Under the pieces are notes generated by a model. That model did no database searches, was not told where the DNA came from, and worked only from the letters and a program-made list of their open reading frames with translations. Both the position numbers and the translations under genes were made by a program. 64,000 bases of DNA, taken from contig NW_027117352.1 in assembly GCF_038025025.1 (NCBI RefSeq), positions 558,001 through 622,000 on the forward strand, in the 5' to 3' direction. Within the stretch, counting starts at the first letter, position 1. Each line of letters opens with the position of its first letter. Of this stretch, positions 1 through 64,000 are shown one piece after another. This DNA comes from Phyllosticta citribraziliensis. Lineage: Eukaryota.

Positions 1-2
1 AA

Positions 3-92
3 GAGATTGGATCACTACCGCTCAAGAAGGCCATTCGCTTCAAGAGGCTGGGGACAGTGAATGAAAATGAGGATGACGTCGACAATATCTAG
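3..92 (+). CDS. 3' end of an unidentified gene truncated by the window start (...EIGSLPLKKAIRFKRLGTVNENEDDVDNI*)
   Basis: Frame 3 is open from base 3 to TAG at 90-92, with protein-like composition, followed by 3'UTR-like sequence converging on DUR3. Confidence 0.4.
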   Translation, partial: EIGSLPLKKAIRFKRLGTVNENEDDVDNI

Positions 93-441
93 GGAAAGTG
101 GGGTGTCGATGTACAATCATGGCTCATGGTATCCGGAGTTTGCATGCTCCATAGAAAGCGCTTGTTAGCTGCGCTAATGGAATTACAGAAACCAGTTCTA
201 ATCCTAGAATTCGATTCCAGTCTCACCTCAGGCTCAGCCGTTATCTGCGTCCAGTGTGCGAGCTTTGACCATGATCACATGGATAGGCAGTGCCATGCCA
301 ATATCGTCGCTCGTGAACTTCTCAATCGATTCTATTTTCTCAAATCTTGATCAAAACAAGCACAGTCCCAAGGCCATTACAGTCTACCAAAGCGTACGCC
401 ATCTAGTCACAAAATTTTGGACTTTCTCTTTGAACCGTTGC

Positions 442-2848
442 TCATCTTCTCGTCAAATCGGCGCGCATTTTGCCAGCAAGCTCCTTGAAGAAGCCCAACG
501 TCTCGACCACGGGCAAGACGGTCGAAATGAAGGTGCTCGTAAAGACCCAGAGAAACGAAATCACGACCCACGCAGTGAAGAAGCCCTTGGAAAAGACGTA
601 CTCGCTGAAAAACATGGGCATCGGCACCAGAATGACCATGATGAAGCTCAGCGTGTAAGAGGCAATGCATGCGGTCTTGTAGGCGCCGGCCAGGGATCGC
701 GGGTCGTCGAGGGGCGCGGTGGCGGCGGCTTCGAGCGGCGTCGCCGAGTGCACGGCGACGTCCTGGTCGCCCTTGGCCATGTCGTTGCCGCTCTTCTCCG
801 GCTCGTCGCCGCCTGCGGCCACCGTCTGAGGCGGCGTGGCAGAGTCCGGTGAGTTGCTGTCTCCCGCCGCGGTGGCGTTGTTGATGGCGCGCGTGATTTC
901 CCAGTCGAACGGCTGCGGGTCCGGCAGCGCGAGCGACACGACGACGGTCACGATCAAGCCCATCATGATCGCGGCCAGGTTCCCAGCGAGCGTTGGGTAC
1001 TGGAGGCCCGTGGTGTGAAGAGTGAGCTCACCGTAGAGGGCCTTGGCCGTGGCCAGCCACGCGATGATGCCGGCGGCGAAGCCGACGACGGCTCCCAAGA
1101 TGCATCCCATGCGCGTCTGCCCGCGCCAGGTGATGGCAAAGGCGCAGGGGAAGACACCGCCGCCAATCAGCAGGCCCATGACGAGGTACAGCCAGCCCAG
1201 GTCGATGCCGATGGCGTCCCAGATGCACGCAAAGATGGCCATGGCGAGCCCGAAGATGCAGATGCACACGTGACTGACGAAGATGAGCGAGGATGGCGTC
1301 GCTTGCGGCTTCAGGTACGTCTTGTATATGTCAAAGGTCAGGATGGAGCTGACGGCGATGAGCTCGGCGCTGGCGCACGACGTCACCGCCATGAATAGCA
1401 CGACAAGCAGAGCAGCGGCGCCGCTCTTGCCGAGGAGCGCTGCCGCAGAGAAGGCTGCCGCCAGTCCGGCAGAGATATCGCTCTCGGTGGGCTTGTTGGG
1501 GTACGTGGGGAAGTTCGGGTTGTCAGTCAAGGCGACGGCAGCGAGGCCCAACGTCGTGCTGAAGCCGAACGGAATGGCAAACCATGCGATGCCACCCATG
1601 ATGTACGCTCTCACGGCGGTGCTGGGTCGCGAGGCGATGGCGCGCTGCCAGTAGGCCTGGTCGAGGAAGACAGTGCCGCTGCCGGCGCACAGCTGGATGA
1701 CGCCGAAGACGAGGCCCTTGTTGGACTTGATGGTGACGTAAGAGCCGTCCTTGTTGCCCTCGACAGGCATCTTTTCGCCGGCAGCGACCAGGAGATCGTA
1801 CATCTTCGACGGAGAGCCGATCAGGTCGCTGGTGGCGTAGGCATGGAACATGAAAAACAGGATGATGATCATGAGGATCAGAGTGTGGGAGTAGTCGCCT
1901 TGGAGTTGAGCGTAAGTTTGAATTCACCCCCTTTTGGCGATTTGTCACTTACAGAGGAATGTCGCCCGTAGCCCTCCCAAGACCACGTACAAACACACGC
2001 CCGCCGGGATGAGGAAGATGGCTGCGTAGACGTTGGCTCCGGTTAAGCTGGCCATGACTGCACTGCCTCCGAGCAGCAACTGGCTTCCCACAAGGATGTT
2101 GGTGACCAGCGCGAAGAAGATGAAGATGACGTGCGCCACCGCACCATACCGCGTGTAGATAATCTCCAGAAAAGTGTGGCAGCGCGGGGAGTTTTGCTTA
2201 ACTGCACACATCTGTCAGCTCCGAGCTCTTGGATGATGCTTCTGCCACGGTGAGTGTCCAAGCAATGTCGTCCCCTAGAAATACAGCTGAACCAGACCTG
2301 GGGCCTATGATTCAATGCCGTCGATGCGGGCAGGGAACTGCCAATTGAGGACATGGCCGAATTTTGGAGATCCCAATTGCTTCGACACCCACCGACCGCA
2401 TCACTTTTACAACTCTTCAAACAAACTCAACGCACGAACGCACCTTTGCACGCAAGGACGGAAAAGATCAAAATCTGCACGGTAGCACCCGCAGCATACC
2501 AAAACGGCCTGGCCACGCAATCAGCATCCTCTCTCTCAACTCCTCACAGTCACATCAACACTCAATCGTCACAGTGACTTACCCAGCCACGCCATACGTG
2601 TAGGCAACAGAGCTACTTTGCAGCAGCGTCGCAGCCCACGTCCACGCACTGACAATACCGCTAGCAATGAGACCCGGCTTGACGGATCGCGAGGCCGTGT
2701 TGAACTCCTCCGACTGCTTGGTCGAGAAGCGCGTGTAGCGGTTCTGCAGGTACGAGATGAACATCATGACGAAGGCGAAGAAGAAGCCCACGCCGACCAC
2801 GACGCCGTAGCCGGCGGAGGCGGGCAGCGTCGTCGCTGCAGACGGCAT
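442..2848 (-). CDS. DUR3: Urea active transporter (sodium:solute symporter family), 4 exons
   Basis: Motifs SEEFNTASRSVKPGLIASGIVSAWTWAATLLQSS, PFWYAAGATVQI, VVLGGLRATFLCDYSHT, GTVFLDQAYWQRAIAS and FMAVTSCASAELIAVSS, plus many TM segments. GT-AG introns at about 2510-2582, 2203-2443 and 1899-1952 join the ORF pieces in frame. Confidence 0.95.
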
Positions 2849-3102
2849 GGCGATGGTGTTGGTGGTGGTGTGTAGTAATTGAGGTCTCAGTCGTCGTTGT
2901 GGCTTGGATATGGTATGGTGGCGTAATGTTGACTAGGGGGGAAGGGAAATGGAATTCGTGAAAGAGGATGGGAAAAGTAAAGGAAGACGAAAGATGGAGA
3001 GGCGATGGTGCAATTGCAAATGAACACACCAGCAGCAGCAGCGTGAAGATTGTCTGATCAGAACGTGGGTTATTTCGGCAAAAGATACATGACAAGAGAG
3101 CA

Positions 3103-4337
3103 GATAAGAGCGGCCAACCAACCCCAGCAGCGGGCAAGCGTCTAGAGCGCGCAAAATGGCGACGACCAAGACAAACCGGAGCCAAAGCTTGTATGCTGCT
3201 GCTCCAGAACAAACTGCCGATACCCTTTTTCTTGCTCACCTTGGCGCAGCTGCCTACCTTTCCTACGCGTGCTTTCCGTGCAGTCGGTCCAGTCGCCGCA
3301 TTGGGCCAAGTGCTCTGTGTCTGGCTGGCTGGATGTCCGGGGAAGACGGTTTGGGGGAGGTATCTTGACTCAGAAGAGAGACAGCATCACTGCGATGTCT
3401 CGACTTATCTCGAGATCTCGAGGGCTACGCACGCCCAGACTCGTCCCTCCTGATCCTCTTCCGTCATTTCCTCGTCTATCAATCCCTCTCTGTGAGCGTG
3501 TACGTATTTCAAAAACCCGGCAGCCCGGCCGTCGGCGACGCCGCTGCACTGATCCCAGTTTACGTTTGCCGGTTGCTTTGGCGGGACAGCTGCGATGCAT
3601 ATGACTGACTGACAGCGATGTGATAGAGAAGGGCAACAATCTTGATAAGAGGATGTCATTCTCCAGCCATCGAGCCATCCGGACTTCAAATCGCACTGCA
3701 CGAAGCCGTCATTCTCTCGCTCTGCACCATGATGGACGTGCCGAAGCTGTGCAGATCATCTACGCCACAAACCCGCTCCTCCACCCCTCCCCTCAGCGAG
3801 AGGAGAGACGAGGCGTGGAGATCGTCGTCCGTGCGTGCCCAAGCTGTCCTCTCACACCCACCCCATCTTCGGCATCCATGCCTCCAAAGCAAAGATAAGT
3901 GCAGAGCTAGCTAGGTACAAGCGCAAATCGAGGCGGGGATGTCGTCAAGACATCCATGCTCTGGCGGCTGCTGTCATTGGCCCGCTGGCCCGCGCGCCAA
4001 AGCTTATTCGGACGACCGACTGGGAGTGAGATAAGAAGGACTTTCTGGCCGTGATAAGTGTCGCGCTGTTTATCGGTATCAGTCTTGTGCGTGGGTTGCG
4101 AGCGGCTAACGCGTGAGTGAGGTTGATGCGGGATCGACGTACGGATGGACGGACGGACGGACGGGACGGAAAGGGCGCTTGCTGGCAGCGCTGCTGGCTG
4201 CTGGCTGCTGGCCATGATGCTGCGGGAATAAGGTGTGTGCGTTTATCTTGTGCAGTTAAGTGGTGGTGGGTCGATTCGATTGATGTCGTGATATGCATCG
4301 CTGAATAAGAACCCTCGAGAGAGTTTGACCATTATCA
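3103..4337. promoter_or_regulatory. Cluster of GATA (HGATAR) sites upstream of DUR3; probable AreA/Nit2 nitrogen-regulation elements
   Basis: GATAAG at 3103, 3644, 3894, 4030 and 4053; CTTATC at 3404; TGATAG at 3621; TTATC at 4070, 4243 and 4332. Confidence 0.7.
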
Positions 4338-4934
4338 GCACACCGGCAGCCCCTTTCGCAGAATCTCATACGGCCTATATTAAACATTTGAACCTCGTGC
4401 TCCAAACGCTGTGAGTCACTCCGGGTCCGCTGGCAGCTTACGCTTCCTTGGTTCTGCCACACACATGCCCACCATCCATGGAAACTGCACATCATCAGTA
4501 TCTACCAATACAGCACTTGAGAAAAAAAGGCTCCGAGTCAGCCACCAAGGCCGAATAGAAAAAGTCAAATCAACTCATTTGAATACTTACTCAACGACGC
4601 TATAATAAGAGAAACAGGTATCAAAAACACGAACAAACAGCGCCCATGCGGCTTCCAGAACGAATAAAGGCGTAAGGTCCGTGATGCACTGGGAGCGAAG
4701 AGAGGACAAGGAGTTGTGAGGGAAGGCAGAATGTTCAAAGACGACGACAACAGCGTGTTCGACCCCACCTGCACCGCTCTCTTTCTTGCACCGTCATGGT
4801 ATGAAAAAGAAGGCCAACAAATGCTCCCTGAACTCCGCGAAAAATGCTCGAATCAAATGTCCCTCAAGCAGCACAACAAGAAAGCCAAACGGGTGAAGTG
4901 TGATGACGAATGGCAGAGGTGGAAAGTTTCATCT

Positions 4935-6831
4935 TCACTCCAGACTCCGAACGACGTAAATGAGAATGTAAGCCTCAGCGCGCAAGACGTCGGCTTCGCT
5001 GGCATAGACGACCTTGCTATCGTCGAACATGAACCACTCGGAGCCCTTGCGGCTGTAGCTGACATAGTGGCCGGAATCCATCTTGCCCTTGTGGACAATG
5101 ACGCTCGAAAGGTCGTAAAAGACCATGGGCGTGCGGACACTGGGGTCTGGCGCGACTACGCCACTGCCCTTGGAAGGAGACGATGAGGCGGTGGCGGACG
5201 TCGATGTACGTGCTTGGACGGTGTAGGGGTACATGTCGATGGTGAGGGGGAACGAAGTCCGCGTTTCGAGTTTGGTGGATTGTGATTTCGTGGTTTCGAA
5301 GCGCTGTGGAGGCGTTGGTCAGCCCGCGTGCAAAAATGGCTTTTGGGCCTGGAAGGAGGAACATACCTTGAGATGGAAGGAGAGCACAGGGGGCAGATTC
5401 TTGATACTCAGCTGCTTTGTTGCATTCTGCTGTGTGCCACCACAATTTCCACAGCTATACTCTTGCGCCGACAGCTTCTCCTTGCCCGTGTACCGATCGA
5501 GACAGTCCCGCAAATCAAGGGGCGGCGGTCCGTCACCAGATTCCCCGCCTTCCAGCTTGCGTTTTTTGGCCGTAGACCGCAAATCGAGAGACAGATCCAT
5601 AAAAGGTTCAGTGACTGTAGTAGTGTTTTTGCACTTGTCGCAGTTGACAGTTGACTGGTATTTGCCATAAAACGTTTGATGGATGAGGCACGAGCATTCC
5701 GACTCTTTGGAGTTTTCCCCATTGCCGTTACCGCCGTCGCTGCCGCCGTTTTCGAGATGGAGGTTGTTGAGGATAAATTGCATGTACTCGTGGGCGTCTT
5801 GTTGTTGGTAGCCAGCGAGACCGCCCTGCGCTGTGTTAGTCTCTGCTGCCACAGGCTTGTTGGGTCTTCTGGAGTTATTCTGTACCTGTGCGATAGTCCA
5901 GCTCCCGAGCAACATGTTGACGGCTCCGTAGCCCTCGGTCTTTTCCAAGGAATAGTACTCGGTAAAGATCTCGTCCAATGCGCAGCTCGTGCACGACTCT
6001 TTCTCACACTCTTTGGACGTATGGCCTTCGCCCAGATAGAATGCCTTGATGAATGGATTATGTATCAAGCACTGCAACACGACACTCATGAAGCAAGTGT
6101 TTCCCATGTTGTACAGGCCGCGCAGACCGATTGCGCGGCACGGGGCAAAAGTCGAGTTTTGCGCGACCAGCTTGTAGTCCTCGGGCGTCATGGTTTCCTC
6201 GAGCTTCCTTTTCTTGCGGCCTGCGTCATGGTCAGCTACAAGGTCTCCATTGCATTCCAAACAGGTCCCGTGTATTAGACTCACCCTGCAACAGGCGCAC
6301 ATTCTCAAGTGTTGGGTCGTAGATAAAGTCCTTGCACTGTTGGCAGTATACGTAGCCATGCTTCGATTCCACAGCTACCCAGGGTCAGCTTTTGCCCCAC
6401 GCATTATATGCCAGACTGCGGCGACATACAAAACCCATGACGCTTGGTCTCAAAGTGCTCGTCTCTCAGTTCAGGTGTGAAGATGCCGACGCATTGCAGG
6501 CACATGTATGTCGGCAAGAGGGTGGTGACCGAGGATCCGTCCCCATTGAGGTCGGTGCGATGGGTCTGCGGTATTATGGGATGGCCTTCGAAGATTGTCT
6601 GGACAATGTTCGTGTACTGCTGGACGAGGACTCTGCGACGCTCGGCGAATAGCGGCTCAAGGTGTTCTATGAGAGGCGTAAGCAAACAGGGCCGAAGAGA
6701 TGCGACGCTCGTCGCCAACACTTACCGCAACCGTAGAGTATCTGTGGAAGATTGCTTGTCCCCGTAAGCAGTTTGCCCTTGGCTATTTTGGCATTCGCCG
6801 CCGGGCCTGTCGTCTTGGGCGCGTTGTCCAT
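4935..6831 (-). CDS. UBP8: Ubiquitin C-terminal hydrolase of the SAGA DUB module (ZnF-UBP plus USP domain), multi-exon
   Basis: N-terminal zinc finger (YMCLQC..., IYCQQCKDFIYD); Cys box GLRGLYNMGNTCFMSVVLQ; QQDAHEY; EPFMDLSLD; His box YDLSSVIVHKGKMDSGHYVSY...WFMFDDSKV...AYILIY. Confidence 0.92.
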
Positions 6832-7636
6832 GGTGGGGTGTGCGCCGGTGTTTGTGCGCTGCGGATGATGAGCTGCGCGGGCGGCGCGAACTACATATCT
6901 CCCATGGACGGCAACGACCTGAGCGAAGTCGAGGGAAGTTGGTTGGTGAGTCGAGTAGCGTACCGCGAGGCGACGTAAGATGGGTGTTTGGAGATGGTCG
7001 TGCTGAGCGGCAGGGACCTGCATGAGTCGCCGCAGATCCGAACGCGGACCATGCGGGAACCCCGACGGAGCCACCTGTGCTCGCAACTTTGTCACGACGT
7101 CCAGTTCTAGTTCAATGACCATTGCTGGCGTAGTTCAGGCAGTCGAATGCTCCTCTCGAGTAGATTCCAAGGCGCTGAAATCAATCATTCCTTTCCCATC
7201 TTTCATAATGGTTGGTGACCAACTGGACCAACTCCTTTCATCTTTCAAAGCTGCCAGTAGCTCTGCCAGGGCAGCCGTTGAGAAGTTTCACCTGGACGAG
7301 GCTTTTATCTGCAAAGAAAGAAGTTAAAATGTCAACGGCAGCTTCGTATGACTGCCATCACCAAATTCACCATCTGGACACAAAATAATCCATTGATTTA
7401 TGGCGCGCCCATGCGAAGTGACGGCAGAAAACAAACAAGAGCACATAATACATGTCAAAACGCCCTTCAACAACGACAGGATAGACAGAATGAGGAAGAA
7501 TCAAGGCAGTGCCCCTGGAACCGTGTGACGCCGCCAGCCTATTCTCTTTGAAATTGATGGCAGTAGTCATTTCTTCTCGAGTTACCCAACTGCTGCTGTT
7601 GCTGCTGCTGCTTGTTGCAAGAATTTCTTGAAGGTT

Positions 7637-7690
7637 TGTGTGTGTGTGAGATGGTCTCCCAGGTGTTTGTGTGTGTGTGTGTGTGTGTGC
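7637..7690. repeat. (GT)n microsatellites in the CCR4 3' region
   Basis: Two (GT)n tracts at about 7637-7648 and 7669-7689. Confidence 0.85.
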
Positions 7691-8162
7691 TGCGTGGAAG
7701 CGCTCGCTCCTCAACTCCAACCAAACCGTCCATCTGACCAGCCCAGATTTTCGTCCAGTCCGGCGCCCGGATCCGAACGAGATGCTGAAAAAAGATTGAG
7801 AGAAAGTCGAGAAGAGCAGGTTGTCAGGGGGGGTGGCGACAGTGAGAGATGGCAAGTGGGAACCCAGGAGGGTGTAAAAGAGAGACTAGTGTCGGACGAC
7901 ATTGTAGAAAAGGGAGAAGGAAACAATGGAAAAAAAGCAGAATAACCACGACCAACAACGCAGGCACATCGCAGTAGATAGAGAAAAAGGATGAGAGGAA
8001 AACGCAAAGAAGAGAGAAAGAGGTCCACATCACACACATCAAAACCGGTTGATCAAGAAATCCGCTAATGACCACGTAAAGGGAAAACAATCAAAAGAAA
8101 AGCCCCATGGCCCCCCACGCGCGCCGAGCCCGAAAAACAAAACTAGTCACATCACATCCGTT

Positions 8163-10539
8163 TTAGCGGCGCTCGCGCTGTGGCCCAAAATCCGCCTCGA
8201 CCGTCTTCTTCTCCTTACGCCCTTTGAATGTGAACTCGGCCAGCAGTGCCAAATGGTCGCTTGGGAAGTGGTAGTTGGGGAAGCCGGGCACCCGCTGCAT
8301 ATACTCCTTGTCGACCTCGCCCAGCAGCCCTGTTGCGTTGAGCGCAGTCGTCGAGTACCAAATGTAATCAATGACGCCGGTGAAGCCAGGCGTGTAGTTG
8401 GTGAAGCTGAGCTCGCCAATGTTGGAGTAGCTCGACTTGAGCGCAAATGGGTGCGACATGCCGTTCTTGGTAAAATGTCCATAGTTGTACGTTCCCAAAT
8501 CCGAGTGGTCATTGGAGAGTTGCCCGTGGGCAATGAGCTCGTAAACACCAGAGTCGGGGGTCGAGTTGAAGTCGCCGCAGAGGACCAGGGGCATTTGCTC
8601 AACTTTTGTGTACACCTGCGATGGTGCTGGTTCTGGTGGAGGCTCCGGCGGCTCGGTTTCGCCGTCCTTGTCGCCATTCGCATACCGGTAAGGAGCCTTG
8701 TCGAGACACGCCGGCCAGTTGACATACTTTTCCGTGAGCTTCTGAATTTGCTCCATCAGAATAGCGGCTTGGACGACCTTGACGTCCTTGAATGCTGGGT
8801 CCCAGTAGACGTGCGCATTTACCAAAACCAGACGAGCTCCGGTCTGGCGGTTTTCCAGGAAGGCGGCCACGGCAATGTTGTCGCGAGGCATGACTCGGTT
8901 GAAAATGTCGTGCTCGCCCTTCATGTCAGGCCGGTTGATTGCGAGATTCCCGAAATCAATGAGTTGCTTGTCAAGGAGGATGAATCTAAAACTATAATCA
9001 GCGCCAGGTCTTGGAATTTGCATCTCACTACGACATACTTGCTGTTCTTGTAGAAGATGGCGCAGCCGTCCACAAGCTTGGCCTCCCGTTCAGTCATGGT
9101 TCTCGCTCGTGCCTTTGGCCAGAAGACTCCCTTGTAGTCATCATGGGCCAGAGAGCCTCGGAAATACTCGTTGTAGCTCTCCGAGTCAATTTCCTGGAGG
9201 CAGATGATGTCCGACTCGCGAGCCCTGAGTTCCTGCAAAATCAGATCCCGCCTGTGCTCCCACGCCAGTGCTGCCGACGGTGTGTAGCCGTAGTGAGACT
9301 GTGTAGCCATTCTGTCGCACAAGATGTTGTAACTCAACACCATAAACTTGTCTTCGGGAGTCACGGGGGTGTCGTCAAGGACGACCCAATCACGCTCAGC
9401 CGGTGGCTCAGGCCCTGCAAGAAGTTAGATCCCAACAGCAATACTGTCGTAAAATGTCGCGACTTGCCTGGTGCTTGTTCACGGAGGTACTTGATTAGCT
9501 CCGTGGTACCATGCTCGACCACAATATTCTTCATCTGCTCATCGAGATTAGGGTTGCCCTCAATTCCAAGCATTTCCAATTGGTACAAAGAGCCCATCTC
9601 GTATGGCAGGGTCTCGATGTTGTTGTCGAACAGCAGCAGCTCGCGCAAATTGACCAGCATACCAATCTCGGGAGGTAGCGTCCGAAGCTCGTTCAACGAC
9701 AGGTCCAACTCTCTCAAATTCCTCAATCTGCCAATGGCCGGAGAGATGAACGTGAGCTTGTTGTAGTTGAGGTAGAGCTTGGTGAGGAAGGTATAGTCGA
9801 AAAGGGCCGGAGATAAAACCTTGAGGTTCTGCCCGCCAAGGTCCAGGGCTTTCCATATCTGACCATCGTCCTTCTCAGCATCTTTTGCGGCACGGTGGCG
9901 CTCCTCCTTTTCCTCCTTTACTATGCCGTTTGTCTGCCCCGACACGATGCTCTTGTTTGTGGAGGGATGGTTCCGCGCGTGAGAGTGGGACATGGTCATC
10001 TCCCTTGCGTGCTGGGCGTACTGGAGCTGCAAGCCCCAGTGTTCGTTGGGTGGCTTTGAGAGGCTGCTGTGGACGCTCCCCGGGGTGCCGTTTTGAAGAT
10101 GGTTGCCAGCAAAGTGGGGCGTCGCATTGGTCAGACCACCCGACATGGTGTGCTGATGGTTTCCAAAATTCGCGCCATGTGCGCTGTGGGCCGAGTGATC
10201 TTGGTGTTGGGGATGCTGATGGTTCTGGTGTTGGTGGGTCTGGTGCTGTTGTTGGAACTTGGCCAGATTCATCTGCATGGCGAAGCGCTGGTGCGAGTTG
10301 CCATTCAGCATGGCGTGTTGGCCTTGCTGGGCGTGTGGTTGATTATACATGCCGAAGGGATTGTGCGCCGGCGACTGAGGCCCCGGAGAACGGTTTGGCG
10401 AAGGCGCGTCGGGATGGAAGCCTACGCGGCCGCTTGTGACAGGTGAGCCAGTCCGCTGGAGATTTCGAGGCAAATGGTTCTGCTGGTTGAAGAAGAACTG
10501 TCCGGCTCCCTGCTGGAACCGAAAAGGACCATCGGCCAT
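8163..10539 (-). CDS. CCR4: CCR4-NOT deadenylase subunit Ccr4 (Q/H-rich N-terminus, LRR, EEP nuclease), multi-exon
   Basis: LRRs (LTKLYLNYNKL, LRELDLSLNEL, LRELLLFDNNI); VLSYNILCD; DIICLQE; DGCAIFYK; LCGDFNS; FTNYTPGFTGVIDYIWY; FPSDH. Confidence 0.96.
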
Positions 10540-12038
10540 CAACAGCTGAGGGAGGGTGTATTGAAGTGTCTGGGAGGAAGAGGACTATCGCTATCAATAG
10601 TTGGCGCGAGACCGCGGGAGAAGGGTGCAGCGGCAACGGTTAAGTGAGCGGAAGAGGTTCGGAACGGAGTCTCCTTCGCCTTAACATGAGCGACCAAGCA
10701 GCAACCACTCATCAAATGAATGTCGAGTAGTTTTCGGCAGCGGCGCGGCCCGCTACTTGCGCATAGAGCTACCTCGTGTGGACCAAGGCAGGCAAACGGT
10801 GTGGCAGACGCGGAGGGCAGACGGCGGGCAGTGAGGCTATCGGGGTGAGGGCGTCGAAGGGGAATATATGCGCAATCCAGGCGGCAGAAGCACCGAGGAG
10901 TTGTAGACTTTGTAGGGGTGAGCAAGTCAGCACAGGTTGGCGTCGAGGTTGGACGGCGTGGTGGCTCGATGACGAGACTCGACCGAGACGGACCTTTGAC
11001 GATCTTTGGAGACTCGAGGGAGCAGAGCAGCTACCGGATGCTGCAGCGGTAAGCAATGGCTCCAAGGCGCTGAAGAGCAAAGAATGCTGGAGACGACGAG
11101 AGGTGCAATCGTTGGCTGATGGTGTTGGCCGCTGTCTTCGCTCGAGCGCACATGGAACTGGAACGTTGCCGCCCCTGCACGTGACCAGGCATAGGTCCCG
11201 CCGGCGCTGGCGCCAAGAAAAGATGCATGCCTTAGCTGCCTGACCAAACAACACTGGAAACATGAGCTTGCTTGCGTCTCACGTCAGAGCCTAGCTGCTC
11301 TGCCTATTTCTCATTCTCAGGTCTTCTCTCCTGTCTGCTGTGCGGTGCTCTGCGACTCTACTTTCTGGTTACCGACGGCCCATGGCCTTGGATCAGCTCA
11401 ACCGTGGGTGCTGGACGCCTGCGCCGCGCCCATAGCATGCTCTGGAACGCCACAGCGGCCTGAGGCCGACTCTGGCAGCTCCTGGAGAACCGCGTCCTGC
11501 GCTTCAGCACAAGATTGATTGGAGCGCTAACACCTCGGTCTGCGTGCAACTGGCGCCTACCAGCTGAGCCTCATCTCCAGGTCGTCCAGTCGCTGGCTCT
11601 CCTGTCGTCACGGAAGCACGCTGTCACGGTCATCCACGACCACGGCTCTTCGCGACCACTCGACCTAAACCATTCCACCAACTCCGCCTCTCATCCCACA
11701 TCATTCGTCCGCCCGTCCCCTGTCTCGTCTCTTCCTTGAACAACCCCTCGGAACATCCATGCCTCGCCAGCCCGCGCATCCTCAGCTTGAAGGCGACGAT
11801 TCATCTCCCCCGCGCGCTGCTGCGGGCAGCGGACCTCTGACCGACGTACGAGCGAATACAAAGTCCGACGAGTGGACGGCAGCAGTGGGGCACAGCACGT
11901 AGACTGCGAGCGGGCCGACCTGCAGAAATGGAATGGTATATGGTAAAGCCTGACTACTCACCCTGTCGCCGTTTTGCGGCATCAGGGGTTCAGCTGCCGC
12001 TGGAAGATCAGAGCTTCTTTGCTAAGGCCCGAGACTAG

Positions 12039-13385
12039 TACCGCTACCCAAATGTCTCCGCCGCTCAGCTTCGCAGACACAAGACGACGGCCACTACTAC
12101 TGCTGTAAATGCCGACCTGGGAGGTTTCCTGACCGCCGCAACATCCACGACAAGCAACCCAAGTGCGCCGCCACAGGGAAATTACTTGACTGCCCCGCTG
12201 GCCTCCATGGAAGCCGCCCGCGGCTCGACGAGCAGCTCCTCGACCCACTCGACTGGCGAGAGCACCGCGTCGCTGCAGACCCCCTTCGTCATCCGACATG
12301 GCCGCCGCTATCTCAGGGACCTCCCCTACCCCCTTCCATGCGACCTCCCCGAGCTGCAGCGCCAGAACCTCTACACCCTGCTGCAAACCACCATTTTCGG
12401 CAAGGCCCTCTGCTCGCCGCAGATAAAGGAAAAACCACCGAAAAGGGTGCTCGAGGTCGGCTGCGGCAGCGGCTACTGGAGTTCGCTCTGCCACGAGTAC
12501 CTCGCCAGCCTGGGCATCCACGACGTCGAGTTCGTCGGCCTCGACATCGTCCCCGTCGCCGCAGACCTGCGCAAGCAAGGCATCAACTGGCGCTTCGTCC
12601 AGCACGATCTCCGCAAGACGCCGCTGCCCTTTGAAGATGGCGAGTTCGACATTGTCATGTGCAAGGACTTGGGGCTGGTGATTCCGGTGGGGCTGCCGTC
12701 TCAGACGTCGCTCGAGGAATTCATTCGCGTCACTGCCATTGGCGGCAAACTGGAACTCTGGGACTGCGATTACGGAATCCGCTCTCTGTTGCCACACCCG
12801 CCTCCTCCGCCGGGCCAGAACGCCGAAGACGACGAGGTTGCCGCCGAAACTGCCACCTTTCTCATCTCGCCCTCGACCCCCTTTGCCAACCCTGTAAACA
12901 AGTACCTTGGAGAAGTCACCACCTGGCTGCACGATGCAATTGACAACAGGAAGCTCTACGCCATGCCGTGCTCGCGCATCCTGGAACTGCTGCTACAAGA
13001 GCCGGAAACGCTGTCAGACGTGGGATACCGCCGCATCGCGGTTCCCTTGGGGGAGATGCGCTGGGAGCGCGACGTCGACCGCGGCCTAGGGGCGCTGAAG
13101 CGCCGCGACAGCGAGCTCACGTCGACGACCAGCACGACCAACAAGACGAGCTCTGGCGAGGAGTCGGTGCTGACGGAAGACCAGGCGGCGCTGCGGCGCA
13201 CGGCGCTCACGGTGGTGATTCAGTTTGTCGAGGGGCTGGAGCCGCTGCTCAAGGAGGTCAGCGGCAAGAACCAGGAGGAGTGGCAGCGGTGGTGGGGCTG
13301 GATGATGGACGACCTCGTGCAGAACCGCGGGGCGTCGAGCGGCGAGTGTTTGGAGATGGGCGCGTGGTGGGCGACGCGCATCTAA
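12039..13385 (+). CDS. Class I SAM-dependent methyltransferase; main exon, 5' exon(s) uncertain
   Basis: RHGRRYLRDLPYPLPCDLPELQRQ; motif I RVLEVGCGSGYW; FVGLDI; LPFEDGEFDIV. The frame stays open back to a TAG at 12036-12038 that looks like a splice acceptor, so the start is either in an upstream exon (ATGs at 11759 and 11928) or at ATG 12207. Confidence 0.85.
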   Translation, partial: YRYPNVSAAQLRRHKTTATTTAVNADLGGFLTAATSTTSNPSAPPQGNYLTAPLASMEAARGSTSSSSTHSTGESTASLQTPFVIRHGRRYLRDLPYPLPCDLPELQRQNLYTLLQTTIFGKALCSPQIKEKPPKRVLEVGCGSGYWSSLCHEYLASLGIHDVEFVGLDIVPVAADLRKQGINWRFVQHDLRKTPLPFEDGEFDIVMCKDLGLVIPVGLPSQTSLEEFIRVTAIGGKLELWDCDYGIRSLLPHPPPPPGQNAEDDEVAAETATFLISPSTPFANPVNKYLGEVTTWLHDAIDNRKLYAMPCSRILELLLQEPETLSDVGYRRIAVPLGEMRWERDVDRGLGALKRRDSELTSTTSTTNKTSSGEESVLTEDQAALRRTALTVVIQFVEGLEPLLKEVSGKNQEEWQRWWGWMMDDLVQNRGASSGECLEMGAWWATRI

Positions 13386-13564
13386 GCGACGACTGAAGAA
13401 GAAGCAGAGGATGACGAAGAAGGGGAGAGAGTAGGGAGGTAGTGGTAGCGGTGCTCTATACCCATTTACAGTTTACGCAATCTTTTTCTCATCATCGTCG
13501 CTTTCGAAGCAGGAACTCTGCTGCGGTGGTCATGGCTCCAGTGCGTTCGACGCCACGACGACTG

Positions 13565-14116
13565 CTACGCCGTCTTGTCATAGCGCTGCCGCAGCGTGCG
13601 ATACCGTTTGAGATAGTACCTGATGGCCGCGCCCAATCGAGGCAGACGTCAGCCCGCCTCGCTCTGCACAGATGAAAACACATCACCTGTTCATTCATGT
13701 ACTGTACTCCCAACACATGCTCTCCCGCCAATGGTCTAAGGCTGGAGTACTTACAGCGCTTCGACCTCTATATGCGGCAATCAGCCAGATGTTCAGATGG
13801 TTGCGGATAGGTAAATGCAGGCAACACAACGCACCTTTCTTGACGTACTCGGCCCGCGCGATGCCCCGCTTGATGGCTTCTTCGTCGCGCAGCGCCGCTT
13901 GGCTGGCGAAGGCGCGGTGCAGGCGCTGTCGGAAGAAGGCGTAGCCGAGGGGATAGTCGCGGCCGAGGTAGAGGAGTTCTGGAGTGTGTGTTAGAGAGGG
14001 TGTTGGGTGTGATTGGGGAGCGGGAAAGGAGAGGAGGGGGAAGAGGAGAAAATGGTACCTTTGTATATTCGGATGACTTGGTGGCGGAGGGTGGTGTTGA
14101 TGGGGGGAGTGGTCAT
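13565..14116 (-). CDS. LYR-motif protein (LYRM5/ETFRF1-like), 4 exons
   Basis: Spliced product [43 protein letters not shown]...[30 protein letters not shown], with canonical introns. Confidence 0.88.
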
Positions 14117-14659
14117 GGCGGTGTGCTGGAATTGAAGAGGTGAGAGAGACAATGTCTCCGCGAGGATGGGCAAGGATGCAGACTCGGGTTGGCGAAGTGT
14201 AAAGTGGAAAACGAAAAGTTTGGACGAGTCGAGTCAGTGGTTGCAGAGAGGAGGGGATAAGGTAGGTAAACGTCGAAGTTGGGTTTACGTTCGGCAGTGG
14301 CTGTGAATGACGTCGAAGACATGCATGGCGCGAGCAGTGCAGTGGGTGAGGTGTGGAGGAGCTGAGGGAGGGAGGGGGCAGTGGAGAGGATGCGGCCGTG
14401 CCGTGCCTGAGTGAGTGGCTAGTGCAGTGCTGGGGAGGGCAATCAATCCCGCCGCGCGCCACGCGCCAACCTGACGACGCGAAATCGACTCTGAGGCGAA
14501 CCGGCCATCATCCATTTACAGCGTCGGGGAGGCTGTCGTTCCATTTACGCGCTTCGGTACATTTCGCGGCTCGTCAACCGTCGTCCTGTTCTTTGTTTCT
14601 CTTCTCGTCGTCTTTTTGTCCATTCTGCCTTTTCTCGCCCCATCACCACCACCAGCAGC

Positions 14660-16184
14660 ATGCGCCCCACCAGCAGACTCCTGGAAAGATGGGAGTCGCC
14701 CTACGCGCTCCCCCAGAAGCTCAGATTCGACTTCTCCAAGAACCCCGGGTGGGTGACGCGATTCCGGTCATGGTCATGGCAGAAGACGCTGCTGTCCAGC
14801 GAGCTGGGCCAGGCCTGGCCGGCAGAAATCGCAGACGTGCCCGAGTTCCAGCCAAACCCGCGCATCGTGATCGGCGAGGACGGCGGCTGGCTCTCCTCGG
14901 TCAGGAGCCGTCTCGGCAGGTGCATCTCGTTCGGTCTGGTCACGCCGAGGGTGCGCCAGGCGGGCAAACTGCTCAGGACCCTGGGTGCTGACACTGAGAC
15001 TGCCGGCTGGCGCGGCTTGACTTTGAAAAGATATGGCTTCTCGTTCAACGAAGGCAAACCCTACTCGCTCCTGGTCCGCGGTCAACATCCCTTGCTCAAG
15101 CGGGCGCTGGTGCGTGAACATCCTGAACATGGAGATTGATGGGTTGGGGCTGACGCATGGTGTTCTTGCCTTTGATTACAGACCACCAAAGTAAGATTCA
15201 ATCGTCCCATCAATTAGCGTCAGGACGAATCCGCTAAGAAAGAGTCGTTCAGGGTATCATGACCTTTGCAACAGAGCTTCCTTGGTTTTCTCATCTGACA
15301 AACGTCGTCTTGTAGGTCACTTTGATGATTTCGTGTACGAAACATTGCTGGAGAACCAGCGAATGTACTGGTTCCGGAATTTCACCATGTCAAAATTCGG
15401 CCACGTGAGGGGCAAAGAGAAGCTGCCGGTAATCTGGAATTCTATCCACCATCCCCACGGACCGTACGACATCGAGACCAACGAATTGCACACCAGCATA
15501 TTTGATCAGGCAAGTCGACGCCCGAGACTCATCGTGCGATGGCCTTGCTGACCGCCGTTTGACGTGCAGCGTGGGCCGACGGGCAATCTGACAGTCTGCC
15601 ACCGGCTGCGGCCCGGATTCGTCAGGCCGGACGGGACCATGCAAAACCACTTTAGCATTGACAGTCTGGTGGTGAGCGCGCGGCAGGAGAGAGTGATCGC
15701 ACAGGCAACGGCAAGCTTTTCCTTTGTGGCCAGAGTGCGCGTCCCCGAGCCGGAAAGATTCGACGAGCTCGTTGCACACTACTTTCTGTCGATGATGATG
15801 GATCAGGAAAGGCTGCGGGCTCACACGGAAAAGAAGATTAGTAAGATTGAGGATGAGTTGCGATCGATTGAAAAGAGCAGCTGGGACAGAGAGGGTGCCG
15901 TCGAAGACTTGGGGACTGCGGCAATGCCCGAGCAGGCTGAGCAGGAGGAAGAGGTGGGAGAGGATGCAGTGGAAGACTTGGGTTCCACGGCAATTCCTGA
16001 GCAGGTGGAGCAGAAGGAGGTGATGGGAGAAGACGCTGTCGAGGACTTGGATACTACGGCAAGTGCTGAGCAGGTGGAGCAGAAGGAGGTGCAGGGACAA
16101 GACGCTGTCGAGGATTTGGGGACTGCGGCAAGTGCTGAGCAGGCTGAGCAGAAGGAGGACGTGGTGAAAGAGGGGAATGCATGA
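14660..16184 (+). CDS. Highly diverged hot-dog-fold acyl-CoA thioesterase-like protein with a C-terminal acidic repeat; exon 1-2 junction unresolved
   Basis: WLSSVRSRLGRCISFGL...AGKLLRTL...WRGL, HFDDFVYETLLENQRMYWFRNF and LTVCHRL...FSIDSLVVSARQERVIA resemble, from memory, a fungal mitochondrial thioesterase family. Three ORF blocks are separated by intron-like sequence. Confidence 0.55.
15900..16175 (+). repeat. 69-bp (23-aa) coding tandem repeat, 4 copies
   Basis: Units begin at 15900, 15969, 16038 and 16107; peptide VEDLG(T/S)xAxxEQ(A/V)EQxEx(V/M/Q)GEDA. Confidence 0.92.
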
Positions 16185-17141
16185 AGACGATACAAGATGG
16201 CAGCAAACAGCACAGCAGCAGGCAGAAGCGACCAACCCAAGACTTCCAACCATGGCGCGTGATCAATGGCAAGGAACAGCAACAGCACGGCAGCAGGACG
16301 ACAAGGCGGGCAGCGGGCGGATGTAGAGGTGGAGCAATTGGTCGAGGGTGGTGATCATTTCCTAGCGACTGTAGAGTTGGGGAGCAACCTGACCACGGCC
16401 CGGGATCAAGGGCTGCGGGCAGAGTGCAGCTCACTGCCCACTAGGCCTGTTCAGCGGCGAGCGGCAGACGCAGAGGGGCGTGATACGCTGGAGGGCGGGT
16501 GAGTCATGATAAGACGGCATGTTGCGATGCTGATGGAGAGGGTGGTGTAATAATAATGTACAAGTACAGAGTATGCGGTGAAGGAGGACCTGAGGTGAGC
16601 CAGCCCAGGGGAGACGAGTGAGGAGTGTGAGGTGAACCGAAGGAGAGAAGACCGCAGCTAGGCCGAGTTTGGGGCATGTCGACATGGGAACAGAGGCAAC
16701 AGAACGGCCAGCTAATTAAACACGCCCGACCAACGGAAATAGTATCGAGACGATGAAAAACGAAAAGGAAAAAATATTCAGGGCACAATGGGCCGGCACC
16801 AAGCCCTGTCGCCGGCCTACCAGTACTTGTAGTTACTCCTCCTCAGACCTCAGCACGCTCCCCCCGACCCCGACCCCGACGCACTGCCGTGAGAGGTCCA
16901 AGCTACAGTACCTACAGTACCAGACCAGACCATCTCCCCGTCCGTCTCTTCGTTTCAAAAACCTTACAACCTACCTATTCACCACCCACCCCGACGCCAC
17001 TCCCGCCCACCCTCCCCCACCGACCTCTAGCCTCCCCCCCCTTCGCAAAAAAGGGCTTGGAACCCCAGCTCGGCTTGTCGCACGCTCTTGCTGTCGTCGA
17101 GCCGGCCCTGGGTCCTGCAAGCCGTCGTCCGCGGGCCGCTG

Positions 17142-20100
17142 ATGCCACCGAAGGCCAAGAGGAACGCGGCCAACACACACAAGCATGAGAACGGCCTCGC
17201 TCTCCCCGGCAGGCGCATCCCCAAGCAACGCTCCCACAACAACCTCCACGCCGCGTCCCACTCGTCGCCCTCGCCCTCGCCCTCGCCCTCGCCCTCCTCC
17301 TCGCCCTCGCACGCCCTCGCAAATGGAAACTCCTCCCCCGCTCCGCCGCACCCGACGCGCCCTGATCTGACTTTGCCCGTCGACTCGACCGGGCCTGGCC
17401 ATGCTCTGCCGCACGCGACATTGTCAGAACAAGCCATGCCGGAGGATTTGGCCGCCACGAGACTCCAGCCTGCGAGGGACCGCACCGCGTCCGAGGCCTC
17501 CCACGACAGCGCCTGCCTGGACGCCGTCAATGGCGCCCTCGACGCTCCATCGCGACCCTCGCTGCCACGCTCGCCCGCCAATGGCCGCCGCAGCTCCATC
17601 GCCTACAAATCCAGCTCTGCCTCGACGGCCATGACCATCATTTCCTCGTGTCCAGTCTGGGACGTCGTCGCCATCCTCATCATCTTGCTCCAGCTGCCCT
17701 CGACCGTCCTCACCGTCATCCACCTGCTCTTCGCCACCCTCACCTTCGTCCCTCCCAGCAGCACCGCCTCTCTCTCCAGTCTCCCGAGTTTCAGCGAGGT
17801 TTTCAAGGGCTCCCAAGGAATGCCGTCGCTGGGCACAATTGTCATTTGCGACTTGTTCGCCCTGATCATCTGGGGTTTCCTCCCCATGTTTGCTCAGGGC
17901 ATCGCCTTCGACTTGGCCCAGGCCGTCATTGCCATTTCCCTGGGAGGCGCGGCGGCTGGCAAAGGCGGCGTCTCGCAGAGCGTGCTGGTTTGCGGAGGAA
18001 TCATATTCTTGTCTCACGCATATCATCAGCGATCCATTCGGCACTACGTTTTGAAATACCTTCACTTTGTCCTGTCCAAAGGCGGCTTCCACGTCTTAAG
18101 CCCCCCGGCGGCTGAGTCCATGTACCCCGAACCGTCACACATGTCTCACGGCTGGACCCGATCCGTTCTGGGACTGCACATTCTCTCCCAAGGAATACTT
18201 CGCCTCGGGCGCCGCTGGTTCATTGCCAAGCAAGACAGATCTCTTCCAACAACGACGAGCAGGAGACCTGACGCGGACGGCACCTTGGCCACCCAGCTTC
18301 CCCGGAGTACCCCCGACTCAGCCATCGAAAGCAGCATAGGCGCCTCCGCCGATGGCCGACATCCTGGCCCGTCCCCTGCAGGCGACGGAAGAGAGAGGTC
18401 TTTCAGTTCCAGTTCGAAGAAGAAGAAGCGACAAGCAACCCAAGTCAGGAGCCAACAGCCTTTCTGGGCCGCTATTGCTAGTACAAAAGTTACATTTTGG
18501 AAGGAGGTTCAGCAGAGCAACGACTCTACTGACAGCCACGAGGCGAATTCAACGGATGTTAATCACATAGGCAACGCTCATTATCGAACGGGGGAGGATC
18601 GGGTTTGGATTCTGGATGTGGGCGCAACGGAGATTACCTTTTGGGCCAACGCGGCGGAAAAGAATTTTGAAAAGGAAAATGGAGGTGAAGAGCAGGAGTC
18701 TAGTCTTGGGGCAGGGATCGACAAGTTGAAGCCGTTTTACGTGCGGCTCAACGGCACCAACTGGGCGTCTACGAGCATCACAGAGGCTGGGTCGGACAAC
18801 CGGACAAGCGACGGGTCTACGGGCAAGTGGTTTGGCAAGATTTTCGGTCTCACGTCCTCGCAAAACTACAAGTGTGAGTTTGTGAGGACGGTCGATCGGA
18901 CGACCTTTCACGCCACGAGCCTCATTACCCAGTCTGCCCCGAGCGCCGAACAAGGTATGATCTTTTTGCTGTTCCGTTTCACGAGAGGCTGACGCGTTTG
19001 GTAAGCTGCTGTTTCACCGCCGGTGCATCAGTCCCTTCGCCCGCAGTCACCCCGCACGCTGCTGAGGAACAACGTCTCGAACCTGGAGCACGAGTTGCAG
19101 GAGCTGAAGAGCCAGCAAAAGAGGAATCAAAAGTCGCACGGCAAAGCCCTTGCTGCAGCCAAGAAGGAAGTCGACGCCGTCGAAAGCAAGATTCAGACGT
19201 CCGGTGGTAACGATGACCGGCTCAAGCAAAAGAAGCGTCAACTGTCCGAGGCGATTCGTCAGGCTGAAGAGGCCGCCGCTGAGATGGCCCTGCAAAACTC
19301 GACTCTGGCCAAGATCCCCGAAGCCGATTTAAACGAGTACCGCGCTGCTGAGAAGAAGTGGCTGGGTCAAAAGGACCGTTTGGCCAGGGCAAAGGAGGAG
19401 TTGAAGCGGACTGCGAGCGAACTCGAGAGGGAACTCGCGTCTGCCGAAACCGAATACGCGTCGACCGTCAAGAAGCGAGAGCGCCTCCAAAGCCGCCAGA
19501 CGAAGCTCAACGAGCAGCACGATCGCCTCAGCACGCTCAATGCCCAGGATCAGAGTGCGCACGCCCGCAAGCTTCACGATCGTGCTTCCCTCATGTCCTC
19601 CCGAGCCACGCACGAGCAGCAGTACCTCAGCCAAATCATTGCCAACGAAAACCAGGCGTTGGACCTTCAGAGTAAGACCTTGTACTTGAACCAGCAAGTT
19701 CAGCATTTGCAGAACCTGCTGCAGCAGGGTGCGGGTCCGTCGGTCCCGACGACTCCCGAAGGTCCGTTGCCTGGCACGGGATCCACGACCAACAATTACA
19801 CGCCCGTTTTCCAATTCCCTCCGCTGGCTGGGCAGTTGAATGGCACGCCCGTGTCTCTTCCTCGCGAGAACCGCGGTCGCTCCAGCTCCATGCTCTCGGA
19901 CATGAGTGGTTTTACGGATCACAACGTCGACCCGCCTCCAGCCTACACTCCGTCGATGGCCCCTGCGTTTTTGGGTTCTCTTAGCAACGGCCAGTTTGGC
20001 TCGTTCAACACGTCAATGGTCAATGTCGACGTGCGCAAGGGCAGCAGCGGCAGCAGCGGGGGTAGCGGCAGCGGCAGCGGGAGCGGCAGCAGGGCTGGCA

Positions 20101-20183
20101 GTCAGGCTGACCCGGCCAGCCCGGTCAACAAGAGCTTGCCCAGTCCAGTCGGCACCGCGGGCGCTCCAATTGGTAGTCAGTAG
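17142..20183 (+). CDS. acrB: Ubiquitination network signalling protein AcrB (TM region plus coiled coil), 2 exons
   Basis: N-terminus MPPKAKR...HENGLALPGRRIPKQRS; CPVWDVVAILIILLQLP; QVRSQQPFWAAIASTKVT; PFYVRLNG; long coiled coil; RGRSSSMLS. A phase-1 intron at 18955-19005 joins the two ORFs. Confidence 0.85.
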
Positions 20184-20463
20184 TTGTAGCAGCAGGCTTT
20201 TTCGCCCGTTCCCCCGGTTTGAGGAGCTGGTCAGTGTGGAATTCATCCGTTGATTTGCTATGTGAAATCATTACGTGTGCAGTTAGTGTCCGTGAATTTG
20301 ATAGGTCACCGTCACACGCCAATGACAATCCAAAGCAGCTGGTTGGAGAAAGCTCGGGGCAAAGTTGGCGCACTGACAAGGCGGCGGAGGAGCTAGGTCT
20401 TGTCAAGCTTGCTTGCTTGCTGCAGGGCGGGGCAATCCAATCCAGAGCGAAACCGTCAACACC

Positions 20464-21464
20464 ATGGCACCAGTGCTCCCTCGCTCCTCAATCTTCGCCC
20501 GGACGCTGCTCCAACACGGCCGCCTGCGCCATGCCGTCCGGCTGAGCTCCAGCTCGCCCGGGCCCTTGGTCAAGCTCACGAGCATCCCCGCGCCCCACTG
20601 CGGCAGCATTCGCATCCTGTCGCTCAACCGCCCCGAGTCGCGCAACGCCATCTCCAAGGCGCTGCTGGCCGAGCTGGCGCACCACGTCGACCAGGTGGCC
20701 AAGGAGGGCCAGGGCCAGAATCAGACTACTCGCGCGCTGATTGTCGCCAGCGACGTCGATGCCAGCTTCTGCGCCGGCGCGGATCTCAAGGAGCGCGCGA
20801 CCTTTACGCCTGAGCAGTGCGTCCCCGCAAAATGTTATACTACTACCTCGTCGACGACCTGTGTTTGGCTGACGGACGCGCAAACAACAGGACCAACGAG
20901 TTCCTCAGCTCGCTACGCGGCACGCTGACGTCGCTCTCGCGGCTCCCGATCCCGACCATCGCGGCCGTGTCGTCGCTAGCCTTCGGCGGCGGGCTCGAGC
21001 TGGCACTGGCCACGCACTTCCGCGTCTTCAGCAGCAACGCGGTGGTCGCGCTGCCCGAGACGCGGCTGGGCATCATCCCCGGCGCCGGGGGGACGTACCG
21101 GCTGCCGGCGCTCGTGGGGCTGAACCGCGCGCGCGACCTCATCCTCACGGGGCGGCGCGTCGCGGCGCCCGAGGCGTACTTTTTGGGGCTCTGCGACCGC
21201 CTCGTCCAGGTGCTGCCCGAGGACGTGGCCGGCGATGCGGCGGCGCCGCGCCGGAAGGTGCTGAGCGAGGCTGTCCGGCTGGCGACGGAGATTTGCGAGG
21301 GCGCGCCCGTGGCGATTGCGGCGGGCATGGCGGCTGTGGATGGGTGCGCGGGCGGCGAGGCCGTCGAGAATAGCATGTACGATTTGGTGGTGCAGACGGA
21401 GGACAGGAATGAGGCGTTGCGGGCGTTCATGGAGAAGAGGAAGCCGGTGTTCAAGGGGCGGTAG
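20464..21464 (+). CDS. Mitochondrial enoyl-CoA hydratase/methylglutaconyl-CoA hydratase (crotonase family), 2 exons
   Basis: LNRPESRNAIS; FCAGADLKER; AFGGGLELALA; LPETRLGIIPGAGGTYRL; DRNEALRAFMEKRKPVFKGR. Intron at 20817-20890; Arg/Ser-rich presequence. Confidence 0.93.
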
Positions 21465-22073
21465 GTGGCACGCATGTTCGAAATAATCAGACATCGCCGG
21501 TTTGCATGGCGGCTGTGTTAGGGTCCAGCGTGACGAATCGTCGCTGTGGCACCATTGGGATGACAGATGGAGCCGCGTCTTTTTTGATCAACCCGGCTAT
21601 AGCTGCGGGCTGGTGAAATGGGACAAACGGACGGCCAATGGGTGGAGTGGTTCTGTTTCGCTGATGCATGTTCCGAGCACATGCTAGGGTGAGGTGCTCA
21701 GTAGCGTCAGTTTGCCGTACGTCGGGCAAAGAACCGCGCCTCGCGAGCCTTTTGAGAGGCGTGGGAGAATTCATCATCGCCAGAGCGGATGTCGTCCGCC
21801 AGTTCCGACGGGACGCAACGTTCAACAAAGCACTGGTCGCACGGCAGCAGTGGGGTAAAGTAGGTGTGTAGTAAAGCTGTAGGGTAAAGGCGGGTGGGCG
21901 GGGGCCAGGGATGTGTGACGTGGGATGCGTAGATCGCCGTGATCCACCATCCATCTTCTGTCCAGTCCCAAACCAACAACATGCCTGGATCCCGGCATGT
22001 CCTCTCTTCAACCTCTGCACCTATGATACTGCTCTAGCTCTGCCCGCATCCTGCCCTGCTCTGCTGCCTCGTC

Positions 22074-24179
22074 ATGTCCGGCAATCCCTTTCGCCGCTCC
22101 GTCGCCCTCAACACCGCCACCACCGGACTCAGCGGAACCGCCTTCAACTCTGGAAACAACGGTCCCCGTAAACCCCCCACCGCATCCGCTGCCCAAATAT
22201 CGTGAGCTGCGACTGACCGCCCGCCAGTGTCGAGCGTCTCAAAGACAAAGAAGCACGTTCGTGTCGCCTCGCCGCCGCCCTCTCCACCGGAAACGTCGAG
22301 CCCAGAACCAGAGCCAGAGCCAAGGCCAGATCCGGTCTTCGTGAGACGACTGAGCTCCTCTCACCATGCCGGATCGCCTCCTCCAGCTGCCTATCTGGCC
22401 GACGATAGCTATTCCGACGGCACCGCCAACGAGCCATCCGACGACAGCCCCGCCGCGAGAGATGACGACCCAGACGACGCGCCGCTAAAGACGAACGCCG
22501 CCGACATACGCACGAGCATGGACTCGGCACCCACGAGCCCTGGCGTCCCGAATCCCTTTGCACGAACGCTGGAGACAATCGAGCAAGGCTCCCGCAGACC
22601 GCCCGCTCGCAATGACGCCCAAGGCCAGTCTGGCAAGGCTGCTGCTGCTACCCGGGCATCCATGGACGTCGACTCGTTCAAACGGCTGCTCTTGACGGGC
22701 AGGGCAGACGCCGAATCACACGCCGTCTCCACGTCGACGGGGGCGACGATTCAGCAAACTCCCGTGGCTTCCGCCGACGACACTCGCGGCAGCGCCGAGC
22801 TGTCGGCCATTTCGAGACACGCACTTTTTGGGGCCCTACACGCCGGCGGACGGGACGACTCCCCACGCAGCTCCTACGAGAGGTCTGCGTCTGACGGGGT
22901 GGATGATGACGACCACGCCACGCTCATCGGCGGTGGGAAGAAGCCGGACAAGAAGAAGCCCCCGCCGCCGCGCCACAAGCACGGCAAGTCGATAACGTTG
23001 ACCAAACGCGGGCCGCAAGTGGTGTCGTTCGCCGACTTTGCGCCCTCGTTCGTCTCGCAGGAGAACAAGGACTCGATCGGCCGGCCGCGATCCCAATCGG
23101 ACGTAAACAAACCGCTTCCGCCGCGTCCGCGCGCTGCGTCAGGAAACGCCGAAAAGGACCTGCCGGTGGTGCCGCAAGCCGAAGCGCTGTCAATAGAGAC
23201 GCCAGACGCTGCTCCTCCTCAACCGTCATCGTCGCCGTCGCAGCAGCGCCGCAAACCGCCCACCCCGCCGCTCAGCCGCCGGTACAGCCAGCTCCGCTCC
23301 GTGGCTTCCGAACCGCGCTCGCGGAGCAACTCGACGTCGGCGTCGGCGTCGGCGTCGTCGGCCCCGGACGAGCCGTTCTCCGACACCAACGCGTCGTCGT
23401 CTTCGCCGTCGCCGGGCACGCCGCAGGCATTCAATCAGAGCAGTGGAGGCGGTGGTAGTAGCAGTAGTGGTGGTATTGCGGGAAGTAAACCGCCCCCGCC
23501 GCCCCCGGCCCGCCGCTCCGCCGCCACGTCCGTCTCGTCGTCGTCTGATCTTTCCAACACCATCATCGCCACGCCCAGCCGCTCCTCGTCGCGCCGCTCC
23601 ACCGCCTCGTCCATCCACCAACCCACCCCGTCCGCGTTGGCCGCTGCGGGGACCGCCCCGTCGACCGCGGCCCAGCATGCCTCGCGGCCCCTCCGCCTCT
23701 CCTCCTCCGCCCTCGAAATGACGCCCTCGTCGACGACGACCAGCGCCCACAACGCGCCGCCGCCGCCGCCCCCGCCGCGCCGCGGCAGCTCGAAGAGCAG
23801 CTTCGACCTCCCCCGTCCGAGCGCAAGCGTCCTGGCTGCGGTTGGCTACGGCGGCAGCGGCAGCGGCAGCGGCGGTGCCAATTCCGGCCCCAACAGCCCG
23901 ACGCTCGTCCAGAGTCGCAGTCGCACGGCGAGCGCGGGGAGCGAGCGGCTTTGGGAGGTCAGAGCCGAGGAAGAGGAGGACGAGGAGGAGGGAGGGGGGC
24001 GTGGTGGTGGTGTGGGGTTGGGTGTCAGCGGAGCACAGGGGCAGGTCCAGAGACACAGGCAGAGCGTCGATATGCTGAGTGAGTTGGATAAACTGCAGCG
24101 AGAGGTCGAGGCGTTGAGGGAGAGGAGCGCCGGCGCTGGCGGCGCTGGGGCGGCGGCGGCGGGGAGGAGAGTCAGTTAG
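22074..24179 (+). CDS. Pro/Ser-rich, largely disordered fungal hypothetical protein with a short C-terminal coiled coil, 2 exons
   Basis: ATG at 22074 (MSGNPFRRS); phase-1 intron at 22168-22227; 650-codon ORF with NPF motifs, SMDVDSFKRLLLTG, several PPPPPxRR motifs and DMLSELDKLQREVEALR. Confidence 0.8.
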
Positions 24180-24801
24180 CTGTCTGTTTGTGTGTCTGGC
24201 TGGCTGGCTGGCTCTTTGTCTGGCTGTGCGCCCTTGTTTGGTGCGTGGGTGGGTGGGTGGATCCATGAATGGGTTGGGTGCGATGCTTGCCGTGCACATA
24301 TGTAGGATCTCTCTCCCTCTCCCTCTTTCTCTCTTTCTCCCAGGCAGGCAGCTGGCAGGAGACGGTCGAAGCTGCCACACATCACGTCGTTGACAGGCAG
24401 GGCGGACAGGATGGGATACGGATGGCAGCACACTGAGCAGACGGGCCGGGCCGGGATGGGATGGGATGGGATGGCGTTTCGGGTGTACTGTATCTACGTG
24501 GCTGCGTATCTAGGAAAGAGTCTATCTACATCTACATGGTTGATCTTCTGCGGATGCAGGAGGAGTGGTGAGTGGATTTGGTTTGGTTTGGTCCGAGTTG
24601 ATCTGTCGGATGGGGAGAAGTGGCAGTGGGAAGCAATGGTAGTAGAGGGTTGGGATGGATACGACTCGCCTCGCTCTCTCGCTCGCTCGCTTGCTTGCTT
24701 GCTTGACTTTGTATATGTATGTATTGACATATGTACACCCCTTTCCATCCCCCCCCCCCCCCCCCCATCCCCCTCTCTCACGCCGTTTTCCAGTCGTCAC
24801 A

Positions 24802-26175
24802 TCACCAGTACACCAGCAACCCCCTCCCCCCCTCTCCACCAACCCACCGCACGCCCAAGCGCCTCCCCATGTCCGTCGGCTGGCTAAAAGCAACCCTATC
24901 TCTCGGCACGGGCGGCGCGCCGTAGCCGTACACGAAGCAGCGGGCGGCGGCGTCGAGCAGGGCGCTGCCGACGCCGGCGCGGCGGTGGGAGGACGACGTC
25001 CAGATGCGCGAGATGCCGAGGTGTGTGGGGACTTGTGGGGAGGGGGAAGGAAGGGTGGTAGAGGCAGGGGTTGGGTGTGATAGGGGAGGAGGGATGGTCG
25101 GTTGGGATGGTATTTGGGTGGTAGTGCTGGGCTTGACGTCGTCGTCGTCATGATGGTAGTGATATTGGGCAGAGGAGATGCGTTCGGCCAGGCAGAGGCC
25201 GATGCATTTGGTCCCGCGGACGTAGAGGAACGCTTTGTAGCGGTCGGCCATGGCAGTCGTCGACGTCGTAGTGACGGGAGAAGGCTCTGGGCTTCTGGAG
25301 TCGCTGGTCGCCTTTGCATCGACACGTTCATGCGCAGTTGCACTCTCCTTCTGCCGCTCCTCCACTGCGCATGCGGACGCTGGCGCGGCAGGTTTAGCTG
25401 TTGGTATTGGCGCCGGTGCGGCCTCGACCTCTACCTGCGACCACAGCTCGGCCTCCGCAATCTCAACGGCGCCCAGCTCCGCCCGCACGACCTCCATGAC
25501 GCGCGCGACTCGATTCCTGGCCGCCGCGCCGTCTCGCCGGCTCACGACGACGACGCAATCGCCGTCCGGGCCCTCCCACACGCGCTGGGCCGCCGTCAGG
25601 CCCCGCACGAAGCCGCGCCCCAGCTCGACGCCGCCTACGTTTTGCGCGTGGAAGGCCTTGTGCAGCGCTGCGTCTTCGCTGTTGGACGGCACGTACGCCA
25701 TGCCGCATGTCGGGCACGTCTTTTGGACGGGGGCCGTGCCGAGATCCAGTTGGAGCTGTGTCAGGCGCGTTTGTTTCCTGGCCGTCCCGCTGGTTTTGCG
25801 GCGCGTGGCAACGTCATTGGCGGAGCGCGGTTGCAGTGGTGCTGCTGCGGACTTTTTTGTCGTGCTGTCGGCGGTTTTGGCATGTTTGCGGGCGAGGAAG
25901 GAAAAGACGGGGCGGCGCTTGAGGAGGATCGGGGAGGGCGAGGTCCGTGGAGGGGCGGGAGGTGACGATGGCGGTGTTGAAGATGGGAGCGCAAGCTCTG
26001 AGACTTCGTCGTAGCTTTGCGGCTGGAGCGGAGGACTGGACGGTTCGACGGGAGCGGGAGCCGCATTGTCGTTTGTGGAGGGCGCGTCGGGAGATGCAAC
26101 GCGCCGCCGCTTGGACGGTGGCTCGTATGTGGGTCGAGATGTCTTTCCCTGCCGCGAGTAGGTCTTGAGCGCCAT
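24802..26175 (-). CDS. ECO1: Cohesin N-acetyltransferase Eco1/Eso1
   Basis: QLQLDLG followed by a C2H2 finger (CPTCGMAYVPSNSEDAALHKAFH); CIGLCLAERI; LGISRIWTSSSHRRAGVGSALLD; VAFSQPTDMG. Confidence 0.92.
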   Translation of the reverse strand: MALKTYSRQGKTSRPTYEPPSKRRRVASPDAPSTNDNAAPAPVEPSSPPLQPQSYDEVSELALPSSTPPSSPPAPPRTSPSPILLKRRPVFSFLARKHAKTADSTTKKSAAAPLQPRSANDVATRRKTSGTARKQTRLTQLQLDLGTAPVQKTCPTCGMAYVPSNSEDAALHKAFHAQNVGGVELGRGFVRGLTAAQRVWEGPDGDCVVVVSRRDGAAARNRVARVMEVVRAELGAVEIAEAELWSQVEVEAAPAPIPTAKPAAPASACAVEERQKESATAHERVDAKATSDSRSPEPSPVTTTSTTAMADRYKAFLYVRGTKCIGLCLAERISSAQYHYHHDDDDVKPSTTTQIPSQPTIPPPLSHPTPASTTLPSPSPQVPTHLGISRIWTSSSHRRAGVGSALLDAAARCFVYGYGAPPVPRDRVAFSQPTDMGRRLGVRWVGGEGGRGLLVYW

Positions 26176-26252
26176 GTGTGAGCGCTCGGGGCGGATGGTG
26201 CGAGCAGATGGTGTTGAGGGTTGGAGGTGTAAGGATGAGTGAGGTGCGGAAG

Positions 26253-26281
26253 ACGCGCTCGCACGCGTTCTGGCGACGCGT
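26253..26281. promoter_or_regulatory. MCB (MluI cell-cycle box) cluster upstream of ECO1
   Basis: ACGCGT at 26263-26268 and 26276-26281 and ACGCG at 26253-26257, about 80-105 bp upstream of the ECO1 ATG. Confidence 0.65.
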
Positions 26282-26627
26282 CGACGAGCAAGGTTCCGTT
26301 GCCCTTGGTTGCTTGCTGAGTCAGCCCGTACCGACATCAACCCCCCCCCCCCGACTTGACTTGACTGTGACTGCCAAGGAAACCATCACATGCACTTCGA
26401 CATCAAGGCAAAGACGCCCTGGATGGGCTCCTTCCGTCCCAAAATGCTTTCAACCACGCAGAATGGCCTCTCACCTGTGGCAGAATCGGCACTGCCATTG
26501 GAAATACCACCTCCTGCGCCGTCCCTCACTATCAAGCCAACACTTTCCGAGCAATTCTTCAACGTGCTTCATTCAAATGCTATCGAACAGTTTCAATTAT
26601 TGCTGACCTTTGGTCTTACACGATATC

Positions 26628-29147
26628 ATGGGGTCGCCCTTCATGCAAGACTCGCCAAGCGACTTCTTGGATCCTACCGACAACCCTGACGCACAGAACG
26701 GTACTACTACGAATGCCCATGCAGCAAACGGTCATGTTGCTCCGCGCGGCAGAAATTCGCCATGGCGCCATCTTGAAGACCCTCACACTGGTTTACCAGA
26801 AAGTGGCGATTTCTTCGAGTGGATCAATCTTATAGCGTACGCCGAGTCTTTGGGCAGCTCTCCGGCAAAGGGCAATCAAAGCGCATCCGCCCGTTCTCAA
26901 GAACTCGACAATACCCTGCCCAACAGCAGCCATGCAGAAAACGTTGATGATGAGCAGTGGGACGCCTTTATGAACTTTGAATTCTCCAGTCCTACAGGGG
27001 CCGGCAATACCCCACCCCACGCCGTTGATGCAAGATACCGCTATGACTCTGTGCAGAGCAATATCGAGGAACCCGCAAGTCCTCGCGAAGGCGTTGATAT
27101 AGCAGACGGTCATGATTCTGAGCGGAGTAAAATCCTAGCAAGCGCTAATGGTCCGGCAGACAGCGATGCTCAAGCAATCATGACAGATGCAGCACGGCGG
27201 AATCTTCTGGCAGCGAAATTCGACTTTGTGGACAACTTCGACGATGCGGAATGGAGAGATTTCATGGAGGTGGCAACCGTTGATTGGTCCGAGCTTGACG
27301 AGGTTCCAGCGGATGGCAATGCTCAAACGAACGGCAATACTGAATCGAACGATCACAATCCTATGACCAACGGCGATCTTCCGACAGATGGTACTGTCCT
27401 GGCAAATGGGGACAACCTGCAACAAGACGACGAAGCTCTTGCAGAGAGGAGTCTTTCAGCAGAGTGGAACAGACTTCTGGCAGATTATGACGCTCTGGAA
27501 AACCCGCATCTTACTGGAAACGACAGCCCTCTGGGCGGTGGCAGTGTCCCAGGAAATGGGGGCGATACTGTTGTAAATGGAGACCAGGTCATGACGGATG
27601 ACATCTTTGCAGAAAACCCACATTTTTCTGTAAACAACAATCCGCTGGAAGTTGTTACTCATCCGGTAAACGGGACCAATACTATGGCAAATGGAGACCA
27701 TCTGGACGACAACAGTCCAGCACATCTGTACTTGCCTGAAACCAACAGCTTTCTGAGAGGTGGCTCTTCGGGAAACGGGGAAGATGCTGTTTTACACGGA
27801 AACTATCTCATGGCAGATGACAGCGTTCTGGCAAACCTGTACTTCCCTGAAACCGACAGCTTTCCGGGAGGTGGCACTGTTCCAGGAACCGGGGAAGATA
27901 CTTTTTTTAACGGAAACCATCTCATGGTAGACGCCAATGATCTGACAAACCTACACTTGCCTGAAACCGACAACTTTCTGGGAGGTGGCTCTCCAGGAAA
28001 CGGGGAAGATGCTGTTTTACACGGCGACCATCTTATGGCAGATGCAAACTTGACAAACGGGGTCCACCTTCAGACAGCAGATGAAAACGTTTCCGCCAAT
28101 GGCATTCTCGAAAACACCCATGTTTCAGCATACGATTTTGACGCAACGGATGGCTTTTTCAGTCCGATGAACACCCCGAGTCCGACAAACGGCACGAATG
28201 ACAATAGCCGAGTAAACGGTAGTTCTCCAGCCGTCAGTCCTCATCGAGATACCAGTCCTCATCCAGCAGAAAGTCCTGTTCCTGCCAGCAGTCTTCATCC
28301 AGCCGATAGCCCCCTTCCAGTCGGCAACTCTGACTCCACGGAAAGTCTTTTTTCGGGCGACAACACTCAGTCGGCTGACAGTCGTTACCAAAGTTATACC
28401 CCTGAGGCTGCTGTTCAAAAAAGTATAGAACAGTTGTGCGCCGAGGTCCCATTTCCAACTCCTACATATGCCGAGAGCCCAAAGTGCATCATCCGCCCGT
28501 ATCACATCCGAGACGCGACTGCACTCCAGCACCACGCCGACAATCCGCTTATAGCCAGAAACTTTTCCTACAGTTTCCCCCATCCGTACACAGACAACGA
28601 CGCCCAACGTTGGATTCTCAATCAGCCTCGGGTCATTACTCCTTTCACAGACGCCGAGATACCCCAGCTCAGAAACCATTCGGACGGATCTGTCGACGTG
28701 CTTTAGGGAAACACGCTCAACTTTGCGATTACCTCTTGCCAACAACACGAACGCAACGCGCTGCTTAGTGGGATCGGCGTCAAACCCGGGTACAACGTTA
28801 GGAACCGCAGCGCAAAGCTTTCCTTTTGGATCGCAGAGCCGTATTGGGGTCGCGGCATCGCAAAATCGGCCGTCGGCATATTCCTACGAGCGCTCTTTTC
28901 CAGGACTCTGGGTTTGAGCCGCGTCACGGCCTACACTCTGCGTCGAGAGACAGCTTCGGGCTGGCAGGGCAACTTCCCGGCTAGAAGGGTTTTGTGGAGG
29001 AATGGGTTCAAACGTGAAGGGTGCTTGATAAAGTCGGTCTTCAAGTTCGGGGAGTGGTGGGATCAGGAGGTTTGGGCCGTTTTGAGAGAGGATGTATTGC
29101 CTGAGCCGAACATGACAGGAGCCGTGTCCGGTGGTCCTGTCCACTGA
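26628..29147 (+). CDS. Long acidic Asn/Asp-rich repeat protein fused to a C-terminal RimJ/RimL-type GNAT acetyltransferase domain; one in-frame TAG at 28704-28706
   Basis: IIRPYHIRDATALQHHADNPLIARNFSYSFPHPYTDNDAQRWI precedes the TAG. The same frame continues LNFAI...GIGVKPG...AKLSFWIAEPYWGRGIA...NFPARRVLWRNGFKREG...KFGEWWD to TGA at 29145-29147. Confidence 0.75.
27501..28050 (+). repeat. Degenerate ~108-114-bp (36-38 aa) coding tandem repeat, about 5 copies
   Basis: Units begin near 27501, 27615, 27723, 27834 and 27948; consensus NL(Y/H)(L/F)PETD(S/N)F(L/P)GGGS-PGNGEDAVL(H/N)G(N/D)HLMAD. Confidence 0.85.
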
Positions 29148-29592
29148 GGTGGGGGCTGGATGCTTTCTCCTGTCTTTCGTTGTTGTTGGCGGCTATCTTT
29201 TGTGGCTTCGGGTTTGGAGACAGCTGACCATTCTTGGAGAGCAAGTCAACGAATCAGTTTTTGGCTCGGGCCTCTTGTGAGATCCAAAGTAGAAGTGGTC
29301 TGCAGGCCGTGGATTGAAAGTTCCTTTCCAAAACCTGCACGAGGTCATGACTGCTCCGCTTCGGATCAACCCCGACCAACTCACGCCACATTGGCAAAGA
29401 CATAGCCGTGTGGGAGTCTCGGGATCTCAAGTCAATTTTACATTGGTCAAGACATTGTTGAAATATTGACTCTGGCAGGACATCAGCACAGACAAATCTG
29501 GCGTATAAGAGCTGGCACTCTCTCATCATGCCACTCCACAATTCTACTCTCAAATCCTCATCAACCCATCACTACTCAACCAAATCAAGAAA

Positions 29593-32348
29593 ATGGCCGA
29601 CGACAGTGAGTTCCTGAATACCTCCCATGCCGTCCCCTTTTCTGACGCACACAACCAGGCATCGCAATCCCAAACACGCCCAAGTGGTGCACGCCAATGC
29701 TTGGCCCCATCGCGCAGGAGCACTTCATGGAACGGCGACTGGCCGACGCGCAACGCCGGCGCGCGACCTTCGAGGCGCAGAAGGCGCAGATCCTGTCGGC
29801 CATGGCGAAGGAGGCCAACGTCGGGCGGCAGATCAAGCTGCTGATCCACGGCCACCGCCGCCATGTCATCAGGTACAACACCGAGATCGAGTACACGCGC
29901 AACATCATCGACTTTCTCGAGCAGGCCAACGTCGACCAGTCCGTCTCGGCGTCCATTCTGGTGCAGTGGCGGAAGGATCTGTCGGATAATCTGGATATGC
30001 AGTCGGATAGGTATGCCTGCTCCAGCCTGTTTGGCGAGCTGGTTCGCGATTGGGTTCAGAAGTCGGACGACCCTGGCGAGCTGGGGTTGCAGCAGGATGT
30101 CCTCAGCCTGGAGGTTCCCGACAAGACTAAAAGCGGCATCAACGAGACGGAAGACAAGGACTTGCGTGACGAACGAAGCGTGCTGGAGAAGCTGCTGTTC
30201 ACCGCCATCCCCGTCGACAAGCCCGCCCTCTCCAATTACCTCCAACGCATCTTTGAAGGTGACGACAAGTACCAGATGGACGTCCTCCGCAAAGACGTGC
30301 GCAGATGGAGCTGCTCCATCGACTTCAGCGAGGCGACCATGGCCGAAGCTGTCAGCGGCGTCCTCCGCAGCGGCCTCTTCTCCGGCCACAAAATGGACCA
30401 GCTGTGCAGCCTGCAGGCCAGCAACGACTTTGCGCTGCAGATGCTCGACATTGTCAAGTCCGAGTACCGCAGTCTGGACGTCGTGGGCTGGGGAAAGGGG
30501 GTTCATGTGCGCCTGCGGAGGCAGCTCGACGGCCACTGCAAACTGTACATGGACGAGAATATTAGCCAGGCGTTGGTGTGGCAGTTTCTGGGGTCTAAGT
30601 TTGCGGTCGGTCTAAGAGAGGCGCTCAAGAAGCATGCGGATAGGAACTGGACCACGCCCGATGAGGCGATGCTGGATCGCGAGTCGATCGCCTTCCGCCG
30701 CGCGGATCAATTCGGGAGTGACTTTTTCCTGGGGAACCTGCCATCCAGCTCAGCGGTCGGCGCGCCGTACTACGGCGAGGATGACCTGGCTGCCGTCAAC
30801 AACGGAGGCAAGAACCTGATGCAGACCAAGCAGACGCTGCTCCGCATTCTCAATGCCGAGATGCTGCTCAACTTCAAGCTCTGCGACGAGTTCACGGTCT
30901 TGACGGTCAGCTTTGATCGGCTCAAAGCGACGCTCCCCCACGATACAGTCTTCGCTGTGCTGGAGTTCTTGAAGGTGCCGTACAAGTGGACTTCGTTCAT
31001 CAAGACGTTCCTCGAGGCGCCCCTGGTTCAGGGCGACGAGGGACCAGACGCGGAGGGACGTCCGCGACAGTGTGGTGTCCCTGAAGCTCACGGCCTGTCG
31101 GATGCTCTCTGTGAGGCTGTCTTGTACTGCCTCGATTACGCAGTCAACGTGGCGACGGGGGGGACGAATCTCTACAGGTGCCGCGACGGCGCGTGGATTT
31201 GGGGTCAAGAAAGCACCGTCGTGGAAGCGTGGAAAGCCATCCAGGAGTTTGCGTCGGTCATGGGCCTGAAGTTGGACATGGAAAGGACTGCCGCAACCAA
31301 AGTCCTGTCTCCCAGGACCAAAGGCCCTTCTCGCCTGGACCCATCACTGCCCAAGGGCCAAGTGAAATGGGGCCTGCTCGTCCTTGACGCCGCAGAAAAG
31401 CGCTGGACGATCAACGACGCCGCCGTCACCAAACACATCGAGCACGTCAGCCGCCAACTCGCCGCCTGCCGCAGCGTCCTCTCCTGGGCGCAAGTATGGA
31501 ACCAGAGCGTCGTCAACTTCTTCGGCCTGCACCTGGGCAAGCCCGAGAAGGCGCTGGGCCGCGAGCACATCACCAACGTGGTGCAGACGCTGGACCGCAT
31601 CCAGCACGCGCTGTTCGCCGCGACGGCGTCGACGTGCCTGGCGGACCACCTGCGCGCGCTCATCGCGGCGACGCTGGCCCTGCCGCCCCCCGGCGCCCGC
31701 CCCATCCCCGACGCCTTCTTCTTCTTCCCCAACGCCGTCGGCGGCCTCGAGCTGCGCAACCCCTTCATCGCGCCCTACGCCTACCGCGCCCAGCCGCCCG
31801 TCTTCAACGTCCCGTCGCTCGACGTCGCCTACGAGCAGGCCCGGGCCCAGTTCGACTGCGGCGAGCTGCTGCCGCATTTCCCAGCGCTGCAGGACCGCTC
31901 CGCCATGACGCCCGCCGATGTCGATGCTGGCTGGTCCCCGCGCCGTTGGACCTGGGGCCTCGCGCTCGACGTGCGCGACGCCGCCGCCGCGTTCGCGCTC
32001 GTCGCCGAGCGCAGCGCGGGGCCGCTCGCGCGCGCGTACAAGGAGCTCGTCGCCGACACGGCCATGGCGAGCATGCTGAGCTCGACCGAGGTGTGTCGGG
32101 CGTTGCGCGCGCTGGCCAAGGACGGCGGCAGCTCCTTGTCTTCGTCTGCTGCTGCGCGCGATTGGGGCGCGCCGGGCTTCGCGACCGAGTGGACGGCCAT
32201 GGATCCGTATTGGCGGTGGGTCGTGGCGCTGTATGCGCGCGAGGCGGTGCGGAGGTGTGGCGGGTTGCAGATGGCCGAGGGGGACCTGTTGGATATGCCC
32301 ATGATGGCGTATGTCAAGAGGGCGGAGATGGCGCGGTTGGTTGGTTGA
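29593..32348 (+). CDS. rvt: Cellular reverse-transcriptase-related (rvt-family) protein, ~900 aa, 2 exons, degenerate active site
   Basis: N-terminal coiled coil and NIIDFLEQANVDQSVS...W; RRQLDGHCKLYMDE; LPHDTVFAVLEFL; GVPEAHGLSD; LYRCRDGAWIWG; VKWGLLVLD; SVLSWAQVWN; IPDAFFFFPNAVGGLELRNPF; MDPYWRWV, all colinear with fungal rvt proteins as I recall them. A 13-nt first exon (29593-29605) and a canonical intron (29606-29658, GTGAGT...CTGAC...CAG) splice in frame into the 883-codon ORF. Confidence 0.85.
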
Positions 32349-35112
32349 TGAGGGTGGCTCACTGTCGACGGGATGCTCTTGAAGTTGTTGATCCTGCTCT
32401 GTGTTCAAGGTACTTTGTAGAGAGCACTAGACCATTCCCCCTTTCCAACCCCCCGGCTGTGTAGTTTTCTCTCGTCAGTCTTTTTTCAGAAATAATCAAC
32501 TCCTCTCCAACACCAGCTCCTCGTCTTGTGACTGATCACTGACTGACATGCATGTCCCATATTTTGCAATCCGCCAATACTCATCAAAAGAAAGAAGTAC
32601 CCGAGATCAAAGGCCATAACACGCCAAATTGATAACCAGACACTAAAGCTCTTTTCAATCTTTCCTTCAAACATCAAAAAGGGGCAGATTTAAGGGCAGG
32701 TCCTTCATCCACATCGCAGAGAGACGGAAGCGCACTGCGAGGAAAAGACACAAACCTTCACTTGGAAGCAGAAGCAAGGACAAAGACGAGAATCACTCAA
32801 CGACCAACGCAGCAGCCACATCCTGCGTTGGAGCTCCGTGACGCATGCAGCAAAATTTCTCGGCTATTTATTCAGTTGGCTCTACGCCGTCGTGCTTCGT
32901 TCGTTGGTTTGGTTGTTGGTTCGCCAATTCGCCAGTAGTGCCCTTAGGTCTGCAACTGCTTGACAGCGTTGACAGCTCTGACGGGCGGTCGCTTGGCCTT
33001 GACCTTTCACCGTGCATGAATAGAAGCAGAGCCAGAGGCAGAGTGTCGAATTATGACTTGCCGCGATGCGGACAGCCGCTTGCCCTCCTGCGCTGCCGCT
33101 GTCACTGTCACTGCACCCACCCTGCAGCCACTCGCAGCATGCTCGCATGCGTCGATGCGCTCGCTCATTGAAGGCTGCATGTACTGCAGTACAGTGCCGT
33201 GTGGCTGGCGAGTGTGGACGAGGTGGTGGTCGCATTGTCAAATAGCCGCAACTGAAGGCACAAACAGGAAGACGGTGGGCGCTCTGGGGGCCAGGGTGGA
33301 AAGTTCTTGGTTGGTGTCGGTCACCAGCATGGACTTGGACGTGTCGCTCGCGCTCGAAGCTGCTCGCCGCGGCTGAATGGGAGAATATCAGAAACCTCCC
33401 ACGCGGCTCATCACATCTCTTACCTTACCGTACCGTCCATCCTCATGAGTCCTCGCTCAACTGCCGTCTCGCCATTTTCTCATCCTCGAAATCTCCCAAA
33501 AGATGCGCAGACTGCAACGGGCAGCCAAGACGCCAGCCCGGCCCAGCGTGGCCTAGCCTTGATGAGTGACACAGCACAGCCGGTAGACCTGTCAATCGTT
33601 GCATAAGGATCGATGGCGGCTCATGTACGATGGACGCTGCATGATGCACCCCTCACTGCGGGCAGCGAGCATCGACCGTCGACGCTGTCCGATCAACGCA
33701 GGACCGTCTGCCTCGGTGGCTCGGCAGAGCATCGATGATGGACGCCGCACATACATCGGACAACGGCGGCTTGGTGGACCAGATGTTGAGTGCTGGGCGC
33801 ACATGGTCGTGGCGCCGTGGCCGACGAGTGTGCGAGAGACAAGCCAGAGGCTGGAGTCAGACCAAGGCGCGCCGTGCCTTGTTTGATGTGGGCGCACAGA
33901 GGGCAGCGAAAGTGCGCAGCGGCGGGGACATGAACGCCATAGCCGTGTGTAGATGGGCGCAAGGCTTGGCCTCTGTTTTGCAGCTTGGCCGCCGCGGGCA
34001 GCATCGCCGTCGCCACGGCACCCATGTGCAATTCTTCAACGACCAAGAGGGCCTGGCCGCCTCATGTCGTCGACGTTGCTCAACAGCAGCAGCACCGTCC
34101 TGATATTTCGCCTCAACTCTGGTTGTGAGTCGTTGGTCTGGCTCCGTGTAGCCAGCGACAAATTAAACAGAGGCTGCCGTGCCACGCTGATGCGAAACGA
34201 GACAAAACAGGCGGCGGCCGGCGCCACAGTGGCACAGGCGGCAGCGCAAATTCGCTCTCTCCTACCCGGCCTGGCGCTCTTGACGTGGTGCAGAGACGGC
34301 CGTTCGAAACTGGCCGCCGCGGCTGTCGGCATCGCGTCACCGCGACAAGCAACGAAAGAAGGAAAAGACCGAGAAAAAGAAAAAGCGAGAGACGGAGGGA
34401 GGAAACGAAAAGAAAAGGCTGCTGCTTCTGTGCGCACGCTGCTCCCAGCCTTCAGACTTACTTGCTTGCTTGCCTATCCAGCGACGAATCCCATCACAGC
34501 GTCGCATCGTTGAAAAGTCACTTTCCCACCACAGCCAAGGGGTGGAGAGCTGCCAATCGAACTGACGGGCCCTGCGTAACGACCGCCCAACCTGTCGGCC
34601 TCGCCGCCATCCGCCTCGCCACCTCAATCCGTCTCGTCATCGCCCATCCGTCGCCTCTGCGCTCCGCAGCCAGCCCCGAGCTAAAGCAAGGAGCGGGAGT
34701 AAATGACCCCGTGAGGTGAGGCAGTCTTGACCGCACGCGTATGGCGTGGGAGAGTGCAAACGCGGGAGGAACGCAATGCGAATGGCGCGAACGACGGCCA
34801 GCCCACCGACGAATAGACGTTTTCGACAGACGAGGAGGTGGTGGTGGTGGTGTGGAGCGAAGAAACGGAATGTAGTGACGTGGTGGTGGTAGGAGGAGGT
34901 CGACGCCTCAGCCGGCGCGGCGTGGCCGCAGCCAGGGCAAGCCCAGGCAGGATCCCTCCCTCTGATTTCTGGGACCGGAGCGAGAGCCGGGGTGCGAGTT
35001 TGAATCGACGACACGCCGTCATGGCCGTCCTCCCTCGTCCTCCCCATCCCCAATCACCGCAATAATCTTTTCTTTCCGCAGCGTTTTTCGAATTGCAGAG
35101 GTTGCAAAGTGC

Positions 35113-35148
35113 GCCTGCTGCTGCGCCTGCTGCTGCTGCTGCTGCTGC
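35113..35148. repeat. (CTG)n-rich microsatellite
   Basis: gcctgctgctgcgcctgctgctgctgctgctgctgc. Confidence 0.8.
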
Positions 35149-36646
35149 GGTTGCGGGCGCGACCGCGCAGATTCAGGAAATTTCCAGGTCGGACGCGTGC
35201 GTGCGTGCTGCGGTGCCAGGGCCTGCCAGCGTATTTGGCCGTCTTGTGCGGCGTCATCGATGGAGTTTGGGCGTGCGAGGGTGGAGCGGATGCGGGGCCA
35301 GATGGGCGGACAGACGGACAGACGGACGGATGGATGGATTCATGGAGGGGAGGACGACAGGTGGGTAAAATTAGATGACGAGTGCGGTGGGCGTGGTGGA
35401 CAAGTGCGACGGGCGACAGACGCGCTCGTCGAGGTCGCGGAAATCCTGCTATTTGCTCTGCCGTAGCTGCTGTTGCTGTCGCTGTTGCGTCGGCTTGGGC
35501 CGTGGGCTGTGGTGTTTTGGCGTGGAGGGCGTCAGCGCAAGAGTCAGAAAATTGGAGACGCACCAACAGGCCCAAAAGCCAGCACGCAAAACAAGCACCA
35601 CGACAGCATCCGCAACAAGCAAGCAGGCGAGCAAGCATACCAAAGGCCACCCGCCGACCCCAGCGCTCTCGCGTCCGTCCATCCCCCATCCCCAGGTTCT
35701 CAGACCCTCCAGCGCGCCCGGCTGGCTCAAACAGACCCCACCCACGCGCGCGTTGATGAGGTGGCTGGTCGCTTTGTTATTTGTTTTCTCGTCCATCAAT
35801 CTACATTTGCACAGTCCCCACTATCCCACCAGGAGCCTGGCGACTGCGCGACAAGGTGTTTCGTTTTTCCTTTCGTCGATAGATAGAGGTTTCTGTCTGT
35901 CTGGTGGCTGGGCGGCGTGGAGGCGTGGAGGCATGGATGGAGCACGCACGCAAGCGGCCGGCTGGCTGGCCAGCTGTCTGTGGCTCGGTCGACGAGACGA
36001 CGGAAGCTATTTTCTTCTGCAAGGCCGTCTGTGCTGCTGTCTATGTACAGTACCTAGACCACCTACGTACCTACCTACTGCATCGTCACTCCAAGCCCTC
36101 CGCTCGATCGAGGTCGGTCGGTCAGTCAGTCGAGCACTGCGCTGCTCTGCGCTGCGTCGTCGCGTTGCGTCGCCCTCTCATCTTGTTTCCACGGACGACG
36201 ACCATAGACGACAGCGCCGATGTGCTGTGCTGTGTACATAGGCAGGAGAACCTAACACCGACCGCCCGACTCATATATGTAGGGACAGGTATGTACGCAT
36301 GTACCTAGGTATGATGCATGCACGTTGTGTTAAGATGCAGCCGCAGGGGCCGTTCCAAGGCCAAGTCAAGTTGGCCACCACCAGGCGCAGATCCAGATCC
36401 AGGTCCTGCCAGGTTCTGTCCTGCCAGGTCCGCTGCGGGCCAGACAAACAGCACGCCAAACTGCTTGTTGCTCGATGTGTGCAAGGCCCAAGGCAAGGCC
36501 CCACTCGCCGTCACACGTCGAATGGATGGATGGATGCGTCATTCGGGTGTGCGGGCGAGCAATTGGAAAAATCCAGTCGCCCAACCACCTCAACGCCCGC
36601 TGCTCGGTTGCGTGCTTGGGGGGCGAGGCGAAATCAGCGACTGGAA

Positions 36647-36675
36647 TCAGTCAGTCAGTCAGTCAGTCAGTCAGT
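36647..36675. repeat. (CAGT)n microsatellite, about 7 units
   Basis: tcagtcagtcagtcagtcagtcagtcagt. Confidence 0.9.
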
Positions 36676-37422
36676 GAGAGGGAAATGGACGGGCTCCCAC
36701 CACCGCCAGCGTGACGCGACCCCGACGCGCCGTGGCACCACACCAGCGCAGCGGCCCACATCGCCGTCTGCAAGGACAGCCGGTCCGGTCGCAGGGGTGG
36801 GCGCGCTAAGCTTGCTTGGTTGCGGTGGTTGCATGGGCTGCAGGGTTGCATGCATGCGTGCGTGCCAAGGATCAGAGCAGGGTAGGCAAGGGCAAGACAG
36901 GGGAGGAGGACGGAGGAGGGCAGAGAAGTTCTTGTCGTCGTTGTGAAGACACAGGCAAGGCAGTCAAGTCAGTGACTGAGTGAGTAGGTGGAAGAGACGA
37001 CTCCATGCATGTTCAGCTAAACCTAGACACAAGAAACCCTGTCATCGTCGCATCATCGAAACAAAAGACGAAACAGAAGAAATGGTAAAGTGAGAAGAAA
37101 AAAGTTTTTGGTAGAAGCTGCGGTCAATCGCCCAAGTGGTATAGCGGCAATCGACCCAATGCCCATCCGTAGCCAAGAAGAAGCTGTGATGAGGCAAGGA
37201 ACCATGATTAAAAAAGCAGTAGAACCGTGTAGTAGCAGTAGTAGAAAAAACCCCCGAAGAATTCCGATTCCCGATTGTTTGATCCACCGTTTCCATCAAA
37301 GCGTGCAACCCATGTTGGGTCATTGACGATCAAAACTCCATGCATCCCTCCCACACACCATGCTGAACCTGTGAGGAAATGAGACGGAGAAGAAGCAGTG
37401 CGAGTCACGATGCGCCCGGCGC

Positions 37423-37979
37423 TCAGGCAAGGGCAACGAAGACACCGGCGGCGATCAGGGCGGCCATGGCGCTGTTCATCTCGATGGACGAACCGCCGTT
37501 GGACGGGACGATGGTGGACGACGGCGAAGCAGAAGGAGAAGCGCTGCCGGCAGACGTGGCGGGGACGGAGCCAGAGGCCTCGGTGGTCGACTCAGCAGGA
37601 GCCGTGGACGTCTCGCCGGGCTCGGTGGTGGCAGCGCCCGTGACGGGAGTCGGGAGCGAGGCACCCGAGGACGCGATCTCGGTGGTGGCGCCGGAGGTGA
37701 TGGGAGTGTTGGGCGAGCCCGGAGTGACCGACGCGCTGGTGACGGCGACCGTGGTGGTCGACGAGGCCGGGACGGTGGTGGGAGCCGACGAGCTGCTCGA
37801 GAGGACACAGTCGCTGGCGGTGACGGTGACGGTCTCGGTGACGGCCTGACGGGCGAACAGGTTGAAGGCGTCTGGGGCAGAAGGGTCAGTCAATGGTAGA
37901 GCGAGGTGAGGAAAAAGGACTGACCAGTGCCGGTCATGGCGACGACGGCGACCAGGGCGACCATGGACTTGGAGAACAT
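37423..37979 (-). CDS. Small secreted Ser/Thr-rich, probably GPI-anchored cell-wall protein, 2 exons
   Basis: Signal peptide MFSKSMVALVAVVAMTG; phase-1 intron at 37872-37924; S/T/P/A-rich body; C-terminal PSNGG...MAALIAAGVFVALA GPI-type signal. Confidence 0.88.
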
Positions 37980-40900
37980 GTTGGCGGTGTTGATTGAGAG
38001 TTGGAAAGGTGACCGATGTCGCAGAGCAATGTGCAATTATGCAGCGGATTGGATGTCTGTAGAGTGGTGGTTAGCACGTCAACCGGCAGAGAGACGAGGG
38101 CGGTTGGCGACGTACTGGGTAGAGGATTGGGTGGTATAGCCAATGGATCGCGATATTGTTTGGAGTGTGGTGACGAGGAGAGGAGAGGAGAGGAGCAGAA
38201 GAGGGCCGTAGGAAGCTTTTATGCGAGCCGGGCAGCGCCTGTCCCGTCGGCGGGCACCAGGGCAGGGCATGCTAAGGTGGTAGCACTCGCCTTGTCCTGT
38301 CCTGGGGTGTGCAGGGGGCGCGGAACGCGGTGGAAGACCTGACGGCAGGGAGGGCTGGGCCACCTGCACCTACACCCACACCCACACCCTTGCGCCGGCA
38401 CCGTCCACGCCCACGGCCTGCAGCTTGTCCTCCGCTACTACGAACAAGCTCACTACCTAATGGTAACAGGTAACCCTCATTCCGGCCTGTCCACCCAGCC
38501 TGCGTTTGCGGCGCCTGTGCTCGCCCGCCTCTTTGACCCCCGCTTCACGTCAAGTGCCGCCGCCTGTTTGCCCATCTGGAATCTTGGGCCAAGGCTGCTA
38601 CGTGCGACTTGACGTGGGGGCAACATCAATGAGAGGCTGAAGTCGGGGCGGGTGTGGCTCAGGTCAGAAACTCAACACCACGGGAGGAGCTAGCCCTGAC
38701 GTCATCTATCCCGGCCCATCAATCCCGTCTGACAAAACGTGAGACTGAGCCGTTGAGATGCTGCTGTTCAACCTCTTTTCCCACGCGGCGCAAAATGTAA
38801 ACCTTCTTTCCCGCCCGACGTCGTCGTAGCCGCCGGCTCTCTGCTCCTTCTCGGTCTGTCTCCGTTGAGTTCCTACGGGTTGGAGAGGCCTCGTCGCTGT
38901 TGCCCCAGATGGAAGTCAGATCACTTCGGTACTCCTCGTCTTTCGCCTTCATGTCTCCTCCACACCACTCCACTCTTTTCTCCGACCGCAGTCATTCGTT
39001 CAGTGCTGCTTTGGACCGCTTTGGAAGACCAACTTGGACTTTGGACTTTCTTGTCTCGTTCTCTCGCTTTCTCGCTTTCCGCAATCAGCCCTTCGCCTCG
39101 GACTCCCATTTAGATCCAGGTTTGTTTCTTTTTGCCAGCATGATACCCCGTCTGCCGACTTTTTCGATTGCACTGTTGCGCTTTTTCTCCCAGCACCTTT
39201 TTGTCACATGTCTTGTCATTCCCTTCCCCTCTACATCCCCTCGACAACATTTTCGCCCGCTGGTTGATGGCGTGTGGGCACGGGATTTCCTGATGGTTTG
39301 TTAGGTGTTTTTCTGTATGTTTAAGGGCTTTGTTGGTCCCTGGGGCGGCTTTGCTTCACTCTTTTGATCTTTCTTTTGTCGACTTGTCGTTGCTCTCTCT
39401 CTCCCGTCTGCATGTCATACTGGCACTTTTACTTTGTCAGTCTGCATATTTGATGGCGTGGAGGTAATGGTGTGTATGAGGGATAGATAGGTGTAGGAAG
39501 ATTATTCAACTGGTCTGTTCTTACCTGAGTTGGTCGGCCGCGATGGGAATGTGTGGTCACGTCGCGCCGTGCCTGTCGTCAGTCGAAACAAGCTTTGCGG
39601 CTCCGCGCGGGCCGGGCGTCCAGTTGGTTGCCCTGGGTGATCTTGTAAATGTTATCAGGGATGCTGCTGGCGGGACGTTGGGATTATCCCTGTAGGGGTC
39701 TTGGTCGTGAGATGGGTTGGTGGTCTTGGGGAAGATGAGTGGGAAGATGAGTGGCGAGAGCGCTGATCCGTGATGTGGGCTGGGCGGAGATCGAGGTCCT
39801 CAAATACATGCAGTACACCCGCGCAAACTCGCCGTCTCACTTATCGACCAACTGACCAACCTCTCGCATATATCTCGCTATGTAGATACGTTCACAGCAA
39901 GCATTCTACGAAAGGCATGCAACGCGCGCGCCAACGCATCCGGTCTTTTACGCACACACCTACGCCAATCAGCGAGCGTTGGGACCTGCGATAGGCAGGT
40001 GCAGAGGAGAAGAAGAAGAAAGAAGATGGCGGGGAGTGTGCATACATGCTTGCGCACGCGAGGTATGCAGCGCGGCGGCGATCCATTGCTTGCTCGCTTG
40101 CTCGCTCGCGTGTTGGAGTCGGGTCGGCCTACTCAGCTATGTAGGTGCGTTTGCGGCTCGAGCTGGGATGACTAGAGTGCTGGGTAAGTTTTCCGTCGGT
40201 TGATGGGGCAGGCTGACTAAGAGGCGAGCTAGGCAGTCAAGGACATGTAAGTCGAGTGTTTGAGCCGGTCCTGCTCCTTCTCCTGCTCTGTCCGCAGAGA
40301 ACGCCAGATGGAACAGAGAAATCAGACGGCGTGTCGACAGACCCACAGACACAGACAAAGAGAGACACACTTCTTGCGCGCGCGCTGCTCGCCGCAAGCG
40401 TCGGCCGCTTCGCATGCACCCATACCGTCGACCTCGAATCAACTATGCGTGGCGGGCTGGCGGGCTGGCTGGCTGGCAGGTGTTTTCCGAAAATGTCTCC
40501 GCACGTGTCTCTCCCGCCGAGGAATGCCTGCATGAGTGCCTGAGTGCCAGGTACGGTGCGGTACCTGAGCGACGAAGTGGCGTGGCGTCGAGGGGGCAAC
40601 GAATGGAACACCATGCCATGCGATGCGTGGACCTGTCTCACCTCATAGGAAAGAGAGATGGAAAAAAAAGTGTCTTGCGGATTATCGTCGCGTTGATTGC
40701 GTTGCGTTGCACGCCGCCTGGATGGATGGCTAGCTAGCTGGCTGGCTGGCTAAATTTTGATGAGATGCATGCGTTTGACTTTTGTTACTTGCCACTGCCA
40801 CTGCCACTGCTGCTCGAAAGCCTCACCTCCTCTCCAAACGTCTTGACGCGGCCATCGTTCTCCTCGACCTAAATATCCTGTCCGCAGGGGGGCACACGCC

Positions 40901-41165
40901 GGCAGTGCAGTACTGTACAAGACACGCCGAGCGTGATTACTGGGACCCCTGACCCCTGATCAGCACAACGGACTCGCCCATTCATCCACTCACTCGCTCA
41001 CTCCTTCCAATGCACTTATGCAGGCAAAAAGACGACAAGACAGGGCAATAGAAAAGAAGAAAATCTAGACTCGCATGCGTAAACGAACCAAGATACCAAA
41101 CAACCCAACTCTCCACCCACCTACCCAGCTTGTCCACCACCGCGCCGAGCCGAGCCGAGCCGAGC

Positions 41166-44100
41166 TCAATCATCCTTGACCTCCGCGCACCGCGGACACC
41201 CGCGGTCAATGGCGTTGCGAATCAAATGGGCGTGGGCCACCTTGGCGCCGACGCTGCGGCTCGACGTGTCCGGGTCGGCGGCAAACTGCGCCTGCAGCGC
41301 GGCCGCCGCCGTGGCGCTCGAGTTGGGGTCGTGGTCGGTGGGGTGCTCGGCCGACGAGCGCTCCGTTTCGAGCAGGCACGACAGGTGGTAGACGTGGCCG
41401 CAGGCGAAGCCGATGAGGGTTTCTTTTTCTGTTGGAGGTGAGTGTGAGTTTGGGGTGTTTTGAGAGAGAGATAGAGAATGGGTGTGTGGGCTGAAGCTTA
41501 CCGTCCTCGACAAACGCCTTGCGGCATCCGACGCAGTGGCCCGGTTTGGCGCGGTGCTCCTCTTGCGCGCGCTCCTCGGGCGACATTTGCGCCTTCTTGT
41601 CGTCAGACGCCGGCGCCGCGATCGAGTTGGATTTGGGATTGACAAAGACGTCGACGTGGTCGGCGGCCTTGTCGACGACCTCAAACTTGACGCCGCGCCG
41701 TCGGCCCGCGCGCAGCGTGTCCATGGCTTGCGCCACCTCACTTCGCAGCACCTTGGCCACGCCGTCGCTGATGCTGAATTGAATTTCGAATTCTCGCACC
41801 ATGCGCCGGATGCCGTCGCGCAGGCCTTCAATCTCGAGTCCCTCGGGGATGCGGCGAACGAGTTGGATTGGATCGATGGCTGTACCGACTTCTTCGAGGA
41901 GCCCGCGGATAAAGTGTGGCTTGTCCATGCTGTAGTCGAGAAGGTCATCCCAAAGGTCAGGGTCATCTTGGTCCTTGGCAAAGGAAATGGCGTATGAGAC
42001 GTCGCCGAGTTTCTCGATAATGAGGAAAAGGGCTTTCTTCGTCTGGCCAGTCTTGGAAAGGATGTAGCTGCAAAGGTCAGAAGGTGATGGGGCCTGCTAT
42101 TGTTGGGAACTTACACAAGCTCTGGGATGTACTGCCTGGCATCGCACACAGCAACTGCCTTTTCGAAATCGTAGCTCTCTGATGACTTGAGCAAGTTCAT
42201 CAACAGCGGTCGGTCGTATTCAGCGAAAAGTTCCACCGCGAGATCTCCAAAGTCTTCGACAAGTGCCTTGCCCTCGTGCACCAGACGGTCATGACGCCCA
42301 CGGGATTGAGTTTCTGCACCTTCTCCCTTCCACAGGGAGCGAAGGTAAAAGAAGAGGAAGGGCTGATAGGAGAGCCCCTTTTCTTGCAGCTGCTCGACGA
42401 CAGCGTGCGGACTAACGATTCCCTGGTATGCTTCATCAATGAGCAGCTGGATAGCCTCCGATGATGCCTCCTCGAGCTCCTCGAGGGGAGCAGATTTCAT
42501 TTGCTCCCTGGAAACCCTGAGCATGATGAAGCCAGGAATGTCATCGGCAACAGCGCTCATCAAGCGATGATCGCGGATGAGAGACATGGCAGCTTCAGCA
42601 TTTTGAGTCTGAAAGTAGCAGCTGAGAGCGTCTCTTGGTCGCGCATCCGCGATGTAGAGTTTGGCCAGGCATTCGAGTAAAATGCGCCAATCTCTCCCTC
42701 TCTCGCCATCTTCGACGGAATCTTCGCGCACGTCTCCCGAGCTCAGCCTACCCTCTATTGCAGAAATGATGGCTTTGGTGTCGAAAAGCTCCGGCTCCCA
42801 GAGGTCCAGCAATTCCTTTACTTTGAGGCGGTCTCGAATAATGTAGTTGCCGAGGACCATCTCGTAGACAATGGAGGGGAGCGGGGGATGTAGCTGTTTG
42901 GTCGGGATGTAAGGCGTGATAGCGTCGAACTGGCCAGCCTGCGCAAACGTCCAGACCCAGTGCTCCCATCTCGACGAAGTCCCAAGCACTTTGCCTGCAA
43001 CCTTGCCCGCAGTCTTCCAGTCTTTGACATCCACCAGCTGTTGCAGCCATAGATCACCTATCCTGCGCTTCTCTTTTTCCACGTTCGAGTTGTGTATTCT
43101 TTCAGCCGAGAGTGTTGTTTGCGATGAATCATCCGCAAAAAAGTCAACCATGCTGCCCTGTCGTTTGATGGTCGAGGCAGGGCTGCTGACGCTCGAAGCA
43201 TCTTCAACAGGCATCGCGTGAGGAATAATGGCCTCTGGGTGGTCGTTGACCAAACCCCATGCCTCGTCGTATTTTTTGTGCTCCAAAAGCCACGTCAAGT
43301 GGTCCGCGAGGTCGCGCTTTAATCCAATAACGCAGTCGTAGGGACTGTGGATGTAAATCTTTAAACCCGCAGTCGATGCTACGGATTGAGCACCCTTCAG
43401 TACCACGGGTTTCGCTGTAGCCGAAACGGCTGTTTGCGCAGAAGAGCCGCGTGATGGTGGTTTTGCAGTGTCGCCGCTACTTGTCAGGCTGACTATGCTG
43501 GCGCCAGAGCTAAAGATGCGGCGGGCACTCATGCCGGCGTCCCAGAGACCTTCACCAATGGCTTCGAGGGCGCCTCTTTGAGCCGATGTACCAGCTTGTA
43601 ACGTTGGGACGTACATCGTGCTAAGGTGGTAGTCATTCGCAGAGAGGGTTTCGTAACGACTAATAGTCAGGGTGTCGACATCCACCTCCTCGGACGTCTT
43701 GGCATTGATTAGCCTCAACTCGGGTTGGATGCCATTATTGCGGTGGTGCACGCCGCGCTTGGGCGATGACGCCTCTTGGGCCGCAGAGGCAATCGGATTA
43801 TTGTCGTCGTCCCGGGTGCGGTATGCGAGAACAAGCAGAATGGAAGGGGTATAAAGCGATAAACCAGAAATAATACAGTCGTCGAAACGAAGTCTACGCG
43901 GATTGTTAGCCTGTGACTCTTCCCGGCATAGAAAACTTACTTGTGTATAATGTCCGCACGTCCAATAGATCTCTCTGGAACATGCCTGCCATTTCCAACT
44001 CCCCCTGGGTCGACATGTATCACCCACGCCGTGTCACCCCATCCCACCAAGAGTTTCTCTTTTCGGGATACACCTGGCCTGGATCCGGGTTTACTTGCAG

Positions 44101-45356
44101 AAGATGGCCTTTCTAAGCCGTTGCTCAAAACGGCATCGCCATCAGACTCGAGCTTTTGATCGTCGGCCCATTCGAGCCTTGCTTTCCAAACGCCAGCCAT
44201 GTCTTCCCATTGGCCGTGGTAGGGCCGATCCACGTGAGCTATTCGTCTCCACGCAAGCTCGGCATCTGCGCTTTCGAGCTTGACATTTGATCGCATTATC
44301 TTTATGCCTTGTTCATTTGCCCAAGCGACGTATTTGCCGGATAATGACCACTTGATTGTGCTGATGGTGCCTTCTCCAGAATGCAGTACAGCATCCTTTC
44401 CCGTGTTTGATCCAAGTCCAATAGACCCGAGCCATCCGGAAGCCGCAGCAGCAGCGCTATTTGTGTTTGCCTCTGCACTCACACCCGCTCGACCGCCCTG
44501 AGTGAGGATGAGGTTGCCTGCCAGACCGCCCGATAGAAATTGCTTGTCGCTCTTGTAGTCGGGTGAGAGAGCAACCGCATTGAGAGGTCTCCGGAAGTTC
44601 CTGAGCATAATATCCTTTGGATCTACTAACGAAAACACACAGACCTGACCGTCTATGGACGAGGTCGCGACGTATATCGAGTTCGATGGTGTGGCTGGCA
44701 AGGGCACCATCTGTCTCTGGTTCCTCGCAGCTCCCGCCGCGTTGACGCTGGCCGACGTTGGGACTCTTTGCTCTACCGCTCTATTGGGAGGTTCCGTAGC
44801 AGATCTTGTTGGGAGCTCGGCCCTAAAATCCGGCATTGGCGGAGGAAAGGGAGACACGGAAACGGACGTGATGGAGGCAGAGTGGGCGCGATAGAATCGC
44901 AGCGACTGGAATGAGGGGAGCGAGAGGACATTCTGATACCGTCAGTCTCGTCCAATCATTGGAAGCTTCAAACTTACCACATGGCCATTGTGAGTCCCGA
45001 TAATCTACTCGACCTTAGCAATCTCAACATATTGGCGCGACTGGACTTGGGCGCTTGGTGATTCATACCATCTTGTCCCCACCGACCAAGAAGCTGCTCG
45101 TAGCATCGCCATTGCGGTATACAGAGCCCAAGTAGCCAGTGAGGCGGTCGTACTTTAGCTTGGGCTCCTCATCCTCTTCGTCGTCGTCTTCGGACTCGCC
45201 GTGGTCGGCGGTGCTGACCTCTGAGACGGTGCTGCGCTCGTCGAGATTGGCGGCGCCATCGTCGGGGTTGTGTCCATTCGGTTGCGCAGCCATGCTGAGG
45301 GCATGGTCCACGCCTTGGTCGTCTGGCAGCTGTGAAGTCGATGGGGGCGTGGACAT
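41166..45356 (-). CDS. VPS41: HOPS complex subunit Vps41 (WD40, clathrin repeat, C-terminal RING-like finger), multi-exon
   Basis: EEEPKLKYDRLT; IGTHNG; FRRPLNAVALSPDY; LHSGEGTISTIKWS; YIPELVYIL; PQLVRRIPEGLEIEGL; C-terminal CVGC...ACGHVYHLSCL...CPRC. Confidence 0.95.
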
Positions 45357-45561
45357 GCTAGCATGACGACGTGAGTTGCGGCGGGACGTGACTAAGCCCG
45401 TGGCCGGCTAGCCTGGCTAGCGCGGAGACGGAGACACGGGCGGCGCGGCGCGCTCGGATGGTTGGACATTTGACGTATCTCCCGCGACTTTTCCTCTGTC
45501 TTCACTTTCGAGCCAAGTCTCACCCTCCGCCCCCGATGAAACCCGTCATTCAGACCCGGCG

Positions 45562-46971
45562 ATGCAGTCTTTTCGCTTCCATGCCTTCAATTGGTCCAAA
45601 CTGAGCGCCGCAACTTTGCGGGGACCGCGCTCCATCCAGTCCTACGGCCCTGCTGCTCTGCACCGCGTCTCCCGTCGACAATACTCCAAGGATGCCCGCC
45701 CTTTTTCTTCCAATTCCACCCGATCCAAAGAAAAGCAAATTGAACCCGAATCGAAAGATCCTACTCCGCCTGAGGAACAGTCCAAGCCGATCAACCATGG
45801 AAAGCGAAGCAGAACCTCAAGTCCGGAGAAATCCACGCTTCGAAAAGTTGCCGTGGAAGCACAGCGCAAGAGATTGAGGGCAAGAACGGGAATACGAGAC
45901 ATGGAGACCAAGGTAGGAATATCCTGACATTGGCCCATCCCCATGCTAAGAGGTCGACAGAAAGTCACAGCATACTGCGCCGCGGAATCGTACAACATTG
46001 AAAAAGTCCTCAACTTGGTCAAGGGCGAAGGCTATGAGCTAGACCCTTATCAGACTGGACTTTTCCCTCAAGTCGTCCATATACGTGTCAACAATGCGCT
46101 GGAAAGCACAGACACCGGGGACCTCTTCATCTTTCCATCGGGAACCGTCGTCGCTTGGAACATCCAGGAAAAGGTAGCATTCAGACTGGTCAACAAGACA
46201 CTCGTCCCCGCCGCCGAAGGCACCGAACTAGACGACATGGAGATTGAAGACATGGCATACATCGAGAATCCACGGTCAAGCACCAGCGACGTGTCGGGCG
46301 ATACGATCGTACTTGGGACCAGCGGGGCAGAAGAGGACCACCGATCAGCCGCGCTGACGGCTCATCTGGAAGGCCAATCTTTTCCCACGCACGAGGTCGA
46401 CGCAGTTCTGGCCAAGATTGCTTTTTCCTCTGGCTTGGCGCGCTCGACCAAACTCGCCGTGCTCGAAGGCCTGCTCAACAACTACTTTGAATCGACACGC
46501 AACATCCCGACGGTACTGTCAAGAGGATCAAGGCTGCGATTCAGCCGGCGCTTCATCCTGATGAAAACAGGCGAGCTGCTCAACATCCGGGCGCAGCTGA
46601 ATTTGTACTCGGAGCTAACCGATGCGCTTCCCGACCTCTTCTGGGACAGCCGTCACGATCTGGGCCTCGAGGACTATTACACCAAAGTCGGCCGCGCCCT
46701 TGATGTTTCGGTACGCATCAAGTCACTCAACGACAAGCTGACGTACGCCCAAGAGATTGCTCAGGTCTTGAGCTCTCGCCTCGAGGAGAAACACGGACAT
46801 ACCCTCGAATGGATCATTATCCTTTTGATTGCCTTTGAGATATTGCTCGAACTCAGACGCCTCTGGAAAGAGCACCAGGAGGTTTCGGAGCCAGACAGTC
46901 TGGAAAATCTCCTTCGCCGCTACTTGTCTGGCAAAGCGAAGCCAGGCAAGGAAGAGCAGATTGAACAATAG
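45562..46971 (+). CDS. RMD1/RMND1-family (DUF155) protein, probably mitochondrial, 2 exons
   Basis: VTAYCAAESY; LFIFPSGTVVAW; KIAFSSGLARSTKL; LNLYSELTDALPDLFW; RALDVSVRIKSLNDKL; LEWIIILLIAFE. Intron at 45913-45960; Arg-rich N-terminus. Confidence 0.9.
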
Positions 46972-48313
46972 CTTTTGTGTACATGAATTCTTCGCTCTCG
47001 CCTCGCTGTTGTACGTAAAAGTCTTGTTTTGGGCTGGTCGCTCTGCTACGGATACCCTACTCTTTGGCGGTAAAATGTACATTGCAAGGCGGCGCTTCCA
47101 AAGTACGCAACTTCGGAATCAAATCTTCTCTGTTATATCGTATTCGTCTCTCCCAAAGTCTTTGAGTCCTCTCCATTCTGTGGCGACTTCATGATTCTAC
47201 AACGCACATCTCAGGACAGCAAGCATGCCTCGGTGCTTCGCTGCTGCACACTGCGTCAAGCGAGTGCGCTTGTTGCGGGAGCTGTGTCCAATTTATCCTC
47301 TGTCATCATCATTCAGGTGGAAGAGAACAATTTGGCAGATAAGTTAGCAGCAAAGAGCCCCCTAGAGCTGATTTGGTACTTATTTTGACGCAACTTAGCA
47401 AAGGTGGAGTCCCGTTTCCCTGGTTCCGGATGCTCTGCTTGGACTCCAATCGGGTATTGAGGGCTTCGTGGCGCGAAGAGAGTGCCTGGCATTGGTAACG
47501 ACCGGGATGGTTCAGGATTTTTCGCGGTAAGTTTGCATGCTCACAGGGGCTTCCAGCTTGCAGGCATGCCCTTTTCTTTGAGTCCTTCTCGGCCACTGAT
47601 TTGTTTCTCGCGGGGCTGCAAGTCGGCCCCTGAAAATAGAAGAAACGGAGCGTAGCCTGTTTTTTATTTCTTTATTCGCTGCCGCGCCACTTATCTCTTC
47701 GTCCCATTTTCGGAACTCAGGGGTCATGGACTAGCGAGCGACCTAAGACTTTCTGGAAGATTTGAACGACGTCTGGTCAAGAGCAATGTCGTTGCATTGT
47801 TTGCTTCACTTTGAGAGACGGCACGGTGATGATGTTTTCTTTTGTCTTCGTTGCTTTTTCTGGGGATGTGGGGGAGGCGCGTGGCGCGTGGATATCCCGC
47901 TCCTTTCCCGTTCGCTCAACACCTCACGGCTCCATTCGACATGTGTGCGCTCATTCTTCAATTCTTCAAGGTACAAAACTATCGCTCAAGTAAACCATGG
48001 AGGCCGAAGGCGCGGACGATCCCGGATACAGAACATTCTGCGATTGACATGTTTGGCTCAGTCGTCTCCACGGCCGATATCGTGGCCCAATCCGAGCACT
48101 CGGACGGGACGAGATGGTACTTAGTCAGGTGCCAGCTTGGCAACTCCATGCTACCTTGACCCGCCCGTCTTGCATGACAGAGAGGGAGACCGATGTATTC
48201 CTCTCAGCGAGCTACTTTTACGCATCGGAGCTTCTCTTTACTTCGAGGTACCACTACTCTGACTATTTCTGAACATCTTCTGCAGCCATAGAAAATCTCG
48301 TAAACAGACAGCC

Positions 48314-50195
48314 ATGCTCAGCGGACCAGATTTGGTAAGCATCTCGAAAGCTCACCAGAAAATCTGCTGACGGCTTCCAGATTACGTATATCAGCGTACC
48401 ATTGACGCTCACTGGCGTGGTACAGATCTACATCTTGTGCAAGGCGATATGGATCTACTACAAGCTTTACCGGTCCGTGCCGAACAAACTAAGATCATTC
48501 TATTCCTTCTACCCGGATCCGTCTTCCGGCACAGTTCTTGTCATTGCACCGACGATAGTGTGCACAAATCCCGGACTCTGGCATGACACTGCTCCCCCCA
48601 AGTTCTACCAAATGGACACGCAAAAGTTCCGTCACGGGGGCTTTTGGAAGCTCTGGGGCCGCCAGAAGAAAGATGATCCAGTGCTACCGACAGCGCAAGA
48701 CTGGGACGAGAAGAGGCTGAATCGCTGTCAGCTCATGCCGTCGTGGATGACCAGCCAAACGAAGATTGCACTGGAACCGCGGAGATTCCACGTCAGCGAA
48801 CCCAAGGACCTTTTCCGGCCATGGATGGAGACCGCCACGACCCTCGGATTCCGGCTCGACCAAGCAAAAGACCTCACCCACGGCGAGTTCCACAAGTGGG
48901 CCAAAGACACGCGCATCACCGTGGGCATCGACATGGGCATCACGCCGCAAAAGCTGGCCATGCCGTGGAAGATCTTCGTGTGGTTTGCGCTGGCCGTCGG
49001 AACCAACCCCTTTGATCTCGACCCGCAGAAGGACAAGTTCAAATTCAAGCACATCACCAAGCACGAGGTCTTGATGCGCCTCTCGCGAGTCGGCGACGCC
49101 TGGAACTTTGCGCTGGACACGGATCAGTACTACGAGTACTCGGTCCGCCGCGCGCTCGCTTTGGTCAACTTCATGTGCTTCGAACGCAAGGGCGCTGTCT
49201 TCGGCCGTTTTCTGGGCAGCCCGGACGAGTTCAAGCTCACGCCTGACTTCTTTCGGCGTCCCGACCATTTCGCGACGCATACGACGCCTGCCACCGCGAG
49301 ACTCCAGTCGGCGGCCTTGACGTGGATTTTCTACAAGGAGCACTTGGCTGGACAGCCGCTGCACAAGTTCCGAAGTGAGCTTCTTGTGTGCCAGTGGATG
49401 CTCGAAGCGCAACAGCGCAGTTTGCTTTTTCTCGCTGAGCTCGACCGCGAAGGAAATTTGGAGTCCACGCTGCACGAGGTGTTTCGCGAACATTCTGGCG
49501 AAGAGTCTCCAGCTGTGCGGGAGCTCCTGAAGATTCTGCGGCACGACTTCCAGTCATCTGCATACCTCAGGCAGTCGTGCGAGTTCCTCTCTACTGTGCG
49601 CCAACTCGTCCAAAAATTGAAGAGCTCCCAGCTCCAGTCGTCAGCAGAGCCCGGCGCCTCATCAACTGCAAACGACATCCAGGCGCTGCTCAGCAAGTGG
49701 GAAAAGCCGCTCGACCCACCCCGTCGCTCCACGGCCGCACCACCGGGCATCGCCGCGGCCGCGGAGCTGCAGTCCGAGATCCGCCAAGTGTCGACGCGCA
49801 GGAAGCTGTTGTCCGAAATAGCTCGTGGCGGTCGATTCACCGAACTCAGAGACCGCTACGACCCGCACAAGCGCGAGGGCTGCGCCGTAGAAAACGAGCC
49901 GCTTCCTGCTGGCGATTTGGCGCTGCTGGCGCATGTGTATCTGGCCATGCAGCCGTGGCAGCATCACCTCAGGATGGGCTGGGAGTTGAGTCCGTGCATC
50001 AGGGATCCGTTGTTGCAGACGTTGAAAGGGGAAGACGACAAGGAGACGGGATCTGATGTGGAGAATTGCATTGACACTTTGGAGCAAGTAGCGCAAGAGG
50101 CCAGGAGCGGCATCTACTCTGGACCGTGGGAAAGAGACATGGTATACAGCCTGCTGAAGAGCGAGGATGTTCCGCAAGTAGTTTTTTTGGTTTGA
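48314..50195 (+). CDS. Hypothetical protein (~610 aa) with an N-terminal TM anchor, 2 exons
   Basis: ATG at 48314; canonical intron at 48335-48380 (GTAAGC...CTGAC...CAG), in frame with a 597-codon ORF; N-terminus MLSGPDLITYISVPLTLTGVVQIYILCKAIWIY. Confidence 0.8.
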
Positions 50196-51600
50196 ACACT
50201 TGCGTACGTGCGGCCTGCACAGTGGAGGCGCAAAGACTCGAGGACTACGTGCGCTGAATTTGTGCCCGATGCTCTCAAATACAACGCCGGCACTGTCGCT
50301 CCAATGTCGAAAGACCTGGACGAACACCGCCGCCCCAAGACACAACCACAATACTCCTGCAACACAAAAAAAGTGGACTTGCCGCCGTACTAGTCCTGAC
50401 ATTAGCATGTTGCCCATCAATATTCAGGAAGTAGAGTTAGATCAGTGACATACCCCGCTGACGGACGATCCAAACGTAGCCCTGGCGGGCCTGACAAAAT
50501 CAAAAGACATGGCGGCGGCAGGCGGTGGGCAGACAACAGGGAGCTTGTGAGGGAAAAAGAAAAAGGGAGTAAAATCAGCTCTTAGGGGCGTGGGCGCGGC
50601 GGCAAAGGTGATCTTGTGAAGAGAAAGATTCTTTCGTGGCGAGAATGCAGGCGAGCGATGATGTTGGTGACGGGTGCTCTGGAGAACAACAACAGGAGAG
50701 GGACACGGATAGGGAAAATAGGCACGGGGAGGGAGCATCCAACGGCGTTGTTTGCCCGAAATCTCTGGAAGCCGCGCGTCGGCACCCTACTGTAGGTCGA
50801 GGGGGAGAGGAAGCTGGCTGCTGAGTGCCCACCTACGGTACATTACCCCAAGGAAAAGCCCACTGCTTCCCCACGTGTACCGTGTCGACACCGCGCTTGT
50901 TTGCGCAAATTTCTTCAATGTCCCTTCTTCTGTCCCCACAGTGTGCCCTCGCCTTCCCTCCTCTTTCAATATCCGCACCAAGACTGCCTACCCAGGTGGT
51001 GGGAAATGCCTTAGTTGATACGTGTACCTATCTAGTCCTACCTCAGCGTAGTCCTCTTGGGTAAGGTACGGTAGTCTCCCTCGTGGGTAGTCCCCTTGCA
51101 CGTAGGTAGGTAGTCGTACGGTACACGCGGGTAGTCCTACTGGGCAGCACATAATAGCAGTGTCGTGAATCCAGTGAACACGTTACGGACGGACGAGTCA
51201 CCAGCCAGCGAAAGAAACAGCATAGCATCGCATAGCATTGATAGCATTGCATGCGCTACAGACGGCTCACCACCGTCGCCGCCGCCACCCACGCGGTCCC
51301 AGCAAGGGAACGACTTGCACACTTCCGTTCCTCTTCTGCCGCCCTGTACACGCGCACATTCGCGCCCGCAGCAGCCCGCCACAGAAGTTTTTCGTCGTGA
51401 TTCGGTATAAAGACTAGCGTGCGCGTCAAGCCAAGAAGCCTGAGTAAGGAAAAGGGGCATCAAACTCGTGCGAATCGTACAGTACGCAAGGAAAGAAGAG
51501 AGAATTGGGGCGAGACGAAAAGAAAGGGGGAGAGTGGCCGTGGCGTAGAGCGAATCCTTCCTGGCGACCACTCGCTAGACTGGAGTCAGGGTCGACGAGG

Positions 51601-52598
51601 CTACGGCCGCTCCGAACGCTCTCGCTCCGCCTGCCGATCCAGCCAGCGGTCCGCGTGTGCGGCGGACGCCGACTGCTCCAGGGGCGCCGCCCTGCCAGTG
51701 GTGTCGCCCGCGTCATACGTCATGCCGTCGATTCGCTGAGCGTCGCGAACTTGCGCCTCGGTGCTTGGAGTGCTGGCGCCAGACCTGGCCTCGGTGCCGC
51801 TGACGCCCGTCATGGGGCTTGGTGGGCCCTGGCTCATGTTGCTCTGGAAGCCGCCCACGGAGCCCCCGGCGCCGCTGCTTTGCATCGAGTCGGGGCGGTC
51901 GCGCAGGTATGGAGGGACGGCAGACGCGCTTGTGCTGGCCTTACCGACCACAGGCGAGCCCAGGTGGGACGCAGTGCGAGCCGGAGTGCGGGCGCCCTCG
52001 CCAAAGCCGACAAGTGAGGGCGCGCCTTCGTCGCTGAAGCCGCCGACGCTGCTCGTGTCCATGTCTTGGTCCTCGCTCATGCGGTCCGCGATCGAGGGGT
52101 CGTAGCCAACGTCGCTACCGCTGGCCCAGGTGGTACGACCGCCGACGGATCCGGTGGCCGATGCCGATCCCACTGTGCTGCGCTCGCGCACGAGCTGAGG
52201 TTGGTTATTGGCGTCGAAGTAGCCTTGTGTTTGAGGGCCCGAAGGGATGGCGCCACTGCCGCCCATGGCCGACGAAGGGTTGAGATTTGAGGGACGACCG
52301 CCAGCAACGCCGACGCGCTCCAGGCCGGCAAGTCGCGATATCCGGTCGGCGCGTTCAGCTTCGAGTGGGTGCTGCTGATGATGGTGGGGCAAGTGGCCTC
52401 GGTGGCCGTCCTTGATGGCGACGGTCGACAGCTCAGACATGGAGGTTGTGGTGGAGTTGGGAGTGCCACTGGAGTGAGTTGAGATTAGCTGGCGATAGTA
52501 ATCATGGTCCTCAGAAGAAGAACTCACGGGACATCTGACGGGGTAACCGGGTCCGAGGGAGGAGGGGGAAGGTTGATCAGCGTGGGAGCGTTCGACAT
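51601..52598 (-). CDS. Conserved fungal disordered protein (tentatively RfeF-like), 2 exons
   Basis: MSNAPTLINLPPPPSDPVTPSDVP-GTPNSTTTSMSELSTVAIKDGH; EAERADRISRLAGLERV; STVGSASATGSVGGRTTWASGS. Intron at 52469-52527. The family name is from memory only. Confidence 0.8.
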
Positions 52599-53146
52599 GA
52601 TGGCTGTGGTCGGGTGTCGTGGTGCTGAGAGGTTGGACCTGGCAGGCGCGTGGACAATGTCAAGATGAGGGTGGAGATGGATGGGCGCAGATAGGTGGTA
52701 GCTGTGGAGCAATAGCGGGGGGGTTGAGTAGGGGAAGAAGATGAAGAGTCGTGGAGGCTGGAGGAGCAGTTAGGTCGTCCCCGGCGCAGGGTAGGGCTGG
52801 GCTGCACTAGCCTGAGGCCACTACATGTACATTGCGATTACGTCACGGGCCCCGAGCTTGGCGATCGACGGCGGATCCCTCCATGTCTCCCCAGTCCCCA
52901 CACTGGACGGACCACGAGCGTGTTGAAAGAAATGCGACAGACCTCCTCGCAGAGCATTCTTCTCCTGTTACAGTTACGCTGAAGGGAGCATCCATCCACT
53001 GCGACAGCTGCGCTCAGGGAGCACTCATTCATCGCCGCAGCTTAACCCAGGCGGCCCGTCTCAATTCTTTCAACACCACAGCATCCACCATCTACAGCCA
53101 CGGACACCTCCTCCTCCCTTCACCAATCCCTCCACCAAAGGCCGTC

Positions 53147-53761
53147 CTACGCCCCCCAAACGCCCCTCACGCCCCACGCCCCCCACCCAGCGACCGCCAA
53201 CAACCACACCTGCGTCCCATAATACCCGAGCGCCCTCCCCAACCCCGCGCTCCTCCTCCCGCGAAAGTGGCTCCGCAGCCCCAACTCGACGTGCGCGATG
53301 CGCAGCGCCAGCAGCGTCGCCAGCGCTCCGTGCAGCACTCGGCGACTGATGGCGCCGTTCAGCTCGGCCAGCGCCGCCAGCGTCAGGGCGAGCGGCACGT
53401 TTTCGAGGAAATTGGCGTGTGAGCGGGTCGCGATGAAGAGGGCGTCGTTTTCGGGTGCGTGGGGCGTTGGTGTTGAGGCGTCGGAGGAGAGGGGGGACGG
53501 GGTAGACGTAGATGGTGCTTTGCTGCTGCGGTCGCCCATGTAGCTGTGTTGTTGTGCAGTGGTGAGCTTCCTTCGTCCTGATAGAGAGAGCAGAGCAGAA
53601 GAGAGGGCACCACTGTGTACTCACGTCTTCCCCTTGATCCGCTGCCACACGATGCGGTTGCTCAGCAGCGCCAGGTAAACGACAAACGGCGCGCTCCACG
53701 CCGCCGTGACGGGTGCGAGTGCGAGCCCGAGGCCGAGCTTGTCGAGGCCGCGCGTCGCCAT
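53147..53761 (-). CDS. MAPEG-family membrane protein, 2 exons
   Basis: Hydrophobic helices; signature RSHANFLENVPLAL and LRIAHVELGL; intron at 53544-53624. Confidence 0.88.
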
Positions 53762-54803
53762 CCTGTCTTCTGTCCCTGCAACTCAAACGCCGAAATGCGT
53801 GACGAGAATCGTGCGTCGAAGAAGAAGAAAGGACGTCGGCGAGCGCAATGTATGATCGGCCCGAACGAACGCGAATCGAGTAATACACCGATATACAGTA
53901 CGGCAGCACAGCAGCAGGCAGCACAGAGCTGGACTTCCGATGAGCGAGCAGACTACCATTAAGCAGGAAACCAAGCGCCCTTCATTTATATATGCAAGGG
54001 CCGCCGCTGGACAGCCGCCAAACCCACCGACGGCACCCCCAAAACATAGCGTCGGTTCGGCCGTCATGTCACTCGTTTCTCAGCTCCAAGGGCGGATACA
54101 GGTATCTTACCTCACCTCACCTCCCCTAGCAGTAAGATACCACCAACATGCCCCTCTCACTCCCCTGCCCCTTCGAGAAAAGCGACACAGCATGAAGCAA
54201 GTTGTGCAACGGCGGAGTAATACTCTTCTGGTTACCCACGCTCAACAAAAGCGGTGGCTGACAGGAATTTGTACGCTGTGACGGGTAGGTGATATACTGA
54301 CAGGCAGGGAGCATTCGAGAAAGATGGGCTCTTCTGTAGGCGAGTTGTGGGGAGCATCTCTCACTTCAACAGGCCCCTACCTTACTACTCAACGCCAGGC
54401 GAACAAACAGGCAAATAGGCACGCATGCATGTACGTATGTAGGAACTTAGGGATGCTCTCTGATTGGCTACTACTGAACGTCGGAAGGTATGAACACAGA
54501 CAGAAAACGGCGGACGCGCAGACGCACGCCGGGAAGACAGCAGAAGAGGAGGGCAAAGGTAAGCCAGATGAGGACATATCTGTCAAAGGAGCCAGTGAAG
54601 GGCCAATCCACGACGCGGCAAGTGAGCAAGAGGGCCCACTGCGCAGCAGCAGCAGCAGCAGCGGCGGCGCAGCGGCCCGCCGGGGACGGGGGGAAGACGA
54701 TGATGCCCAGAACAACGAAGACAACGAAGATACACCACCCCACGCTAAAGCACACGCAGTACTCGACGAATGCCTCTGCCCAGGCGTCCAGCCTGGCGGC
54801 CCG

Positions 54804-56472
54804 CTACGCCGCCGCTGTCGACGCCTCCCTCAAGCGGACCCGGACGCCGTCCGCCGGCGCGTCCGTCAACGTCAGCCCGTGCCTGACAGGCCGGCTATCG
54901 ACACCGACGCCCTCGACCGTGTCGAACCGCTGCAGCAAGCGCACGAGGACGTAGCTGGCCTCGGTCAGCGCGAACTGCTGGCCCAAGCAGATGCGCGGGC
55001 CGCCGTTGAAGGGCAGAAACTCCCACCCGGGCCGGCGGCCCTCCCAGCGCTCCGGCTTGAAGTCGTCGGCGTCGGCCCCCCAAATGTCGGTGCGGTGGTG
55101 CATGACGTAGACGCTGTAGTTGATCTCGGTGCCGGCGGGCACGAAGATGGGCGCGTCGCCGGTTGGCCCGCCGCCGCGCGGGAGCGTCGTGTCGCGGATG
55201 CTGCGCCGCGAGTTGAGCGGCACCACGGGGTAGAGGCGCAGGACTTCGTTGATGACTTGCTGTAGGTACTTGCAGCTCTTGAGGCGCGAGAAGGATAATT
55301 CTGACGGGTCTTCGTACGAGCCAAAGTCCTCGAGGATCACCGAGCGCAGCTTCTTCCACACGGCCGGGTGTTGGGCCAGTAGCCAGACGGTCCAGGATAG
55401 CAGAGAGGCCGTCGTGTCGCGGCCCGCCAGCAGAATGTTGAGCAACTGGTCGCGGAGCAGAACGGGGTCGCGCGTCTCATCGGCGAGCGCGTTCAGAAAG
55501 ACGTACTTGTCCTTGCCGTTGGCAGTCTTTGGGGCTCCGGCGCCTTTTTCGCGCGAGAGGGCCATTTGCACAAAGTAGTCGACAAAGGCGTGGACTTCGG
55601 AGCAATGCTGTTTAAAGGTCTTGGTGTGCATGAGCCAGTACTTGGTGTCGAGACGGGCGCCTTGGGCGAGGTACCACTGGGCCTTGTCAAAGGAATAGGC
55701 AAAGGCCTTTTCGTCACGCTCGGGCGCCGCCGTCTTGGGTGCAGTGTATCCGGGAAGCGCCGCGAGCTGGCTGTCGACGCTCTCGCCAAAGAGGAATTCG
55801 GTTGCCGAGTCGAGCGTCAGGCGAAAGAAGAGAGGCCCAATGTCGGTCACGGATGTCCAGCCGTCAGGGTTCACGGGCAACGCCTTCATCAGGTTCTGCA
55901 TGTGGACCTCCTCCAAGTCGAGATCTGACACTAGCTCGCGCGCAAACTGGGGGCGCAGCAGGGCACGAGAGTATTCCCAGTCCTTGCCATCCGCCGCGAA
56001 CTGATTGGTTGTGAGCTCATGCATGCACACCAGACTAGCGGGACCAGAGCTGAAAACTCACAATGCCATGTCCCAGCAGCGGCTCAAAGTTGTCGATACG
56101 GCGGGGCCCAAGCGAGAAGTCTTTGAATTTTGTGGCAAGCATCGCCTGGATGTTCTTTGGTTCGCTGGTGAAGATGATGGTGTCTCCGGCGACGTTGAGC
56201 CGCATGGCGCCCACAGGGTATCCCAGCTTCTTGCTGATATCGTGCCACCGCTGCAGGACGAGCTGCGGCACTGCCTTGACCTTGTCGGCGCTCATCATGC
56301 CGTACACGTTCCAGAAGCCCGTCACGTCCAGAGGGTTGAAGAATGGAAGCTCCTGGCAGCCGAGCTGCTTCGCTTTGATGGCGTTGCGGCCCATTCGCAG
56401 AAAATGGAGGAGGAACTTGACTGTAATGAAAGCAGCGATGGCTCCCAGGCCCAGGAACGCGGTTGGCTGCAT
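54804..56472 (-). CDS. Cytochrome P450, CYP52-clan (alkane/fatty-acid hydroxylase-like), 2 exons
   Basis: N-terminal TM; EPKNIQAMLATKFKDF; SRALLRPQF; LTLDSATEFLFG; I-helix LLAGRDTTA; EVLRLYP; PERW; heme motif FNGGPRICLG. Intron at 56001-56061; TATAAA (- strand) at about 56692-56697. Confidence 0.95.
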
Positions 56473-57758
56473 GGCGAGCTCGGCCTCGTGGGCGACAGGG
56501 ACAAGGAGTGTTCTCGGTGTGGGTGAGCTGGGGTGTATGGCGGAGGTGTAGGTTGAGGCGTTCGTATTGTCGAGGCCAAAGGTAAAATGGAAAATGGGAA
56601 GGTGCGGACTGGCGGTGCCGCAGGGCTGGGTCGAGGTTTTTCAACCCAAAAAGCGACGCGCTTAAGGTTGCTGCCGAGCAAGCACCACGGCTTTATACGG
56701 ACGTAGAACATCTGGAGAAGAAACGTGCCGTTGAGCCGTCTGACGCGAATGACTTGGGTGCATGTTGCCGCCTTGGGAGCATCCCGCCATGAACTGACAG
56801 GCTTGCGGGGTCAAGGCCGACCAGCAGCGACGAGATTGGGTCGTCGCCCTGCAGGAGGATTCCAGCGCCACGCCATGTCAGCGGATACCACTTGCTGCTT
56901 CGGGCAACGATGCAGCTGCGCGGCCACTGAGGAGGCGGCGCTTTGATATCACCTTGTCGCTGGTCGGTGGTCCTGCACGTCTTCCGTTCGTTCGGAGCAT
57001 GCCACCATCTCTGCCAGTGCGAGCATCCGGATCCCTGCGTCGAGCACGGCACTTGGACCATTCGACGCCTCGCGACATTGTTACCTCCTCCGGCTCGGGA
57101 CGGAACCGCGCAGCCCGTGGCCGAGTGACATCACTTGTTCACCTTGTTCAAAGGACCAACACCGCCGCCTCAAGTTCGTCTCCTGCTAATGCATCATGCT
57201 CATCATGCTCATCATTGCTACAGTAGCCTGCAAATCTGCAAATCTCTCCTCTAAGCGAGCTGGATAGTAATCGCTGGAGAGTAATCGCTGGAAGCGAGCA
57301 AGACAGGTTGCCATTCACGATTACTATTGACAATGCGCAGTCAATGCAAAAGTGAGACGCCCAAACATTCGGAGTCGGCACATCTTTCGCAGCCTCTCTT
57401 GACTCTGTGAATCAGTCTGGAGAAGATCCGTGTCGCCCTTGGCTTCTTCGGCTGTCCTCCTCTCGCACGTATTATGCAGACACCGTCATGGCCGACGTCG
57501 AGAAGTTGGCAACAGTCGATAGTCTGCAGTCATTGCCTTCCAGCTGTTTTTCAGCCGTGGCGATTTCGAGGGTCCTCCAGTGTTGACAGCGTAGGAGCTC
57601 ATGAACCGGAACCCCAGAGAATTTCCCACGTGCTTGCCATTCGACAGGGTAAGCCGCCAGCGAGCATGCGTCAGATTTGGCCATGCTGGATTCTCGTCCT
57701 GAGAATATCAATGGAGGCAAATAGTAATCCAAATGTTTAGCGAATATCGAACCATGAC

Positions 57759-58890
57759 TCAACCTCCCATTTGGCCGAGCAAATCTCCAATGTCCTTCTC
57801 TTTGGTGACGCGGAGTTTCCTCTTCTTGCGCTCAGGCTGACCGGCGGAAGCAATGTCGGCTTCTTTGTGGTCCTGTTGTTTGGCGTTGCGCAACAACCAT
57901 AGATGTTTCCTAGCCTTGAGCGCAACAGTGCCTCTATCGTAGAGAAACATTCTGGGAAGTGCGTCCGTGTCAGAATTCGACGAGTCGGCCAAGAGTTTCG
58001 ACGAAAACCACTTTTCGTACTGAAGCCCTAGACGAGACGCCATTGACACTGAATTCCACTCCTGGTCGACTGCCCTGGCCTTGTCACTATTTCGGACATT
58101 AGCTCATGGCTCACACGCAAACGGCCGAGCGGGCCTCTCACACTGGAAAACGGTCCCACCAGTCGTCACCGAAACTGCTGACCTCCTCGAGAGATTCATT
58201 GTAGTCCATGAAGTGGCAGATTTTGAGACAAGGCAAACATGCTAGGAAGAGCAGGGAATCTTTGGTAACAAGCCTATTGTCGTGGATGTGGAGCACACGC
58301 AGTCTGGAAAATGCGCCTTCTTCTCTTGCTGCGATGGACCATGCTTTGATCACTCGGTCATCGACTTCAGTGGTGTCGGCTGGCTCACTACGAGCCGCGT
58401 TGTAAATAAGTAGGCTTGCCAAGTTGGAAAGCTCTTTAATTGTGCACCAGTATCCTCTGGGAAGTCTCGAGTCCTGGAGCGCGACGTGGGCCAGCCACTC
58501 AAATCGTGGTGCGTTGGATTGCTTGAGAATGTATTTGAGCGTTGAAGGCAAGACCAAAGTCCCGATGCAAATTGTTTTGTGGTCCTGGAAACCCTCTTGC
58601 TCGTGAGAGCACGCTCGCACAAACATTTGCCATGTTCTGACCGAGTTGAGACGTAACCGCTTCACCTCAGCCCAGAGTTTCCGCCTTATTGTCCAGGGCA
58701 GGCACGTCAGGTGGTTGTAGTCAAGAGCATCGAGATTCTGCAGAATGCATCGCATAGCGGCATCTTCCAACGAAGCAGATCCACTTGGATTTTTGTATTG
58801 CGTGACATCTCTGAGGCTTCCAGTGGTTGCTTTGAACCATCCTAGTGCCGATTGACTCGAGGTGAGGTTTCTCGGGGTGAGAGACGCCAT
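57759..58890 (-). CDS. Conserved fungal hypothetical protein with LRR-like segments, probably 2 exons
   Basis: SLEDAAMRCIL; LSNLASLLI; VDDRVIKAWS; FSRLRVLHI; LPCLKI. Intron-like segment at about 58088-58141 (GTGAGA...GCTAAT...TAG); basic C-terminus RKKRKLR. Confidence 0.7.
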
Positions 58891-59284
58891 TGCGTGCTGG
58901 GTTTCGAGGTTGCAAATCCCTCTGGCGACAGTTGAAGGCTATGAGAGCATGGTGTTGTATCGTTGAACCACAAGAATATCAAGGCGGGATGCTGAGCACG
59001 AAAGACATGGGCGAGTCGTGTCTTGAGGTTGGGTGTTGATGCTGGTCGCGTTGCTGATGGGCGATCTGCCTCACAAGTGCTCGCAGCGCGGCCACGACTT
59101 TGTTGACTTGGGGCGCCTCAGCTGCCCGCCCGCAGTCGATGCGGTCCGGAATCGCAGGCTGAGGTGCCCTCCGCACCATCTTCTTCCACTGTGCGCCACT
59201 CCCCCACCTCCCCTCCTCTTCTACTCTTCCTTTCCTCTCTCAAAGCAGGGTGAGCCATGTGCTCTGAAGACGTGCCATGCGAAC

Positions 59285-60199
59285 ATGCTCCTCAAAAAGC
59301 CCACCGTCCTCCTCTGCTCCTACAACTGCCTCAATTCCTTGTCCGTTAATCCGCAAATATCGAGTACGTCATCTACACACAACCGACGTCGACCCCGACC
59401 ACACCCAACCTGGGCACGCGCCTACGCCGACATTGCAGCCGACCACGGCGCCTTTGCCAAAGGTCACGATGCATTTCCATGGCCCAAGACATTTGGCACC
59501 GCTAGGGAACCGACACCCTACGAAATCCTCAGCCTCAGAAAAGGCGCACCTTACAGCAAGCGCCGTTTCTTTGAACTTGTAAAGATCTACCATCCGGACC
59601 GCCCAACCCCTTTGCACGTTGATCCAGAAGCATGCCCGGAGGCCACCCGCCTCGAACGGTATCGACTCGTAGTCGCGGCACACGACATCCTGTCAGACCC
59701 GGTCAAGCGCAGCGCGTACGACCGATTCGGCGCAGGATGGGGAGCGATGAGATCCATAACAGTACCGGACTACGATAGGCCGCAGTGGAAACCTGGGCAG
59801 GATCCTACGGCGAATGCGACCTGGGAAGACTGGGAGCGGTGGTACAGCCGCGACGAGAAGAGCGAGCAACACCCCCTGTTCGTCTCCAACGGCGCATTCG
59901 TGGCCTTCATCGTCATGTTCGCCGCGCTGGGCGGCATCGCGCAGGTCACGCGAGCCGGAAACTTTGGACATACCTTGGTGGAGCGGAGGGAAATGGTCCA
60001 TTCGCAGACGAGCAAGGACCTGAGGCGAGTCAAGCAAGACGCCATCACGGGTGATCGTGGAGCCAAACTACAATCATTTCTCCGGCATCGTGACGCGGAA
60101 ACGCGGACGGACGAGGCGTATAGAAGACTTCTGCCGAATCCAGAAGTCTGCTCAAGCGAGATGGTACAAGGGAGAGACGTGGGTGGCACACGTCCCTAG
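59285..60199 (+). CDS. JID1: J-domain protein (JID1-like, mitochondrial, with a TM segment)
   Basis: PTPYEILSL...ELVKIYHPD...RYRLVVAAHDILSDPVKRSAYD; NATWEDWERW; TM FVAFIVMFAALGG. Confidence 0.85.
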   Translation: MLLKKPTVLLCSYNCLNSLSVNPQISSTSSTHNRRRPRPHPTWARAYADIAADHGAFAKGHDAFPWPKTFGTAREPTPYEILSLRKGAPYSKRRFFELVKIYHPDRPTPLHVDPEACPEATRLERYRLVVAAHDILSDPVKRSAYDRFGAGWGAMRSITVPDYDRPQWKPGQDPTANATWEDWERWYSRDEKSEQHPLFVSNGAFVAFIVMFAALGGIAQVTRAGNFGHTLVERREMVHSQTSKDLRRVKQDAITGDRGAKLQSFLRHRDAETRTDEAYRRLLPNPEVCSSEMVQGRDVGGTRP

Positions 60200-60573
60200 A
60201 AGATGCCGTCAGACTTGGTTTTTTCTTTTTAAGCATGGCAGGCGGCGTTTGGAGCACCAATGGAGACGACTGAAAGAAGTGGCGCAACATACGCGTCGAG
60301 GTCTGGTACGCAGGCAACCGAATGGGCGGCTGATTGATTTACGTGGGATTACTGGATTTGGTGCTGGCACAAATGATATACATTCCTATGCCTGTGTTAC
60401 GTCGAGGTCGTTCTCGAAGGGTTACATACAGCCTCGTGTCCTCACCTCATTCCTGGTCTTACACAGGTACAACTACGCCATACAGGAGCAGCTCGAGCGG
60501 GTCCACTAAAGTGGCGCAGGCCGTCCGTTTTCCTGTTTCAACCAATGCTGCGCCACAATTCTGACTCCAGACC

Positions 60574-62218
60574 ATGTCACCGCCATCAGCTCGACGACGG
60601 CTCATCGCGTTGGCCGCCCTTGTACTTTTCCTCGCCGTATATCTAGCCTCTACCAACATATCATTGTCACGGAAACTCCAGCAACTATCACTACCACTCC
60701 TTCGTCCCTCGACTCCTACACAGTCTCAAACAACAATGGGTGGCGGACATGGATACCGAACTGTGGCGTACTTTGTCAACTGGGTGTGTGCCTTCTCCGC
60801 ATACACACATATGCAGTGCTCTCTTCTCGACCAGCCATGTCCTGACGTTTGATAGGCAATCTACGGTCGCAACCATCAACCCCAAGATCTCCCCGCGGAC
60901 AAGCTGACCCATGCCCTGTATGCCTTTGCCAACGTGCGACCGGACAGCGGCGAAGTGTAAGCAACCATCCGCCCCTCACCCGCGTCCCGCAAACCAATCT
61001 GACGGGCGACGCAGGTACATGACGGACTCGTGGTCCGACGTCGAGAAACACTACCCAACCGACTCGTGGAACGATGTCGGCAACAACGTCTACGGCTGCA
61101 TCAAGCAGCTCTTCCTGCACAAGAAGCGCAACCGCAACTTCAAGGTCCTCCTGTCCATCGGCGGCTGGACCTACTCGCCCAACTTCGCCGTCCCCGCCAG
61201 CACGCCCGCCGGCCGCCAGCGCTTCGCCCAGTCTGCCGTCCAGCTGCTCAAAGACCTCGGCCTGGATGGCCTCGACATCGACTGGGAGTACCCCCAAACC
61301 GACGAACAGGCACGTGACCTCGTCCTGCTGCTCAAGGAGACGCGAGAAGAGCTCGACCGCTACGCCGACCACGTCCACCAGCTCCAGCAAGCGCGCGCGC
61401 AGCCCGGCCAGCAGTACGAGCGGCCGCACTTCCTGCTCACCATCGCGGCGCCGTGCGGGCCGCAAAACTACCAGAAGCTGCACCTGGCCGATATGGACCG
61501 CTACCTCGACTTCATCAACCTGATGGCGTACGACTTTGCCGGCAGCTGGGACCCCGTCGCCGGCCACCAGGCCAACCTGTTCCCCTGCCATAACAACCCC
61601 AACTGCACGCCCTTCAACGGCGACCAGGCCGTGCGCTGGTACGTCGAGCATGGCGTGCCCAGCGAGAAGCTGGTCTACGGTATGCCGCTGTATGGCCGCG
61701 CGTTTGGCAGCACGGATGGTTTGGGGCACCCGTCGACGCCTGTCGGCGAAGGCACCTGGGAGAACGGCGTCTTTGACTACAAGGTACACACCCTCATCCA
61801 ATCCAACCCACCCAGCATCCCTCTCTCCGACTAACAACTAACAACTCCCACGCAGGCCCTGCCCCTCCCCGGCGCTGTAGAGCACTACGACCGCGACGCG
61901 GCCGCCAGCTACTGCCACGACAACTCCCGCCACCTCATCATCTCGTACGACAACAAGCACGCCGCCACCGACAAGATCAACTACATCGTCGGGCTGCGCC
62001 CGCACGACGCCGACCCGGGCGCCCCGTCTGGCCCGCGCCTCGGCGGCGCCATGTGGTGGGAGTCGTCGGCCGACAAGCTGGGCGACGAGAGCCTCATCAA
62101 TCACGTGTCGACGACCCTGGGTGGCTATAACCAGGCCAAGTTTGAGCATCGTTTGAATTGTTTGGTGTACCCGGAGAGCAGGTTTGATAATTTGAGGAAT
62201 GGGTTTCCCGGGGAGTAG
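60574..62218 (+). CDS. GH18 chitinase (group A), 4 exons
   Basis: [35 protein letters not shown]; catalytic [42 protein letters not shown]. Introns at about 60784-60855, 60956-61014 and 61783-61855. Confidence 0.95.
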
Positions 62219-62552
62219 GGTTGGGTTGGGGTTGAGAGAGGGGAGGGCGTTGATGGGTTGGCATGTTTTGGTTTGGGTTAATTATAGCCGTGTTTTATTT
62301 GAAAAATCTTTCTCGATGCTTTTGGATTGTCGTGGAGCCGTCTGCCTTCTCCCTGCTGTGTGAATCTTGAACTCGATACCGAGCCACTGATAGTGCCACA
62401 CGGACGGCTGCTGGTAAATTGGATGGAATATTTACGAACTCTGCTGCTGTTGTACACATCCGGGACCTCTCGATGCCTCTACGCCGGACGCTTGATCTCG
62501 CCAGGAATCTATTGCAAATAAAATGCTTTTCTTTACAGCCACGTCGACACGC

Positions 62553-63408
62553 CTATTTGCCCTTCTTGACCCAGTCCTCGACGGTTTCCCTGGCGCTGCC
62601 AATCTTCTCCTCCAACATGGCGACGCTCATCTTGCTGTGGGCCTTGCCCGTCTCGACGAAGCGCGTGACGCGGTCCTTGATGCGCAGGTGGTTCTCGGCG
62701 AGGGCGGGGTAGCGCTCCTCGTACGTCCAGATGAGGTTGCCGACGTTGCGGGTGGTGAGGGGGAGCAGGGCGTACGAGGCAGCGACGCCGACGGCGACGG
62801 GCACCGACGCGCGCAGCAGGATGTTGCGGTTGCGCGTGACGATGCTGCCGGCCATGGCCGACACCAGCACGTACAGCCCGCCGGGCATGACGCGCTCGCC
62901 GCTCTCCTTGGGCGGCGCCAGCGACGCCACCGTCTGCGTGAAGCTGTTTTCCAGCCGCAGCGCCTCCGTCAGCCCGCTGTTGACCTTGTCCTCGGCCGCC
63001 GCGGCGTAGCCATGCAGGAACAGCCGCCCGCGGGCCACTTGTTCGGTCAGCCGCTCGGTCGGCGTGGGAGCGTACGGCTTTTGAGCGGAGGGCTGCGTCT
63101 TGACGGGTTGCTGCTGGGGCTCGTCCTTGGGCGGCGCCGGCGCGGTGAAGTCGTCGTAGATGGGCTTGCGGAGTGCCTGCGGGACTGTTTAGAGCTCGTT
63201 TCCTGGACACATGGAGGTACAAACCGATTCCAATGGGTTTTCGGGGCTCTCAGCGTGCACATAGCGAGCGGAGGATAGGGCGAGACCGGCCGCAAGAATT
63301 GCGGACGTCGCCGGCACAACGGCGCGCTGGAAAGTGGTGAGCGGGATGCCAATTGGTAGAGTAGAGTGCAGGAGCATCTCACCTGCCGGAGGAGCGGTCT
63401 AAAGGCCA
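62553..63408 (-). CDS. MIC26: MICOS complex subunit Mic26/Mic27 (apolipoprotein O family), 3 exons
   Basis: MAFRPLLRQ presequence; RKPIYDD; PTPTERLTEQVARGRLFL; GGLYVLVSAMAGSIVTRNRNILLR; LPLTTRNV. Confidence 0.88.
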
Positions 63409-63650
63409 TGGCGGAGGACAAGGACGGGTCAATGGGGAGCAGTCGACGTCGGCAACGTCAAGGTGTTTGCACGATCGAAGTTGGTTGCGTCGGTCCCCCG
63501 GGCAGGGCAGGGCCGGGGCAGAGACGGAGCCTCCCGGGATCCGCGCGCGGCACCGCCAAGCTCGTCTGCCGTCATTCGTTAACAACACCACCGCCTGCTC
63601 TTCATGGACGCTCCCTCTGTGTCCTCACCAACCTCCTCCCCGTGTTCGAA

Positions 63651-64000
63651 ATGCTGAGGCGCTCCGCCAGACGATCGTGGACCTGCTCCAGTTGTCTGCG
63701 CCTCCAGCAGCAGCAGTCCCGCCAACAGTGGCGGCTCAAGTCAACCTCTGCCGCTGCTGCTGCCGCCGCCCCGGCCAGCAGCCACTCGAGTCCTGCCTCG
63801 CATGCAGCGCCCGCCACGACGCATGATGACCGCGTGCTCCGCCAAATCTTCGACTCGCCCAAGTTCTGGCGCGAGTTCTCGGATCGCACGCGACACCAGG
63901 TCTCGGCCAAGTCGGCCGGCCTCTTCCAAAACCGCTACCTCACCAGGCCCGAAGGCTTCCACCAGTTTGCCGAGGTCACGCTGCAGAAATGCATCAAGAT
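63651..64000 (+). CDS. OCT1: Mitochondrial intermediate peptidase (M3 family), 5' part, truncated at the window end
   Basis: ATG at 63651; MLRRSARRSWTCSSCL presequence; HDDRVLRQIFDSPKFWREF; GLFQNRYLTRPEGFHQFA. Confidence 0.85.
   Translation, partial: MLRRSARRSWTCSSCLRLQQQQSRQQWRLKSTSAAAAAAAPASSHSSPASHAAPATTHDDRVLRQIFDSPKFWREFSDRTRHQVSAKSAGLFQNRYLTRPEGFHQFAEVTLQKCIK

Follow-up and report, generated by a model that had tools for sequence, protein, structure and literature searches.

The closest described relatives of the gene analyzed here are the canonical rvt genes, represented by Neurospora crassa RVT and by the prokaryotic class UG37, which excerpts of PMC9226505 equate with rvt. In excerpts of the published accounts, a large "2a" insertion between reverse transcriptase (RT) motifs 2 and 3 is given as the defining feature of rvt (PMC5718144), the proteins are reported to multimerize via an N-terminal coiled coil, are grouped with the UG/Abi RTs, and are reported to be protein primed (PMC9226505), and stress induction, non-templated polymerization, and dependence on intact catalytic residues are described (PMC10680173, PMC11512509, PMC3520738), with canonical rvt function reported to require those residues (PMC10680173). 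The gene from Phyllosticta citribraziliensis resembles canonical rvt genes in its match to UG37, its full-length alignment with hundreds of relatives of ~900 amino acids (aa), its RT core with a long insertion, its N-terminal helices, its conserved C-terminal domain, its cellular context, and its intron. Unlike the canonical genes, it has lost two Asp residues, that of motif A and the second one of motif C, has an altered motif A and altered fingers, gives no Pfam RVT_1 signal, and sits on a branch 3.5 to 5 times longer than those of its sisters. It can therefore be viewed as a natural ortholog without catalytic residues that nevertheless appears to be expressed, folded, and constrained. The literature searched yielded no description of rvt genes with a degenerate catalytic site; Gladyshev and Arkhipova (2011) and Yushenova and Arkhipova (2018) may already describe such genes.

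Within the window, that is, the whole 64,000-nt stretch of DNA that was analyzed, the rvt-like gene extends from position 29593 to position 32348 on the plus strand and consists of two exons, 13 and 2690 nt long, separated by a GT..AG intron (Table 1). The ATG lies in the context AAGAAAATGG, the reading frame is open from position 29646, and the ORF ending at 32348 comprises 883 codons and a TGA stop. The spliced coding sequence measures 2703 nt, or 900 codons plus the stop, with a GC3 of 84%. An earlier note on this DNA had described an intact, spliced gene with an 883-codon ORF, a 13-nt first exon, and a canonical intron, and the open 900-codon coding sequence bears out that description. The intron junction that the note had singled out for checking is spanned by one contig of run X1, from the same organism, in which 29605 is joined exactly to 29659 and the 53 nt with GT..AG ends are skipped; this run is 100% identical to the window and is presumed to be RNA, a character that is guessed only, as it is for run X4. 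The spliced contig has a depth of 78.5 and is accompanied by an unspliced contig with a depth of 134. In the annotated Phyllosticta citricarpa ortholog (P0003), 17 residues precede the shared Met, as they do in the spliced form of the gene.

Table 1. Coordinates of the rvt-like gene and of the regions and motifs of its protein (window positions)
Feature	Position	Strand	Evidence
Exon 1 (ATG + 10 nt)	29593..29605	+	Sequence; exon ends at 29605 in the spliced contig of run X1; open spliced frame
Intron, 53 nt	29606..29658	+	GTGAGT...CTGAC...CAG; joint in one contig of run X1
Exon 2 including stop; contains ORF 29697-32348	29659..32348	+	883-codon ORF, open frame
N-terminal helical region, aa 4-123 (long helices 4-38, 85-123)	29706..30065	+	AF2 secondary structure; aligned with family N terminus
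Fingers motif RRQLDGHCKLYM, aa 274-285	30516..30551	+	Versus family consensus: N278D, K280H, Y281C, R282K
rvt-type "2a loop" insertion, aa 286-397, from fingers motif to motif A	30552..30887	+	Model helices 289-317, 331-343, 374-395
Degenerate motif A TVSFDRLKATLPH, aa 403-415	30903..30941	+	Alignment; end of model strand 398-406
Motif B region, aa 455-485, largely kept (R457, G460, P462, E473, D480)	31059..31151	+	Alignment
Degenerate motif C LYRCRDGAWIWG, aa 492-503	31170..31205	+	Alignment; model hairpin 493-495/498-503
C-terminal helical domain, aa 601-883	31497..32345	+	Family alignment to last residues

Judged by its sequence and its predicted structure, the gene is a member of the rvt family and encodes an RT fold. 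The PADLOC profile RT_UG37 matches the protein with an E value of 1.3e-41 (140.5 bits; aa 373 to 698 plus a second stretch) and three of its relatives with E values of 2e-63, 2.1e-75, and 1.9e-56; with UG37 equated with rvt, the family assignment proposed in the earlier note stands. The query has 782 relatives at an E value of ≤1e-3, and three Phyllosticta proteins are among the matches listed in the sequence homology searches, run with the query and with a 47-row profile. Pfam RVT_1 is present in 30 of the 47 aligned members; a Pfam search of the query itself returned no families at an E value of ≤1, RVT_1 included, an NCBIfam search returned none, and a sequence search of the PDB yielded a chance match only (E value of 0.36). 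The AF2 model of the protein (pLDDT of 86.6, pTM of 0.88) adopts the RT fold and matches RT structures in Foldseek with an E value of 2e-8. In VIA comparisons, the model aligned with R2 (Z of 23.5, 489 residues aligned, rmsd of 5.2), LINE-1 (Z of 19.5), and a group II intron RT (Z of 18.8, 344 of 417 residues aligned). In the family profile, the hDD of motif C lines up with the YADD of two solved RTs, DRT9 and a group II intron RT, which anchors the motif C columns. The UG/Abi protein-priming RTs, such as DRT9 and AbiK, resemble the family further in that the profile aligns motifs B to D with those of DRT9 (E value of 6.8e-7; VIA Z of 16.6); unlike the query, which is eukaryotic and has a degenerate site, they are bacterial defense enzymes with an intact YADD.

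That the predicted fold is nearest to the RTs of non-LTR elements would suit a remnant of a retrotransposon or of a retroviral RT. However, no LTR-like or long repeats were found flanking the gene in the 64-kb window, none of the 10 neighboring ORFs scanned carries a transposon domain, and the window holds a single rvt-like copy; these observations, all confined to the window, reject the transposon remnant and agree with the non-mobile local context that had been claimed for the gene. The full-length rvt architecture, the match to the UG37 profile, and the spliceosomal intron also argue against such an origin, which is hardly credible. Two of the 10 neighboring ORFs have Pfam matches, one to an ESCO acetyltransferase and the other to a Vps8-like RING.

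The full-length alignments of the relatives start at residues 8 to 20 of the query and reach residues 870 to 877. The two long N-terminal helices are confidently modeled and align with the N terminus of the family, the insertion that separates the fingers motif from the motif A strand is 112 residues long with three predicted helices, and the C-terminal domain keeps the near-invariant G855 and W881, with departures at P866D and G868P. The consensus motifs of the family are RRQLNGKYRVYMDE, QSDFKWFGPSLPH, and LYRxHDDxWxWG, so that the consensus used for comparison in the earlier note turns out to be that of the family, and both motif A and motif C lie exactly where the note had placed them. In motif A, DFKWFGPS has been remodeled to SFDRLKAT: Ser405 (30909 to 30911) occupies the column of the catalytic Asp in the alignment, Asp407 (30915 to 30917) stands two residues downstream, and the aromatic WF that follows the Asp is gone as well. 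In motif C, the first Asp is kept as Asp497 (31185 to 31187), and the second is replaced in the alignment by Gly498 (31188 to 31190). The loss of two of the three catalytic Asp residues that had been read from the sequence is thus mapped to aligned positions, Ser405 and Gly498, and the change of the fingers motif from RRQLNGKYR to RRQLDGHCK is likewise recovered as the four substitutions listed in Table 1.

The catalytic triad reads DDD in 103 of the 152 aligned proteins. Among the three Phyllosticta proteins, it is S-D-G in the query and in P0002 and R-D-G in P0003; position 405 is Ser or Arg depending on the species, as expected if residue 405 no longer binds metal. At least one triad position is substituted in 42 of the 149 other aligned proteins, 26 of which belong to a single old clade. 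Going by the alignment, triad loss is recurrent in the rvt family, and the Phyllosticta case is less singular than the earlier note assumed: the loss is real in the query, but it is not unique to it. The old Asp-less ascomycete clade (P0015, P0019, P0028, P0035, P0041, and others) resembles the Phyllosticta proteins in lacking the motif A Asp, in often having an acidic residue at position +2, in its altered fingers, and, for P0035, in its match to UG37. It differs in being an older, separate lineage of ~960- to 1030-aa proteins that have mostly kept both motif C Asp residues (17 of 26).

The acidic residue at +2 raises the possibility of an active polymerase or terminal transferase with a rewired site, in which the motif A carboxylate would have shifted from position 405 to Asp407 and would work with Asp497, so that motif C could dispense with its second Asp. 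In a β-strand, residues i and i+2 point to the same side, and the strand geometry of motif A would accordingly place positions 405 and 407 on the same face. All three Phyllosticta proteins share Asp407, Asp497 is kept, and the gene is still under constraint. Among the other aligned proteins, moreover, +2 is acidic in 24 of the 40 that lack the motif A Asp versus 18 of the 106 that have it, and the residue in these 18 is always Glu and never Asp. However, this enrichment reflects few independent events, because it comes mostly from one clade, and of the four further proteins, scattered over the family, that have lost the motif A Asp, three (P0029, P0061, and P0150) have Lys or Thr at +2. Gly498, the missing WF aromatics, and Arg405 of P. 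citricarpa argue for a dismantled rather than a rewired pocket. In the relatives, the fingers Arg is lost along with the motif A Asp: Arg occupies column 282 in 88 of the 90 that have this Asp but in 1 of the 33 that lack it. The absence of a Pfam RVT_1 score for the query also counts against a working site. Taken together, a rewired polymerase or terminal transferase of this kind appears doubtful, and it is unlikely that the protein would still transfer nucleotides with a motif A metal ligand that migrated from Ser405 to Asp407 and with one motif C Asp being enough. Were it so, its RT-like palm would function with two carboxylates in a non-canonical site, and the older Asp-less ascomycete clade, where the D/E residues at +2 (24 of 40) are found, would have reached this arrangement on its own.

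The phylogeny places the three Phyllosticta proteins in a clade with four Botryosphaeriales proteins (SH-aLRT of 97). Membership in the old Asp-less ascomycete clade was rejected: an AU test, in which that clade was named as the tested group after the tree had been seen, rejects joining the trio to it (p of 1.2e-14, delta lnL of 78.8), and the trio groups with canonical Botryosphaeriales proteins instead. As far as alignment and tree indicate, the loss of the two Asp residues is common to the three Phyllosticta proteins and of shared ancestry. The tree path to the query is ~2.07, versus 0.42 to 0.60 for the Botryosphaeriales sisters, although the amino acid composition of the query departs from that of the alignment, which can inflate branch length. 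Of the 371 columns on which the four sisters agree, 156 are changed in the query, with the N terminus the most diverged part (54%, 60 of 112), followed by the motif A region (48%) and motif B (22%). On this column count, the divergence on the stem is spread over the whole protein and is not confined to the active site.

The position of the gene in the tree bears on a further reading, in which the protein would be a non-catalytic subunit or regulator that co-assembles via its N-terminal region with an intact rvt paralog elsewhere in the genome. The multimerization of rvt proteins through the N-terminal coiled coil (reported in excerpts of PMC9226505) and the high confidence of the modeled N-terminal helices are compatible with such a partnership. 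However, the gene is placed as the ortholog of the canonical Botryosphaeriales rvt and not as an extra copy, the N-terminal region is where sister-conserved columns have changed most, and the best 120 of the 486 relatives of the canonical protein P0005 include no Phyllosticta protein with an intact triad. A subunit or regulator of this type is quite improbable.

Despite the triad loss, substitution patterns indicate that the gene is still under purifying selection. Of the 62 family columns that are at least 90% conserved, 52 are retained in the query, and 3% vary within the trio, compared to 27 to 28% of the variable columns (Mann-Whitney p of 1.2e-5). Among the base differences to relatives listed for run X5, 23 of 34 fall in third positions (p of 6e-5). 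The changed codons comprise 18 synonymous and 15 nonsynonymous cases, for a pN/pS of ~0.26 (p of 1.4e-4), a value based on 34 of ~458 differences in a run that contains at least two diverged versions. As regards selection, which the earlier note had proposed to gauge, the pattern is one of constraint. In the run comparison, a 1-nt deletion at 31892 has no compensating partner among the 12 of 46 indels listed.

The same data weigh on the notion of a functionless gene that decays slowly, its frame open by chance in GC-rich DNA. The long stem branch, the global divergence, the lost key residues, and an identity of just 78% to P. citricarpa would all fit decay. On the other hand, the frame is open over 883 to 891 codons in three named Phyllosticta species, third-position and synonymous changes are in excess, substitutions within the genus avoid the family-conserved columns, a spliced form is present in one contig of run X1, and the fold is predicted with confidence. 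Decay is thus a remote prospect.

The reading that we favor, by a little over an even chance, is an rvt ortholog without polymerase chemistry that persists because it binds a partner or serves as a scaffold. The Phyllosticta gene would be the ortholog of the canonical Botryosphaeriales rvt, in which the catalytic Asp of motif A and the second of the two in motif C would have been lost before the split of the three sampled Phyllosticta lineages. The nucleotide pocket (motif A and fingers) would have been remodeled while the whole protein was diverging fast, and purifying selection would since have maintained the gene, with its RT-like product expressed and folded. Such a pseudoenzyme might bind a nucleotide, a nucleic acid, or a protein partner within the RT-like scaffold and would not perform the non-templated polymerization of canonical rvt proteins. 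From its residues, synthesis of nucleic acid is probably no longer how the protein acts. From the homology, the fold, the residue losses, their shared ancestry, the constraint, and the spliced form, we infer that loss of activity combined with a binding or scaffold role is the most likely outcome. The earlier note had likewise proposed a polymerase-dead rvt kept for a non-catalytic role; the loss of two Asp residues and the persisting constraint hold, whereas the death of the polymerase is read from sequence.

Several observations run against the non-catalytic reading. Asp497 is retained, and in right-hand polymerases the first motif C Asp universally serves as a metal ligand; there are also viral RNA polymerases that are active with GDN as their motif C. 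Asp407, invariant in the trio, might extend into the site; completion of the site by such a nearby Asp, which the earlier note had itself named as a refuting case, is doubtful. The substitution R282K is conservative, and the divergence on the stem is global instead of being focused on the active site.

If the gene is indeed a non-catalytic rvt ortholog, it and the older Asp-less clade suggest a second, polymerization-independent use of the rvt scaffold, and the genes of both groups would be ready-made natural mutants for separating the two uses. Such a finding would be moderately interesting but no great surprise: pseudoenzymes abound, the triad is substituted in 42 of the 149 other aligned proteins, and the RT-like domain of the spliceosomal protein Prp8 provides an RT-fold precedent. 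Prp8 is alike in principle, with an RT fold that was retained as a scaffold after its polymerase site degenerated. It differs in having no specific sequence relationship to the query and in being universal, essential, and far larger, whereas the query represents a lineage-specific change in an accessory gene. Prp8 chains are among the Foldseek matches of the model, with an E value of ~2e-5.

The predicted protein of the rvt-family gene (the query; residues are numbered from the 883-codon ORF) had no match in Pfam at E ≤ 1 and none in NCBIfam or among PDB sequences. It matched the PADLOC profile RT_UG37 (E = 1.3e-41), as did three relatives (2e-63, 2.1e-75, and 1.9e-56). One source (PMC9226505) equates UG37 with rvt elements; these are described there as single-copy, present throughout the eukaryotes as well as in a few bacteria, and having a coiled coil at the N-terminus and a C-terminal domain of unknown nature. 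Searched exhaustively with phmmer, the query had 782 relatives at E ≤ 1e-3, of which 276 reached E ≤ 1e-30; most of the relatives measure about 850 to 1000 aa, and many aligned from query residues 8 to 20 through 870 to 877. Pfam RVT_1 was recognized in 30/47 aligned members, the strongest match at E = 1.6e-9, and was absent from the query. The AF2 model (112 sequences, pLDDT 86.6, pTM 0.88) predicts an RT fold for the query. It resembled R2 (Z 23.5, 489 residues aligned, rmsd 5.2), LINE-1 ORF2p (Z 19.5), a group II intron RT (Z 18.8, 344/417 aligned, rmsd 4.0), and DRT9 (Z 16.6); Foldseek gave E = 2e-8, with Prp8 chains at ~2e-5. The RT_UG37 match, the modeled fold, and the full-length alignment to relatives thus bear out the assignment to the rvt family made in the earlier note. 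Two canonical rvt proteins, P0004 (Lineolata rhizophorae, 1441 aa) and P0156 (Lojkania enalia, 1410 aa), are annotated ~500 aa over the usual length, the former with an FAD-binding PCMH domain (PF01565) as well; these records are either real fusions or merged gene models.

The reading frame of the long ORF is open upstream as far as 29646, and splicing of 29605 to 29659 preserves it, giving 2703 nt (900 codons plus stop). Sequencing run X1, from the same organism and RNA only by guess, is 100% identical to the window along the whole stretch. One X1 contig (depth 78.5) runs directly from 29605 to 29659 and leaves out 53 nt bounded by GT..AG; an unspliced contig (depth 134) occurs beside it. The annotated Phyllosticta citricarpa orthologue, P0003, has 17 residues upstream of the Met common to the long ORF. 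The two-exon model is backed by two independent observations, the X1 contig and the P0003 extension, and the gene is intact and spliced, as proposed from its 13-nt exon and uninterrupted ORF; the motif coordinates proposed with it were exact.

Features of the rvt-family gene and its upstream neighbors (window positions unless marked aa)
Feature	Position	Strand	Details
ORF, 883 codons	29697-32348	+	uninterrupted, TGA stop; from sequence
Start ATG	29593	+	context AAGAAAATGG; 13 nt to GTGAGT donor
Intron, 53 nt	29606-29658	+	GTGAGT ... CTGAC branch-site-like element ... CAG; from sequence
Insertion, 112 residues, three helices	between fingers motif (aa 274-285) and motif A strand (aa 398-406)		from model
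ESCO-like ORF	24805-26385	-	ESCO1/2-type acetyltransferase, E 9.5e-21; ESCO zinc finger, E 9.9e-14
692-aa ORF upstream of rvt gene	26628-28706	+	no Pfam match

The consensus of the aligned family reads RRQLNGKYRVYMDE, QSDFKWFGPSLPH, and LYRxHDDxWxWG, in agreement with the motifs given in the earlier note. The hDD of the family profile aligns with YADD both in DRT9 (E = 6.8e-7) and in a group II intron maturase (E = 0.0028), which identifies columns 497 and 498 as the two Asp positions of motif C. Column 405 lies at the end of a hydrophobic strand ahead of a helix in the AF2 model; from this topology and general RT knowledge, it is the predicted position of the motif A Asp. All three Asp residues (D-D-D) are present in 103 of 152 aligned proteins (the query and 151 matches), and 42 carry at least one substitution besides the trio formed by the query and its Phyllosticta orthologues P0002 and P0003; the remaining rows are three fragments lacking motif A and one with an alignment gap in motif C. 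The trio reads S-D-G, S-D-G, and R-D-G, so that the claimed loss of the motif A Asp and of the second motif C Asp is seen in all three proteins. The rest of motif A is rebuilt (DFKWFGPS to SFDRLKAT or RFDKLKAN), the fingers are altered (N278D, K280H/Q, Y281C, R282K), and motif B is mostly kept.

Canonical rvt proteins are described as stress-induced non-templated polymerases in cited passages including PMC3520738 and PMC11512509, the latter noting the stress inducibility of rvt genes; by the former, Neurospora crassa RVT is non-essential, has terminal-transferase activity, and is induced when protein synthesis is inhibited. Because Ser or Arg replaces the motif A Asp, the second Asp of motif C has become Gly, and the two aromatic residues that followed the motif A Asp are gone, the simplest reading, which we favor with reserve, is that polymerase chemistry would have been lost from the query and the kept RT fold then employed for binding. 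The main alternative is a re-wired active site with Asp407 as a ligand, for which the invariance of Asp407 across the trio, the mild change at column 282 (Arg to Lys only), and the acidic residue at +2 in 24/40 other proteins without the motif A Asp, versus 18/106 with it, can be cited; we regard it as unlikely, since the +2 enrichment comes mostly from one clade and the fingers Arg of column 282 is present in 88/90 proteins with the motif A Asp versus 1/33 without. Judged from the alignment, this joint loss looks like dismantling rather than relocation. A weaker reading, to which we give little credence, would make the protein the partner of an intact rvt paralogue.

By sequence, fold, and architecture the gene descends from rvt, yet it lacks the catalytic triad of the canonical enzyme, and it is therefore filed as an rvt-derived variant. 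The RT-like domain of Prp8, a non-catalytic RT fold (PMC5718144), would be analogous in principle. Degenerate rvt genes are not mentioned in the parts of the literature searched; two primary rvt papers may cover them. Substitutions in the triad are common among rvt proteins, both in a clade of ascomycete rvt-like proteins without the motif A Asp (the Asp-less clade) and in scattered cases; this makes a single Phyllosticta gene less surprising, and the repeated loss of catalysis in rvt merits further attention. Outside that clade, P0029, P0061, P0091, P0098, P0121, and P0150 carry triad substitutions (G-D-D, D-D-E, D-E-D, V-D-E), and these scattered cases suggest that the active site has eroded repeatedly and independently.

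In a FastTree phylogeny of 111 proteins of ≥700 aa (41 shorter ones omitted), the trio falls within a clade of canonical D-D-D proteins on a stem of 1.36. The Asp-less clade is well supported and comprises 26 of the 111 rows, among them P0015, P0019, P0028, P0030, P0035, P0036, P0037, P0041, P0043, P0048, P0049, P0050, P0057, P0059, P0060, P0066, P0068, P0072, and P0074. The motif A Asp is absent from all 26; both motif C Asp residues remain in 17 and not in the other 9, and almost all 26 lack the fingers Arg. These proteins are longer (about 960 to 1030 aa), and look-alikes of P0035 in the atlas are mainly Ascomycota. This clade may represent an old, widespread pseudo-rvt paralogue; no published description was found in a literature check that the primary rvt papers lay outside.

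Named canonical relatives, among the best 120 of 486 relatives of a canonical query, are Dothideomycetes and lichen-forming fungi, with at least four Botryosphaeriales among those listed (Macrophomina, Aplosporella, Neofusicoccum, Diplodia). A quick IQ-TREE analysis (LG+C20 PMSF) covered 40 hand-chosen rows: the trio, 4 Botryosphaeriales, 14 other named Dothideomycetes/Lecanoromycetes, 11 unnamed canonical proteins, and 8 from the Asp-less clade. The trio and the four Botryosphaeriales form one group (SH-aLRT 97), in agreement with taxonomy. Forcing the trio into the Asp-less clade costs 78.8 lnL and is rejected (AU p = 1.2e-14, the group having been named after the tree was seen). Given this grouping and this rejection, the phylogeny indicates that the Phyllosticta triad loss happened independently, in a gene orthologous to a canonical rvt. 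The path from their node to the query is ~2.07 changes per column, versus 0.42 to 0.60 for the Botryosphaeriales sisters; the amino acid composition of the query deviates from that of the alignment, which may inflate its branch. Where the four sisters agree, 156/371 columns are changed in the query. The share is 54% for the N-terminal region, 48% near motif A, 22% near motif B, and 43% for the C-terminal domain; by this count the stem divergence affects the whole protein.

Across 753 comparable columns, 160 vary within the trio, and variability follows conservation in the rest of the family (Mann-Whitney p = 1.2e-5): 3% of columns vary at ≥90% conservation (n = 62), 19% at 70-90% (n = 134), 15% at 50-70% (n = 165), 27% at 30-50% (n = 177), and 28% below 30% (n = 215). 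Of the 62 most conserved columns, 52 have the family consensus in the query. All three named or window Phyllosticta proteins (883, 891, and 889 aa) have an open frame, and GC3 is 84%. Run X5, from a related organism, contains two or more versions of the locus, which differ from the window by roughly 6% and 12-14%; because both (window 29300-32600) cover the gene, it is probably present, Asp-less, in more lineages than those three. Forty of 458 base differences are listed, 34 of them inside the ORF, at codon positions 1/2/3 in 6, 5, and 23 cases (binomial p = 6e-5), with 18 synonymous and 15 non-synonymous codon changes (pN/pS ~0.26, p = 1.4e-4, at 23.8% synonymous sites). The 12 of 46 indels listed mostly cancel or total 3 or 6 (-1/+1, +6 total, -1/+1, +3, -3); a -1 at 31892 has no partner among those listed. 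These partial data all agree and point to a constrained gene, not a drifting one; slow decay of the gene, a weaker reading that fits them poorly, is very improbable. For the selection check proposed in the earlier note, the ratio and the third-position excess come from 34 of the 458 differences.

No long repeats flanking the gene were found in the window, which contains a single rvt-like copy, and none of 10 neighboring ORFs has a transposon domain; on these three observations, membership in a retrotransposon was rejected. As far as the window shows, the gene lies outside any mobile element, as the earlier note had held. Two of the 10 ORFs have Pfam matches, one to an ESCO acetyltransferase and the other to a Vps8-like RING; the former is a cohesin acetyltransferase homologue, an ordinary cellular neighbor. 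Directly downstream of it is a C-rich tract (24736-24776) with a run of ~20 C inside. Within the 692-aa ORF, a ~110-nt unit is repeated in tandem at 27498-28044; its three to four diverged copies, spaced 114 or 219 nt apart and 65-83% identical, encode a repeated Gly/Asn/Asp-rich peptide.
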